Source: Mobula hypostoma (Eukaryota). Taken from it: DNA of 64,000 nt. The notes under the pieces are model-generated. The model was not told the DNA's origin. It worked only from the letters and a program-made list of their open reading frames with translations, and did no database searches. The position numbers were made by a program, and so were the translations under genes. The stretch is taken from positions 80,726,001 through 80,790,000 of the forward strand of contig NC_086097.1 of NCBI RefSeq assembly GCF_963921235.1. The letters run 5' to 3'. Positions 1 to 64,000 of this stretch are shown piece after piece (the stretch's first letter is position 1; every line of letters begins with the position of its first letter).

Positions 1-130
1 GTGGTCTTTCATTGATTCAATTATGGTTACTATGCTTTTATGGATTTATTGAGTATACCTGCAAGAAAATGAATCTCATTGTTGTGTATGGTGACCCATG
101 TATACTTTGATAATAAACTTATTCTGATTT
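1..130 (+). mobile_element. 3' end of a Rex1/Babar- or L2-like LINE
   Basis: Resembles the LINE tail at 15840-15960 (aagaaaatgaatctc...gtgac...gataataaa). Confidence 0.6.
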
Positions 131-134
131 TTGG

Positions 135-910
135 TGAGAGAGGTGAAAGGAGTGGTGATTTGGCTGTAGTTTCTGAGGAACCAGCAGTACAAGTTGGAGA
201 AGCTGAAGAAGAATGGCAGCTGTTCGAGGGAGCACTGCTGGGGCCATTAAATAATGGCACACATGTTCTCTGGGCCCATGGTTATGCCTTGAGGTGAAAG
301 AATGTAACCCAAAAGGAAATGACTGGGCATGTAACTGGCATTTTTCTAACTTGCAGCACAGTTGGTTTTCGAGGAGACACTGGAGGACTGATCGGACATG
401 ACAGATGTGTTCTTGGAGGTCCTTGGAGAAGATGTGGATGCCTTCAAGGTAGATGAACACATACGTGTGTAGCATGTCTGGGAGGATCTCATTAATTAAG
501 GCCTGGAAAATGGCTGGACTGTTGGTGTTGACAATCAGACTTTCCATGTATTTGTACTGGCCAGTGGGTTTTTTGATTGCCATCATCCATTCACCCCCCT
601 GCAGGACACAAATCTGGTTGGACGCACTCCATAGACCCAGTTTGGCAAAGATCTAGGCCCCATGAAGTGTTTCAAATGAAGTGCTGTCCATCAAGTGGAG
701 AGAGTAGCAGTTCTTAATGGTGATTTTTTTGACTCCACAATAGTCCCTCATCTTTCTTCCAGACAAAGAAAAGTCCTGTAGCTGCTGGAGACTGGGATGG
801 CTGAATGAATCCGTGCTGTAGTGCTTCAGTGATGTAGTCATTCATGGGTTAGGTCTGAGGAGGGGAGAGGGAGAACAGACAATCTCTCAGAGGGGTGGTG
901 CCTGTGAGGA
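135..910 (-). mobile_element. Decayed Ty3/Gypsy reverse transcriptase fragment
   Basis: ORF 119-586 reads SPAIFQALINEIL...VFIYLEGIHIFSKDLQEHICHVRSVLQCLLENQL.CKLEKC (YLDD degraded). ITIKNCYSL lies upstream. Frameshifted. Confidence 0.85.
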
Positions 911-913
911 GGA

Positions 914-1010
914 CTGATGTAAGGCTTTCTGCCGAAACATCGACTGTTTACTCTTTTCCATAGATGCTGCCCGACCTGGTGAGTTCCTTCAGTATTTTGT
1001 GTGTGTTGCA
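914..1010 (+). mobile_element. Penelope-like 3' terminal fragment starting at a degenerate hammerhead motif
   Basis: ctgatgtaaggctttctgccgaaacatcgactg, followed by the same tail as the other Penelope copies in the window. Confidence 0.8.
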
Positions 1011-1547
1011 TCCATCATTCAGTTCCTTGTCCTGTTACATATGAGATGATCCATTTTGGGTGACTATGAAGTACTAAGATACAGTATTATCAGTTCTGTT
1101 CACCCCAGCAGTCAACGAGTACTCTTTAAAAAGGTCTCATTGGGCATTTCTCTAAGTAGTATTGTGCTCAACGGCTTGGCTCTGTAGACTGGAATGATTC
1201 CAAGTTCTCATGCCTTCGAAATTGCTTCAATTTCTTTGATAGGTTACAATCCATTTAAACCTACTTAGGCAAAGCAAAGCATTTACTTTCATACAATTCA
1301 CACTTGGTTCTCTTGACCTTTACATGAAGTTCATGTGACTACCGAATACTTCTACTATTCTATATTTGTGGCTAAGAGGACATCACTCTAATTCCATGAA
1401 CAATGATCTCCAACTATTTGCATCTTCTCTTCTGTAGCGTGAATGGTCTTCAGAAATAATTTCACACAATCATTACTTTTGTTTAGGAATAAAGACCTTG
1501 ATGCCCTTTAATTGTCAAATATTGCTAACACTCCTTGTCTGCAGTCA

Positions 1548-2420
1548 AGCTCAAATTTCAAGTTCAAATTTTGAAGTAAATTTATTATCAAAGAATAAAC
1601 ATGTTACCATATACTACCTTGAGATTCATTTTTCTTGCAGGTAATTACAGGAAAAGAAATACAATGACATTTTTTGAAAAACTATATATAAACAAAGACT
1701 TACAAACAATCGATGTGCGAAAGAAGGCAAACCATGTAAATAAAAATAATACTGAGAACATGAGATGTAAAGAGTCCTTGAAAGTGAGTCTGTAGGTTGT
1801 AGAATTAGTTAAGAGTAGTGGAAAATGAAGTTATCCACAGCAGTTCAGGAGCCTAATGGTTGTAGGGCAATAACTGTTCCTGAACATGGTAGTGTGGGAC
1901 CCAAGGCTTCTCTATCTCCTCCCCGTTGTTTCGTAGAGAGAAAGTGGCACAGTCTGGATGGTGGGGGTCTTCGTTGGTGGATGCTGCTTTCTTGTAGCAG
2001 CACTTCTTGTAGGTGAACCTAATGGTGGAGAGGACTTTGCCTGTAATGGACGAGGCTGTACCCGTGATTTTCTGTTGCCTCTTCTATTCCTGGGCGTTGG
2101 TGTTTCCATACCAGGCCATGATGCAACCAGTTAGGATACTCTCCACTCTGCATCTATAGAAGTTGGTCAAAGTTTTTGAAAAACTTCTAAATAAGTGCCT
2201 TCTTAGTGATGATGCTCACACATTGGTCCCGGATAGATCTTTTGATAAGCTAACATCAAGGAATTTAAAGCTACTGACCCTATACCCCACCATTCCTATA
2301 ATAAGGACTAGTTTACTGAGTTCAGCTTCTTCCTTCTGTAGTCGATAATTAGCTCTATGGTTTTGCCTACATTGTGCAAAAGGTTGGTGATGTGGCACCT
2401 CTCAACCAGATTTTCGATTT
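1548..2420 (-). mobile_element. Rex1/Babar-like LINE, 3' part
   Basis: RVSSFKFL motif (ORF 2216-2398) and a (ttgaa)-type tail. Similar to 23255-24120. Confidence 0.8.
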
Positions 2421-3766
2421 TATGCCAATTTGTCCACTGAGCATTTGCATATGAGAGATTTAGTTTGGTGAGAAATTGGGCTCCTGCATTTAGATCTTAT
2501 GAAATAGGCAATGCTCACTAATAGGCAGCAACTCACTAGTTCGATGTCACTTTGAAATCATCAAAAAAGTTGCAGAATCTCGTCTGCGTTTGGAAGCCCC
2601 ACATCATCAAGTTCAGAAACAGCTACTTTCCTACAACTATCAGGGTTTGAGCTGACCTGGCCTACCCTAATCCCACCTCAGTGATGGAAGACTACAGACC
2701 TCTCCTGCATGACTATTGTTGTTCTTTCACTCTGGCTTGTCTTCATTAAGCTCCATTTTATTTTAACCATCTGGTTCTTCAGTGAATATGTGGCAGGTCA
2801 AGGTCTGCAGGAGTTTGATTTGGCCTTGACTCGGTGTGCACATGGGCATCATATCCTGGAACATTTTAGCAAACTTTCCTAACAGTAATGTTCAAGTTTA
2901 ATTTTAAAGTATCCAGCCTGAACCCTTTCCAACCCATGAGCCTAACAATGCCCATCAATATATAAACAGAAATGTTGGAAATACTCGGCAATTCAGGTTG
3001 CTTCTGAGGGACGAGAAGCACCATTAACATATCAGGCAAACTGCCGGTGAGGCTACTTATGGAATATGTGTACTCAATGACCTTGAGCACTACCCGGGGT
3101 ACCACATCCATGTTTCTGTGAATTGAAACCTGGCACTGACCTCTACTTCCTTCCAAATCCATGCCTGAGGAGATACAGACCAATTCTCCTGCTTCCTCTA
3201 ATGAAGTACTTTGGAATCCAGACACATCCACACTTTTCTATTTTCCAACGTCTTCTGGGTCACGTTCACTTGCACAATATAAGCCAATGACTGTTGCAGC
3301 TGAAATCCACCTCCCTGATAGGAGAAGCTGCCTCTTAAGATGAGTGAATTCTTCACATCTCATCATGATATACCCGACACAAGCAAATTGTCTCTATTTC
3401 CACTCATCATGTTAGTAAGACCAGCCCCGATCCTTCTGCATGCATGATAACTTCCACACCCATCTGCTCTACCCTAAAACTTTACTCTCCTGCCCAAGGC
3501 TGCTGCAAAACCTAATCATTTTTGCTAGAAATTGTGCAGTAAATCCAGGTAAAAATGAAAGTGGAAACGCAAGTTGTATTAACGCATTACATTTGTTCTG
3601 CCCTTTGGACAATTCTTTTATGTTTTTCTATGTGATTAAGCACATTCAACTTTTATTTTAATCTGTATTGGGTCACTTCCTGTGCAGCCAGGAAGTAGTA
3701 AGTAGCAAAGCATATTGGCTGAAAGTAGGCCAGAGGTTTATTTTCAGAGTGAAAGAAGTTTCTATC

Positions 3767-4385
3767 TGTAGGGGTTTCCTCTTTCATGTTACTGCCTAGG
3801 TGAATAAAATGGCTTCTCTGCACTGTTAACTGCTGAGACAGTGGTTCTCTATAGCAGTATGTTTGGATTATAATTAGTGATAATGGGACTTCTATTCATT
3901 TGTTAACCAAATGGGATAGATGTTATTCTCTCTGTCTGTGTGAAAGCTGTTAGTTTGCGTGGGCTTCGGGGGAGAAGGCGCGAGGAGGATGAAGAGAGAA
4001 GAGGTGGCTTGAAGAGATGGTTGCGGGACCCGCTGGGCCTGGGCTCGGGGCGGGAGCCCAATGGTTGACGACAAGCGAAGGAGGATCAGCGAAAGGGAAT
4101 CTGTGAGCTCCAACGTTTGTGCACTGGACATGTTTATGAGATTATTGGCGCTCTTTATTTGTTTTCCTTTTCTTTTGTTTCTCTACTAACCCCATACTTA
4201 AATATAAAATCTTAATCGTTTAACCGCACATTGTGGACTGAATGTTATTTTGGGGTACTGATGTTACACAGGGGACACAACGCACAGCATCCACACAAAC
4301 TTGATTACCCAGTTTGGCGAGGCCAAAGGCTGCTCCCCCTAGACGGAAGCGAGCTGAGCGAGCCTGAGGTTTACCAGGGGGTACA
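3767..4385. mobile_element. Solo LTR
   Basis: TGTA...TACA termini with perfect 4-bp TSD TATC (3763-3766 / 4386-4389). Homologous, in opposite orientation, to 34362-35075. Confidence 0.9.
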
Positions 4386-4794
4386 TATCTAAAACCATCC
4401 TGTTGTTTCCCCAGCAGAAGCATGAAGTTGAGCTAAAGTTATCAGTAAGATTTTGCTGAAATACAATGTTATTTTGGAGTTTATTAGACACAAATCTAGA
4501 TGCTAATGGTTTACCCATATTATTTATCTGTAGTATTTATTTGTCAGAATCTTATAATATTTATCTACAGGAAACATAGGTAAGATCTTACTTATCTTTT
4601 GTGAATGGAACATGCAGTAATTGCACTGTATTTTGTTGTTGACGTTGTAGTGAACGACGGAGTAGAGGGAGACAGAGTAGGAAGGCTTCGGCTCCTGAGA
4701 CTTCAGCAAGCAGAGGCTGAGGACCAGCTTCACTCCAAGTGAGGTAAGGCCAGGTAATTTCCTTTAATAAATCTAATTACCTTAAGAGTAGGTA

Positions 4795-5736
4795 ATGGAG
4801 GCAGCAGTTAGGGCAGTTGAGTGCTCTGTTTGCAGTATGTGGGAAGTCAAGGCGAGCACAATCATCCCTGATGACTACACCTGTAAAAGGTGCATCCAGC
4901 TGCAGCTCCTGACAAACCAAGTTAGGGAACTGGAGCTGGAGCTGGATGAACTTCGGATCATTCGGGAGGCAGAGGCAGAAATAAACAGGAGTTACAGGGA
5001 GATAGTCACCCCTAAGAGTCAGGAGACAGGTAGTTGGGTGACTGTCAGGAGAGGGAAGGGGAACAGATAGAATGAGCAGAGCACCCCTGTGGCCGTTCTC
5101 ACCAATAATAAGTACATCATTTTGGATACTGTTGATGGGGTTCACCTACCAGGGACAAGTTGCAGTGGTTGCGTCTCTGGCACCAAGACGGGACCCTCAG
5201 CTCAGAAGGGAAGGAGGGAAAGGAGGAGAGCAGTAGTGATCGGGGATTCAATAGTTAGGGGGACAGATAAGAGGTTCCGTGGAAGAGATCGAGAATCCTG
5301 GATGGTCTGTTGCCTCCCTGGTGCCAATGTCCGCGATATCTCGGATCAAGTTCTCAGTATTCTCAAGAGGGAGGGTGAGCAGCTGGATGTTGTGGTCCAA
5401 GTAGGGACCAATGACATGGGTAGGAAGAGTGAGGAGGTCCTGAAAGGTGAGTTCAGGGAGTTAGGCGCCAAGTTAAAGGACAGGACCTCCAGGATAGCAA
5501 TCTCAGGATTGCTACCAGTGCCATGTGCAGGCGGGTTTAGAAATAGTAAGATAGCGCAGATCAACACATGGCTGAAGACATGGTGTAGGAGGGAGGGCTT
5601 CATATTTATAGATAATTGGGCAGTTTTCCAGGGAAGGTGGAACCTGTTCCAGCGAGACGGTTTACAACTGAACTGGAGGGGGACAAATATTCTTGCAGGT
5701 AGGTTTGCTAGAGAGGCTCCAGTGGATTTAAACTAG
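4795..5736 (+). pseudogene. CR1 ORF1: CxxC..CxxC zinc finger, leucine zipper, SGNH/GDSL esterase; in-frame stop at 5068-5070
   Basis: CSVCSMW..CKRC, VRELELELDEL, VIGDSIVR, VGTND and DGLQLN (catalytic His replaced). Confidence 0.9.
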
Positions 5737-5849
5737 ATATCGGGGGGAGGGGGAACCAGAGTGTAGGGACAGATGTAGGGGAGAAGGAAGAAAAAGAAAA
5801 TAGTAAAGTTGGTTGCATCGTTAGTGATAAACAGAGAGTAGGAGGTGGA

Positions 5850-8663
5850 AAATTTCTTAAATGCATTTATTTTAATGCAAGGGGCATTATAAGAAAGGTA
5901 GATGAGCTTAAAGCATGGATTGATACCCGGAAGAATGATGTGGTAGATATTAGTGAAACATGGTTACAGGAGGGGTGTGATTGGGAACTAAATATTCCTG
6001 GATTTCATTGCTTCAGGTGTGATAAAATAGGAGGGACAAGAGGGGGAGGTGTTGCATTGCTTGTTAGAGAAAATATTACAGCGGTGCTCTGGCAGAATAG
6101 ATTAGAGGGCTCATCTAGGAGGCTATTTGGGTGGAATTGAGGAATGGGAAAGGTGTAGTAACACTTATTGGGGTGTATTATAGACCACCTAATGGGGACC
6201 GAGAATTGGAGGAGCAAATTTGTAAGGAGATAGCAGATATTTGTAGTAAGCATAAGGTAGTGATTGTGGGAGATTTTAATTTTCCACACATAGACTGGGA
6301 AGCCCATACTGTAAAAGGGTTGGATGGTTTGGAGTTTGTAAAATGTGTTCAGGATAGTTTTTTGCAGCAATACATAGAGGTACCAACTAGAGAAGGGGTA
6401 GTGTTGGATCTCATGTTAGGGAATGAGATAGGTCAGGTGACAGAGGTTTGTGTTAGGGAGCACTTCGGGTCCAGTAATCGCAGTGCCATTGGTTTCAATA
6501 TAAGTATGGAGAAGGATAGGTCTGGACCCAGGGTTGAGATTTTTGATTGGAGAAAGGCTAACTTTAAGGAGATGCGAAAGGATTTAGAAGGAGTGGATTG
6601 GGACAATTTGTTTTATGGGAAGGATGGAATATAGAAATGGAGGTCATTTAAAGTTGAAATTTTGAGGGTACAGAATCTTTATTTTCCTGTTAGGTTGAAA
6701 GGAAAGGTTAAGAGTTTGAGAGAGCCATGGTTTTCAAGGGATATTGGAAACTTGGTTCGGAAAAAGAGAGATATCTACAATAAATATAGGCAGCATGGAG
6801 TAAATGAGGTGCTCGACGAATATGAAGAATGTAAAACGAATCTTAAGAAAGAAATTAGAAAAGCTAAAAGAAGATATGAGGTTGCTTTGGCAAGTAAGGT
6901 GAAAATAAATCCAAAGGGTTTCTACAGTTATATTAATAGCAAAAGGATAGTGAGGTATAAAATTGGTCCCTTAGAGAATCAGAGTGGACAGCTATGTGTG
7001 GAGACAAAAGAGATGGGGAAGATTCTGAACAATTTCTTTTCTTTGGTATTCACTAAAGAGAAGGATATTGAATTTTGTAAGGTAAGGGAAACAGGTAGGG
7101 TAGTTATGGGAACTATGAGGATTAAAGAAGAGGAAGTACTGGCACTTTTAAGGAATATAAAAGTGGATAAGTCTCCGGGTCCTGACAGGATATTCCCTAG
7201 GACCTTGAGGGAAGTTAGTATGGAAATAGCAGGGGCTCTGACAGAAATATTTCAAATGTCATTAGAAATGGGGATGGTGCCGGAGGATTGGCGTATTGCT
7301 CATGTGGTTCCATTGTTTAAAAAGGGTTCTAAGAGTAAACCTAGCAATTATCGGTCTGTGAGTTTGATGTCAGTGGTGGGTAAATTGATGGAAAGTATTC
7401 TTAGAGATGGTATATATAATTATCTGGATAGACAGGGTTTGATTAGGAACAGTCAACATGGATTTGTGCGTGGAAGGTCATGTTTGACAAATCTCATTGA
7501 ATTTTTTGAAGAGGTTACTAGGAAAGTTGACGAAGGTAAAGTGCTGGATGTTGCCTATATGCACTTCAATAAGGCCTTTGACAAGGTTCCACATGGAAGG
7601 TTAATTAGGAAGGTTCAATTGTTAGGTATTAATATTGAAGTAGTAAAATGGATTCAGCAGTGGCTGGATGGGAGACGCCAGACAGTAGTGATGGATAACT
7701 GTTTGTCAGATTGGAGGCCAGTGACTAGTGGTGTGCCTCAGGGATCTGTACTGGGTCCAATGTTACTTGTCATATACATTAATGATCTGGATGATGGGGT
7801 GGTAAATTGTCTGGGTAAGTATGCAGATGATTCTAAGATAGATGGAGTTGTGGATAATGAAGAAGGTTCTCAAAGCTTGCAGAGAGATTTAGACCAGTTA
7901 GAAGAGTGGGGTGAAAGATGGCAGATGGAGTTTAATGCTGATAAATGTGAGGTGCTACATTTTGATAGGACTAATCAAAATAGGATATACATGGTAAATG
8001 GTAGGGCATTGAAGAATGCAGTAGTACAAAGGTATCTAGGAATAATGGCGCATAGTTCCTTGAAGGTGGAATCTCATGTGGATAGCGTGGTGATAAAAGC
8101 TTTTGGTATGCTGGCCTTTATAAATCAGAGCATTGAGTATAAGAGTTGGGATGTAATGTTGAAATTGTACAAGGCATTGGTAAGGCCAGATTTGGAGTAT
8201 TGCGTACAGTTCTGGTCACTGAATTATAGGAAAGATGTCAACAAGATAGAGAGAGTACAGAGAAGATTTACTAGAATGTTACCTGGGTTTCATCACCTAA
8301 GTTACAGAGAAAGGATGAACAATTTAGGTATTTATTCCTTAGATTGTAGAAGGTTGAGGGGGCACTTGATAGAGGTATTTAAAATTATGAGGGGGATAGA
8401 TAGAGTTGACGTGGATAGGCTTTTTCCATTGAGAGTAGGGGAGATTCAAACAAGAGGACATGAGTTGAGAGTTAAAGGGCAAAAATTTAGGGGTAACATG
8501 AGGGGGGAACTTCTTTACTCAGAGAGTGGTAGCTGTGTGGAATGAGCTTCCAGCATAAGTGGTTGAGGTAGGTTCAATGTTGTCATTTAAAGTTAAATTG
8601 GATAGCTATATGGACAGGAAAGGAATGGAGGGTTATGGGCTGAGTGCAGGTCAGTGGGACTAG
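5850..8663 (+). pseudogene. CR1 ORF2: APE endonuclease plus reverse transcriptase, disrupted
   Basis: FNARG, ISETW, YRPP, VGDFN, KAFDKVPH, GVPQGSVLGP and YADD. Frameshift near 6120, stop at 6632-6634, frameshift near 8505. Confidence 0.95.
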
Positions 8664-10791
8664 GTGAGAATAAGCGTTCGGCACAGACTAGAAGGGCCGA
8701 GATGGCCTGTTTCTGCGCTGTAATTATTATATGGTTATATATATATTATATGGTTATTTTTCAGTTTCACTCCTTATTCCTATGTCACACCATTGAGTCT
8801 GCAATAAAACCAAGGAGCTCGGAGGCTATACCCTGACCGTCATGTCATTTTTGAATTGTGTTTGGCTGACTGTCTGGTTGATGTTACAACACCTCAGTGA
8901 GGCCAGTACACCATCACATCATGGCTTATCTAGCAGTAGTAAAGAGCAATTATAGAGCATAGGGAGCCATTTTGATCAAAGATAATAAGACGTCTCTGTG
9001 AAAAAGGAAATGGATTAAGCTGAGAGAAAAGGACAAGTGGATTACTACACTCTGATGAAACTGGCTGCAGCTGGAAACCCAGAATGCACATGAATTATTG
9101 TAATAAAACTGCATCATTTCACAAATTGAATCTGATATTTATAACTCGCAGTGCTGCAATCATAATCAAATGTTCAAATGAAACTGATTTTCCTCTGTAT
9201 TGCTGTTGGGATTTGGAACACTAACATCTGCTGAGTGAAGTTACTCATCATATTACATCTGCAGTTAAAACCAGATCCTAATATTGCTCAATGGAATATG
9301 AGAAATTTCAGTGTTTTTTTTTTCTCTCAGCAAGTGCAAATTGAACTCCTCACCGAATATCACCATTTCTATGAGCATTGGCACACAATTTGTATGGGAA
9401 GGGAAAGAAAAAACTTGCTGTAGATGAACACTTAAAGTCACAAGAGTGCATGCCAAGTACTGGTAAATGAAGGTTCTCGACAGCTAGCTTCAGCACATGA
9501 TGGTCCGAAAGGCAAGAGTCTGTTCTGGATGACTGTGTCCCAAAGTAATCATCAAGAAGCACATTTTGGGAGGGAGATCTCACCCCTGTGGAATATTCCA
9601 CAGCCCATTCCTCCATACAGACTTTTTAGTTGAAACCTACCTGTATCTTGTTCCCTTGGTGTTTGCTCACTTCTTAAACCCTCAGGCAACCCAACCCTAT
9701 TAAAATGTGGCTGCTATCATTATTTTGTTGACATTTTCCAAATGTTTGTCACTGAAGTACTGACAAGTTTTGAATTATAATCCTCTTGATCCTTGCAATT
9801 TCTTTTCTCAGTTTCAGTGTCACATAACATTTCTTTAATGCTAATCTCCTTAAAAATGAGAGATTAAGTGTTGAAAATTTTGGCTTAATTGCAGGTTCCG
9901 ACTGTATGAAGATTGGTTTCACTATTAGTAAATGGCAGACAAAAACTGTCATAAGATTAGCCAAGAAATATCTGAAAGCTAAGATGATTATTATGTTGAT
10001 TGAGTGTAATAAAAATTGGAACTGCCAGAAGGTTGCACAATCTTTTATGAAGAATGACAAGCTTCATCACATCCCATCACATTGTGCCCAGATACTTATA
10101 GAGAGTTACCTGTTCCCTATTGATATCACCAATACCTGGTATGTGGTAGATAGTTGAAGCTTACTATGTCTCGATGCTGCTACAATACTTTAAATTCAGT
10201 AGATAACACGTAGTCTAAATTCAATTACAGCAGGTTAGTAAACACCTGAGTGAATGGCTGGCCACAAGGACTTGCATGTGTCATTTCTTGACAAGGTCAT
10301 TTCTCTTTGCTACAATGGGGAGTGACCTATTTCAGCCACCAGTCACTTCCAAAACAATACATTTACAGAGGAATGTTTTTGATAGATTTCAAGTAAGATC
10401 AATAAACATTCCATGGGACCTAAAGCAACAATGTTGATGAAGCTGGGGAGCTGGTAGATATCTCTAGAGTGCATCAGGCAAATCTAACTGTCAAGGTGTC
10501 TAACATTCCTTGACTGACAATGAGGATCAGATAGAATTTATATCTAACTTGCCACTAGGAGACAGATAAAGTTCATCATACTGAATATCTTGATTGTCCT
10601 TCAAAAGTGTTTAACAACAATATTGTGTTCCACAACTTTCTGTGAAAACTTGGAAAGAATAAAGAATCAGCTATTAGAAGCAACTAATCAGCAAGAGACA
10701 GGCATAGTTTCATGTCCCTATCTCAAAGGAGAACTATTGAATGACTTTTTTCCTACATATCACATATGGCAATCTTAGATGACACTCTGGA

Positions 10792-12404
10792 TTCAGAATC
10801 AGAATCAGGTTTAATATTACCAGCATGTGTTGTGAAATTTGTTAATTTAGCAGCAGCCGTTCAATGCAATACATAATATAGAAGAAGAAGAGAAAAAAAG
10901 AATCAATTACGGTATACGTATATTGAATATTGTATATTGTAGTCTGTCAGAATGCTCTCCACGATACATCTATAGAAGATTTTGAGTGTATTTGTTGACA
11001 TGACAAATCTCTTCCTAATGAAGTATAGTCGCTGTCTTGCCTTCTTTATAACTGTATTGATATGTTGGGACCAGGTTAGGTCCTCAGAGACACCCAGGAA
11101 CTTGAAGCTGCTCACTCTCTTCACTTCTGATCCCTCTATTATGATTGGTATGTGTTCCTTCATCTTGCCTTGCTGGAAGTCCACAATTAGCTCTTTTGTC
11201 GTACTGACATTAAGTGCCAGGTTGTTGCAGCGGCACCATTCTACTAGTTGGCACATCTCCCTCCTGTATGCCCTCTCATCACCATCTGAGATTCTACCAA
11301 CAATGGTTGTATCATCAGCAAATTTATAGATGGTATTTGAGCTATGCCTAGCCATACAGTCATGTGTATATAGAGAGTAGAGCAGTGGGCTAAGCACATA
11401 CCCCTGAGGTGTGCCAGTGTTGATTGTCAGTGAGGAGGATATCTTATCATCAATCTGCACAGATTGTGGTCTTCCAGTTAGGAGTTTGAGGATCCAATTG
11501 CAGAGGGAGGTACAGAGGCCCAGGTTCTGCAACTTCTCAATCATAATTCCAATCTGGAAATTTTCTTTGGACTTGTGGGACTTGATTATCCTCATCAGTG
11601 GTGGTGCTGCCAATTCCCTCTTGAAGATGGTTTTGAAGTCCCTGAAGTATTAGTCTGTTTCCATCTTACTAGTTGTGCTGCCTACAAAAGTGTTCAGAAT
11701 AAGAACCCAAGTAAGTGGGTGAGCCTAGAGTCAGAGTTGAGGCCTACCCCTCCCTCTGTATACCATAGTACCAGTTGCTTATGTGGGCTTGTTCTGCTCA
11801 GGGAAAGAGCATACCCAGCGTTTGTGATGGAGGTGTCTGACATGCCATCTGGAAGGTATTGCTTTTGTGTTGACTCAGGCTGTTGCTTGGTTTGTCTGTA
11901 AGACAGCTCTGCCAATTTAGACAGCACTACCTGTTTTATGAGGAGGACTTTGCAAGATTGTTTTGCTGAGAAATTACTGATTTCTCCGATCTGTGTCTAG
12001 GTTAATGCTGTTTTGTCTGGTTTTAAACTTTTCTGGTGTTCTGGTACAACTGAGAAACTTGACCATATTGCTATAGATCTGATTTGGGATGTTGGAAATG
12101 ATGACAGGTTTATGCGTGCATAGTCTCTCTTGTGGGCTAGCTCACCTCCTGTTTAAATTACTAACTGAAGGCAGGCATGGATACAAGATGGTCATTTCAA
12201 AACAAGTGCATTGCAGAAGATGTTGAATCTAGTGTTTCCCATCTTGGAGGGCTGTGGAAGCTTCTCAATCAGGATTGTGGGAATGATGGTATTAAATGCT
12301 GAGTTGTAGTCGATAAACAGCATCCTAACGTAGGTGTTTGTGTTGCTTAGGTGGTCTAAAGCCGTGTGGAGAGTCATTGAGATTGCATCTTCCATTGACC
12401 TATG
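10792..12404 (-). mobile_element. Rex1/Babar-like LINE split by a 717-bp insert (11544-12260)
   Basis: [20 protein letters not shown] and [13 protein letters not shown], with a (ttctga)n tail. Confidence 0.9.
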
Positions 12405-12919
12405 GAAGGAAATCTGTAGAGTAGATTTGGAGATACTGTTACACAGCTGTTAGAAACATCTTGACCTGATAAGTATTTTCTGTTTTTATTGGAGACGGTG
12501 TTGCCACAGAGAGATTAATAACTGGGCACCATAAGTAAAACGTTTTTACTAATAAATCCAGCTGGGAATTCAGAATGAATTTCTTTACCCAGTAAGTGCT
12601 GAGAATTCAGAAAGCGCTACAACAAACAGATGAGATAAACAGCAAAGATGTGCTCAAGCAGATGCTGGAGAAATGCAGAGGGATGGGGGGAGGTAATGTA
12701 GAGTATATCACCCCTGAAATGAACCAGCTGGACTGAAACATCTGTGTCAATTCTGCATATTAGAGTTATACAGAGATTCCGCTCAGAAATAGAACCTATG
12801 TCTCATTCAGTCTGCATTAATTAATTTTATACTAACCCATTTTTTATTCTCCCCACATTATCAATTTTACATTTTTGTAAAGTTCTCTCTGTGTAGTGGT
12901 GTGAACATGCTTTTGCATT

Positions 12920-13391
12920 AAACACAAAATAATTTGCAGATGCTGGGGTCAAAGCAACACTCACAACGCGCTGGAGGAACTCAGCAGGTCGGGCAGCATC
13001 CGTTGGAAAAGATCGGTCGACGTTTTGGGCCGGAACCCTTCATCAGGACTGTATGGGGAAGGGGAAGAGGCCCTATAAAGAAGGTGGGGGGAGGGTGGAA
13101 AGGAGAAGGCTGGTAGGTTCCAGGTGAAAAACCAGTAAGGGGAAAGATAAAGGGGTGGGGGAGGGGAGGCAGGGAGGTGACAGGCAGGAAAGGTGAAGAA
13201 GGAATAGGGCAAAACACAATGGGTAGTAGAAGGAGACGGAACCAAGAGGGAGGTGGTAGGGAGCTGGGGAAGGGGGCAGAGTGACATAGGGATAGGGGAA
13301 GGGAGGGGGAGGGAATTACTGGAAGTTGGAGAATTCTATGTTCATACCAAGGGGCTGGAGACTACCTAGGCGGTACATGAGGTGTTGCTCC
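12920..13391 (-). mobile_element. Penelope-like element 3' end: GIY-YIG C-terminus, pyrimidine-rich UTR, hammerhead motif
   Basis: Minus strand translates EQHLMYRLGSLQPLGMNIEFSNFQ*. cagtc-ctgatga-agggttccggccc-aaaa-cgtc-gaccg lies at 13014-13051. Confidence 0.9.
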
Positions 13392-13742
13392 ATCAAATTC
13401 CTAATGAAGTATAGACGCTTCAGTAACTAAAGGTAATGAAACTGTCTTGAGGTCACCCTTTATTGTAACAATTTATGCTAGGGGCACGAAAAGCAAAATG
13501 AAAATAAACTCCGAATGTACTGCAGAGCAACCTACCTTTGTTGAGGCAAGATTATACTCAATTTCTCTACAAACACATTAGCTAGAACATGAATAGAACA
13601 TTTCCATTGCATTACAGCCATCCAACAACTAATCAATTGGTGTGGCCTGTGATCGCCATCAGTCATTCCTCAGTATCACAAAGAGAAATAGGACTGTCAG
13701 GATGTGAGTCAATCTCCAACTGCCTGATTTAATACTCCTGAT

Positions 13743-14984
13743 CAGCGGTCCCCAACCACCGGGCCGCGGACCGGTACCGGGCGGCAAAGCATGCGCTACC
13801 AGGCCACGAGGATTTGGCGATAGGAGTCAGCTGCACCTTTCCTCATTCCCTGTCACGCTCACTGTTGAGCCATTACACACGCAAGGCCATTACCCGTGCG
13901 TCATCCATGTCAGCATAAGAAGGAGATTAACTCCTCGAGCTTGCAAATGACAGCGGGCTGAAAAGTATGTTTGACATAACATCTCTGGCGGCATTCTGGA
14001 TCAAAGTCAAGGCTGAATACCTGGAGATAGCCACGAAAGCACCGAAAACGTTGCTTCCAATGTATTTCTATGAAGCGGAGTTTTCTGCAATGAATGCAAC
14101 GAAAACTAAACTGAGGAATAGACTAGACAGAAGGAACCCCCTTCAAGTATCGCTGTCTCCCATCACCCCTCGATGGGGCCGTCTTGTTGCAGGGAAACAA
14201 GCCCAGGGCTCCCACTGATTCAGCGATATTGGTGTGTTGCAATGATTTTATATGTTCATAGGGGGAAAATATGCGCTGTGTGTTTAATATCCAAATCTTA
14301 CTTAAAATGTTATGATGCAATTGACTTATATAACCATATAACAATTACAGCATGGGAACAGGCGATCTCTGCCCTTCTGGTCCGTGCCGAACGCTACCCT
14401 CACCTAGTCCCACCGACCTGCACTCAGCCCATAATCCTCCATTCCTTTCCTGTCCATATACCTATCCAATTTTTCTTTAACTGATAATATCGAACCTGTT
14501 TCTGCCACTTCTACTGGAAGTTCGTTCAACACTTACTTCAAGCTCCCCTGTCCTCTCCTGATAACTGACTTATCACTATATTCATGCGAGGAAAATATGC
14601 GCTGTGTGTTTAATATTAAATTCGTTAGATAAACCCTTTTAGAAACGAAACTGAGTGTATTAGCCACTTATCACCTATATTTCGGTCGTGATTAACACAC
14701 CCCCCTCCTCCCCCGCCACCCGCCCCCCCCAATGAATAGAATCGCCAAAAACAATTTACAAGGAAAGAAATCGGCAGGCGCACGCATACGCAGGTTACGC
14801 ATGCGCACTGGTGCCCGCACAAGGCTTCATGGTCATTGTAGTCTTTCTCGGGGTAAACACAACGTATCTGACTGCTACTCTTGTCTGTTGGCAACCCTAC
14901 CCCACCCCCACCCGGTTGGCCGGTCCGCAAGAATACTGTCAATATTAAACCGGTCCACAATGCAAAAAAGGTTGGGGACCCCTG
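13743..14984 (+). mobile_element. Non-autonomous hAT (Charlie/Buster-like) transposon
   Basis: TIRs cagcggtccccaacc / ggttggggacccctg and 8-bp TSD ctcctgat/ctcttgat. Transposase C-terminus FWIKVKAEY...EFSAM..TKTKLRNRLD...AQGSH at 13967-14218. Confidence 0.92.
14327..14527 (-). mobile_element. CR1 3' fragment inside the hAT element
   Basis: Reverse-complement match to 8540-8740. Confidence 0.85.
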
Positions 14985-15292
14985 CTCTTGATCTTAGTTT
15001 TTAATTGTGTCAGTTGACAGCTTTGATCTGATCTTGGTGCAGGTTTGCATGGCCAACAATTAATTAATGGCACACAGGTGTATACAGCTCTGGTGCAACT
15101 GAAGTCAGGTCAATTTAACTTGAAGCTAAAGAAATGGTGGCAGTAGAAAATCACACCAAGATAGGCTGAATGCTGGACACTGCAGGTACTAGTGATCATC
15201 ACTGGGCCATTAATGTCTCTGTGCCTGAGTGACAGGAGTAATGTTGTGACTGGTGCAATGAGAGGAAGCTCAACATTGGGATAAATAGATAT

Positions 15293-17115
15293 CAGAATTG
15301 GAATGAGAATAAGGATTAGGTTCGTTATCACTGACATACATCATGTAATTTGTTGTTTTGTGGCAGCAATACAGTGCAAGACATAAAATTACTTTAAGTT
15401 ACAAAAATAAATAATAATAATAATAATAATAATGTGGTGTTCAAGGGCTCATGGCCCTCTTGTACCTCCTACCTGAAAAGCATCACCCATCATTAAAGAC
15501 CACCTACCATCCAGGCCATGCCCGTGTCTCACTGCTGCCATCAGGAAGGAGACAGAGGAAATTTCTTGGATCCTACACCACCAAGTTCAGGACCAGTTAT
15601 TACCCCCCCACCCCAACCATCGTGGTCCTGAAGCAGCAGAGTGGAAAATTTCATTCACACCAACACTGAATGGATTCTGTAATGTGTGCACTCACTTTCC
15701 AGGACTCTACAACTTATGGTCTCAGTATTATTTATTAATTAATTTTATATTATTATTATTATTATTATTAGTATTTTGTTTTTCTTTTTGTAATTGCACA
15801 ATTTATTGTCTTTTACACATTAATTGTTTGTGTGTAGTTTTTCATTGATTCTATTGGGTTTCTTTGTATATACTGTGAATGCCCACAAGAAAATAAATCC
15901 CGGGGGTATATATGGTAACATATACATACTTAGATAATAAATTTCCTTAGAACTTTGATGGTACTAATCAGAAGAGTGCAAGTCCTGGATGGTGATAGTC
16001 TTTAATGTTGAATAGTGCCTTCATCCTCTTGAGGATGTCCTCGATGGTGGGGAGGGTTATGCCCATGATGGAGCCGACTGATTCTACAACCCCCTGCAGC
16101 CTATTTTCATCCTGTGCATCAGAGTCACCATACCAGGTTGTGATGCAACCAGTCAGAATGCTCTCCACCATACATCTGTAGAATTTTGCAAGAGTCTGGT
16201 AACATGCCGAATCTCCTAAAACTCCTAATGAAGTATTGCCACTGTGTACCTTCTTCATGATTGCATCAATTTATTGGGCCCAAGATAGATCCTCCAAGAT
16301 GTTAGATTAGATTAGATTATGAGGACACGCAGTCCTCGTTTATTGTCATTTAGTAATGCATGCATTAAGAAATGATACAATGTTCCTCCAGAATGATATC
16401 ACAGAAACACAAGCCAAACCAATACTAAAAAAAACTGACAAAAACCACATAATTATAACATATAGTTACAACAGCACAAAGCAATACCATAATTTGATAA
16501 AGAACAGACCATGGGCATGGTAAAAAAAAAAGTCTCAAACTCTCTCGAAAGTCTGATCATCTCACGCAGACGGTAGAAGGGAGAAACTCTCCCTGCCATG
16601 AGCTTCCAGCACCGCAAATTTGCCGATGCAGCACCCTGGAAGCACTCGACCACAGCTGACTCTTGAGTCCGTCCAAAAACTTTGAGCCTCCGACCAGCCC
16701 TCAGACACCGAGTACCGAGCACCACCTCCACCGTGCACTTCAACCCTGGCCTCGGGAACAGGCAATAGGCAAAGCTGAGGAGTTGGGGCCTTCCCCTCCG
16801 GAGATTCTCGATCGCACAGTAGCAGCGGCAGCGAAGCGAGCATTTCAGAAGTTACTCCAGGTGTTCCTCCGTGCTTCTCACATCTGTCTCCATCAAATCA
16901 GGATTGTGCACTGCCCCTTTTTAACAAATACAATATCATTTCGAAGCGGCCGCGCGCGCTGTGTCACGCCACCATCTTCTCCTCCCCATCTTCTAACACC
17001 CAGGAACCTGAAAATGCTCATTCTTTCCACCACTAACTCCTCACTGAGGACTAATATGTGTTCTCCTGACTTTCCCTACCTGAAGTCCACAATCAATTAC
17101 CTGGTCTTGCTGACA
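15293..17115. mobile_element. Cluster of Rex1/Babar-like fragments (15293-15430 minus, 15450-15960 plus, 15968-16301 and 16995-17115 minus)
   Basis: FYRCMVESILTGCITTWYG motif and characteristic tails. (aat)n and (tat)n microsatellites are present. Confidence 0.8.
16302..16995 (-). mobile_element. Short non-autonomous retroelement (LINE-like 5' end plus (atcta)n tail), copy 1
   Basis: Homologous end to end with 26817-27437. Interrupts a Rex-like fragment. Confidence 0.8.
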
Positions 17116-17522
17116 CTACTACGGTCATGCCTGTTACTAGAGATTTCATAGCTGTTCTTAAATCAGTCATTTGCTATATAGGAAAATCTATTCACTAACT
17201 ACTCAAGCCTGCAATTAAGGTTGAAAAACTGCTGCTACTTGCCATGCTTTGAATGAAATGTTCACCTGAGGCCATGCAGGTCTGTAAAATAGTTATAAAT
17301 GATCCATTTGCTGGAGAGATCTTGCAGCCAAACTTCAATCTCTCTTGCGAGAGATAAACTACTTTACCTGATTAGTTATTGTAACACTGATATGAGATGT
17401 TGTTTAAAAATAATGGAGTTACCCATGTTGCTGAAGATAACACCCTGCAATTTAAAAAAAAGTTTAAAAATATCTGAATTATAAAATGCATGCACCATTA
17501 CAATAGTAGCAATCACAAGAAG

Positions 17523-17712
17523 AACAGACACAAAATGCTGGAGAAACTCAGCAGGTCAGGTTCCATCTACGCAGGGGACCCGATGAAGAGTCTTGGCCCA
17601 AAATGTTGACTGTTTATTCCTCTCCATAGATGTTGCTTGACCTGCTGAGTTCCTCCAGCATTTTGTGTGTGTTGCTCTGCATGTTCAGCATCTGTGGTTT
17701 TTCTTGTGTTTA
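17523..17712. mobile_element. Palindromic Penelope-derived mini-element with a degenerate hammerhead in the loop
   Basis: 17523-17569 is the reverse complement of about 17627-17673. The loop contains ccgatgaagagtcttggcccaaaatgttgactg. Confidence 0.8.
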
Positions 17713-19213
17713 TGATGTGCAATTATAAGTTCTTTCTCACAAAAACTACCTAGTTTCAACAATTCCACACGGAATCAGGAGGGAAGCTTCACATTCACAG
17801 ATGTGAGTTTATTCAGATTGCAGAATTATTCAGTATACTGCTCCTTCTGCTACTCTGATAGCATAACCACCAGTGCTGTGAAAATTAAAATCAGGGATGA
17901 TCAAGAGGTCAGAATTGGATGAACCCAGATATCTCAGAGGATGTAGAGTTGGAGTTGTTAACTCATATAAAGAGGAAAATGCAATTTGAAAATAAAGATG
18001 AAATTTTTAAAAAGCAAGTTTTGCTTAACTGGAAGTCAATCAATAAAATGTGAATTCCTGGTTTGGAACATGCTGCATGACTAATAGGGTAATGGGTAAT
18101 GGGACCTGGGACACTGAGAGCTGAGCTCTAAATGTATCTTAGGCAGTCTAGAATTCACTGTCTACTAATACTTCATACCATTGCTAAAACTTCTTTCCTT
18201 TCCCTCTACCTCCAGGGTTACTTTCTTTGAAATATTGTGTTTATTCCATAATTTTGTATTTTATAGCAAAAATAAAATAGACTGAAAAATAAACTGACTC
18301 AGCATTCTAATCTAGGAATACTTTTTGAATTCTGTGCCATAAATTAAAATGACAGATTAAATATCCCATTCCATGAAGAAATATCTCCTAAATTCCCAGT
18401 AACCCAATGACGAAAGTCATTTCATGAATTAAGAGGCAGCATTAAAAACATGAACAGTATAAACTAGTCCGGTATATTCCATTCTCCTCCTCCTTTCAGA
18501 GCCTCATAAATATTGCATATCAGAGCTCAAGGCAAAGCTCATTACATATTCTGCAAACTTTGAGCTTTGACAGCCTAAATAAATGAAAGGCAATCTATTG
18601 ATAGGAGCAATAACAAAATGCAACAGTTTGTTTCTGCTCTTAAATTTATCTTTAAGGTGGAATGCCGAAGGTTTCAGATGCTTGTTTAGATATGTCACAT
18701 ACTTCCTCCTGAATCAGACAGCTTTGAGTTCAAGCAGGCTTCTGGTAATTAAAGCATTTTATCCTGGGTCACCTGAGTATGGCACTCTGGTCTTGTCTCT
18801 TTGCTTGTTACTAATATAAAGTCTGAAGGTAAAGAGACATTTTTTAAAAATAATTAAAATGCAAGCTATTACACTTTAAAGAAATTAAGCCACGACAAAA
18901 CCTAATAAAAACATCAAAATAAAGTAGTAAAAATTTTGAAAAAACAACAACCGGACCTTTATCTTCTCCGCTTCCAGTTTGGGAACAGGGATTCCAATCC
19001 AAAATCAGGTCAGAAGACTGCCGCAAGGTATTAATAATCCAGCAATGGAGTAGAGTGATCCATTAACCAGGGTCTGTCACATAAATTATCCTAGTTGTCA
19101 GTCCTGAATGTTTACTTGTCAGCAACTGAATGTCAGCAGGTACACATCCAATTGTCTCGTTGATGTTCAAACCTCCACACAACTCAGTCATACTTTCAGA
19201 AGATTCAGTGTTA

Positions 19214-19806
19214 CCTGGCCACCCATTTCAATTCTACTTCCCATTCCCATTCCGACATGTTGGTCCATGACCCCCGCTACTGCTGCAATGAGGCCACAGT
19301 CAATTTGGAGGAGCAACACCTTATATTCCATTTGGGTAGCCTCCAAACTGCTTCCATGAACCTTGATTTCTTGAACTTCCGGTAATGGCACACCCCACCC
19401 CTTCACCATTCCCATTCTTGTTTCCCTCTCTCACCTTATCTCCTTGCATGTCCCATCACCTCCCGTTGGTCCTCTTCCCCCTTCCCTTGCTTACAGGATA
19501 TTCTATCCTCTCCTATCAGATTCCCCCTTCTCCTGCTCTTTGCTCTTTAACCTATCAGCTTCCCAGCCCTTTACTTCACCCTTCCCCCTCTCACGGTTCC
19601 ACCTATCACCTACCGCCTTGTACTTCTTCTTCCCATCCCCCACCTTCTAACTCTGACATCTCCTCTTCCTTTCCAATCCTGATGAAGGGTCTCATCCCAA
19701 AACATCAACCGTTTACTCTTTTCCATAGATGCTGCTTGGCCTGCTGACTTCCTCCAGTGTTTTGCACATGTTCCTTGAACTTCCAGCATCTGCAGATGTT
19801 TTCATC
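19214..19806 (+). mobile_element. Penelope-like element 3' end
   Basis: LEEQHLIFHLGSLQTASMNLDFLNFR*, with a hammerhead motif at 19674-19711. Confidence 0.88.
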
Positions 19807-19850
19807 TTTGACCACTATTTAGGTTGGATTGTTCTTCAGAGCAGAATACT

Positions 19851-22460
19851 GAACATTAGAACATTAAAAAGTTTTGTCAAGAACAGGCCATTCGGCCCAG
19901 CAAAGCTCTCCAAATTCCTATTCACATACAGGTGTCCCCCGCTTTTCGAATGTTCGCTTTATGAAACCTCAGTTTTACAAAAGACCTACATTAGTTACCT
20001 GTTTTCGCTAACAGAAGGTGTTTTCACTGTTACGAAAAAAGGCAGCATGTGATAAAAGGCAAGCTCCTCCCCTGGAACAGCATTCTCGCCAGCATTGCTT
20101 AAACACGTGCCTGTGAGCAGCCGTTAGCAAGATGAGTTCTAAGGTATCGGAAAAGCCTAAAAGAGCTCATAAGGGTGTTACACTTAGCGTAAAACTAGAC
20201 ATAATTAAGCGGTTCGATCGTGGTGAACGAAGTAAGGACAAAGTGGGGTTGGCTTGTGGAAGTTGACGAAGATAATGTTGAAGAGGTTTTGGCATTGCAT
20301 GACTAAGAACTGATAGATGAAGAGCTGATGCAACTGGAAGAGGAAAGGATAACAATCGAAACCAAATGCAGTACTGAACAGACGGAAAGTGAAGTCGTCC
20401 AGGAACTGAACATAAAGCAACTGCGTGAGATTTTCGCTGCAATTGACAACAATGATTGCAGAAAAGTACGACTTTAATTTTGAAAGGGTACGTAGATTTA
20501 GGGCAAATTTTCAGGATGGTTTCAGTGCTTACAAAGAACTGTATGATAAAAAAAATGCGCGAAGCTAAGCAGTCAAGCATACTGTCGTTTTTTCAAGCCT
20601 TCCACTTCAGCCACAGCAGACGACGAACCTCGACCTTCGACATTGAGGCAGGCAGACATAGAAGAAGGTGACCTGTCTGCCCTGATGGAAACAGACGACG
20701 ATGAGATTACACCCCAGTGTCCCACCATCCCAACCCCCGGGCCACGGACCGATACCTTGCCGCGGAGAGTGCAACGGTAGCCAGGACACACCCAACACAT
20801 CTTTAAGAAAAAAGCCGAAATAAACAAGTTAATTAATTAGGTGCCGCCCGATTGCGTCGCCTCTGATCTGGGCCGACATTTACATGCTGGACGGTACCTA
20901 ATTAATTAGCTTGTTTATTTCGGTTTTTCTCTTAAAGATGTGCTGGGTACGTCCCAGCTACCGCTGTACAGCTGCATGCTTCGCAGATCGGTATCGGTTG
21001 CTGCCCGGAGGTTGGGGACCACTGCACCACCCCAACCTCTGACAACTCAGCTTAACACACCATGATCAGTGTGCTCGCTGTCTTCCCGATTCCAGTAAGT
21101 GATACTACACTGTACATACATTATTTCTACTTTATATAGGCTGTGTATTTTTATGTGTTATTTGGTATGATTTGGCAGCTTCCTAGCTTAAAGGTTACTG
21201 AAGAGAGTGTTTTTGCCAACAGCGCTTGTGTGCGATTTTCTGCCGAGAGCGCTTGCGCCGTGTTTCTGCCAACAGCGCTTGCGTGAGATTTTTGCCACGG
21301 AAAACAGTGCCAGCAATGATTGTGGAAAAGTATTTCTACTTTATATAGGCTGTGTATTTATCATATCATTCCTGCTTTTACTATATGTTACTGCTATTTT
21401 AGGTTTTATGTGTCATTTGGCATGATTTGGTAGGTTATTTCTTTGGTCTGCGAATGCTCACAAATTTTTCCCATATAAATAAATGGTAATTGCTTCTTCA
21501 CTTTACAATGTTCCGGCTTACGAACCGTTTCATAGGAACGCTCTACTTCAGGATGGCGAGGGAAACCTGTAGTGTGTTGAAATAACTATTTGAGTTTAGA
21601 TTCAAACCTCTCTGAGGTACTACTCTCAATTACACAACTAGATTGTTTGTTCCCTGTGTCCACAACTTGCGTCAAGAAATGTTTCCTGATGTTAGTCTGA
21701 AAACTCCCTTCAACCGGTCTCCACCTATGGCCTCATATCCCTGATGATGGATTAATTTTGAAATAACATCTGGCATCCACCTTATTAAACCCTTCTATCA
21801 TCTCTCATTCTACATCTACTTAGGCTAAACTAAATTAAATCTTTTTACCCTGCAGACCTGGAATGAGTCTAGTCACCTTTCTCTGATCTCTGTCCAGTGC
21901 TTTCACATCTCTCACACAAAATGGAGACCAAAATTGCACACAGTACTTAAGATGTGGCCTCATAAGTGCGTTATACAGATCATACAGCTTAAGAAGAACA
22001 TCTCTAGACTTGAATTCCACAGAGCGCATTATATAGCTGAACATTCTATGAGCCTTCCTGATCACTTCTTGTGATAGTGATGAGAGTGATGAGTCTATCA
22101 GGATGCCCAAATCCTTCTCATACAGAGCACTCTCTAACTCAAGACCCCCCCTCCCCCGGTATATTTATATCTAGTATTTCTACTTCCTATATGTAATACT
22201 TTTACATTTAATTACATTAAATTTCATCTGCCCTTGATCTGTATTGATTCTGCTGCCTAATGTTATCAGCCCGACTCCTAATTTTGGGTCATTGGTAAAC
22301 TTCACTACCGTATTTTTTCTGTGTTTATCCAAATCATTAATGTGAATTAAAAACAACAGCGGCCCCAAAATTGATCCCTGTGGAACCCCACTTTTAACAT
22401 CTTCTCAGTGTGAAAATGATCCTCTCACCAGAACTCATTGCTTTCTGTTTTTGAACTGTT
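19851..22460 (-). mobile_element. Old CR1 3' fragment split by the Tigger insertion
   Basis: RPHLKYCVQFWSP and GPLLFLIHINDLD. The tail lies at 19851-19928. Confidence 0.85.
19929..21569 (+). mobile_element. Internally deleted Tigger/pogo DNA transposon
   Basis: TA TSDs with caggtgtccccc / gagggaaacctg ends. MSSKVSEKPKRAHKGVTLSVKLDIIKRFDRGE (HTH) starts at 20132 and joins an acidic C-terminal remnant. Confidence 0.88.
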
Positions 22461-23254
22461 AGAAACCAAAAGGCTTTCATCAAAATTTGAAAGGAAAATC
22501 TCCCTTCTTTGACCCAAATTAACATGAAGTAATCTAATGTGACCAAACTGTGCTCTGTATTCTTACTACTCTGTATTTAAAAACAAAAATTATCTTAATT
22601 GCATCAATTTTTGACTTGTGGGTATCAGGATAAAATGCTACTTTTGCAGCAACCTCATGATTGTCCGTTCTACTGCAAAACAATTTCTCTCTTTGAATGG
22701 TGCTATCTTTGAGAAGGTTACAATTATTCACTCTTTCTTATCTCCACGTTGAGGTCAGCTAATTTCTCTCCTGCTGGGAGGGAGATTGCAGATAATATTT
22801 TGCTCCTATACTCCATACTTGTCTGCACTGTTGACCGTCCATGAACTGCTTATTGAAGAAATGAGCAACAACCCGGCCACATGTATAATCCTTGTAATCT
22901 GTGTGTACCATTTGCAAACGATGGTGGAAACAATTTTGAAAAGTTAAATTTATCATCCTGACTAATTTGAAGTACTGATGCTTAATTTAACTTTATTTGG
23001 GATGGCAAACAGCAACAATTGGAATACTGCAGCGATCAGTTCTTGGGCTTCAGCTCTTCTCAAGAAATATTGATGAGAAAACCAAATAGTAATATTTCTA
23101 TGTTTATTAATAATGTGAAGCTGGTTGAGGCTGAGAGTTGTGTAGGGGCCTCAGGGAGATTTAGGCAAGTTGGATGATTGGGAAAAGAGGTGTTTCATCC
23201 ACATTATTCTGCATCTATCCACTTATCTGGTAGGCAACATAGAAAAATGCTCAA

Positions 23255-25420
23255 CATTCAAGGTAAGTTTATTATCAAAGTACATATATGTAACCATTTA
23301 CGACCCTAAGATTCATTTCATTGTGGGTATTCACAGCAAATACAAGAAACAAAATAGAATCAATGAAAGACCGCACCCAACATGACAGACAAACGGCTAA
23401 TATACAAAAGACAACAAGCTGTGTAAATACAAAAGAAAGAAAAAAGAGAAATAGTAATTATAAATAAATAAGCAATAAATATCAAGAACATGAGATGAAG
23501 AGTCCTTGAAAGTGAGTTTATAGGTTGTGGGAACAGTTCAGTGTTGGGACAAGTGAAGTTGAGTGAAGTTATCTGCTATGGTTCAAGCGCCTGATGGTTG
23601 AGGGGTAGTAATTGTTCCTGAACCTGGCGGTGTGGATTCTGAGGTTCCTGTACCTTCTTCCTGATGGCAGCAGTGAGAAGACAATATGCCTGAATAGTGG
23701 GTGTCCTTGATGATGGATGTTGCTTTCCTGCGACAATGCTCCAAGTAGTTATGCTCAGTGGTGGGGAGGGTTTTATCCATGATGGATTCGGCTGTATCCA
23801 GTACTTTTTGCAGTCCTTTCTGCTGAAGGAAATTGGTATTTCTATATGAAGCCATGATGCAACTAGTCAATATACTCTCCACCACACATCTATAGAAGTT
23901 TGTCAAAGTTTTAGATGACATGCTGAATGCACACAGACCTCTAAGAACGTTGTGGTACTGCCATGCTTTCATCATAACGGCATTTACCAAAGAATTACAA
24001 TTGTTGATCCACTCCACTCTGATCCCTGATGAGGACTGGCTCCTGGACTTCCAATTTCCTCCTCCTGACATCAATAATCAGCTCCTTTATCTTGCTGACA
24101 TTAAGTGAGAAGTTGTGGCACCACTGCCTGATTTTCAATCTCCCTCCTAAAAGCTGATTTTTCACCACCTTCGATTTGGCCCTTGGAGCTGTACTTAACC
24201 TCACAGTCATAAGTATAAAGTGAGTAGAGCAGTGCGCTAAGCACACAGCCTTGAGGTGCACCTGTACTGACACAGATTGTGGAGGAGGCCTATTGAAACT
24301 GACTGGAGTCTGTAAGTGAGGAAATCAAGGATCTAGTTACACAAGGAGGTATTGAGGCCTAGATCCTGAAGCTTATTGATTAGTTTTGAGAGAATAATTG
24401 TATTGATTGCTAAGATATAGTTGATGAAGGGCATCCTGATGTATGCATCGTCACTGTCTAGATGTCCTGGGGTTGAGTGAAGAGCCAATGAAATGGAATC
24501 TGCTGTAGACCTGGTGTGATGGTATGAAAATTGGGGAGGATACAAGTCTCTTCTTAGGCAGGAGTTGATATGCTTCATCACCAGCCTCTCAAAGTACTTC
24601 ATCATAGTGGAAGTAAGTGCTACTGGACAATAGTAATTAAGGCAGGTTACCACACAGTCTTTTTGGACACCAGAATACTTGAAGCCTGCTTGAATCAGGT
24701 GAGTACTCCAGACTGCTGAAGTGAGAAGTTAAAGATATCGGTGAACACGCCAGCCAGTTGATTAGCACAGGCCTTTAGTTTTCGACCAGGTATCCCGTTT
24801 GGGCCAAATGCTTTCCATGGGCTCACCTCCTGAAAGACGCTGTAACATCGACCTGGGAGATTTAAATCACACGGTCATCAGGGACTGTGGGAGCTTGTGA
24901 AGTGAGCACAGAAGGCATTGAGCTCCTCTGGGAGTGAAGCTTTACTGTCAGCTATGTCACTTGGTTTTACTTTATAGGAGGTGATAGCACTGAAGCCCTG
25001 CCACAGCTGTTGAGCATCATTCAGTGATTCCAGTTTGGCCCGTAATTGCCACTTTGCACATGAGATGGTGTTTGGGAGGTCTGACCTGGACTTTCTGTAT
25101 TTTACTTGGTTGACAGACATGAATGCCACTTATCTGGCCCTCAGCGGATTGTGGATCTCATGCTTCATCCAGGAGCATCGGTTGGGGAAAACTCTGAATG
25201 ACTTTATGGGGACACACTCGCCTGTGACTGCTTAATAAAGTCCGTGACAACCATGGTGCATTTGTTCAGATCCTCTAATGAATCCTTGAACACAGCCCAG
25301 TCCAATGACCTGAAGCAATACTATAGCCACTTCCTTGCCCTCTGTGACCACCTCACTGTTGTCCTTACCTCAGCAGCCTTGGTCTTTAGCTTCTGCCTAT
25401 ATGCGGGTTGGAGTAATTTT
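23255..25420 (-). mobile_element. Decayed Rex1/Babar-like LINE inserted in an older CR1
   Basis: YCPVALTSTMMKYFERLV and FYRCVVESILTSCI. Flanked by CR1 RT remnants at 23085-23190 and 25460-26125 (plus strand). Confidence 0.85.
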
Positions 25421-26816
25421 AAGTTATTTAAATAACTATCAACCCGGAAATGCTGATGTACAAAGTACATGCACACCACAGTCACTAAGCACAAACATGT
25501 AGATGTAGCAAGCAATTAAGACAAATGGAATGTTAGCCTTCACAGAAAAAAATATTTTCATACGGGAATAAGGAGTCTTGCCAAAATTTTGCAGGGTCTT
25601 TGCTATGCCTGGCCTTGGAGCACTGTGTGATGTTTTGGCTTCCTTATCCATGGAAGGATATACTGTACTTCCTAAAGAGGCACTGCAACTGACATTCACC
25701 AGTCAGACTCCTGAGATCGCAGGGCCGTCATATGAGAGACTGGGCTGTCAAGGCATGTATCCAGCAGAGGTTAGAAGGATGAAGGGAGATCTTATTGAAA
25801 TGAACAAAGTTCTAAAACGATGCAGAGAGATTGCTTTCGCAAGGCTAGTGGTCAAGAACCAGGGTTCACATCCCCGGGGTGTGCAGCAAGTCAAATTTCT
25901 TCTCTCAGAAGATGCACAGTACCTGTGTAATTCATATACAGAGATGGTTCTGGAGGCCATGTTGCTGAATGTACGTGAGGAGGAGATAAATAGATTACCA
26001 GACGGAAAAGCAATGAAGCGGTACGAGGGAGAGAAAAGAAAGAAGTTTTAGAAAGAGAGGATCAACCACATATTGAATGGTGAAGTAGGCTCAAGAGGCT
26101 AAATGGCTGATTCTTGTTCCTGTGTTTCTCAATCTTTGATGTCTTTCCTGAAGTGAAAAAAACTTCAATGCTGTCTCTCAACAATGTGTTGAATCCTGCA
26201 GAGGGAATAGAAAAGCTTAACTTAATGCCATGAGACTCCACATTCCTTTGTTTCACTATCAGCAACTAGCTCATTTCTCACACTCTGCTGCGTTGTGCAT
26301 GCCCTCAGCTTCATGTCACATCTGTGCCCATGGTCATGGATATGTTTCTTATTAATGCTGCTTGATGTTGCTAACAGAGCCTATAATCATGAATCATTAT
26401 TACAAAAGAAAAGGTCAATGATCATCGGTTAGCACAGAATTGTCAATTACCTTTGAAGTGAAAAGCTTCATAATATTCATACGCATGTCAGGGAACAGTT
26501 CACTGAATCTCTGCTGCTGATATTTCAATTTTGAACTGTAATTTCCAACCTTGCATCCCCATGCAAAATGAAAAGCAATAAGGAAGCCATCACATAAAAT
26601 TTTACCTAATTAACAATAAAGGTCACTCATTATGTTAAACTGGAACCGTGAAATGAACACAATTTGCAACACTCTTCAAGGAGCTGTGAACAATAAGAAC
26701 AACAGAAGAAATGTGAAAGGCAGCATTTGTTTTTGCAATTGCATCCTTTTAGTCAATTAAAAGGTGGAAATTATGAGTACTTCTAACTTCAGTGGTGTTC
26801 ACTGCTGCTCTGTATG

Positions 26817-27437
26817 GCGGGAGGAGAAGATGGCGGCGCGCCTGCGTGTGCACAGCCCTCTGGTGAAAAACGATATCGTATCTGTTAAATAGGGGCCGTG
26901 GACAATTCTAATTTGATAGAGAATGGACGTGGAAGCACTGAGGAACATCTGGAGAAATTTCTGAAACGCCCGTTTGCTGCTGTCGTTACTGTGTGGTCCG
27001 GAATTTTTCAGAGGGTAGGCCTCAAAATCCCCAGCCTTGCCTGCTTTTGGCAACCAAGAAGGAGGTTGAATCGTTTGGACAGCAATGGCACTCAGTGCTC
27101 GGTGTCGGAGAGCTGATCAGAGCTCGAAGTTTTCGGATGACTCGGAGTCGGATTGTGGTCGGCATGGCAGGGAGAGTTTTCTTCCTTCTCCCATCTGTGT
27201 GAGATGTGGGATATTTGAGAAACTTTGAACTTTACTGTGTTCATGGACTTCTTCATCGTCATGATATTGTGCACTGTTGTAACTATATGTCATAATTATG
27301 TGGTTTTGTCAGTTTTTCAGTCTTGGTCTGTCCTGTGTTTTGTGATATCACACCGGAGGAAATAATGTATCATTTCTTAATGCATGCATTACTAAATGAC
27401 AATAAAAGAGGACTGCGTGTCTTCATAATCTAATATA
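26817..27437 (+). mobile_element. Short non-autonomous retroelement, copy 2
   Basis: Starts gcgggaggagaagatggcggc and ends aataaaagaggactgcgtgtcttcataatctaat. 7-bp flanking repeat CTGTATG (26810-26816 / 27438-27444). Confidence 0.8.
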
Positions 27438-27639
27438 CTGTATGTTACCCATTCTTGTTGATAAGTGCCAGCATGCAGGCTTTGCTTGCATGCACAGTCA
27501 AGTGAGAAGCTCCCAGACTTGATCATTGATATTGTTGTAACATCCTTCAGTGCAGTTCGTCACTGGACTCCTGATCTTACAGAAATTGCCTGGTATTCTT
27601 GCTGTGGAATGGGCTCAAGAGCCCACCCAGGGTCTAAAC

Positions 27640-28937
27640 CAGAGGTGGCCGACCTTTTGCATTCCATGCGTCAATTTTTTCACGCACGAGTTCAGATGCG
27701 CCATACAACTCTTGTACCCCCATTCAATTCTTGTAAAAATATGTTAATATAAACATATTTAGCATTTTTACATGATATATCGATTTAATATAAAAACAAG
27801 ATAAACTTTACTTACCTTAGTGAGACTTTTAACAAATATATTTTGTCTTCTTTTGTTTTCTTTTTCAATCTTTTTATTAATTTCATAGATGAAAACATAA
27901 CATAGCAATAATACAAATAGTAGGAGATACATTGTTACACTTAAAATGAGTAATTGTAAGACCAAATAGTATAAATTGACAAAATTGATAAATTGACAAA
28001 ACTCCCAATCATGTAGAATAACAATGAATAATACAAAGCAAAAAAAATCTGAAGAAAAATCATAAAGAAAAAAAATAGAAAAAAAAACAAACCCCAATTT
28101 TTTCCTTTTTCTTCCTTTTTCCTTTTTCTTCTTTTTTCTGATTTCTTCCTTTTTCTTAACCACATGTTCTTTCTGTAACTCAGACCCAAGCACTAGCTTC
28201 AGTTTTCCTTCTATTTCAGTCTGATGTTGATTAAGATCATGCTTTGTAGTGTCTATTATGTGAGAAAGTGTTTTCACAAACAATGCACAACAGTTTTCCT
28301 GATGGACCCGCTATAAATAAGAACTCATCTTCCCACTGTTCGTTGAATTCATGCTTACGATCACTTTCTGCTTTTCTTTTGCCCATTTTCTTTTGCACTG
28401 TGATGGGTAACTGAATGTAAGAACAAGGCTTAATTTTCGAAAAAGTACAAAACGGCAAATGTTCACAAAGGACAAACAAAGCACAACTCCGTAGTGCATG
28501 AGTGTCAATTGTAAATTGACTGGCAAAAACCTGCGACGCACCGCTGGTGCAGATGCCTGGCGCCTCAGGATCAAACAAGTATCAAACATGTATTGAACAG
28601 TTATGGAACGACTGCAGAATAAAAGTCCTTCTTTCCTAGTTTGACTTCTTGAACATTCTTTTAAAATTGAAAACAAATTAATGTGAAAGAAGATAACATT
28701 CGCCAAAAGGTGTGCACGAAATAATAAAATCACTAAAAATAATTGCTAAGTTTTAGACTTATTCTCAGTAAAACCCATTTCTAGCTCTAAGCTACTTGAA
28801 TTCCTGTTATAGATTTTTTTTCTACAAATCGGTTTTTGGTTAATACTTTTTTGCATGAGTAGGCTTACTTTTTTATTATTATCACTGGGGTGCAACACGC
28901 CACTTTTGGCACATGCGCCATAGGTTGGCCATCCCTG
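27640..28937 (-). mobile_element. Non-autonomous hAT transposon with N-terminal transposase (GTF2IRD2/Charlie-like BED finger) remnant
   Basis: TIRs cagaggtggccgacc / ggttggccatccctg and perfect 8-bp TSD GTCTAAAC. MGKRK..FNEQWEDEFLF..CIVC. Confidence 0.92.
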
Positions 28938-30039
28938 GTCTAAACCAAAGAAATAATGCCTGATGATCTTTACTTCATTTTCAAAACTTTTTTTTTTTTA
29001 AAGAGCTTTGAATCTCAGAGATGTTCAGAAATATTTATATGTTCTAAGACTCTCCATAAAAGTGAAGCATTCCATCTCAGACAACATGCAGGCATAGCTA
29101 TTTTTTCCCATCTTCAGAGCAAACATCCCTTCCTGTGATGTGGTAAACAGTACTGCACACATAATCTAACTGCCTTATACAAGGTCTGTTGCTGATAGCA
29201 GATATCAGACAATTGCAATTTCATTGGATCTCTGTGCTCTGCTGCCAACATGTGTAGTCAAACATGCCAAGCTCTTAGCAATTATCACCAGTAGCATAGT
29301 AGCATGCTGATTTGCCCTTGTTACCCTGATGTTCCAAATGATATGAGTTGAAAGGCTAAATGGCCAACACAATTGCAAGAACCACGCAGTCACTTAACAC
29401 ATCTTTTCACCATAACATACTTTGAAAATTATACCACCTAATATTGAAATGGAAAGCAAATGCATTTAGCATCAATTCAGGAACAGTGGATTCTGGTTAA
29501 TTGAGCCATCATTTACTGGGGGCAGCTGCTTATTTGGGACAACTCTGGAAGAATTAAAACTAATGAGAAAATAGCCAGATTTCCTGTCGTTTATTTGGGA
29601 CACTATGCCGACAGTTGCCAAACAGATTCTAGCTACCGTCAGACGTGTGCACTTGTGTGGCCAATAGACTCTACGCCATGCTTAGAGCGAGCAGTTTTTA
29701 AATAGTGTCAGTTACGTGCAATCTGCTTAAAAAGCTGTGATTTTTGTCACAGATAGTTGATGAGAAAGAAGCAGTAAGGCAATTCAGAATTCTTTTGCTC
29801 TTTGTGGTTCCGAGCATTCAGGCTTGGAATGCCAGAAACAGCTGAGAGTGAAAATGAAACGATTTCACTACTTCAACAAGTTTGGAACTACAATGCATTT
29901 GAAATTATCAACAATCATCTTGAATGTTACAATGAGAATGATGATTTGGAGGATGTAATCATCGAAAACTGTGTGAAGGCAGTCCATTATCTGCCCTAGA
30001 TATCTGCGGTGATTTTGTTCATTTACAGCCAATCTAAAG

Positions 30040-30470
30040 AACTCAGCTGCCACCTGGGACTCTAAGGAGCTGTTTGTATCCGACCACAGGCACACCCCAG
30101 TACACTGCTTCAATAGGCTGGCTAAACCAGGTAAGGGCGGCTGGCGGGTCTTATACTCTGTTGAAATATGCCTGTTCTAGCATGCAAAGTCAGCTTGTGG
30201 ACTGGATGGACGAGATCTACAGTAAGATCCAATGGCCAGGAAGGTAGTTCTGCAATGTTCTGTAGAAAATGAAGGGCATAACAAAACAAAGAAGAAGTCA
30301 CAGTAAACCACTGGAACCAAGGAATACCAGTTGTGAAGGCTTTTGTACTACTGGACTCGGATTTCCAAGGTTGAGAGAATAGAACTGCCCTAGTGCAATG
30401 AAGTTTCCATTTTAAAAATTCTTCTTCACAAGTTTCTTGCCATCATCAGATATGATGGACAACCACCAAA
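30040..30470 (+). repeat. Unclassified interspersed repeat, possibly RTE-derived
   Basis: Distinct composition interrupting the MITE. Family resemblance only. Confidence 0.3.
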
Positions 30471-30495
30471 CCAATTATTGGGAATTAATGCACTG

Positions 30496-32882
30496 TGTAC
30501 ATACATCTATTGCTGCTTCTGGACTCATCTTCAGTGATGTTCCTGGAATCATTGGGTGTTTCGGGTCTTACAACATCATACAACCTCCTCCAGGTGACCC
30601 AGCCGGGGCTGATCAGACCCCAGCTTGTGTCCAGATGGCTAGCTACTTATGACTCCATGGCTCCCCTCTTTTGAGCCACAGTCATCCTGAGGCCCTCTCT
30701 GCCGCATCGGTGGTACTGCGGATGGCTCTCCTCTTCCTCTCTCCCTCGATGCCCAAAATGCTGAAGGCTCTAACTAAAGAACAGGCTATGAATCCCCTAC
30801 AACCAACCTCCACTGGGAGACACCTCGCTCTCCATCCAGCCTGCTGACAGCTGCTGACCAGTCCTGCATACTTGGAGAGCTTCCTTTCAAAGGCCTCTTC
30901 CAAGCTATCTTCCCATGGGACTGTCAGCTCCAGCAGCACCACTTGCTTAGTCAACTCAGACACTAGGACAATGTCTGGTCGCAGGGTGGTGGCTGCGATA
31001 TGGTTGGGGAAATTCAGCTGCCCTTCGAGGTCCACCAACAGCTGCCAGTCCCTTGCAGAGGTCAGAATGCCTGCAGATGTTGTTTTGGCAGGTATTGGCT
31101 GCTCCCCAGCTCTCTGACAAAGGCAATGGTCTGCTTGGAGGGTCGGGACCGCTTCGCCCACTCAACTCCTGCGCTGACGGCTTCAGCGATGGTCTTCAGG
31201 ACCTGATCATGCCTCCACCTGTACCGTCCCTCACCAAGTGCCCTTGAGGATGTGCTCCAGGGTTCCTTGCTTGGAGCACAGTGGGCACACAGATGACTCT
31301 GCCTTGCCCCATGTGTGCAGATTTGATGGGCTTGGAAGCACATCGTACACTGCCTGGATGAGAAATTGGATGTGGTGCGGTTCGGCTTTCCAAAGATCAG
31401 ACCAGGTCACTTTCCTCTCAATCGCATTCTCCCATCTTGTCTAAGCTCTCTGTTGCTTCATTTCCACCACCTTGCGGGCTCTCATCTCCTCCACTACTGC
31501 TCTCACCTCCTCCTGAACTAGACGACGTCTTTCCTTCCCTCTGGTGTCCATTTGGGGAGTTGGAAAGGATCCTAGCCCAGCTCGGCCTTGTGTGACCACT
31601 CCCACCAGCCTCCTGTGACGCAACCTCGCCTCTGCCTCCTGAACAGCTTCCTCTGCCCTCCACTTCCTGCCAGTACTTACTTGGATACCTGCTCTAGCCA
31701 CCTTCGGGTCACTTGAGTCCCTATACTGTAGCACTTCTCTGGCTCTTGTTACCTTGAATTCTTCCTCCAAGGATTTGAAGGGCAGTTGCAGTTTGTTGTG
31801 GTGTCCATAGAGTGCGATGCTGCTCAGGCTCTTTGGCAGCCCCAGCCATCTCCTGAGGTGGTTGCTAACCCTCCTCTCTAAGGTTTCGACTGTCGAGATC
31901 AGAACTGCATAGATGAGGAGGGGCCACAGGATTCTGGGAAGAATGCCATGCTGATACACCCAGGCTTTAAACTTCCCAGGTAGGCCAGACTTGTCCACAG
32001 ATTTCAGCCAGCCATCCAACTTGGTGCAGGTCACCTGGATGGATGTTGTGTCCCTTAAAGAGCTGTCAAAAACTTTGCCTAAGCTCTTGACTGGCTTTTC
32101 TGTGATGGTTGGGATGGCTGTGCCTGCGATGCTAAACCGGAACTTGTTCTCCACCTTCCCTTTCCTCAGCACCATTGATCTTGATTTGGCAGGTTTGAAA
32201 TGCATCTGGGTCCACTCCACCAGCTTTTCGAGCCCTTGCAGAATCCTCCGGCAGCCTGGGACTGATTCTGTGTTGACTGCGAGGTCATCCATGAATGCCC
32301 TGATAGGTGGTTGCCGTCGAGCGGAATTCATTCTGGGCCCTCTGCGCTCTGGTTCAGCAGACTTAGTGAGCATGTTCATGGCTAGGGAGAACAGTGTCAC
32401 TGAGATAGTGCACCCTGTGATGATGCCGACCTCCACCTTGTGCCAGGTTGATGTAATTGCTCCTGAGGAGACCCTCATCCTGAACCTGCTGTAATAAGCA
32501 GTGATAAGGTCTCTGATTCTGCTGGGGACGTGATATTTGGTCAGTGTGACCTGCATCAGCTTGTGTGGAATGGAGCCATATGCATTTGCCAGGTTGAGCC
32601 ACAACACTGACAGGTTGTCCTTGTTCTCTCTGGCTTCCCTGATGAGCTGTGTCACCACACCGATGTGCTCCAGACAGCCCGGCATCCCTGAAATGCCACC
32701 CTTCTGGACTGATGTATCAATATAGGTGCTCTTTGCTAGGTAGGTGCACAGCCGGTTAAAAACTGCACTGAAGAAGATCTTCGCCTTGACACACAGCAGG
32801 GAGATGATGCGAAACTGATCTGTCTGGGTGGCATTTTCCTCCTTCGGGATCCACACTCCTTCAGCCACTCTCCACTGTTCAC
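30496..32882 (-). mobile_element. 5'-truncated Hero/R2-like non-LTR retrotransposon (RT, zinc knuckle, restriction-like endonuclease)
   Basis: EGVWIPKEE, QKGG..GCLEH, LANAYGSIPH, GCTIS, FMDD, CPLC..TLEHIL, RYRWRHDQVL and LRPDIVL..ELTVPWE..ERKLSKY. Stop and frameshifts after 31441. Confidence 0.92.
30522..30585 (-). ncRNA. Putative hammerhead ribozyme with permuted (pseudoknotted) strand order in the Hero 3' UTR
   Basis: Minus strand reads GGTTG-TA-TGATGTT-gtaa-GACCC-GAAA-CACCC-aatgattccagg-AACATCA-CTGAAGA-T-GAGTC. All core nucleotides and three stems are present. Confidence 0.65.
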
Positions 32883-33513
32883 CAGAAGAAATTCTGAAGA
32901 TGCTGGAAATCCAAAGACACGCACACAAAATGCTGGAGGATGCAATTTTCTTTCTCAATAAAAGAACCAACCAGATCCCCTCCATCACCACTCTCCTCCG
33001 TCTGGCCAAACTGGTTCTCACCCTCAACAATTTTTCCCTCGGCTCCTCCTATTTTCTCTAGACTTGAGGGGTATCCACAACATCTGCATGAGCCCCAGCT
33101 GTCCCAGCCGTCCCAGCCTTTTAGTTGGCTATGTAACACAGTCCATGTTCCAAGCACTCCCCAGTAATGCTCCCCAACTCTTCCTCCGCTAAATTGACAA
33201 TTGCATTGGTGCTGCCTTATGCACCTTTGCTGAGCTCATCAATTTCATCAACTTTGCCTCTAACTTCCACCCTGCCCTTTAAGTTCACTTGGGCCATTTG
33301 TGACATACACCTTCCCTTTTCTCAGTCTCTCTGTCTCCATCTCTGGAGATAAACTGTTGACCAACATCTTTTAATAAACTTACTGATTCCCACGGGTATC
33401 TTGACTCACTTCTTTCCACTTTGTCTCCTGTAAAAATGCTATTCACTTTTCTCAGTTCCCTTGCCTCTGCTGCATCGGTTCCCAGGATGGTTTTCCTTTC
33501 CAGGACATCAGAG

Positions 33514-36357
33514 AACTCAGAACTCAGAATCAGGTTTATTATCACCGGCATCTGAAGTGAAATTTATTAACATAGCAGCAGCAGTTCAATGCAATACATA
33601 ATCTAGCAGAAAAAAGAATAATAAATAAGTAAATCAATTACAGTATACGTATATTGAATAGATTAAAAATGTGCTAAAACAGAAATACTGTATATTAAAA
33701 AAGAGAGGTAGTGTCCAAAGATTCAATGTCCATTTAGGAATCAGATGGCAGAGGGGAAGAAGCTGTAACAGTGAGAAAACGACATGCTCTGGGTGGTGGA
33801 GTCCTTAATAATTGAAGCTACCTTTCTGAGACACCGCTCCCTGAAAACGTCCTGGGTACTTTGTAGGCAAGTACCCAAGATGGAGCTGACTAGATTTACA
33901 ACCTTCTGCAGCTTCTTTCAGTCCTGTGCAGTTGCCCCTCCATACCAGACAGTGATGCAGCCTGTTGGAATGGTCTACGGTACAACTATAGAAGTTTTTG
34001 AGTATATTTGTTGACATGCCAAATCTCTTCAAACTCCTAAAGAAGTATAGCCACTGTCTTGCCTTCTTTATAACTATATCGATATGTTGGGACCAGGTTA
34101 GGTCCTCAGAGATCTTGACACCCAGGACCTTGAAACTGCTCACTCTCTCCACTTCTGATCTCTCTATGAGGATTGGTATGTGTTCTTTCATCTTACCCTT
34201 CCTGAAGTCCACAATCAGCTCTTTCATCTTACTGACATTGATTGCCAGGTTGTTGCTGTGGCACCACTCCACTAGTTGGCATATCTCACTCCTGTACACC
34301 CTCTCGTCACCACCTGAGATTCTACCAAACATGGTTGTATCGTCAGCAAATTTATAGATGGTGTAGCCCCCTGGTCAGCCTCAGGGTCACTCAGCTCGCT
34401 GTTGCCTAGGACAACAGCCCTCAGCCCCGCCAAACTGGGTAATTAAGTTTGTGTGGATGCTGTGTGATGTACCCCACCCCACCCAAATAACAGACAATAC
34501 ACCAGATACGATTACATGATTTACAGCTTATAGATATTACTGGAACTATATAATTAATAGAGAATAAAATATAAAAGGAAAATAAAAGGTGCCACACTTA
34601 TCAAAGTTCAATCTCTTCGTGCACGAACAGTTGGAGCTCAGGACCCTCCTTCTTCACCCTGTGATCCCCTCGGACCAGCTCGACCTGCCGCCTGGGACCA
34701 ACAACGGTGGTCGACCAGACGCTCCACACGAGTCCGTCTCTGTCTTCTCTCCTCGCTGAACACCCTGGACCTCAGACTCCAGCTCGGGGTCTGACCCCGT
34801 TAGTGGACTCACAGCACCTGGTCCATCCTCTGTCTCTCTCTTCTGCCTTCTGCACAAAAATCCGCATATCACACTAACTTACGGACACACAGAAAGAATA
34901 ACATCTATCCCAATTGGTTTGTTCATCCTCTTATCAGTAACATGATCCAAATAAACTGCTAGCGGGAGGACTTTCTCAGCAGTTAACATAACAAAGAAGC
35001 CATTTCAATTATAACGTAACAAAGAGGCTATTTTAACTAGACTACGCAGTAATATAAAAGAAGAAACCCCTTACAATGGCATTTAAGCTATGCCTAGCCA
35101 CACAGTCATGCATATAGAGATAGTAGAGCAGTGGACTAAGCACACACCGCTGAGGTGCACCAGTGTTGATCGTCAGCAAAGAGGATATGTTATCACCCAT
35201 CCTCACAGATTGTGGTCTTCCGGTTAGGATGTCAAGGATCCAATTGCAGAGAGAGGTACAGATGGCCAGGTTCTGCAACTTCTCAGTCAGGATTGTGGGA
35301 AAGATGGTATTAAATGCTGAGCTATAGTCGATGAACAGCATCCTGACATGGGTGTTTGTGTTGTCTAGGTGGTCGAAAGCCATGTGGAGTGCCATTGAGA
35401 TTGAGTCTGCCATTGACCTACTGTGGTGATAGGCAAATTGCAGTGGGTCTAGGTCTTTGTTGAGGCAGGAGTTCAGTCTAGTCATGACCAACCTCTCAAA
35501 GCATTTTTATCACTGTAGATGTGAGTGTTACTGAGTGATAGTCGTTAAGGCAGCTCACATTATTCTTCTTAGGCACTGGTATAATTGTTGCCTTTTTGAA
35601 ACAAATAGGAACTTCTGCCCGTAGCAGTGAGAGGTAGCAAATGTCCTTGAGTACTCCTGCTAGTTGGCACAGGTTTTCAGAGCCTTACCAGGTACTCCAT
35701 CAGGACCTTCCACTTTACGAGGGTTCACTCTCTTTAAAGACAGCCTAGCATCGGCCTCTGAGATGGAGATCACAGGGTCGTTAGGTGCAGTAGAGATCTT
35801 CACAGCTGTAGTTGTGTCCTCCCTTTCATAGCATGCATAGAAAGTGTTGAGTTCATCTGGTGGTGAAGCATCACTGCCTTTCATTCTATTGGGTTTCGCT
35901 TTGTAAGAAGTAATGTCTTGCAAACCCCGCCAGAGTTGCCATGCTTCCAATGTCACCGGCAACCTCATTTGAAATTGTCTCTTTGCCCTTGAATAGCCTT
36001 CTGCAAATCATACTTGGTGTTTTGGTACAGGCCTGGGTCGCCAGACTTGAATGCCACAGATCCAGCCTTCAGCAGATGACGTACCTCCTGGTTCATCCAT
36101 GGCTTTTGGTTTGGGAATGTACAGTAAGTCTTTGTGGGCACACACTCATCCACACAGGTTTTAATGAAATCAGTAGTAACTACAGCATACATATCCAGAT
36201 TCGAAGATGAATCCCTGAATACAGTCCAGTCCACCGATTCAAAGCAGTCTTGTAGGTGCTCCTGTGCTTCCCTTGTTCGTACCTTCTTGGTCCTCACTAC
36301 TGGTGCTGCAGTCTTTAGTCTCTGCCTATACTCAGGGAGTAGAAGTACAGCTAGGTG
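33514..36357 (-). mobile_element. Rex1/Babar-like LINE containing a solo LTR
   Basis: [28 protein letters not shown] and KFADD, with a (ttctga)-type tail at 33514-33535. Confidence 0.92.
34362..35075. mobile_element. Solo LTR, same family as 3767-4385
   Basis: TGTA...TACA termini with perfect TSD ATGG (34358-34361 / 35076-35079). Splits the Rex RT just before YKFADD. Confidence 0.92.
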
Positions 36358-37509
36358 ATGTCCTCCTTCTTCAACGAATGGGGCGTTCCCTTCCTCACTT
36401 GCTCTTTCTCCATTTTCCATGCTCACCCCATCTTCCCATTGCCTTAACAGTGATAGAGCTCCTCTTGTCCTTACCTTTCACTGTATGAGCCTCTACATCT
36501 AACACATCATTCTCTGTAACTTCTGCCATCTCCAAAGGGATGCTTGCACCATACATATCTTTACCTCCATCCCCCTCTCCGCTTCCTGTAGGGATCACTC
36601 CTTCCGTGATTCCATTGTCCATCCAACCCTCCTATTAATCTCCGCGGCATTTAGTGCTATACCTGCCCATCCACCTCCTCTCTCGCTTCTATTCAGGGCC
36701 CCAAACTATCCTTCCATTTGAGGCAACACTTCACCTGTGAATCTGCTGGAGTTGTCTATTGTGTCCAGAGCTCCTGATGCAACCTCCTCCATATTGGTGA
36801 GACCTGTCATAAATCGGGGGACCACTTTGTCGAGCACCTCTGCTCCATCTGCCAAAAACGGTGGCCAAACGTTTTAATCTGGTTCCAATTCCCATTCCGA
36901 TATGTTGGTCAATGGCCTCCTCTTGTGCTATGATGAGGTTCCCCTCAGGGTGGAGGAATGACACTTTATACTCCCTTTGGGTAGCCTCCATCCTGATGGC
37001 ATGAATATCGATTTCTGCTTCCGGTGAATTTTTTTCTCTCTTCCCCTCTGCTCTTCTTCAATTCCCCACTTTGGCCTCTTACCTTTTCTCACCTGCCTAT
37101 CACTTCTCCCTGGATCCCCTCCTCCTCCCCCTTTTCCTGTGGTCCACTCCCCTCTCCAAACCTTTCCTACCACACCTGGCTTTACCTATCACCTTCCAGC
37201 TATCCTCCTTCCCCTCCCCCCCTTTTTATTCTGGCATCTTCCCCCCTTCCCTTCCAGTCCTGAGAAGATTTTCCGCCCAAAACGTTGGCTGTTCATTTCC
37301 ATGACACACCTGCTGAGTTCCTCCAACATTTTGTGCGTGTTGCAGTTTTACATAACTGTAGTAGTATTGACAGTTTTCTAATTTGTTCTACATTTCATTT
37401 AAATACATAATTCATTACTTAGAAATACATAATATGTTACATAGTTAAACTGTATTTTTTTTTACACCTTTTTAACTATTCTATGAAACTTTGGCCAATT
37501 GGCCACACT

Positions 37510-37640
37510 TCCAATGCCAACATAATATGTCCACAACTCACTAACCATTTATGTACGTCTTTGGAATGAGGGAGGAGACTAGAGCACCCAGAGGAAACCT
37601 CCAGTCACGGGGAGAAACTGACACTGTAAAGCTGTGCTGC
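37510..37640 (-). mobile_element. Degenerate SINE fragment (V-SINE/HE1-like)
   Basis: ggaggagactagagcacccagaggaaacc...cacggggagaa resembles the V-SINE central domain in reverse. Confidence 0.5.
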
Positions 37641-38704
37641 CATGAAATTACAGGAAGTCATACTCAAGGGTATGGTACTTATGCTCTTATGGTAATGCTA
37701 CTCTTTCTCCCATCTTCAGTGTGTCAGCACCAGTTTCTATTATCATCCCCAAAATGTACTCTCTCACATAAAAACATTGATCAATAAATGCTTGTCTCCA
37801 CTAAAAACACATACATAAAAGCAACATATTCTCCTTGATACAAGTATGTGAAAGCAATCAGCATGTGAGGCACTCTTAGCTGCAGCAATATTTGTTAGAG
37901 CCATTGTGTGACACAGAGACAGGCTGACGAAATAGGCCATCAACTCTCATTAAATGAATTGTTCTTCCTCCCTGTGTAAATAAATAAGGACCTCTCATTT
38001 ATTGAACATAAATATGTAATGTGCATTTTGCAAATGATTAGCTTGCTCTTTATGTCTTCATAACAAAATTACAAACACTGATTTATTCTGGTCTTTGTAC
38101 AAATACAGTTTGCGAAGGAGTATTATTTCTAGTACTGTTAAAATAATCTTGTTGGAAATTATGTTATTTGATTTCAGTAATGAATTGGGTCCCTTTCTTA
38201 CACACCATTATTTCTTTTATTTCTCTTCCAAACTGCAAAATATGTACTCAAATTGCTGCTGTAAATCAGACAAATTTACTATTTCTCTGCCTCTCTGCTG
38301 CACAGTTCTTTATATAACCATCATAAAGAATGTCGACAGGTATAATTTAACAAACAGCAAAATAGGATTTGTTTACCTTCACATTAATATCATAAAGCAG
38401 AATAACAATCCATAAAACAATCAAATAAAAAAAGAAACTACACTTTCCTAAATAAAGTAATAAGTAACACGCTCTGGTAAATAAGTTCAAAATTATTATT
38501 TTTGTTTAAATATGAAGTGATCATCAAATATAACACAACACTATTTGCTGAGAATTAGATTTATGAAGTCATCGATGTGCTCTTGGCCATCATGTCCATT
38601 CTGAACTTTTTCTCCATTTACAATAATCCTTGCATTAGGACCATTCTACTCCTTTAAAACATTTGGACACTGGGAGATATATATACACACTCATGTGCCA
38701 GGTT

Positions 38705-38976
38705 ATGGACTTTAGGTTTTGATGTACTCTTGGGGGCTTTTGCTATTGCTTGCATGGTGTGTGGGTGAAAGGTCAGTGCCTCTGCTGGGGCAAGTGGGGG
38801 GTGGGAAGGGGAGGGTCGATGCCTTCTGCTGCTGCTAGTGCGATGGGAGGGTGCAAGGGCAGCTTCCGGTTCTATCATTCATTCTATGGGGTTTCTTGTT
38901 TTGTGGATGTCTGTGAAGAGTAGGAATTTCAGGTTGTATACTGTATGCATTCTTTGATATTAAATTGAACCATTTG
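38705..38976 (+). mobile_element. LINE-type 3' tail fragment
   Basis: gaatttcaggttgtatac...gatattaaattgaaccatttgaa resembles the other Rex-like tails here. Confidence 0.55.
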
Positions 38977-39450
38977 AAAGTGATGAAAATGGTGGTCCAA
39001 TTATGAGTTTTTTGTAGGTAACTTATCTTAGAAAGCTTCTGATATGTTAATCAGGCAATTACTTGCAAAATATGGCTTGATTTTAAGATGGAAGAGGTTT
39101 TATGAAGCTTCAGGAAAGATGCAAGCATTCAGCTTTTGTGAGTATAAGAAGCAGAATCTACTCTGCATGCATTATTGCATGAATTTGAAATATGAGAGAA
39201 AAAGCTGCCTTGAAGTAGGTACAAAGACCAAAGCCCAGCTGGATGAATGGAAGGCCAGAAAGAAAGGAATCAATGCAGATACGAAAACAGAGAATTCATC
39301 AGATGATGTTGAGGATGCAGAAACCAAGAGGAGAGGCCAGATGGTAAAGAGAGCAATAGAACAATTAATAAGAGAATACTCCAGAGAACCAAATGCATCT
39401 TCCCAAGATCAAGTTGCACGAACTAGAAGAAGAAAAAAAAAGAAAAAGAA
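38977..39450 (+). pseudogene. RBM25: Processed pseudogene fragment of RNA-binding motif protein 25 (RRM and following region)
   Basis: KASDMLIRQLLAKYGLILRWKR..ASGKMQAFSFCEYK, KTKAQLDEWKARKK and ETKRRGQMVKRAIEQLIREYSRE match RBM25 as I recall it. Continuous, with no introns and with frameshifts. Confidence 0.92.
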
Positions 39451-40015
39451 AAGTGGCTACTGCTGTCAGAATCACTTCTTGCAATCTCTGAGGCAACTCC
39501 TAATACCATGGAAGGGGGTCCCAGAACCAAAGATTGTTTTCACAGCCACAAGTCTCACCTGCCAGGGAGAGTGATTCCCCCTTGTCAGGAAGTTGTGATC
39601 TCACTAGAGCAAGAGAAATCGTCCACAGCAATTAAATCTTTAGGTTTGAATGGGAAAATTTAAAACTTCCTCTGCTGTGGATGTCTGTATATAGTAGTTG
39701 TATTATATAATATACTGTGTATATAGTTAAGATGCATTATCTATTGAGTTAGAGTTTATAGCTAAGCAGGGAGGAGTGTTGTGTATTTAATATTTCAGTA
39801 GCATTTGAGTAATATTGTAAATATATTGGTTGATTAAGCATTCTTGTTCATTTGAATAATTCATTATGGGTTATATGTAAAAATATGTGATTGCATATGT
39901 CATCACGCTACCACGTGCTATATGTGCGCCTCACTTAAAGTAACCGTGAAGTTAGACTCACATTTTGGACTCCCATGTCTTCCTCTGAATTATTTTAATG
40001 TTTTGAGTTATAACA
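39446..40015 (+). mobile_element. Gypsy 3' end: integrase tail, 3' UTR, PPT and 3' LTR (39777-40015)
   Basis: Reverse-complement homology to 41655-42225. PPT agcagggaggag is followed by TGTT...AACA. Confidence 0.9.
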
Positions 40016-40422
40016 CATTCTTGGAAAACAAAGGCGGAATAGGTCGGGGACTGAAGTGAGGATGAGGATCCCTGGAAAGCAAATCAATGGATCATGAAGG
40101 CTGAGTGTATTTGAAATTAGGGCTTGATCATTAGGATAACTTCTACGCCAGGATTTAGTGTTCATGTGTTATAGAATCCAGAGTGCGATAGACGCATGTG
40201 GACACAAAAGCATTCGTAATGACTGAATAAACCACGTATGCTTCAGAGCCTAAATAATTCATGCAACACCTTACTACATCTCTGCTAATTCAATCCTCTC
40301 CCATCGCTGTCTTTGTTGTCATCTTGCATGTCTAATAGTGGGAGACCAGAACCATTGTTTTCTCTTCACCACAAAGTGTTGCCCATCCCCTAAGCCTGAA
40401 TATAAGTCGCTATACAGCTTTG

Positions 40423-40520
40423 AGCAACACACACAAAATGCTGGAGGAACTCAGAAGGTCAGGCAGCATCTATGGAGGGAAATAAACATTTGACGCTTCA
40501 GGTCCAGATCCTTCATGAGC
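40423..40520 (-). mobile_element. Penelope-like terminal fragment with a decayed hammerhead
   Basis: cacacaaaatgctggaggaactcag...gacgcttcaggtccagatccttcatgag. Confidence 0.8.
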
Positions 40521-41654
40521 ACTTGTCTGCAGAATCTCTTACGTCTATGCTAATTTGTGCTTTCCTGTTCCTGTGTAGAATTCTTCATTCCATCACCACC
40601 TCAGTAAAATAACAGGCTGCCTTCACCTCTGTAATAATACCGTCCTTATCTCTGCCTTGGTCCACTGGCTGTCAAAACCCTTCATGATACACCTGTTGGC
40701 CTCAGACTTAACTATCCATCTATTTTTGCTGTTTAGCTATTCCTCCTTAAACCCTGCATAAACTTCTGCTCAACTAAGATCCTGCTGCTCATAATTGGTT
40801 ATCAGAAAAGTCTGTCCACCTATCTCAAGATGTTTTGAGAAGAGATCACGATTGCTTGAATTTCATTTGGAATGGCTGAGCTTGAAGCGTCAAAGTCCTC
40901 TTTAATCACTTCATAAATAAACTGTATCAAAATTAAAGAGCTGTTGAATTTGAAACATTTGGAATTAACACAATCCTATCTGCATGAGTATTGATTGGAT
41001 TATTTGTACTCTGCTGCATAACATTAAAACAGCATAAAGTGAAAATGGGAGCTATCTCACCCTTACATGCAAAGGATGACGTCTGTGTTAGGAGAGAGAG
41101 AGACAGAGGAGCTCTTGCCAGATTCTAAATTAGTGACACATTCCCTCCTTGCTTAAATGATGAATGACAATTAAAGCTGATTAAGATTAATGATCAGTGT
41201 AGCTTTTTGTACAGCAGCACATTCTGCAGAGCACCTGCAATCAAATCAATTATCCACCACTCTTGGCTTATCAGGTTTGAAATGATAATCCCCTACTAAA
41301 CATTTACACAAAGATATTAGAATAGTCATTATAAATCTTAAATGAAATGGTTTGGACAAACCAGTTCAAATTATGAACCAGAATGCTACTACCTCACTAT
41401 TTCATATCAATACAGCTACAAAGAAGGTAAGATAGTGATTATTTTTCATCAGGAGTTTGAGGAGATTTGGCTTGTCATCTAAAACACTCAAACATCTACA
41501 GATGTACCTTGGAGAGCATTCTGTCTGGCTGCATCGCTGTCTGGTGTGTGGGCAAGGGGGGAGGGGGAGGATGACAATAATAAGATTCAACAAATCACAA
41601 TGAACTGTGACTTCACTGCAATTGCACAAAAGGCACTGAAAGCTAATGTGTACG

Positions 41655-44600
41655 TGTTATGTTTTGTATCTTCAAAACATTAAATTAATTCGAAGGAAGA
41701 CATGGGGAGTTCGAAATGTGTCTAACTTTAAGTTTACATTAAGTGAGGTGCACACATATTACGTGGTTGTGACGACATACACAATTCACGTATTTTTACA
41801 TATAATTCGTAATGAATTATTTACACAAACAAGAATACTTAATCAAACAATATATTTACAATATTACTCAAATATTACTGAATTATTAAATACATAAGAC
41901 TCCTCCCTGCCTAGCTATAAATTCCAACTCATTAGAGAATGCATCTCAACTATATACGCACTATATTGTATAATATAACTACTAAATACAGACATCCATA
42001 ACAGTAAATTTTAAATTGTTCTATTCAGGCTTAAAGATCTAATCGCTGTGGAGGATTTCTTACTCTTGTGGGATAATGTCTTTCATGTCAAGGGGGATCA
42101 CCCTACTTGGCATGTGAGACTTGTGGCTGTGAAATCTCAGGTTCTGGGGCCTCTGCGGTGGTTGTAGGAGTTGACTTTGAGATGAAAGGAAATGGTTCTG
42201 ATAGTGGTAGCCAACTTTCTTCTCTTACAATTGAATCTACTCTCCTTAACTGATCGATGTGTTGTCTCCAGATGATATCAGACACAGTCTCCACAGTGTA
42301 GGAGAGTGGTCTAGTTTTGTCCTTACTCTTTGCAATTAGTGACTTTGATCACCTCTGCAGTCCCACTCCAAGATTGTTTTTCCAGCTGTAGTGGAGGCTA
42401 TTGGGAACATTTCTGACCATATTGGAGCTGCATCCACTACTACCAAGAAATCTGTGCTCATGAATCCTCTGCCAGGGCAGTGCAGCCTACCCCAGGGATG
42501 GAAAGCTGCTGTTCTTCGCATCTTCTGGACATGTTGGCATTCTGCACAATACATGGCAAGCCGCTCAATCTGCTGGTCTATCCCAAGCCACCAGACAAAG
42601 CTTTGAGCCAGCGCTTTCATTTTAATCACTCTTGGATCACTGCTATGTAGATCCTCCAACACTTTTAGTTCTCAGCTTGGATGGTACAAAACTCTCAATT
42701 CCCACATATGGCAACCTCCATCAAGGGCAAATTAATCTTGTTTCTCGTTGATTAAAATTGTGAACTGGAGTTTCTGTTTCACATCCAGCCATTTTGGATG
42801 GCCATGTAGACCTGAGACAGTGTGGGGTCTATTTTGGTTTCCCTTTGGATCATCTCTGCCATAATAGGGAGATATTTGATGTGCATTAAGGAGAATACAT
42901 CAAGAGATGTGTCTGTTTTTGTGGTATTTCTTTTATTTCTTCTTCCAAGGGTAAATGGGACATTCCATCTGCATGTCTATGATTAGTTGTCCTCTCGAAT
43001 TCAAACTTATTATTGTGTCCTCAGAGAAATAGGGTCTAACTCTGCATTCATGTTGCTGCTGTTAGTGGAACACCCCTCTGTGGAGTGGCTGATGATTAGT
43101 AACGAGGACTAACACTCTCCAGATAGCTGGAGGGAAAGTAGTTTTGAGGAAGTAGAGAGAGCCTTCAGAAGGACTTAGACAGATTAAGAGAATGGGCAAA
43201 GAAATGGCAGATGGAATACAGTGTCAGGACGTGCATGTTTATGTACTTTGGTGGAAGAAATGTTGACCGTTTTCTAAATGGAGAGAAAACACAAAAAACT
43301 GAGGCACAAGGGGACTTGGGAGTCCTTGTGCAGGATTCCCTAAAGGTTAATCTGCAGGTTGAGTCTGTAGTGAGGAAGACAAATGCAACGTTAGCATTTG
43401 TTTCAAGAGGGCTAGAATATAAAAGCAAGGACATAATGTTGAGACTTTATAAAGCACCAGTGAGGCCTCACTTGGAGTATTGCAAGCTGGTTTGGGCCGC
43501 TTAGCTTAGAAAGGATGAGCTGAAATGGTAGAGGGTTCAAAGAAAGTTCATGATAATGATTCTAGGAATGAATGGCTTGTCGTATGAAGAGTGTTTGATG
43601 GCTCTGGGTGTGTATTCACTAGAAATCAGAAGAATTAGGAGTGCCCTTATTGAAACCTATTGAATGGTGAAATGATAGAGTGATGTGGAGAGGATGTTTC
43701 CTATGGTGGGAGAGTCTAAGACCAGAGGGCACAGCTTCAGAAAAGAGGGGCATCCTTTTAGAACAGAGATGAGGAGGAATCCCTTTAGCCAGAGAGTAAT
43801 GAGTCTGTGGCAGCTGTGGAGGCCAGGTTCGTATGTATATTGAAGGCAGACATTGATAGATTCTTGATTCATCAGGGCATGAAGGGATATGGGCAGAAAG
43901 CAGGAGATTGGGGCTGAGAGGAAAATTGGGTCAGCCTTGATGAAATGGCAGAGCAGACTCAATGGGCCAAATGCCCCAATTCTGTCCCTATATCTTATGG
44001 TCCACACAAGTACTGGTTAAAATGTTTTAGATCCCAAACCAAACTCAAGGCCTTTCTGTCCATCTGTGCCTATTTTTTTCTCTGCCACAAGAAAGGAACA
44101 GGATACAATGGTTATGGGGTGTTCACCTCCATCACTCGAAACATGTGACATGACTGCACCGACACCTCAAAGCGAGGCGTCACTAACATGCTTCCCTGAA
44201 CGTTGTCAATCATGATGTGTCAGTACAATGTCTGACGTTACCTTTTGGAAAGACTCCTCACACTGCTTTGTCCATTGCCATTTCCTCCTGATCTGCAGTA
44301 ATGAGTTCAAGGGGTGGAGCACAGGTTTGGCAGGAACCTGTTATAGTAGTTGACAAATCATTAAAAGGACCATAACTGTGACTTGCTCTTTGACCTTGGG
44401 GCATCCACCACTGCTTGAATTTTCTCAGCACACTTGTGTAATCCTTCTGGTTTAATAGATCAATAGTGTGACAACAGTAAGTGCTGCTTGGTTTAAAGAA
44501 TTCACACTTGTCACATTGTGCTCTGAGCCCATAAATCTTATAATCTTTTTAGCACTATCTTGAGGTTTTGGAGATGTTCTTTCTCATCCTTATCGGTAAC

Positions 44601-46836
44601 AATGATGCCATCTGGGTAACAGTGAGTGACTGGGAATCCTTGCAGCATCTGGTCCATCGCTTTCTGCCAGATTACTCTAGACTTCTCCAAAAATAAGCTT
44701 ATTATAGAGATAATGCCCTTTCTGAGTGCTTGTGGTGAGAAACACTTTGGACTCTTCAATCTCCAGCTGCAAGTAGAACTCAGCCAAGTCCACTTTGCTA
44801 ATGTGTTTTTCTCCAGAAATGTTTGCAATGATAGCCTCTATTGTGGGCAGAGGGTACTGAGCTACTTTCAGTCCTGAGTTGATGGTGACCTTAAAATCAC
44901 CACAGATCCTGACAGATACATTCTCCTTGGCGACTGGGAGCACTGGCGTTGCCCAGGGACTCCGCTCAACCTTGGAAAGAATTTCTTCAGCCTCCATGCA
45001 GTCTAGCTCACTGGCTACATTACCACTGATGGTATAAGGAGCAAGATGGGCTTTACAAAACTTGGGTGTGTCATTGTCACTGAATGCAATTTTACCCTTA
45101 ATATGTTTGAGTTTTCCAGTCCCATCCTTGAACACTGCTGTAGCATCATCCAGTATCTTTCTCAATTCGCTTTCATATGACTTCATTGCAGTGGATGTGG
45201 CATGCAAATGGTGAAAAGATTTTCAATCAAGTTGTAGTTGTCTCAGCCAAACACATCCCCACGATACTGGTCCTTCTGTTAATACCACATGCAAGCTCAA
45301 TGTGGCTTGTTGGTTGTTGTATTTCACTCTTATGAATGCCATTCCCACATGAGTTATCTTTTCTCCAGTGTAAATTTCTTAGTTGGATATCTGCAGGCTT
45401 CCATTCAGTATCTTTAAAATGCCGTTGAAACTCATTTTGTGGAATGACTGAAATAGCTGAGCCAGTGTCCAATTCGGTTTTAATTAATTTGCTGTTCACT
45501 TCTGATGTTAGCCATATTGCTTTTCTATTGTTAATTTCCACACTGTAAATCTCAAGGCTACATAGTCCTGTGTTACTCTCATCGTTCTTGGACTTTTCAT
45601 CAACAGCGTGCAGATTAGTGCTCTTTTTGAAACTGCAAATGAACTTGTTAGCTTTTTCTTTTCCCTGAACATTCCATTTATTTTGTCTGCCTGATGTGCT
45701 CTTTTAGGTGCCATACTTTGTTGCATTTTCTACAAATTTCAATTTTAATCTGATTTGGTCTGGCATATGTGACCCCTGGCCACAAAGGTAACATTAGTTA
45801 TTCGGCCAGGCCTGTTTCTGTTTGGTCGCTGCTATTTTGTTCACCTTCACTTTCATTCCTGACTGTAACTCAATTGTGTCTCTGTCTGTGGTTTCCATTG
45901 AAACCTCAATTTCAACTGCTCTTTTAAGTGTAATTTGTGCTTCAGTTTGGACCTGTTTTTGAATGCTTCCATGTTAGAGCCCACAAACTAAACAATCTCT
46001 CAGTGCATTATTAAGCCTATTACTGAACTGAAAATGCTCAGATATTCACTTCAATTCAGCCATGTACACTGAAATAGACTCCCCTTCTTTTTGATTCCAC
46101 TTATCAAACCTAAAACATTCTGAAATCAACAATGCCTTCAGTTCTAAATGTTCCTTCATTACTTTAACAATATCTGCAAAGCTCATTTCTGCTGGTTTGG
46201 TTGGAACAGTCAAACTTTCAAGCAAACAATATGCCTTTAACCTAATGCACTCAGCAAAATTGGTACTGTTTTTCATTGATTATTTCATTTGCTTCAAAAT
46301 ATTGTTGAATTAGCTCAGTATACATAAGCCAGTTACCCATTGTGTAATCAAACTTGTTAATCTTTCTGATGTAGCCGGCCATTTCTGATTATAAAAAAAT
46401 AACTATTATCACCTTGTACTCACTCTTTATGAACCTTCTGTTTTCTGACTTTTTTTTAAACTCAATCATGTCTTCACTTTAGAAGAACATGGGCTGTGTT
46501 GCCTTTTTTAACTCCAAGTTTCTCACTGTTTTTTTTCTTTCGAATGTCTTGCTGCAATTCAATAGGTCAAGAGTCATCTTAGGTTTGTTTTAAAAATACC
46601 TTGTCACCAATGTCATGTTTTTTAACTCCAAAATATTAAATTAATTCAAAGGAAGACATGGGAGTCCCAAATGTGCGACTAGATTTAAGCTAGGTATGCA
46701 TATATCACATGGAAGTGTGATGATATCTGCATATCACGTATTAATACTTATAACATATAATGAATTATTTAAACAAACAGGAATGCTTAATCAAACAATA
46801 TATTTACAATATAACTGAAATATTAAGTGCACAACA
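41655..46836 (-). mobile_element. Full-length decayed Ty3/Gypsy LTR retrotransposon
   Basis: LTRs at 46611-46836 and 41655-41899, TSD gtacg/gtaag, PBS-like ttggtgacaag and PPT. gag from ATG 46382, protease ELDTGSAISV, RT WATPV..RICGDFK and integrase KMKALAQSFVWW...C..C. Confidence 0.95.
43121..44021 (+). mobile_element. CR1 3' fragment inserted in the Gypsy RNase H region
   Basis: DLGVLVQDSLKV and VRPHLEYC with a cttatggt tail. Separates Gypsy HFNQYLC from LVTNHQPL. Confidence 0.9.
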
Positions 46837-47217
46837 GTAAGTGCAACAGGCAATAAGGAAGACAATTGTTCTTTATTGCAAGTCAATTTCCTCTAAATAC
46901 ATGGGTAGACCTTGTTGAAAGCTTACCCTCATGGTCACCACTGAGGCTTATCAGAGACATAGCCCCTCCCTGCAGCTTAATGAGTTCCTACCTTCTTCCC
47001 TTTTCTACTGAAGGGTCTTCAACCAAAATGGTTAGCTCTGGTTTTCTTCTCACAGAGTTACTGAGAATTTCCAACATTTTCCATTTTTTTTTACACAAAG
47101 AGTAAAGATATTTTATTCCAACATATTAGACCCTGATGAGACCACTCTTGAAGTACTGTGAACATTTTTGCTCTTGCAAAAAAGAAAATTGGAATAAACC
47201 TGCCACAGAAAGAGCAT

Positions 47218-47350
47218 AAACAAGAGAAAATCTGCAGATGCTGGAAATCCAAACAACACACACAAAATGCTGGAGGAACTCAGCAGGCCTGGCAGCATCT
47301 ATAGAAAAGAGAACAGTCGACGTTTCAGGGCAAAACCCTTCATCAGCCTG
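47218..47350 (-). mobile_element. Penelope-like terminal fragment
   Basis: Same tail as the other Penelope copies. Confidence 0.88.
47314..47350 (-). ncRNA. Minimal type I hammerhead ribozyme motif with intact core
   Basis: cagg-CTGATGA-agggttttgccct-GAAA-C-GTC-gactg. The 5' strand of stem I is imperfect. Confidence 0.75.
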
Positions 47351-47755
47351 AGTATAGCAAAGAGTATAGCAAAGATTCATGGAATCTGTTATAGAATGAG
47401 TGACTGAACAGGTTAGGAGTCTTTTCCATACAACTTAAAGTAATGAGAAGTGACCAAAATTTACAAAATTCTCAGAGGGCTGAATAGAGAGCATGGTTTC
47501 CCTGGATGTGGAAACTATAACAAGAGGTGTTAGTCTCAAGTTAAGATGAAGGCCTCTGAGGATTGAGATGAGGAGAAATATTCACAGTTCTCTACCCTGG
47601 ATGACTGTGGAGGGGAAATCACTGATTGATTTTAAAGAGAGAGATCAGTAAATGTCAGTATATTAGAGCAATCAAGAGATATGGGGAAAACAGTAAGACC
47701 AATCATTATCTTGTTGATAGGCAGGAAAATGATAAGACCATGATTTTGTCATAAG

Positions 47756-49830
47756 ACCATATGTGGTCGATGTTTAGAGATCTCTTGCACAAAGTTAGGG
47801 ATAAATTTGTTCCGGTGAGGAAGGTAAAGACTGGTAGGGTGAAGGAACCATGAGTGACAAGTGAGGTGGAAAATCTAGTCAGGTGGAAGAAGGCAGCATA
47901 CATGAGGTTTAGGAAGCAAGGATCAGATGGGTCTATTGAGTAATATAGGGAAGCAAGGAAGGAGCTTAGGAAGGGGCTGAGAAGAGCAAGAAGGGGGCAT
48001 GAGAAGGCCTTGGCGAGTAGGGTAAAGGAAAACCCCAAGGCATTCTTCAATTATGTGAAGAAAAAAAGGATGACAGGAGTGAAGGTAGGACCGATTAGAG
48101 ATAAAGGTGCGAAGAATTGCCTGGAGGCTGTGGAAGTGAGCGAGGTCCTCAATGAATACTTCTCTTCGGTATTCACCAATGAGAGGGAACTTGATGATGG
48201 TGAGGACAATATGAGTGAGGTTGATGTTCTGGAGCATGTTGATATTAAGAGAGAGGAGGTGTTGGAGTTGTTAAAATACATTAGAATGGATAAGTCACCG
48301 GGGCCTGACGGAATATTCCCCAGGCTGCTCCTCGAGGTGAGGGAAGAGATTGCTGAGCCTCTGGCTAGGATCTTTATGTCCTCATTGACCACCAGAATGG
48401 TACCAGAGGATTGGAGGGAGGCAAATGTTGTCCCCTTGTTCAAAAAAGGTAGTAGGGATAGTCTGGGTAATTATAGGCCAGTGAGCCTTACGTCTGTGGT
48501 GGGAAAGCTGTTGGAAAAGATTCTTAGAGATAGGATCTATAGGCATTTAGAGAATCATGGTCTGATCAGGGACAGTCAGCATGGCTTTGTGAAGGGCAGA
48601 TCGTGTCTAACAAGCCTGATAGAGTTCTTTGAGGAGGTGACCAGGCATATAGATGAGGGTAGTGCAGTGGATGTGATCTATATGGATTTGAGTAAGGCAT
48701 TTGACAAGGTTCCACACGGTAGGCTTATTCAGAAAGTCAGAAGGCATGGGATCCAGGGAAGTTTGGCCAGGTGGATTCAGAATTTGCTTGCCTGCAGAAG
48801 GCAGAGGGTGGTGGTGGAGGGAGTACATTCAGCTTGGAGGATTGTGACTAGTGGTGTCCCACAAGGATTTGTTCCAGGACCTCTACTTTTTGTGATTTTT
48901 ATTAACGACCTAGATATGGGGGTAGAAGGGTGGGTTGGCAAGTTTGCAGACGACACAAAGGTTGGTGGTGTTGTAGATAGTGTAGAGGATTGTCGAAGAT
49001 TGCAGAGAGACATTGATAGGATGCAGAAGTGGGCTGAGAAATGGCAGATGGAGTACAACCCGGAGAAGTGTGAGGTGGTACACTTTGGAAGGACAAACTC
49101 CAAGGCAGAGTACAAAGCAAATGGCAGGATACTTGGTAGTGTGGAGGAACAGAGGGATCTGGGGGTACCTGTCCACAGATCCCTGAAAGTTGCTACACAA
49201 GTAGATAGGGTAGTTAAGAAAGCTTGTGGGGTGTTAGCTTTCATAAGTCAAGGGATAGAGTTTAAGAGTTGCGATGTAATGATGCAGCTCTATAAAACTC
49301 TGGTTAGGCCACAATTGGAGTACTGTGTCCAGTTCTGGTCGCCTCACTATAGGAACGATATGGAAGCATTGGAAAGGGTACAAAGGAGATTTACCTGGAT
49401 GCTGCCTGGTTTAGAGAGTATGCATTATGATCAGAGATTAAGGGAGCTAGGGCTTTACTCTTTGGAGAGAAGGAGGATGAGAGGAGACATTATAGAGGTG
49501 TATAAGATAATAAGAGGAATAGATAGAGTGGATAGCTAGCACCTCTTCCTCAGGGCACCACTGCTCAATACAAGAGGACATGGCTTTAAGGTAAGGGATG
49601 GGAAGTTCAAAGGGGATATTAGAGGAAGGTTTTTTTACTCAGAGAGTGGTTGATGCGTGGAATGCACTCCCTGAGTCAGTGGTGGAGGCAGATACACTAG
49701 AGAAGTTTAAGAGACTACTAGACAGGTATATAGAGGAATTTAAGGTGGGGGTTATATGGAAGGCAGGGCTTGAGGGTCGGCAGAACATGTGGGCCGAAGG
49801 GCCTGCAATGTGCTGTACTATGTTCTATGG
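47756..49830 (+). mobile_element. 5'-truncated CR1 LINE with a long RT ORF (48010-49539), inside an older CR1 (47385-47750, 49835-49900)
   Basis: KSPGPDG, NYRPVSL, SKAFDKVPH, GVPQG and FADD. Confidence 0.93.
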
Positions 49831-51635
49831 TTTTGTTGAATGGTGGAACAAGATTAAGAGACTGGATTGCCTACTCCTGCTCCTATTTCTTATATTCATG
49901 TGAACAGTTTGGTGTTTTTTGAAGCAGATATGAACTTCCATCCCCACAAAGCAACAGACTTACTATTTCCTACTTTAAAAATGCATGTCATCTTTAGATT
50001 TACCATTCATTTACTTGAACAAAAGCAAAGCAATTTATCTACAATACTTAGCCTGTTATTTTTCATCTCAATTTTATTTGTTGTCACTCACCTTCACCCT
50101 TATTTATACCAGAGAATGGCAAGCTGAGCAGCTTTCCACTAATACCATGGGTTCCACTGCACTCTTCACTCCTACAAGACAATGTACAGTATGTCAGTGT
50201 AAGCACTTTCACAACTCACAATGTACCCCTGTAGTGCTCCAGACCAGCTGCTATTCCCTCCTTGTACAGCATTTATTAGAAATGAATTAGCATTCGACAA
50301 TTATGCAGCTGTTTTTACCACCAGTCTGAGTGATACACATAAATAAATAAAAGGAAATATTCCACTCATTATGGAAGATGATGAATGGATTTGAATTTTC
50401 TCATTTTCTGTGAGATTCCTTGGTTGTTCTCTGTTCTAGGTTACAGGAACACAAAGGTCATTGGATTGAATTGTCAAAAGGCTTTGGTAGCCTGTATCAT
50501 CTAAAGATTCCTCTTAGATTGTCCTTAATTTTTTTGTTTTTGGATTAGTTGCTACTGTAATGACTTTTATCAATGTTTATTATGCAAGTTGTAAAGACAC
50601 TATTGACTATTGTACAGATTTTTACAATAGTTCCCCAACTTTCTGGCAACTTATTCAAAATACATAATAGTAATAGGAACCAACAGTAAACTATAGAGCT
50701 ATTAATTAAAGGTCAGGCTGAAAACAGATGCAAAAATGAAACAGAATTCTAAAATAAAATATTTTGCAACTTATTACATTGGAATTGTTGGGAAATCTAA
50801 ATTCTAATGTTTAAATATATTGTAACAGAATATGTTTTAAAATCTAATTTTCAGTTATATTGATATTCCCAGATATTTTTATAGAACAAGTATCTATTTT
50901 CACTACTTTATATCTACAAATCTCAAAGTGAAAGATAAAAATAATTCATATTGTTCAACAAAAGATGCATCTCTGGTGTGGATTTCTTGAATTCCTACAG
51001 TCCATATCATTTTACACAGCCTTTTAACACAAAACTTTCTGGAAAATTTATTTCAACTGTACTTTAATTCTTCAGGGTGTGGAATCCTGTAATTTGTATA
51101 GCAACATTATCATTGGAGAGAGTTAGTAAAATGTATTCTTGAGCTAATTAGTGTACTGGCAGCAAGTGTGTATCAACACGGATGCATTCAGTCACCCTTA
51201 GTCATTTGGAGAACTTGTTCACATGAAAATGTGAGCTCATAGGAACATACTTCTGGATTCTGTAAGGTTGGACAGATCTTTGATTAAGTTTTCCGTGGAA
51301 ACATGGATTAGTGTGTTCAAGCATGCAGCCAAATTAATTGAAAACTGCAATAATGCAGCGTCATCCATTTACTAAGTATCAGGACAAAATGCTTCCTATT
51401 CCTGCATTTACAAAGTGCTGACCAAAACAATAATTTGTTTCCCTACAAACACCCTTGTGGGAGACAAGTTATACCGGACCCAATGAGAACTAGTTTTCCA
51501 GAAATGCAAGACTATCAAATTTGAGAAAAAAAAACTTAAGCTGACACTGTAATATAGCAATGATTACTTATGTTCATAATAATAATCTTCAAAGTCTATA
51601 CATTCTAGGAGAAGGTGGATGAAGTGCCTCATAAT

Positions 51636-54346
51636 TTTAAGGTCCTGGTTAAAAGTGTATAAACGGACCCAAGTGCAAGACACAGACACTGAAGTACTAG
51701 GGACAGGACTAGGATACAGGGCGATGGCAAGGACATGGACAGGAAAACCAGGAACCTGGAACAGGACTGAACAAGGGAGCTAGGAGCCTGGGCTTGGAGT
51801 ACCTGGTTCTTGCCTCTGGCTCGGGCCCCAGAAATAGGCAAGGACGAGGCTTGGCAAGCAGGCAGGACAAGTCAGAAATCTACAGGCTTGAAGCTTGAGG
51901 CTAGAGGCTAAAGACTTGGCTTGGCTTGGCAGGAGGCTAGAGACTTGGCTTGGCAAGAGGCTAGAGGCAAGAGGCTGGAGTCTTTAGGCTTGAGGCTAGG
52001 CAAGATACGAGGCGAGGCTTGGCAGGAGACTGGAGACTTGAGACTAGAGGCTTGGCTGGAGGCTTGGGGCTTGGGACGGGGTGGTGCTGGAGGCTGGCGA
52101 CTTGGGGCGGGACGGTGCTGGAGGCTGGCGACTTGGGGCGGGACGGTGCTGGAGGCTGGCGACTTGGGGCGGGACGGTGCTGGAGGCTGGAGGCCGGAGG
52201 CTTGGGGCGGGGCGAGGCGGGAGGCCGCCGGCTTGGGGCGGGGCTGGAGGCTGGAGGCCGCCGGCTTGGGGCGGGGCTGGAGGCTGGAGGCCGCCGGCTT
52301 GGGGCGGGGCTGGAGGCTGGAGGCCGCCGGCTTGGGGCGGGGCTGGAGGCTGGAGGCCGCCGGCTTGGGGCGGGGCTGGAGGCTGGAGGCCGCCGGCTTG
52401 GGGCGGGGCTGGAGGCTTGGGGCGGGGCGAGGCGAGGCTGGAGGCCGGTGGCTCGGGGCCGGGCGAGGCGAGGCTGGAGGCCGGAGGCTGGGGGCCGGGG
52501 TCTCGCGGCTGGAGGCAGGAGGCCTGGGGCGAGGCGAGGCTGGAGGCAGGAGACCTGGGGCGAGGCGAGGCTGGAGGCAGGAGACCTGGGGCGAGGCGAG
52601 GCTGGAGGCAGGAGACCTGGGGCGAGGCGAGGCTGGAGGCAGGAGACCTGGGGCGAGGCGAGGCTGGAGGCAGGAGACCTGGGGCGAGGCGAGGCTGGAG
52701 GCAGGAGACCTGGGGCGTGGCGAGGCTGGAGGCAGGAGACCTGGGGCGAGGCGAGGCTGGAGGCAGGAGAGCTGAGGCGAGGCGAGGCTGGAGGCAGGAG
52801 ACCTGGGGCGAGGCGAGGCTGGAGGCAGGAGACCTGGGGCGAGGCGAGGCTGGAGGCAGGAGACCTGGGGCGAGGCGAGGCTGGAGGCAGGAGACCTGGG
52901 GTGAGGCGAGGCTGGAGGCAGGAGACCTGGGGCGAGGCGAGGCTGGAGGCAGGAGACCTGGGGCGAGGCGAGGCTGGAGGCAGGAGACCTGGGGCGAGGC
53001 GAGGCTGGAGGCAGGAGACCTGGGGCGAGGCGAGGCTGGAGGCAGGAGACTTGGGGCGAGGCGAGGCTGGAGGCAGGAGACTTGGGGCGTGGCGAGGCTG
53101 GAGGCAGGAGACTTGGGGCGAGGCGAGGCTGGAGGCAGGAGACTTGGGGCGAGGCAAGGCTGGAGGCAGGAGAGCTGAGGCGAGGCGAGGCTGGAGTCAG
53201 GAGACTTGAGGCGAGGAGAGGCTGGAGTCAGGAGACTTGAGGCGAGGAGAGGCTGGAGGCAGGAGACTTGAGGCGAGGCGAGGCTGGAGGAAGGAGACTT
53301 GAGGCGAGGCGAGGCTGGAGGCAGGAGACTTGAGGCGATGCGAGGCGAGGCTGGAGGCAGGAGAGCTGAGGCGAGGCAGGGCTGGAGGCAGGAGACGAGG
53401 CAAGGCAAGGCTGGAGGCAGGAGACGAGGTGAGGCGAGACTGGAGTCAGGAGACGAGGTGAGGCGAGACTGGAGTCAGGAGACGAGGTGAGGCGAGACTG
53501 GAGTCAGGAGACGAGGTGAGGCGAGACTGGAGTCAGGAGACGAGGTGAGGCGAGACTGGAGTCAGGAGATGAGGTGAGGCGAGACTGGAGTCAGGAGACT
53601 TGAGGCTTGAGGCGAGGCGAGGATGGAGGCAGGAGACTTGAGGACTTGAGGCGAGGCTGGAGGCTGGAGGCAGGAGACTTGGGACTTGAGGCGAGGCTGG
53701 AGGCTGGAGGCAGGAGACTTGGGACTTGAGGCAAGGCTGGAGGCAGGAGACTTGAGACTTGGCTCCTCCTGGGCAGGGCGCAGATCACCTGGGCAGGGCG
53801 TGGTTCTCCTGGGCAGGGCGCAGTTCACCACCCGACAGAGGAAAGGGAGAGGAAGTGGCAGAACCAACCCCAGGTAATGGCAAGACAGCTTGGCTTACCT
53901 GGGCGGAGGCAAGGGACAGGAAGGGACAGAACCAACCCCAGGTGACAGCAAGACGGCCTGGCTTACCTGGGCAGAGGCAAGGGACAGGAAGGGAGCTAGG
54001 TACAGGATGGCTCCAAGACCAGATAGGAAGACAAGGCAAGGCTACTGGCAAAGCAAGGCAAGGCAAGACAAGAACTTCAGGTGAGGCGAGAGTTACCAGC
54101 AAAACAAGGCAGGGCTTCAGGTGAGGAAACAGGAGGCAGAGCAAGGGATACAAGGAGTAAGGACAAGAACAATCCAGCAGCCATGCCTGGGTCTCTGAAG
54201 GTATTTATGCAGCCAGCCCCAATTAGCATCAGCTGCCTCAATTAGCTCAACAAAGACAGAAACAGGGTAGGAAGGAAAACCTGGAGCAAGGGTTGATGGA
54301 CCGGACCATGAACCGCAATATGGACTTCACGGACCGGACTATGACA
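51636..54346 (-). mobile_element. Solo LTR-like element inflated by minisatellites
   Basis: Minus strand begins TGTCA and carries gcagctg and cataaata (TATA-like, about 54202-54209). It ends ttgcacttgggtcc...ttaaa. Possible TSD taat/tgat. Confidence 0.7.
52068..53755. repeat. Compound G-rich minisatellite with consecutive blocks of 31-, 33-, 31-, 29- and 40-bp units
   Basis: Main unit is ggcgaggcgaggctggaggcaggagacctgg. The periodicity is visible in all reading frames. Confidence 0.97.
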
Positions 54347-55693
54347 TGATAATTACGTGACTATATGACCAGCCTTTATTCCAATACAGTGACAAAGCAG
54401 TAAAGAAAAAGAACACATTGGATGACCCATCAGAAACGTCATCAAAAGATTCAGTGGAGAACTACTCTTAGCCACTGCAAGGAATTTTGAAACTGGACAT
54501 TGCATAATTGCTGCTCTCCTGAATTCTCATAAGTTGGATGCAAAGGGTTTATCTCCCAATGGCCTGAAAGTTTGGGAATTCTGATCTGTAATACTATCAC
54601 CCTTGTTCCACAATTGAGACCCTACTGTCTATATGAAATTCAGTAATAACTTCTCCAAGGCTATCTTTCTCCTCCACTACAACAACGAAATATGCACTGA
54701 GGGGGGGAAGTTGTACTAATTTTTCCTCTTTTGTATTGCATTGGAACTACTCATCATCCTCCTTGTGTAAAATAGTTCAGGTGAGAATGGTTCTGTCTCT
54801 TTGACTTTATTATAGCCATTTAGTCCTGTGGCAGTTAAAATCTTACTACAGAGATGTAATATTGCAGATTTCAGATGATAAAAATTAGAAACAGCAGATG
54901 TTGCAAACACTCAACCCTGCCATAGGAAACAGTGCTGGCAACATCTGTGCAGAGAGAAACAAAGTAAATATTTCAGCTTGAATGAAAATGTTCAGAGAAT
55001 GCAGTTGCTGAACATCTGAAAGGAAAATAGAAAATGGGGTGGAAATACTCAGCTACTCAGGCTGCATATATTGGAAGAGAAACAGCCAATGGCTCCGGCT
55101 GAAGTCCCTGAAACTTTAACTCTGTTTCCCTTTGTGCTTGACCTGCTGAATATAATCAGCATTTGCTGTTTTTACTTGAAAACTTATTATTGTTTGCTTA
55201 TTTTGAGAACAATTCTTACTGGTCAGATTTATATCCTTATAATGGGACCTGAGAAAGAACAAAGGTCGAGCAAAAATGAAAAGTGTATTCCAGGATTTTT
55301 CTTTAAGAAGTCTCATAATACATATGAACACTGAATCTTTAGTCAGAATAGTACACTTGGGGAAGTGGTGTCATTAGCAAGACTAGCTCTTTAGTTGCCT
55401 CAGGAAACTGGTCAACATTTATAAAACCAAATTGCTTGATAGCCACTTCAGAAGGAGCCAAGATACTACCAGGCTTCTGTCGGGTACAGTCACCTGCAAA
55501 GGCCAAATTAGTCTAGGATTAAATTGCCTTCCAATAGTGAACCAGGTGGTAATGACTCCTATGAATGTTGAACAACTTGATGATCGTATTTGGATAAACA
55601 AATTTCCCATTCAATTGAAATTCATTTAGAATTCTTAAACTGCTATAGTGGGATCTGAACTTGTGGAGCCTTGGGAATTATGATGAGGTATGC

Positions 55694-58600
55694 CATAAGA
55701 CCATAAAACATAGGAGCAGAAGTTGGCTATTCAGCTCATTGATCTGATCCTGGATCCCATTCAACCCCACACTCCTGCCTTCTCACGATATCTCTTGATG
55801 CCCCGACCAATCAGGAAACGATCACCTTCCACTTTGAATATACCCACGGCCTTGGTCTCCACTGCAATCTGTGGTAGAGCATTCCACAGATTCACCACTC
55901 TTTGGCTAAAAAAATTCCCCCTTACTTCTATTCTAAAAGGTCACCCCTCAATTTTGAGGCTGTATCCTCTAGTTCTGAATAACCCTGCCATAGGAAACAT
56001 CCTCTCCACATCCACCTTATCTCGTCCTTTCAAAATTTGGTAGGTATCAATGAGATTCTGATGCATTCTTCTAAATTCCAGTGAGTACAGGCCCAAAGCT
56101 GCCAAATGCACCTCATCTGTTAACCTCTTCATTCCTGGAATCATTCTCGTGAACCTCTTCTGGACTCTCACCAATGACAATACATTCTTTCCGAGATAAG
56201 GGGCCCAAAACCTTTGACAATACTCCAAGTGCAGCCTGACTAGTGTCTTACAAAGCTTCAGCATTATCTCGTTGTTTTTATATTCTAATCCCCTTGAAAT
56301 AAATGCCAACATTGCATTTGTCTTCTTTACCACAGACTCAACCTGTGAATTAACTTTCTGGAAGTCTTACACAAGGACTCCTAAGTCCCTTTGCACCTCT
56401 TATGTTTGAATTTTCTCCCCATTTAGAGAATAGTCTGCATTATTGTTCTTGTTACCAAAATGCATTATCATACATTTCCCTACACCGTATTCCATCTGCC
56501 ACTTTTTTGCCTTTCATTGTTAATTGCATTGTTACCTCAGCACTACCTACCCCTCCACCTATCTTCATATCATCCACAAACTTTGCCACAAAACCATCAG
56601 TTCCACTACCTAAATCATTGGCAAATGATGTGAAAAGTAATGGTCCCAATACTGACCGCAGAGGAACACCACTAGTCACTGGAAGCCAACCAGAAAAGGT
56701 CCCCTTTATTCCCACTCGCTGCCTCCTGCTTGCAAGCCATTCTTCCATCTATGCCAGCATATTTCCTATAACACCATAGGATTTTATCTTGTTAAGCAGC
56801 TTCATCTAAGGTACCTTATCCAGTGCCTTTTGAAAATCTAAGTAAATGACATCCACTACTTCTCCTCTTTTCATCCTGCTTGTTACTTCCTGAAGAATTC
56901 TAACAGATTTGTCAGGCAAGATTTCCCTTTGGAGGAACCATGCTGAGTTCAACTTATTTTATCATTAGTCTCCAAGTACCCAAAACCTCATCCTTAATAA
57001 TGGACTCCAGCACTTTCCCAGCCACTCAGGTTAGGCTAACTGACCTATAAATTCCTCTTTTTTGTCTTCCTTCCTTCTTAAAGAGTGGAGTGACATTTGC
57101 AATCTTCCAGTCCTATGGGACCATGCCAGAATCAAGTGATTCTTGAAAGATCATGACCAATGCATCCATTACCTCTTCAGCAACCTCTGTCAGGACTCTG
57201 GGATGTAGTCCATCTGGTCCAGGTGACTTATCCACCTTAAGACCTTTGAGTTTGCCTCACACTTTTTCCTTTGTAATAGCAATGGCTTACAGATAGTGTC
57301 TTCCACAGTATAGACTGAAGCAAAGTACTTATTAATTTCATCTGTCATTTCTTTGTTCCCCATTACTACCTCACCAGCATCATTTTCCAGTGGTCCAATA
57401 TCAACTCTCACCCCCACTTTTACACTTTATATAACTAAAAAAATATTTTAGTATCCTGCATTATATTATCGGCTTGTTTGCCCTCATATTTCACTTTTTC
57501 CCGTCTTATGCTTTTTTTAGTTGCCTTTTGTTGGATCTTAGAAGCTTGCTAATCATCTAACTTCCCACTCCTTTTGCTATCTTATACGCCCTTTCCTTGG
57601 CTCTTACGCAGTTCCTAACTTCTTTTGTCAGCCTGCCTTTTGAGAACTTCTTCTTTTGTGGGACATATCTATCCTGCACCTTGTGAACTATTCCCAGAAA
57701 CTTCAGCCACCTCTGCTCTGCCATCATCCCCGATAGTACCCCCCTCCAATCTACCTGGGCAAGCTCCTCTCTCATACCTCTGTATTTCCCTTTATTCCAT
57801 TGCGATACTGATATGTCTGACTTATGCGTCTCCCTTTCAAATTGCAGTATCAATTCAATCATATTATGATCACTGCCTCCTAAGGGTTCCTTTACACTAA
57901 GCTCCCTAATATGATCCGGGTTATTACACAACATACAATCTAGGATAGCCTTTCCCAGAGTAGGCTCAAGGACAAGCTGCTCTAAAAAGACATCTCATAG
58001 GATGTCAACAAATTGCCTCTCTTGCGATCCGACACCAATGGGATTTTCCCAATCCCCTTGCACTTTGAAGTCCCCCAATCCAATGGTGCCATTGTGACGT
58101 TATCCTTATTAGATGGCCTTTCCAGTTCCCTTTGCAATCTCAACCCCACATCTTGACTACTATTTGAAGGCCTATATATGCTTCCCATAATGTTTCTTTT
58201 TACCTTTGCAGTTTCTTAACTCAACCCACAAAGATTCAACATTCTCTGACATTCTATGTTAGCTCTTTCTCAAGATGTAATTCCATCTCTTACTAATACA
58301 GCCACACCACCACCTATACCTTCCTGCCTGTCTTTCCATACAAAGTATATCCATTGATGTGAAACTCCCAACTATGACCTTCTTTCACCCATGACTCAGT
58401 GATCTTCACAATATCATACTGACCAATCTCTAACTGTGCCACGCGTTCGTCCACCTTATTCCAAATGCCACATGTATTTAAGTACAGCACCTTTGCCTTT
58501 ATGAATTTTGCCTCTGTGGTACAACTTAACTCTTTGCACTGTCCGCAGTTGTACCCAATCATTCCTGACATTCATTTTACATGTTACATTATCTACTTGT

Positions 58601-59935
58601 AAACCTGTTTGCTCATCCTCAGCTCTATTGTACTGGTTCCCACCCCCTGCTATATTAGTATAAACCACTCCCAACAGCTCTAGCAAACATGTCCACAAAG
58701 ATATTGGTCCCCCTCATATTCAAGGACAACCCGTCCCTTTTGCACAGGTCACACTTACCCTAGAAGAGGTCCCAATGATCTAGAAATATGAATCCCTGTC
58801 CCAGCTCCAATTCTTCAGCCACGCATTTATCCTCCACATTCTATTCCTATCCTCACTGTTACGTGTGGCACAGGCAGCAATCCCAAGATTACTACCCTTG
58901 AGGACCTGCTTCTCAGTTTCCTTCCTAACTCCCTGTTTTCTGTTTTCAGAACCTCCTCCCTTTTTCTACCTATGCCATTGGTACTAATATGTACCACGAC
59001 TTCTGGCTGCTCACCTGCCCTTTTCAGGATATCAAGGACATATTCAGAAACATCATGGACCCTGGCACCTGGGAGGCAAACTACCATCCTTGTTTCCTTT
59101 TTGCAACCACAGAATCGCCTAACGTCTCCCTGACTATAGAGTCCCCTATTACTGCTGCCAAACTCTTCAGTTCCCTACCCTTCTGAGCCACTGGGCCAGA
59201 CTCAGTGCCACAGGCACGGGTGCTGTTGCTTTCCCCAGGTACGTCATCCCCAACAACAGTATTCAAAATGGAGTACTTTTTCTTGAAGGGGATGGCCACA
59301 GGTGTGCTCTCCACTATCTGACGTTGTCCCTTCCCTCTCTTGGCAGTCACCCCCTTATCTGTCTCCTGTAACCTTGGGGTAACTACCCACCTGTAACTCC
59401 TGTCTATCACCTATTAACCTTACCTAACAAACCGAGGGTCATCAAGCTACAGCTCCAGTTCCCTAACACGGTCCCTAAGGAGCTGCATCTCGATGCACCA
59501 GGTGCAGATGTGGCCAGCGGGGAGACTGGTAGTTTTCTCGAAATCCCACGTCTGACACCCAGAGCAGAACACTGGCTCTGCAGACATACCCACTTATTCT
59601 CCCAAGAGTTAATCCATAGAAAAAGAAATAAGAAGTAAGGAATGAACTTACCTACTTAGCCTGCCTCTGCCTGTACTCACCGTGGCCCTGTTGAGCCAAA
59701 GCCTTACTACTCAGGCTGCTTCAACGATGACTGTTCTACTAGGTGACACCTCTCTTTTGCAGAGATTGTGTTTTTAAAGCTCTTTACCAGACTTGCAAGG
59801 GAACACTTTTGTTGCATCTGCGCAGTACTCCAATTGAAGACTCCCATTGAAAAACTTCCTGCTTTTTAAAGCTCTTCATCGGACCTGCATGGGAACACTT
59901 CAATTACATCTACACAGTGCTCCGATCGAAGACTC
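55694..59935 (-). mobile_element. Full-length, heavily decayed CR1 LINE of a second family
   Basis: ORF1 from ATG 59587 reads MSAEPVFCSGCQTW..CTWC..VRELEL, then VIGDSIVR and CLPGARV. ORF2 has ITESW, YRPS, SDHN and FVDD. (ttatggtc) tail. Confidence 0.92.
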
Positions 59936-60269
59936 GTGTCGATGCCAATAATTGAAGAGTCATTTAGAAGAGGAGGACCCAGAATTTACAGCAGGACCTC
60001 ACTATGTCTATGCCCTCCATTTTTAGGCCAGCAACCCAGCAGATTTTAAGCAACAAGTCCTCTTTCACAAAAATATCTTTCAGAAAGAAATGGGATTGGA
60101 GCAATTGTGGGCTGAGGAAGATCATAGATTATGAAGTGGTCATGGGTGAGGGAGAAATTGCAGGTCAGCAGAAATTGCAAGTCAGGAAAAGATTGTGGGT
60201 GAGAGCAATGTGTTCATCCCCTCAAGGGGCATGAAGAAGATTGTATGTCTGTGAGCTTGAAAATTGCTT

Positions 60270-60700
60270 AAACACAAGAGGTTCTGCAGATATTGGAAAT
60301 TCAGAGTATTGAACACAAAAGGCTGGAGAAACTCAGCAGGTCAAACAGCATCAATGGAGAGGAGTAAACAGTTGATGTTTCAAGCCGAGACCCTTCATCA
60401 GGACTGGAAAGGAAAGGGGAAGAATCCAGAGTAAGGAAGTGGGGGGAGGGGAAGGGGTACATGCTGGAAGGTGAAAGGTAAATTCAAGTGAGGGGCATGG
60501 TTGATGGAGGGGGACAGAGGATAAAGTAAGAAATATGGAGGAGATGGGTGGAAAAGGTAGAGGGCTGAAGAAGGAGATATCTGATAGGAGAGTGGACCAT
60601 GGGAGAAATGGAAGGGGAATGGTCACCAGAGGGGGCGTGATAAGCAAGAGAGGAGAAGAGAAGGGATAAGAAGGGAGCTAGAATGAGGAATTGAAAATTA
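60270..60700 (-). mobile_element. Penelope-like 3' end with a hammerhead motif (60369-60406)
   Basis: cagtc-CTGATGA-agggtctcggctt-GAAA-catc-aactg. Confidence 0.88.
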
Positions 60701-61749
60701 CTTGCTTGCCGGACTTAGCTATTCACAATTCTCTTCAGCTGCCTGGTTTTCAACGCCTCTTAAATCTCAGCATTCTATCAAAGTGCGTGCCTCACCAGTA
60801 TACGTATTTTCACGAGTGACCCACACTACAACCCAACTCTATTAAAGCTGGAATCAGGCTTGCATGAGGAGTCTGGTTTGTGGATTTCATGAAACCTGGA
60901 TATTTTATCATGGCAATCTGGTCAAGCCTGTGGATGATTGAGAACTGCAGAAGGATCAATGGATAAATTGAATTGCTAATGAAGTAACATAACCTATACA
61001 CCCTCGTTCGTATCAAAATTAAACACTTTACACTATTACAATTTCTTAGCAAATGTAAATATCAGTGCAGTCCTATTTTTAGCTGAAAAGCAATGCAAAT
61101 TATTTTCAGGTTTTAAGTTTTATCATGTTTGCTCTTGACATAATAATCATTCACCAAACATATTGGTGCTGCCTGCTTTACCTCATTGTAAATTAAAGCA
61201 GAATTTAATCTATTTTCTATTAGACTTCAAAACTAAGCTTAATTAGTATTGTCATTGCTCCTGCTTTTGTATTTTCTTTCTGTAATAGGAAAAGAAACAT
61301 AGAAAGAGAATTAAGCAGAAGTTTAATTACTGAATTCATGTCTGGAATTACCAAGCTGTTTATAATTCAGAACTAGTTGATTTCCGGAGCTTCACTTTAT
61401 ATAATATCTATTGGGTAAACACATATGCTTAATATCAAAAGTCCACTGGTGCTATTGGGACCAAAATATCAATGTTAAACCATGTCTCCAGAGTGGAAAA
61501 GCCCAATGATCCTAAATGCTCAGTTATATTGCAAATTAACTTGCTACTGAGATGACATCGATCCACTGCATTGTCACCTGCCACTGTATGGCAGGGCATT
61601 AAATAGAAAACAAATGTCAATAAGATCTTAGAAGTCAGAAAAACATCTGCTTCATAAAATATTCCTCATTTTTCCTTCTGTTTCACAGACCATTTCAGTA
61701 ATTAGCAATTAGCTATGAGAAGTTCCCCATGTGAAGAGCCAGGTGAGAT

Positions 61750-62050
61750 AATGGTCATAGAGTAATGCAACATGGAAACAGACCTTTCCAACCAAATCTT
61801 CCATGCCGACCAAGATGCTAATTCCACTTGCTAGTATTGACCCAAATCCCTCCAAACCTTTCCTAACCATGTACCTGTCCAATTTCTTAAATATTGTTAC
61901 TGCATTAACCACTTCCTCGGGCAGCTCATTCCATATAAGCTGCATCCTCTGCATGGAAAAGTTACACTTCAGGTTCCTTTTAAATCTTTCCCTTCTCACC
62001 TTAAACCTTTGCCCTCTAGTTTTTGATTCGCTTTCTCTGAGAAAGAAAAA
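61750..62050 (-). mobile_element. Old CR1 3' fragment
   Basis: RFKRNL..FSMQR..IWNELPEEVV...FKKLDRYM. Confidence 0.85.
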
Positions 62051-62970
62051 GAAAAGATAGATTCCTCGATCCCAAAAGGTGATAGGTGAGGCCTCTACTT
62101 ATACCACACCAACATAAATGGAAAACCGGTCAAGGATTGTTTTGGAGCATTGTTACATTTAAGAACATCTTTTGGTCAAGAATTATTTTCTTCGAATTGT
62201 ATTGATTTTGTAATAATTTAAAATGAGCTCACTAAATTTGAAGAGAATCACCTCAGCAACATGAGGTTTGGAAGTGAGTGGAACTGCTTTGAGGTCCCAT
62301 GTGCCATCACGTGGAATATCGCTCCCCCATAAGGTCACTTAGTAGGAATCCACTCAGCCTTACAGCACTGTAGTGATTATACCCAAGCAAAAAGTATCCG
62401 TTGCCAAGAGCCTCTAACCAGGGGTGGTGTTCAGCTTGAAATGACTAGCCCTTTTAAAGAAAGTAGTTGGTGGTTAAGCCTTTAGCTTGCTGTGCAACAT
62501 GAAGTTATAGAGTAAAGGAATATATATATTTTGGGGTCAGCCATCCTTTCTACAAGGCAGATATGGGCCTCTTCAGTTGAATAGGAGTATCAGCCTGATC
62601 CAGTGTGAAATATGGAACCATACAGTGACTGTTGCATAAGAGAAAACATTAATTTGAGGCTGTGAAGAATGTTTTATTTGCCGCAAGGAAAGCCTAAATT
62701 TAATCAGAATTAAGCGAGATTTTCTGCAATTTTTTTCTGTACATTTAATCATTCTCTGCTCTATAAAGCAGTCTGGTGATAAGCACTTTGCCTCTTCATT
62801 ATCTATCTGAATGATCTCAGTTGGCAGAAGCCTGGCACAGATGGTACAGAGCTGGCAGAATGTACACCTCTGTGTACAAGAAGTGGATCTGTCCATCTTA
62901 AAACTGTTTGGGCTGAGATTTTGAAAAGAAAAAAAAAATCATTTTGGCTACTTGTTTATCATTGTACTTA

Positions 62971-63512
62971 CATTCTGTGGCCACTTTATTTAGCACCTCT
63001 TATACCTAATAAAATACCCACTGTGTATGTTTGTGGTCTTCTGCTGCTGGAGCCCGTCCACCTGAAGGTTTGACGTATTGTGCATTCAGCACACCATTGT
63101 TATAACATGTCATTATTTGAGTTACTGTCACCTTCCGGTCAGCTTGAACCAGTCCCGACTTTCTGCTCTGACCTCTCTCATTAATAAGGCATTTTCACCC
63201 ACAGAACTGCTGCTCGCTGGATGCTTTGTTTCTCGCACCATTCCCTGAAAAACCTTAGAGATTGTTGTGCATGAAAATACCGGAGATCAGCAATTTCTGA
63301 AGTACTCAAACCACCCCTTCTAGCACCAAGAATCATTTCATGGTCAGATTCACTTAGATCACATTTCTTCCCTATTCTGCTGTTTTGTCTGAACAACTGA
63401 ACCGTTCGACTATGTCTAAATGCTTTTATGCCTTGAGTTTCTGCCACATGATTGGCTGGTTAGATATTTGCATTAGTGAGCAGGTGTACCCTAATAAAGT
63501 GGCTACTGAGTG
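62971..63512 (-). mobile_element. Non-autonomous Tc1-like transposon
   Basis: TA-flanked TIRs cattctgtggccactttatt / aataaagtggctactgagtg. HTH remnant GKKCDLS..MILGARRGGLSTSEIADL. Confidence 0.88.
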
Positions 63513-64000
63513 TATGTTACTATCAGATGACTGAATATCAGAGATGTTTAAAGGTTAACTTATATATTAACCCAAATACTGTGCATTTTGTCTAAAATTT
63601 ACTGAGATCAGAGTGCATTATGGAAAATGGCCTCCGATGTAAACTTTGTGGCTGATGTGTGATCCTTGTGTGCAAAGTTAATAAACACCACATACTCTTA
63701 GGGAAATCAGCAATGGTTTAAGATTGTTTCTGCCTCTGTGTTCCCTTTGTGAAAGAAATTAAACTTGCCACTCTTAAGTCACCTCTACAACACATTTGGA
63801 AGAGAAAATTTCTTCACAGCTAGAAGATACGCAGGACACAATCCCAGTACAAACTTACAACAATGCAACTCCCAAGCTCCTTGAGATCTTGATAGGATGC
63901 CTCTGACTTCAGACCAATAAGTAAGGCTGGGCTTGACCTTATTCACTTATTGCCTGCCTGGATCTTCCATTGAATAATGAAAAACAAGTTCTATAATTGG

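What the first reader, a model, noticed from the sequence alone, without database searches (positions are those of the whole stretch)
30522..30585. Hammerhead ribozyme core in a non-canonical, pseudoknotted strand order in the 3' UTR of a Hero/R2-like LINE
Seen: the element's sense (minus) strand reads GGUUG-UA-UGAUGUU-guaa-GACCC-GAAA-CACCC-aaugauuccagg-AACAUCA-CUGAAGA-U-GAGUC. All hammerhead core residues are present: GUA triplet 30581-30579, GAAA 30562-30559 and CUGANGA 30534-30528. Each sits in the right register with its stems. Stem I is a perfect 7 bp (UGAUGUU/AACAUCA), stem III is 5 of 6 and stem II is 4 of 5 after one extra U. Established: types I, II and III are circular permutations of a single order, [III-UH-I] then [I-CUGANGA-II] then [II-GAAA-III], and an extra base after A9 is tolerated. 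Here the order is [III-UH-I], [II-GAAA-III], [I-CUGANGA-II], which no circular permutation gives, so standard hammerhead models would miss it. Inference: the 4-nt linker ties the distal ends of stems I and II, which lie side by side in the active fold, and could replace the usual loop-loop contact. Predicted cleavage is between 30579 and 30578. It could define the RNA 3' end, process read-through transcripts or favour religation. I know of no description of this topology or of hammerheads in Hero elements, but I cannot search the literature.
Basis: partly seen in the sequence, partly recalled or inferred. Interest (0 to 1): 0.92.

Follow-up and report, generated by a model that had tools for sequence, protein, structure and literature searches.

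The report
Rewired hammerhead ribozyme in Hero LINEs
The 3' untranslated region of this fish-type Hero retrotransposon carries a deeply conserved RNA fold with the complete catalytic core of a hammerhead ribozyme, wired in an unusual strand order that has apparently not been described for any retrotransposon.

Summary
It is not chance. The same motif follows the stop codon in 30 of 37 informative Hero-like elements fetched from metagenomes, at 34-86% protein identity.

On a structure-blind MAFFT alignment of 33 copies, the only invariant columns are A15.1 and C3, U4, G5, A6, G8 and A9. [quoted passage not shown] Twelve of 15 pairs show compensatory changes. H17 is never G and N7 varies.

- The 5' strand of stem II is not the GAGUC after CUGAAGA, which pairs at background level (51.5%). 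It is GGGUC upstream (30600-30596; 92.2% paired).
- Non-circularly permuted hammerheads are already published and shown to cleave in vitro (types SGC, CSG and GCS; Eckert et al. 2023, PMC10085705).

The Hero form still differs from those types:
- Block C is split after A9 by two helices, P1 and P2, which form a four-way junction.
- A k-turn links stem III to helix P3.
- The P2 loop is palindromic.

Catalysis is untested. My searches found no paper on it.

The parts
30626..30635 (-). P1 5' strand (UCUGGACACA). It pairs with the bases right after A9 and closes the domain. It starts 10 nt after the family's stop codon.
   Evidence: RNAalifold predicts P1 de novo. 76.8% of cells are paired and 6 of 6 pairs show changes on both sides. 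There are at least 9 contiguous bp in 21 of 33 copies.
30601..30625 (-). P2 hairpin (AGCUGGGG...CCCCGGCU). It abuts P1 and stem II with no spacer. Its apical loop holds the palindrome UGAUCA.
   Evidence: 79.3% of cells are paired. A palindromic hexamer occurs in this region in 24 of 33 copies: UGAUCA, UGGCCA, GACGUC, UGUACA or CCUAGG.
30596..30600 (-). Stem II 5' strand (GGGUC; G10.1 is 30600). It lies upstream of the cleavage-site block, not after CUGANGA.
   Evidence: 92.2% of cells are paired with 30567-30563, and 3 of 5 pairs show compensatory changes. G10.1-C11.1 is G-C in 28 of 31 copies.
30588..30594 (-). P3 5' strand (CCUGGAG). P3 joins the far sides of stems I and II and is the non-canonical stem of the k-turn.
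   Evidence: 74.4% of cells are paired and 6 of 7 pairs change on both sides. The single-sequence fold predicts it.
30586..30587 (-). The GA of the k-turn's unbulged strand.
   Evidence: The signature 'GA before stem III, and NNN-GA after it' is present on both strands in 22 of 33 copies.
30579..30585 (-). Stem III 5' strand GGUUG, then U16.1 (30580) and H17 (30579). Predicted scissile bond is 30579|30578.
   Evidence: Stem III is 90.5% paired, with 5 of 6 pairs compensatory. U16.1-A15.1 is U-A in 31 of 33 copies. H17 is A in 12, C in 11, U in 10 and G in 0 of 33.
30572..30578 (-). Stem I 5' strand (UGAUGUU).
   Evidence: The four proximal pairs are 93.7% paired, and 4 of 4 show compensatory changes.
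30568..30571 (-). Linker of 4 nt joining the distal ends of stems I and II (GUAA here, GAAA in the family).
   Evidence: Eckert et al. report a linker of typically three nucleotides at the same place in type SGC (PMC10085705, section 13).
30559..30567 (-). Stem II 3' strand GACCC, then G12 A13 A14 A15.1 (GAAA).
   Evidence: A15.1 is invariant. C11.1, G12, A13 and A14 are at least 90% conserved in 33 copies.
30549..30558 (-). Stem III 3' strand CACCC, then the k-turn bulge AAU and GA.
   Evidence: The k-turn G (30550) is at least 90% conserved.
30542..30548 (-). P3 3' strand (UUCCAGG). It runs straight into stem I with no spacer.
30528..30541 (-). Stem I 3' strand AACAUCA, then C3 U4 G5 A6 N7 G8 A9 (CUGAAGA).
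   Evidence: C3, U4, G5, A6, G8 and A9 are invariant in 33 of 33 copies. N7 is U in 18, C in 8, A in 6 and G in 1.
30518..30527 (-). P1 3' strand (UGAGUCCAGA). This copy has A at 30525 where the family has U, which gives an A-A mismatch in P1.
   Evidence: P1 starts directly after A9 in 28 of 33 copies.
30493..30517 (-). 3' tail of the element. It ends ...GUACACAG with no poly(A).
   Evidence: All 30 copies lose similarity after ...ACACAG or ...ACACAA. The 30 copies do the same.
30646..33235 (-). Decayed ORF of this copy: reverse transcriptase, a CCHC motif and a restriction-like endonuclease. It has frameshifts and a premature TGA.
   Evidence: Pfam RVT_1 (E 1.7e-16). R2 proteins are the best PDB matches. 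The CCHC and RPD...ELTVPWE motifs are. One search compares it with the family frame.

Best explanation
Window 30635-30518 (minus strand) is one copy of a roughly 120-nt RNA domain. Hero-clade LINEs keep this domain at the very start of their 3' UTR.

It folds into a hammerhead ribozyme whose three core strands are wired in a non-classical way. In 5'-to-3' order the parts are:
- P1 5' strand
- P2 hairpin
- stem II 5' strand
- P3 5' strand
- [stem III 5' strand - U - H - stem I 5' strand]
- a short linker
- [stem II 3' strand - GAAA - stem III 3' strand]
- P3 3' strand
- [stem I 3' strand - CUGANGA]
- P1 3' strand

This is the S-G-C class of non-circular permutation described by Eckert et al. 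2023, with two differences:
- The chain ends lie inside block C. A9 runs into helix P1, and G10.1 comes out of hairpin P2, so P1, P2, stem II and the core meet in a four-way junction.
- Stem III is joined to P3 on both strands through a k-turn. The k-turn folds P3 back to the distal ends of stems I and II.

What is shown and what is inferred:
- Shown: the sequence invariants and the covariation.
- Inferred: the RNA cleaves itself after H17 (30579|30578) by the usual hammerhead chemistry.
- Inferred: the two products stay clamped by P1, II, P3 and III, about 25-30 bp in all, so cleavage should be readily reversed.
- Inferred, with low certainty: the ribozyme processes read-through or tandem-copy transcripts into unit RNAs, and folds only once ribosomes have left the stop codon, which lies in or next to P1.

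This particular copy is dead. Its ORF is broken and P1 carries a mismatch, but its core is intact.
For: 1. Reach. The GAAA...CUGANGA core lies within 450 nt of the stop codon in 30 of 37 Hero-like C-termini that have at least 170 nt downstream. One more locus is cut by its contig end, one is a decayed copy and two carry the motif further downstream. The full three-stem parse gave 34 distinct sequences.

2. Core. In the MAFFT alignment of 33 copies (mean column identity 42%) the 7 invariant columns are A15.1 and C3, U4, G5, A6, G8 and A9. The columns at 90% or more are C11.1, G12, A13, A14, C15.2, G16.2, U16.1, the distal C-G pair of stem II, and the k-turn G.

3. Hammerhead-specific tolerance. 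The two positions known to be free in hammerheads vary in the expected way. N7 is U18, C8, A6, G1. H17 is A12, C11, U10, G0.

4. Covariation.
- Stems I-III: 91.9% of cells paired, against 69.6% in shuffles (0 of 500 reach it) and 35-44% when slid.
- 12 of 15 pairs change on both sides. Covariation score is 0.553 against 0.191.
- All six helices together: 83.3% against 60.0% in shuffles and 34-44% when slid, with 30 of 34 pairs compensatory.
- RNAalifold finds P1, P2 and stem III on its own.

5. Specificity. One full parse in the window, against 0.02 per shuffled window.

6. Junction. P1 starts directly after A9 in 28 of 33 copies, and P2 abuts both P1 and stem II.

7. K-turn. The signature is present in 22 of 33 copies.

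8. Precedent. Type-SGC hammerheads share the I-to-II linker and the extra helix, and they cleave in vitro at the predicted site (PMC10085705, sections 13, 15 and 18).

9. Translation link. The stop codon lies inside P1/P2 or no more than 9 nt before P1 in 18 of 25 loci.
Against: - No cleavage was observed. The only runs found are kept as assembled contigs, which cannot show RNA ends.
- None of 39 genomic copies sampled starts at the predicted site. Twenty-nine of the 30 newly fetched copies run on upstream, and one is truncated about 10 nt upstream. So the RNA that gets reverse-transcribed is continuous across the site.
[quoted passage not shown] Whether a core interrupted after A9 is active is therefore unproven.
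- I first read the structure by eye from these same sequences. That inflates the comparison with slid partners somewhat.
- The sequences are related, so the shuffle counts are not probabilities.
- The metagenome copies come from unknown organisms.
- Three distant loci (L096, L101, L134) show no motif within 420 nt of the stop.
Confidence: 0.7

Rival explanations
1. The domain is a structured 3' UTR signal that the element's own reverse transcriptase recognises to start target-primed reverse transcription, as in R2 and other 'stringent' LINEs. It looks like a hammerhead but does not cut. The interruption after A9 may have inactivated an ancestral ribozyme that was then kept as a scaffold.
For: - It sits in the 3' UTR next to the 3' end, where LINE reverse transcriptases bind.
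- None of 39 sampled copies is truncated at the site, as expected if the template must be intact.
- R2 protein binds a pseudoknotted RNA (PMC12222951, abstract only).
- A k-turn is a typical protein-binding motif (recalled).
Against: - Every residue needed for hammerhead chemistry is invariant or nearly so. The only free positions are exactly N7 (any base) and H17 (never G in 33 copies). A mere protein-binding site has no reason to follow that pattern.
- G10.1-C11.1 and C15.2-G16.2 are conserved as in natural hammerheads.
- The two roles do not exclude each other.
Confidence: 0.2
2. The fold is the reader's exact model, a plain type-SGC hammerhead. In it, uninterrupted block C pairs the bases after CUGAAGA-U with GACCC as stem II.
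For: In this family GUGUC (GAGUC in this copy) can pair 4 of 5 with GACCC. So it could exist as an alternative conformer that competes with P1.
Against: - Across 33 relatives this pairing is 51.5% paired, against 32-53% for slid partners.
- The upstream partner is 92.2% paired, with compensatory changes.
- The bases after A9 covary with the far upstream strand as P1.
Confidence: 0.06
3. It is a chance look-alike in a repeat, conserved only because the copies are young.
For: Copies within this genome are about 95-98% identical, so they say nothing on their own.
Against: - The motif and its pairings persist in elements whose proteins are only 34-65% identical.
- The shuffle control gave 0.02 hits per window.
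Confidence: 0.01

Closest known systems
Non-circularly permuted hammerhead ribozymes, types SGC, CSG and GCS (Eckert, Friedrich, C.E. Weinberg and Z. Weinberg, NAR 2023, PMC10085705). I read sections 13, 15 and 18 (part 1), and ran term searches on the text and the supplement.
   Same: - The same three core blocks, with all conserved nucleotides.
- The same cyclic order, S then G then C.
- A short linker from the 5' strand of stem I to the 3' strand of stem II.
- An extra helix (P3 here) tying the other sides of stems I and II.
[quoted passage not shown]
- The stems cross one another as pseudoknots.
   Different: - The authors assume block C (I-CUGAnGA-II) is never interrupted. Here A9 and G10.1 are separated by the whole P1/P2 unit and by the chain ends, and the stem II 5' strand lies upstream of block S.
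- The link from stem III to P3 is closed on both strands by a k-turn. 'Kink' and 'k-turn' do not occur in their supplement.
- Their examples come from IMG/M metagenome and metatranscriptome contigs, plus one bacterial RefSeq record.
- Retrotransposons appear in their text and supplement only in cited titles.
- Theirs were shown to cleave. This one has not been tested.
Classical type I, II and III hammerheads (the Rfam hammerhead families).
   Same: The catalytic core, G10.1-C11.1, C15.2-G16.2, the A15.1-U16.1 pair and cleavage after H17. Stems I and II are held side by side.
   Different: The strand order is not a circular permutation of these types, and there is no simple three-way junction. 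Rfam covariance models give no match in the window or in 8 relatives.
Minimal hammerheads of Penelope-like retroelements (Cervera and de la Pena 2014, PMC4209133; Lunse et al. 2017). Seen as a search listing, an abstract and citations only.
   Same: A hammerhead carried in the terminal non-coding part of a retroelement that often lies in head-to-tail partial tandems.
   Different: - Those are type I and lack a stable stem III. They act as dimers, and their hosts carry a GIY-YIG nuclease and a telomerase-like reverse transcriptase.
- Here the host is an R2-group LINE with a CCHC motif and a restriction-like endonuclease, and the fold is a full three-stem core in a permuted order.
HDV-like ribozymes of R2 and other LINEs (Eickbush and Eickbush 2010; Ruminski et al. 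2011). Cited in PMC3636483; PMC3774820 seen as abstract only.
   Same: A self-cleaving RNA built into a LINE of the R2 group. It is thought to free the element's RNA from a co-transcript.
   Different: A different ribozyme class, located at the 5' end and cutting at the element's boundary. Here the site lies 86 nt inside the 3' end.
Kink-turn (k-turn) motif, as in Kt-7 and box C/D RNAs (consensus recalled).
   Same: A canonical stem (stem III), a 3-nt bulge, tandem G.A/A.G pairs and then a second stem (P3). Both strands fit in 22 of 33 copies.
   Different: I know of no k-turn reported as part of a hammerhead (recalled, not searched for on its own). Its 3D form here is only inferred from sequence.

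Membership tests
Hammerhead ribozyme (any topology) | Conserved C3 U4 G5 A6 N7 G8 A9 | tested here: met
   C3, U4, G5, A6, G8 and A9 are invariant in 33 of 33 aligned copies. N7 is free.
Hammerhead ribozyme (any topology) | Conserved G12 A13 A14, with A15.1 paired to U16.1 | tested here: met
   A15.1 is invariant. G12, A13 and A14 are at least 90% conserved. A15.1-U16.1 is a U-A pair in 31 of 33 copies.
Hammerhead ribozyme (any topology) | The cleavage-site nucleotide H17 is not G | tested here: met
   A in 12, C in 11, U in 10 and G in 0 of 33 copies.
Hammerhead ribozyme (any topology) | Three helices I, II and III flank the core in register and are supported by covariation | tested here: met
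   I is 93.7%, II 92.2% and III 90.5% paired. Twelve of 15 pairs change on both sides. Slid controls give 35-44%.
Hammerhead ribozyme (any topology) | Site-specific self-cleavage giving 2',3'-cyclic phosphate and 5'-OH ends | not testable with these tools
   Only assembled contigs of public runs were available. No bench assay was possible.
Classical type I/II/III hammerhead | Strand order is a circular permutation of III-UH-I, I-CUGANGA-II, II-GAAA-III. Matches the Rfam models. | tested here: not met
   The order is S, then G, then I-CUGANGA. There is no Rfam hit at gathering score in the window, none at E up to 10 around the site and none at E up to 1 at the domain in 8 relatives.
Type-SGC hammerhead (Eckert et al. 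2023) | Blocks in the order S-G-C, with a short I-to-II linker and a helix joining the other sides of I and II | tested here: met
   (P3 is 74.4% paired, with 6 of 7 pairs compensatory). Compared with PMC10085705, sections 13 and 18.
Type-SGC hammerhead (Eckert et al. 2023) | Uninterrupted block C, with the stem II 5' strand directly after CUGAnGA | tested here: not met
   The downstream partner is 51.5% paired, which is background. The true partner is upstream (92.2%). P1 follows A9 directly in 28 of 33 copies.
Hero clade of restriction-like-endonuclease LINEs | A single ORF with an R2-type reverse transcriptase, a C-terminal CCHC motif and a PD-(D/E)xK-like nuclease. Insertion is not site-specific. 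| tested here: inconclusive
   - RVT_1 is present and R2 proteins are the best PDB matches.
- The motifs CPLC...H and RPD...ELTVPWE are present.
- Flanks differ between copies.
- Homologues include a Tetraodon 'polyprotein' and a Takifugu reverse transcriptase. I recall these as HEROTn and HEROFr, names that PMC3636483 lists as non-site-specific R2-group elements.
- No clade phylogeny was made.
Kink-turn | Canonical stem, 3-nt bulge, tandem sheared G.A/A.G pairs, non-canonical stem | tested here: inconclusive
   The sequence signature is on both strands in 22 of 33 copies. A distant group (L121, L137) has a 5-nt bulge instead. The geometry could not be tested.

The most novel reading that the evidence does not exclude
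Hero LINEs of chordates carry a further natural hammerhead topology, beyond the six orders of uninterrupted blocks considered so far. Its features:
- The core is split after A9 by a four-way junction.
- A k-turn closes the fold.
- The stop codon sits in the closing helix, so translation gates folding.
- A palindromic loop pairs two RNAs.

The ribozyme would work as a nick-and-reseal device. It would cut read-through or tandem-copy transcripts into unit RNAs whose two ends re-form the domain. That would allow circles or template switching, which would in turn explain the precise head-to-tail partial tandems.
Probability: 0.35. Interest if true: 0.9.

Novelty: new variant of a known kind. Interest (0 to 1): 0.8.

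Why it matters
- **Host range.** Non-circularly permuted hammerheads are so far known mainly from environmental sequence of unknown hosts, plus one bacterial record. This places one in a named biological setting: a whole clade of animal retrotransposons, with at least about a thousand candidate copies in this genome alone.
- **Search assumptions.** It breaks the working assumption that the CUGAnGA block cannot be interrupted. Descriptor searches built on that assumption will have missed such forms.
[quoted passage not shown] The k-turn offers a concrete answer.
- **LINE biology.** It gives the R2 group a second ribozyme class, in the 3' UTR rather than the 5' end. That makes questions about RNA processing, dimerisation and tandem formation in these elements directly testable.

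Tried and rejected
- **Rfam.** No hammerhead or other ribozyme match. This is expected for a permuted order.
- **More divergent families in this genome.** I searched with a foreign Hero protein. All 30 loci returned were the same young family, so I took the cross-species evidence from metagenome contigs instead.
- **RNA evidence for cleavage.** All 22 runs listed are kept as assembled contigs. Laying four of them shows cover across the site and contig breaks near a polymorphic base, but no molecule ends. This says nothing either way.
- **Genomic footprint of cleaved templates.** None of 39 sampled copies begins at the site. This is a neutral result, because a polymerase that crosses or jumps a clamped nick would leave no trace.
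- **Upstream partial copies in tandems.** They start at varied places, at query positions 1, 13, 93, 151, 184 and 197. They do not start at the cleavage site, which is position 143.
- **An ORF starting at an AUG in the tail of the upstream copy.** It is open in L031 and L034 but not in L035 or in other lineages, so I dropped it.
Rejected.
- **Earlier notes of this scan.** None on this motif or sequence. The nine hammerhead notes concern Penelope-like elements.
- **Papers.** Searches for Hero, restriction-like endonuclease or LINE together with hammerhead or ribozyme found no description. The citing literature on non-circular permutation holds none either.
Full report
**Observation**

Rfam finds nothing. 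There are 0 matches at gathering score in the whole window. At E up to 10 in 30000-31200 there are only three weak, unrelated hits.

**The element**

- The ORFs upstream on the same strand carry a reverse transcriptase (Pfam RVT_1, E 1.7e-16). Its best solved relatives are R2 proteins (E 1e-16).
- The C-terminal part has a CPLC...H motif and an RPD...ELTVPWE nuclease motif.
- This copy is decayed. It has several frames and a premature TGA where the family reads on to a TAG 10 nt before the RNA domain.
- A search with 352 C-terminal residues of an open copy found 372 proteins at E up to 1e-5. Nearly all named ones are teleost, some are Branchiostoma, and they include a Tetraodon 'polyprotein' and a Takifugu reverse transcriptase.
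- I recall those two as HEROTn and HEROFr. PMC3636483 lists these names among R2-group elements that are not site-specific (passages only). 'Hero' is therefore plausible, but I made no clade tree.

**Copies in this genome**

- The assembly has 3.48 Gb. The 281-nt query had 1038 first-look candidates. The 40 that were scored are 95-100% identical and end at ...GUACACAG, window 30493.
- In 30 aligned copies the linker is GAAA in 29. The bases after CUGAAGA-U are GUGUC in 27, GAGUC in 2 (one of them this copy) and GUCUC in 1.
- Such young copies cannot test conservation.
- A foreign Hero protein used as query brought back the same family again.

**Relatives**

- A profile of 21 Hero proteins found 359 confirmed relatives in metagenome contigs, of which 79 loci were kept (34-86% identity).
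- Of 37 C-termini with at least 170 nt downstream, 30 have GAAA-N10-45-CUGANGA within 450 nt of the stop.
- Of the other seven:
  - L125 is cut by the contig end inside the motif.
  - L083 is a decayed copy.
  - L099 and L100 carry the motif about 1.6 kb downstream.
  - L096, L101 and L134 show none within 420 nt.
- A parse that asks for the core and three stems gave 34 distinct sequences.
- The same parse hits the window once, at this site, out of 14 bare core matches. It hits 50 shuffled windows 0.02 times each.

**Structure**

I aligned 33 copies with MAFFT, which knows nothing of structure (mean column identity 42%).

- The 7 invariant columns are A15.1 and C3, U4, G5, A6, G8 and A9.
- The columns at 90% or more are C11.1, G12, A13, A14, C15.2, G16.2, U16.1, the distal C-G pair of stem II, and one G that belongs to a k-turn.

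Pair counts on this alignment:

| Helix or set | Cells paired | Pairs changed on both sides |
|---|---|---|
| Stem I (four proximal pairs) | 93.7% | 4 of 4 |
| Stem II (upstream partner) | 92.2% | 3 of 5 |
| Stem III | 90.5% | 5 of 6 |
| Stems I-III together | 91.9% | 12 of 15 |
| P1 | 76.8% | 6 of 6 |
| P2 | 79.3% | 6 of 6 |
| P3 | 74.4% | 6 of 7 |
| All six helices | 83.3% | 30 of 34 |

- For stems I-III the controls are 69.6% in shuffles (0 of 500 reach the observed value) and 35-44% with partners slid by 1-3 columns. The covariation score is 0.553 against 0.191.
- For all six helices the controls are 60.0% in shuffles and 34-44% slid.
- RNAalifold, run without my structure, returns P1, part of P2 and stem III.
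- Caveats: I first saw the helices by eye in these sequences, the sequences are related, and a few rows are misaligned by MAFFT. The last point lowers the counts rather than raising them.

**Correction of stem II**

- The covarying partner is the upstream GGGUC (30600-30596). Other lineages have GGCGC/GCGCC, GGCCU/AGGCC, GCUCC/GGAGC and GGCCC/GGGCC.
- G10.1-C11.1 is kept as G-C in 28 of 31 copies.
- The bases after A9 instead pair with a strand far upstream (P1: UCUGGACACA/UGUGUCCAGA in the family).
  - P1 begins directly after A9 in 28 of 33 copies.
  - It has at least 9 contiguous pairs in 21 of 33.
  - It is followed without spacer by hairpin P2, which abuts stem II.
- So A9 and G10.1 are joined through a four-way junction of P1, P2, stem II and the core.
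- In this window copy an A at 30525, where the family has U, puts a mismatch in P1.

**K-turn**

- Between P3 and stem III the 5' strand reads (P3)-N-GA-(III). The 3' strand reads (III)-NNN-GA-N-(P3). Here that is CCUGGA-G-GA-GGUUG and CACCC-AAU-GA-U-UCCAGG.
- This is the k-turn consensus as I recall it. Both strands fit in 22 of 33 copies. A distant group has a 5-nt bulge instead.
- Inference: the kink folds P3 back along stem III towards the far ends of stems I and II. There it joins them with 0-1 nt spacers (30595 is the only spacer base here).

**Other features**

- The two positions that are free in true hammerheads behave as expected. N7 is U18, C8, A6, G1. H17 is A12, C11, U10, G0.
- The P2 apex carries a self-complementary hexamer in 24 of 33 copies: UGAUCA, UGGCCA, GACGUC, UGUACA or CCUAGG.
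  - Some palindrome in a 30-nt stretch is not rare by chance, at roughly four in ten.
  - Here, though, it sits at the hairpin apex and changes by paired substitutions that a hairpin cannot use internally.
  - That suggests loop-loop pairing between two RNAs. This is a lead, not a result.
- The stop codon lies inside P1/P2 in 14 of 25 loci and no more than 9 nt before P1 in 4 more. A terminating ribosome would therefore hold the closing helix open.

**What is known**

- Eckert et al. 2023 (PMC10085705; I read sections 13, 15 and 18 part 1, and searched the text and supplement by terms) divide the hammerhead into three blocks:
  - S: III-UH-I
  - G: II-GAAA-III
  - C: I-CUGAnGA-II
- They report natural non-circular permutations: type SGC (validated in vitro), type CSG and a doubtful type GCS.
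- They describe the short I-to-II linker and a helix tying the other sides of I and II. [quoted passage not shown]
- They state that known alignments have no more than one or two inserted nucleotides next to CUGAnGA, and they assume the blocks are never interrupted.
- Their sequences are IMG/M contigs plus one bacterial RefSeq record. 'Retrotransposon' occurs only in cited titles. 'Kink' and 'k-turn' do not occur in the supplement.
- The Hero form has the same cyclic order. It differs in that the chain is closed at all three inter-block links and opened inside block C.
- I found no paper describing it in the open-access and bioRxiv library:
  - Searches combining Hero, NeSL, restriction-like endonuclease, LINE or teleost with hammerhead or ribozyme.
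  - The literature that mentions non-circular permutation.
  - Subscription-only papers are not covered.

**Function**

- Shown: an RNA structure with a hammerhead core is under selection on the sense strand of these elements.
- Inferred: self-cleavage after H17 (30579|30578).
- After a cut, the 5' product carries the 5' strands of P1, II, P3 and III. The 3' product (86 nt in this family) carries their partners. The pieces should therefore stay together and religate easily.
- I could not see cleavage. All 22 runs found are assembled contigs, and four of them laid on the region show no molecule ends.
- None of 39 sampled genomic copies starts at the site. Twenty-nine of 30 newly fetched copies continue upstream, and one stops about 10 nt upstream. 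Reverse transcription therefore uses RNA that is continuous, or held continuous, across the site.
- Thirteen of 30 near-full-length copies are preceded head-to-tail by a 5'-truncated copy. The junction ...GUACACAG|YUUACACC is identical in the 10 that an exact pattern finds. Several metagenome contigs show the same arrangement.
- Nine of those 13 upstream pieces are long enough to hold a whole domain. In such arrays the upstream ribozyme could free the downstream unit from a read-through transcript. This is an inference, by analogy with the HDV-like ribozymes of R2.

**Verdict**

- The thing itself is a new variant of a known kind: a hammerhead in a new wiring and a new host. It is conserved across a LINE clade, and catalysis is still to be shown.

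Noticed in passing
L031:1014-1500 (junction at 1229|1230); also L034, L035, L038, L040, L043, L045, L046, L053, L059: Near-full-length copies are often preceded head-to-tail by a 5'-truncated copy of the same element: 13 of 30 loci by BLAST. The junction ...GTACACAG|YTTACACCC is precise and identical in the 10 loci that an exact pattern finds. This fits template jumping or copying of multimeric or circular RNA. Metagenome contigs (L063, L065, L070, L119, L139) show the same arrangement.
   Followed up: partly
window 30610-30615 (P2 apex); the same place in 24 of 33 relatives: The apical loop of P2 holds a 6-nt palindrome that changes between lineages by paired substitutions (TGATCA, TGGCCA, GACGTC, TGTACA, CCTAGG). 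This could be a kissing-loop signal for RNA dimers or a palindromic DNA site. The chance level for any palindrome in the stretch searched is high, at roughly four in ten.
   Followed up: partly
window 30646-30648 relative to 30635; 25 metagenome loci: The ORF's stop codon lies inside P1 or P2 in 14 of 25 loci, and no more than 9 nt upstream of P1 in 4 more. Part of the ribozyme's closing helix is therefore coding, and a terminating ribosome would keep it unfolded.
   Followed up: partly
L031:1230-1400; the downstream parts of L068, L071, L076, L078 and L080: The 5' UTR is conserved at the nucleotide level between distant elements. It holds repeated GTGAC-containing units (CCAGTGACA..CCAGGAAAG..CTGG..TGACAAC...). 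Rfam gives no match in L031. Its function is unknown.
   Followed up: no
window 33805-36477, minus strand: A second, different LINE remnant lies directly upstream on the same strand. It has RVT_1 pieces and a Pfam ALKBH8_N-like match.
   Followed up: no
proteins P0002-P0017: The family's protein is 77-85% identical over the C-terminal 310 residues to proteins annotated in fish of distant orders (flatfish, conger, pipefish, herring, catfish, sucker). Other Hero proteins of the same species are about 55-65% identical. Horizontal spread or very slow change was not examined.
   Followed up: no
L031:4763, 4794, 4805 and 4776: The one sampled copy with an uninterrupted 1166-codon frame has three private changes in stems II and III of its own 3' domain. 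A family polymorphism, GGUUG to GGGUG, repairs the U-C mismatch in stem III and predominates in the contigs of one other organism.
   Followed up: partly
L021 and L024, just after the element's 3' end: Two copies are followed by (TG)n or (GAGT)n microsatellite sequence. The other 28 have unrelated flanks, so no target preference is evident.
   Followed up: no

What the first reader, a model, noticed from the sequence alone, without database searches (positions are those of the whole stretch)
38977..40015. RBM25 mRNA fragment fused to a Gypsy 3' end: candidate LTR-mediated retrocopy
Seen: intronless RBM25 coding sequence runs to the A-rich Lys tract (agaaaaagaaaa) and continues without a gap into gtggctactgctgtcagaatc. 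That sequence matches the neighbouring Gypsy at agagaagaaag-ttggctaccactatcagaacc (42225-42195, minus) and runs on through UTR, PPT and a complete LTR. The junction lies in shared AGAA(A)G microhomology, and there is no mRNA 3' UTR or poly(A). Established: LTR-element reverse transcriptases can capture host mRNA by template switching at microhomologies. Inference: this is such a capture, and its 5' Gypsy part is missing or displaced by the LINE tail at 38705-38976.
Basis: partly seen in the sequence, partly recalled or inferred. Interest (0 to 1): 0.72.

Follow-up and report, generated by a model that had tools for sequence, protein, structure and literature searches.

The report
Truncated Gypsy copy carrying RBM25 exons
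This is the broken rear half of an old jumping gene that carries an intron-free piece of the host splicing-factor gene RBM25; the same piece is present in very many diverged copies in this and two related species, so the hybrid seems to have multiplied as a jumping-gene family, a known kind of gene capture on an unusually large scale.

Summary
Observation confirmed. 38976-39451 is decayed RBM25 coding sequence (about 70% identical in amino acids to a shark RBM25) that runs across at least two vertebrate intron positions. At an A-rich tract it joins a Gypsy integrase tail, 3' UTR, PPT and 239-nt LTR, 81-86% identical to the neighbouring Gypsy. No poly(A) is present, and no 5' Gypsy part lies in the 39 kb upstream. 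New here: contigs from three organisms cover the RBM25 piece about 800-1250 times deeper than the single-copy flanks, with 73-123 distinct contigs per variant site and no fall-off towards its 5' end. Depth on the Gypsy tail is of the same order. So this is not a one-off retrocopy but most likely one 5'-truncated relic of a non-autonomous LTR family with a captured RBM25 cassette. Not shown here: the junction in other copies (the tool masked it), a 5' LTR, the parent's nucleotide sequence. The scan noted this family before in nine other windows of this genome (unchecked notes describing two-LTR copies). The mechanism is known (Tan et al. 2016); the scale is unusual.

The parts
38705..38975 (+). 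3' tail of a very abundant, 5'-truncated non-LTR retroelement (LINE or SINE not resolved). It abuts the RBM25 piece, sharing a GAA with its terminal repeat unit; no TSD.
   Evidence: Depth up to about 12,000x the flank, rising to the 3' end; sharp 3' end at 38974 with mixed loose ends beginning with the tail repeat; mixed 5' loose ends. No second copy in the window; no Rfam hit.
38976..39451 (+). Intron-free, decayed RBM25 coding fragment (RRM and following linker, shark residues 45-206); high-copy cassette. Crosses exon borders at about 39125 and 39277/39278, probably also 39067/39068.
   Evidence: identity, breaks at about 39010, 39029, 39153, 39171, 39193, 39208; exon borders; depth.
39425..39453 (+). 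Purine-only Lys/Glu tract and RBM25-to-Gypsy junction, within two codons of an RBM25 exon end; likely microhomology zone
   Evidence: Purine run 39425-39453. 12 nt around the neighbour's matching point fit the degenerate codons of shark K-E-K-K-E. Exon end after KKE(D/E).
39454..39763 (+). Gypsy internal 3' end: integrase C-terminal tail remnant, then 3' UTR
   Evidence: 254 of 312 identical to neighbour 42213-41900. The neighbour's 42333-42034 aligns to the last 96 residues of K02A2.6-like gag-pol P0307; the window's own tail is too decayed to give a tblastn hit.
39764..39776 (+). Polypurine tract
   Evidence: Sequence directly before the LTR, last 11 nt shared with the neighbour
39777..40015 (+). 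3' LTR, 239 nt, TG start; CA end if a 7-nt internal deletion is allowed
   Evidence: the LTR-to-flank junction is also held by contigs of organisms B and C (records 24 and 32)
41655..46836 (-). Neighbouring independent, decayed Gypsy of the same family used as reference: 5' LTR 46836-46611, PBS-like site, gag, protease, RT, RNase H, partial integrase (core missing), 3' LTR 41899-41655; 5-bp TSD with one mismatch; interrupted by a LINE at about 43100-44000. It carries no RBM25.

Best explanation
This is one old, 5'-truncated copy of a non-autonomous Ty3/Gypsy (K02A2.6-like) LTR family that carries a spliced RBM25 cassette. Steps: (1) Shown: the RBM25 piece is mRNA-derived and is fused to the Gypsy integrase tail. 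(2) Inferred from known mechanism: in an ancestor, the Gypsy reverse transcriptase jumped between element RNA and co-packaged RBM25 mRNA at the shared purine-rich stretch, and again further upstream, so the cassette replaced part of pol while the LTRs, PBS and PPT were kept. (3) Shown by depth, linkage inferred: the hybrid was copied in trans by intact relatives to the order of a thousand copies before organisms A, B and C split. (4) Shown: this copy has no 5' half. Inferred: it was lost when a non-LTR element inserted into the cassette with a deletion of target DNA, or by later recombination between two such tails. The copy is dead today.
For: Exon borders crossed. RBM25 depth is 941x, 815x and 1253x the flank in X1, X5 and X9 (mean of 5 bins each; range 341-2285x); Gypsy tail 1698x, 1510x, 2212x. 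73-123 contigs (counted to 128) carry another letter at each of 8 listed high-depth RBM25 sites in the three DNA-like runs. No 5' fall-off: X1 depth 18,378 at 39029, 22,935 at 39258, 14,554 at 39385. The longest laid pieces differ from the window about equally in the RBM25 part (X22 records 9-12, 82-87%) and in the Gypsy part (X1 records 3-7, 82-85%). Integrase-type LTR end, no poly(A), no TSD around RBM25. 12-nt codon-compatible microhomology; 0.14% of 200,000 random position pairs reach 10 nt, and 16 diagonals were looked at. Partial, doubly truncated mRNA pieces, microsimilarity and secondary retroposition are the hallmarks in PMC5131818 (sections 5, 6, 9 read).
Against: No call here shows RBM25 joined to Gypsy in any other copy: read laying skipped 39417-39457 as a repeat and dropped joints there. 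No 5' LTR, PBS, gag or TSD at this locus, so the defining two-LTR structure is absent here. The tool warns that summed contig depth is no copy number; depth swings five-fold across the cassette and almost vanishes at 39005-39008 and 39190-39212, which I read as clipping at this copy's private indels but could not check. The parent's nucleotide sequence is not known, so the microhomology rests on degenerate codons and on A-rich sequence. Intron positions are taken from other vertebrates; in a shark only the downstream exon end is indicated (P0121).
Confidence: 0.8

Rival explanations
1. Same family, different birth: a LINE-made RBM25 processed pseudogene landed in a resident Gypsy, microhomology-mediated deletions in the DNA trimmed both, and that chimeric locus then became the master of the non-autonomous family. 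No template switch was needed.
For: An A-rich tract is a natural internal priming site and deletion breakpoint. The neighbour shows that large internal deletions occur in this family (integrase core missing). The 3' junction alone cannot tell an RNA switch from a DNA deletion.
Against: Needs more steps. No poly(A), 3' UTR or TSD remnant. The junction sits within two codons of an exon end with microhomology, as reported for template-switch chimeras.
Confidence: 0.12
2. Many independent LINE-made retrocopies primed internally at the A-rich Lys tract; this one happened to insert into a Gypsy and deleted the upstream DNA.
For: The fragment ends exactly at an A-rich tract; a non-LTR tail abuts its 5' end; there is no 5' LTR here.
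Against: Depth does not decay 5'-ward as 5'-truncated LINE products would. A survey of 244 vertebrate genomes gives about 1.5-2.8 retrocopies per parent gene and 14,081 retrocopies for all cartilaginous fishes together (bioRxiv 10.64898/2026.06.26.734816, passages). RBM25 and Gypsy-tail depths are of the same order.
Confidence: 0.04
3. The RBM25 cassette was multiplied by another vehicle (DNA transposon, segmental duplication or tandem array), and its contact with the Gypsy tail here is a local deletion.
For: Linkage in other copies was not seen directly; both flanks of the cassette here are repeats.
Against: Laid copies are mostly 80-95% alike, not near-identical as in a recent array (table 1; all repeats in the stretch pooled). 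Depth is at single-copy level right outside the tail-to-LTR block. No second copy within 64 kb.
Confidence: 0.04

Closest known systems
LTR-mediated retroposition chimeras of animals (Tan et al. 2016, Genome Res 26:1663, PMC5131818; abstract and sections 5, 6, 9 read; supplements not read)
   Same: Partial mRNA piece truncated at both ends, fused to LTR-element internal sequence; microsimilarity at the junction; no poly(A) or own TSD; junction near an exon end (noted there for BLASTOPIA); secondary spread as a non-autonomous element; loss of the LTR remnant on one side in older zebrafish and chicken cases.
   Different: Cases there are single-copy or few-copy and young; this cassette is old (copies 13-18% apart) and of the order of a thousand copies by depth. 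Only the 3' junction survives here. Cartilaginous fishes were not among the species screened in the sections read.
Maize Bs1 and other plant LTR elements with captured gene fragments (PMC5131818 Discussion; PMC2774510 and PMC13317346, passages only)
   Same: Host exonic sequence carried inside an LTR element and copied again with the same switch points.
   Different: Bs1 has 1-5 copies; maize has 425 intact elements from at least 189 captures. Here one capture appears to account for far more copies, in a vertebrate, and this copy has no intact frame.
K02A2.6-like Ty3/Gypsy elements of fishes (P0307-P0312; the clade name 'Mag' is recalled, not from a call)
   Same: The neighbour matches their gag-pol along its length at about 38-74% per segment; short LTR, 5-bp TSD, PPT.
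   Different: The finding keeps only the integrase tail, UTR, PPT and LTR; RBM25 stands upstream in place of pol sequence.
LINE-made processed pseudogenes (established knowledge; survey in bioRxiv 10.64898/2026.06.26.734816, passages)
   Same: Intron-free, decayed copy of an mRNA.
   Different: No poly(A), no TSD, 5' part of the mRNA rather than the 3' end, and very high copy number for one fixed segment.

Membership tests
LTR-mediated retrocopy (Tan et al. 2016) | Insert derives from spliced mRNA (crosses exon junctions) | tested here: met
   Of 59 short hits (<=160 aa) among 135 examined, 16 hold only the AFGF..NG exon and 32 only the next exon; none of these 48 crosses the border. The other 11 (35-77% identical, lacking the vertebrate motifs) mostly do span these positions. 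Named vertebrate proteins end at KLQ, at NG|V and at KKE(D/E)|V. The window runs through. The species' own gene was not available.
LTR-mediated retrocopy (Tan et al. 2016) | 3' side fused to LTR-element internal sequence, PPT and LTR | tested here: met
LTR-mediated retrocopy (Tan et al. 2016) | 5' LTR and 5' internal sequence of the same element, with a TSD around the whole | tested here: not met
   blastn and tblastx of the neighbour against 1-38976 find only its LINE insert and one 24-nt hit at E 0.086. Absent at this locus, so this copy is filed as a truncated relic; other copies could not be examined.
LTR-mediated retrocopy (Tan et al. 2016) | Microsimilarity at the switch point | tested here: inconclusive
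   12 nt compatible with degenerate shark RBM25 codons on 1 of 16 diagonals, 7 nt on another; null 0.14% for >=10 nt. Parent nucleotides unknown; A-rich tract.
LTR-mediated retrocopy (Tan et al. 2016) | No L1 hallmarks (poly(A), own TSD) | tested here: met
   No AATAAA or A10 in 39452-40015; junction contexts show no duplication. The A-rich tract is coding sequence.
Non-autonomous LTR retrotransposon family | Many dispersed, diverged copies of the same internal cassette | tested here: met
   Depth and contig counts in three organisms. Dispersal is inferred from divergence and single-copy flanks, not mapped.
Non-autonomous LTR retrotransposon family | Copies share the same junctions and are bounded by two LTRs with TSDs | not testable with these tools
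   No genome is held; the junction zone was masked; no chimeric protein among 135 representatives tested.
LINE-made processed pseudogene inserted into a Gypsy | Poly(A) or TSD, and the rest of the Gypsy upstream of the insert | tested here: not met

The most novel reading that the evidence does not exclude
The RRM-coding RBM25 cassette was not a passive passenger. It helped the hybrid outnumber its autonomous parent, through an RRM-bearing fusion protein or an RNA feature aiding export, packaging or escape from silencing, and its many copies became a source of small RNAs acting on the host RBM25 gene. If so, capture and mass amplification of host exons by Gypsy elements is a major, overlooked route of gene-fragment duplication in cartilaginous fishes.
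Probability: 0.1. Interest if true: 0.75.

Novelty: new variant of a known kind. Interest (0 to 1): 0.42.

Why it matters
If the family reading holds, it is a vertebrate case in which one LTR-mediated capture of host mRNA was amplified two to three orders of magnitude beyond the cases in the papers read. It gives hundreds of natural replicates for dating the capture, mapping both switch points and testing whether captured host coding sequence evolved under selection while the family was active. It also warns that RBM25-like hits in these genomes are mostly transposon cargo, which can inflate gene-family and retrocopy counts and confuse RNA-seq mapping. This particular locus is a poor representative, because its 5' half is gone.

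Tried and rejected
No whole genome is held, so the genome-wide junction search could not be run. Pfam and PDB sequence searches did not recognise the decayed RBM25 frame. Chimeric RBM25-Gypsy proteins were sought among 135 of the 137 representative hits (two were already held under earlier ids): none; the short hits proved to be single-exon ORFs of ordinary RBM25 genes. A metagenome scan gave 1 distant locus (28% identity, L001, not followed); a viral-contig scan gave none of 573 candidates. Rfam: no match in 38000-47500. No RNA holder of the stretch was listed. The one RNA-like run laid (X22) covers the repeats but not the unique flanks, which says nothing about expression of this copy. A possible host exon at 38544-38645 (minus) gave no usable Atlas hit and no RNA cover; dropped. 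Look-ups of earlier findings by sequence and by relatives returned nothing. A local inverted duplication from the neighbour was considered and rejected: the finding's LTR is no closer to the neighbour's LTRs (83-86%) than old family members are to each other (neighbour's own pair 81%), and the neighbour has no RBM25. The residue display printed garbles I and D letters; only its counts, coordinates and listed frameshifts and stops were used. Literature: 8 searches. In the three with RBM25 as a term (27, 41, 42) none of the 42 listed rows contains the word; 'RBM' does not occur in the main text of the vertebrate retrocopy preprint or the manta genome preprint. Their supplements were closed, and Repbase/Dfam libraries could not be searched, so prior description there is not excluded.

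Full report
Setting. The window is repeat-rich vertebrate DNA. The best match of the fragment is a shark RBM25 (64% against 56% for the next), so the host is most likely a cartilaginous fish (inference). No whole genome is held.

The RBM25 piece. The frame at 39032-39451 finds 131 proteins among 307 longer candidates, the named ones mostly RBM25, and 21 of 27 near-length ones. A frameshift-aware alignment places 38976-39451 on residues 45-206 of Heptranchias RBM25-like P0121, about 110 of 157 codons identical. It has frameshifts near 39010, 39153 and 39208, stops at 39029 and 39193, and a two-codon deletion near 39171. It is a dead copy. tblastn with 120 of the proteins finds no other RBM25 piece in the window.

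It is spliced. The species' gene was not available, so I read intron positions from proteins called on genomic DNA of other animals. Of 135 representative hits examined, 59 are 160 residues or shorter. Sixteen hold only the block from AFGF to about NG, each followed by a Val as a GT donor read-through gives; 32 hold only the next block, 31 of them ending KKE(D/E) then Val. None of these 48 crosses a border. Named bird and primate partial proteins end at KLQ; rat, turtle and paddlefish models read through at NG|V; the shark model reads through after KKEE. The window runs uninterrupted across KLQ|A (39125) and NG|D (39277/8). A third border at LLA|K (39067/8) is suggested by one macaque isoform only.

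The Gypsy piece. 39446-40018 matches the minus-strand neighbour at 464 of 577. The neighbour is a separate, decayed element at 46836-41655: two LTRs only 81% alike (181 of 224), a 5-bp TSD with one mismatch, a PBS-like site, and gag-pol matching K02A2.6-like proteins of fishes, with the integrase core missing and a LINE inside. The junction falls in the integrase C-terminal tail, 322 nt before the LTR. PPT 39764-39776 and LTR 39777-40015 follow; the LTR is 86% and 83% identical to the neighbour's two LTRs. Its 3' end is either an intact CA with a 7-nt internal deletion or lacks 4 nt. No poly(A) or AATAAA is present. No 5' Gypsy sequence lies in 1-38976 by blastn or tblastx, so the second refutation test is not met either, but the two-LTR structure expected of a template-switch product is also absent here.

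The junction. 39425-39453 is purine-only coding sequence for the Lys/Glu tract and ends within two codons of an exon end. Twelve bases of the neighbour around the matching point are fully compatible with the degenerate codons of shark K-E-K-K-E. Only 0.14% of 200,000 random position pairs reach 10; I looked at 16 diagonals, so the chance is roughly 2% or less. The parent's real bases are unknown and the region is low in complexity, so microhomology is likely but not shown.

The cassette is a high-copy repeat. I laid 4 of the 24 listed runs on 37900-40300 at 80% likeness. The unique flanks have depth 7-20, apart from one bin at 3 in X9. The five bins inside RBM25 average 941, 815 and 1253 times the left-flank contig in X1 (organism A), X5 (B) and X9 (C); the Gypsy tail 1698, 1510 and 2212 times; the LTR peaks at 23,000-28,000 times. 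At eight listed high-depth sites in RBM25, 73-123 distinct contigs per run (counted to 128) read another letter than the window. Depth does not fall towards the 5' end of the cassette (18,378 at 39029; 22,935 at 39258; 14,554 at 39385 in X1), unlike 5'-truncated LINE products. The longest laid pieces are 82-87% alike in the RBM25 part and 82-85% in the Gypsy part, compatible with one age class, though only pieces above 80% can appear. Against over-reading: the tool states that summed depth is no copy number; depth drops to near background at 39005-39008 and 39190-39212 (four listed sites there have 1-10 contigs), which I attribute, untested, to clipping at this copy's own indels; and 39417-39457 was masked, so no other copy was seen to carry the junction. 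The firm lower bound is more than 100 distinct variants; about a thousand copies is an estimate.

Age and orthology. Contigs of B and C bridge the LTR end to the same 3' flank (records 24 and 32, with 40 and 39 letters inside the LTR). A contig of B bridges the left flank into the non-LTR tail (record 17), and another holds the tail at 98% (record 18). The insertion predates the split of A, B and C. C's left contig leaves the window at 38654 with 406 letters unplaced (record 26); unresolved.

The 5' loss. 38705-38975 behaves as the 3' tail of an abundant non-LTR element. It meets RBM25 at a shared GAA with no TSD, and unique DNA lies directly upstream. Insertion with target deletion, or recombination between two such tails, would both give this; I cannot tell them apart.

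Mechanism. Tan et al. 2016 (PMC5131818; abstract and sections 5, 6, 9 read) describe partial mRNA pieces replacing internal ORFs of LTR elements, microsimilarity at 25 of 29 junctions, secondary spread as non-autonomous elements, and one-sided loss of LTR remnants in older vertebrate cases. The finding fits each point that can be tested at a 3' half. I put 0.8 on a truncated member of an LTR-mobilised family born by template switching, 0.12 on the same family born by DNA-level events, and 0.04 each on independent LINE retrocopies and on another vehicle.

Earlier notes of this scan. After I had reached the high-copy reading (stated), look-ups returned nine notes from other windows of this genome describing Gypsy or LTR elements whose pol core is replaced by RBM25, and two similar captures (CLIP1, KMT2D) in other genomes. 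They are unchecked AI notes. I tested the high copy number myself; I could not test the two-LTR structure, and I take from them only the lead that the cassette replaces the pol core.

Novelty. The mechanism is known. Reported amplification is small: Bs1 1-5 copies; 425 maize elements from at least 189 captures (PMC2774510, passages). A vertebrate survey gives 1.5-2.8 retrocopies per parent (preprint, passages). I found no paper on an RBM25-carrying element in the searches listed under Tried and rejected; repeat libraries and preprint supplements were out of reach. PMC3597677 and PMC13317346 were seen as passages only; all other papers as search listings. Verdict: a real, dead relic of what appears to be a large gene-capturing LTR family; a new variant, by scale, of a known kind; interest 0.42.

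Noticed in passing
window 41655-46836 (-): Two-LTR decayed K02A2.6-like Gypsy with TSD, LTRs only 81% alike, integrase core deleted, LINE inserted at about 43100-44000; faces the finding tail-to-tail 1.6 kb away.
   Followed up: yes
window 51900-54000: Large GC-rich, strongly G-skewed compound minisatellite (periods 29, 31, 33, 40; about 50 copies of the 31-mer) followed by short 20- and 68-nt repeats; may lie inside another mobile element.
   Followed up: no
window 31441-33048 (-): 535-aa open frame with an RVT_1 domain of non-LTR type, unlike the LINEs at 6635-8545 and 47944-49539; comparatively intact.
   Followed up: partly
window 119-739 (-): Remnant of a second, distant LTR-type reverse transcriptase (23% to P0307).
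   Followed up: partly
window 38654, run X9 record 26: The orthologous contig of organism C stops matching at 38654 with 406 letters left, 50 nt before the non-LTR tail; a C-specific insertion or a longer ancestral allele.
   Followed up: no
window 38544-38645 (-): 34-codon open stretch followed by AT-rich sequence that looked like a terminal exon; no Atlas hit and no RNA cover.
   Followed up: partly
window 39009-39057, run X1: One contig shows a tandem repeat of this part of the cassette with 18 RBM25-like letters between, so at least one other copy is rearranged and extends upstream of 39009 (table 5c).
   Followed up: no
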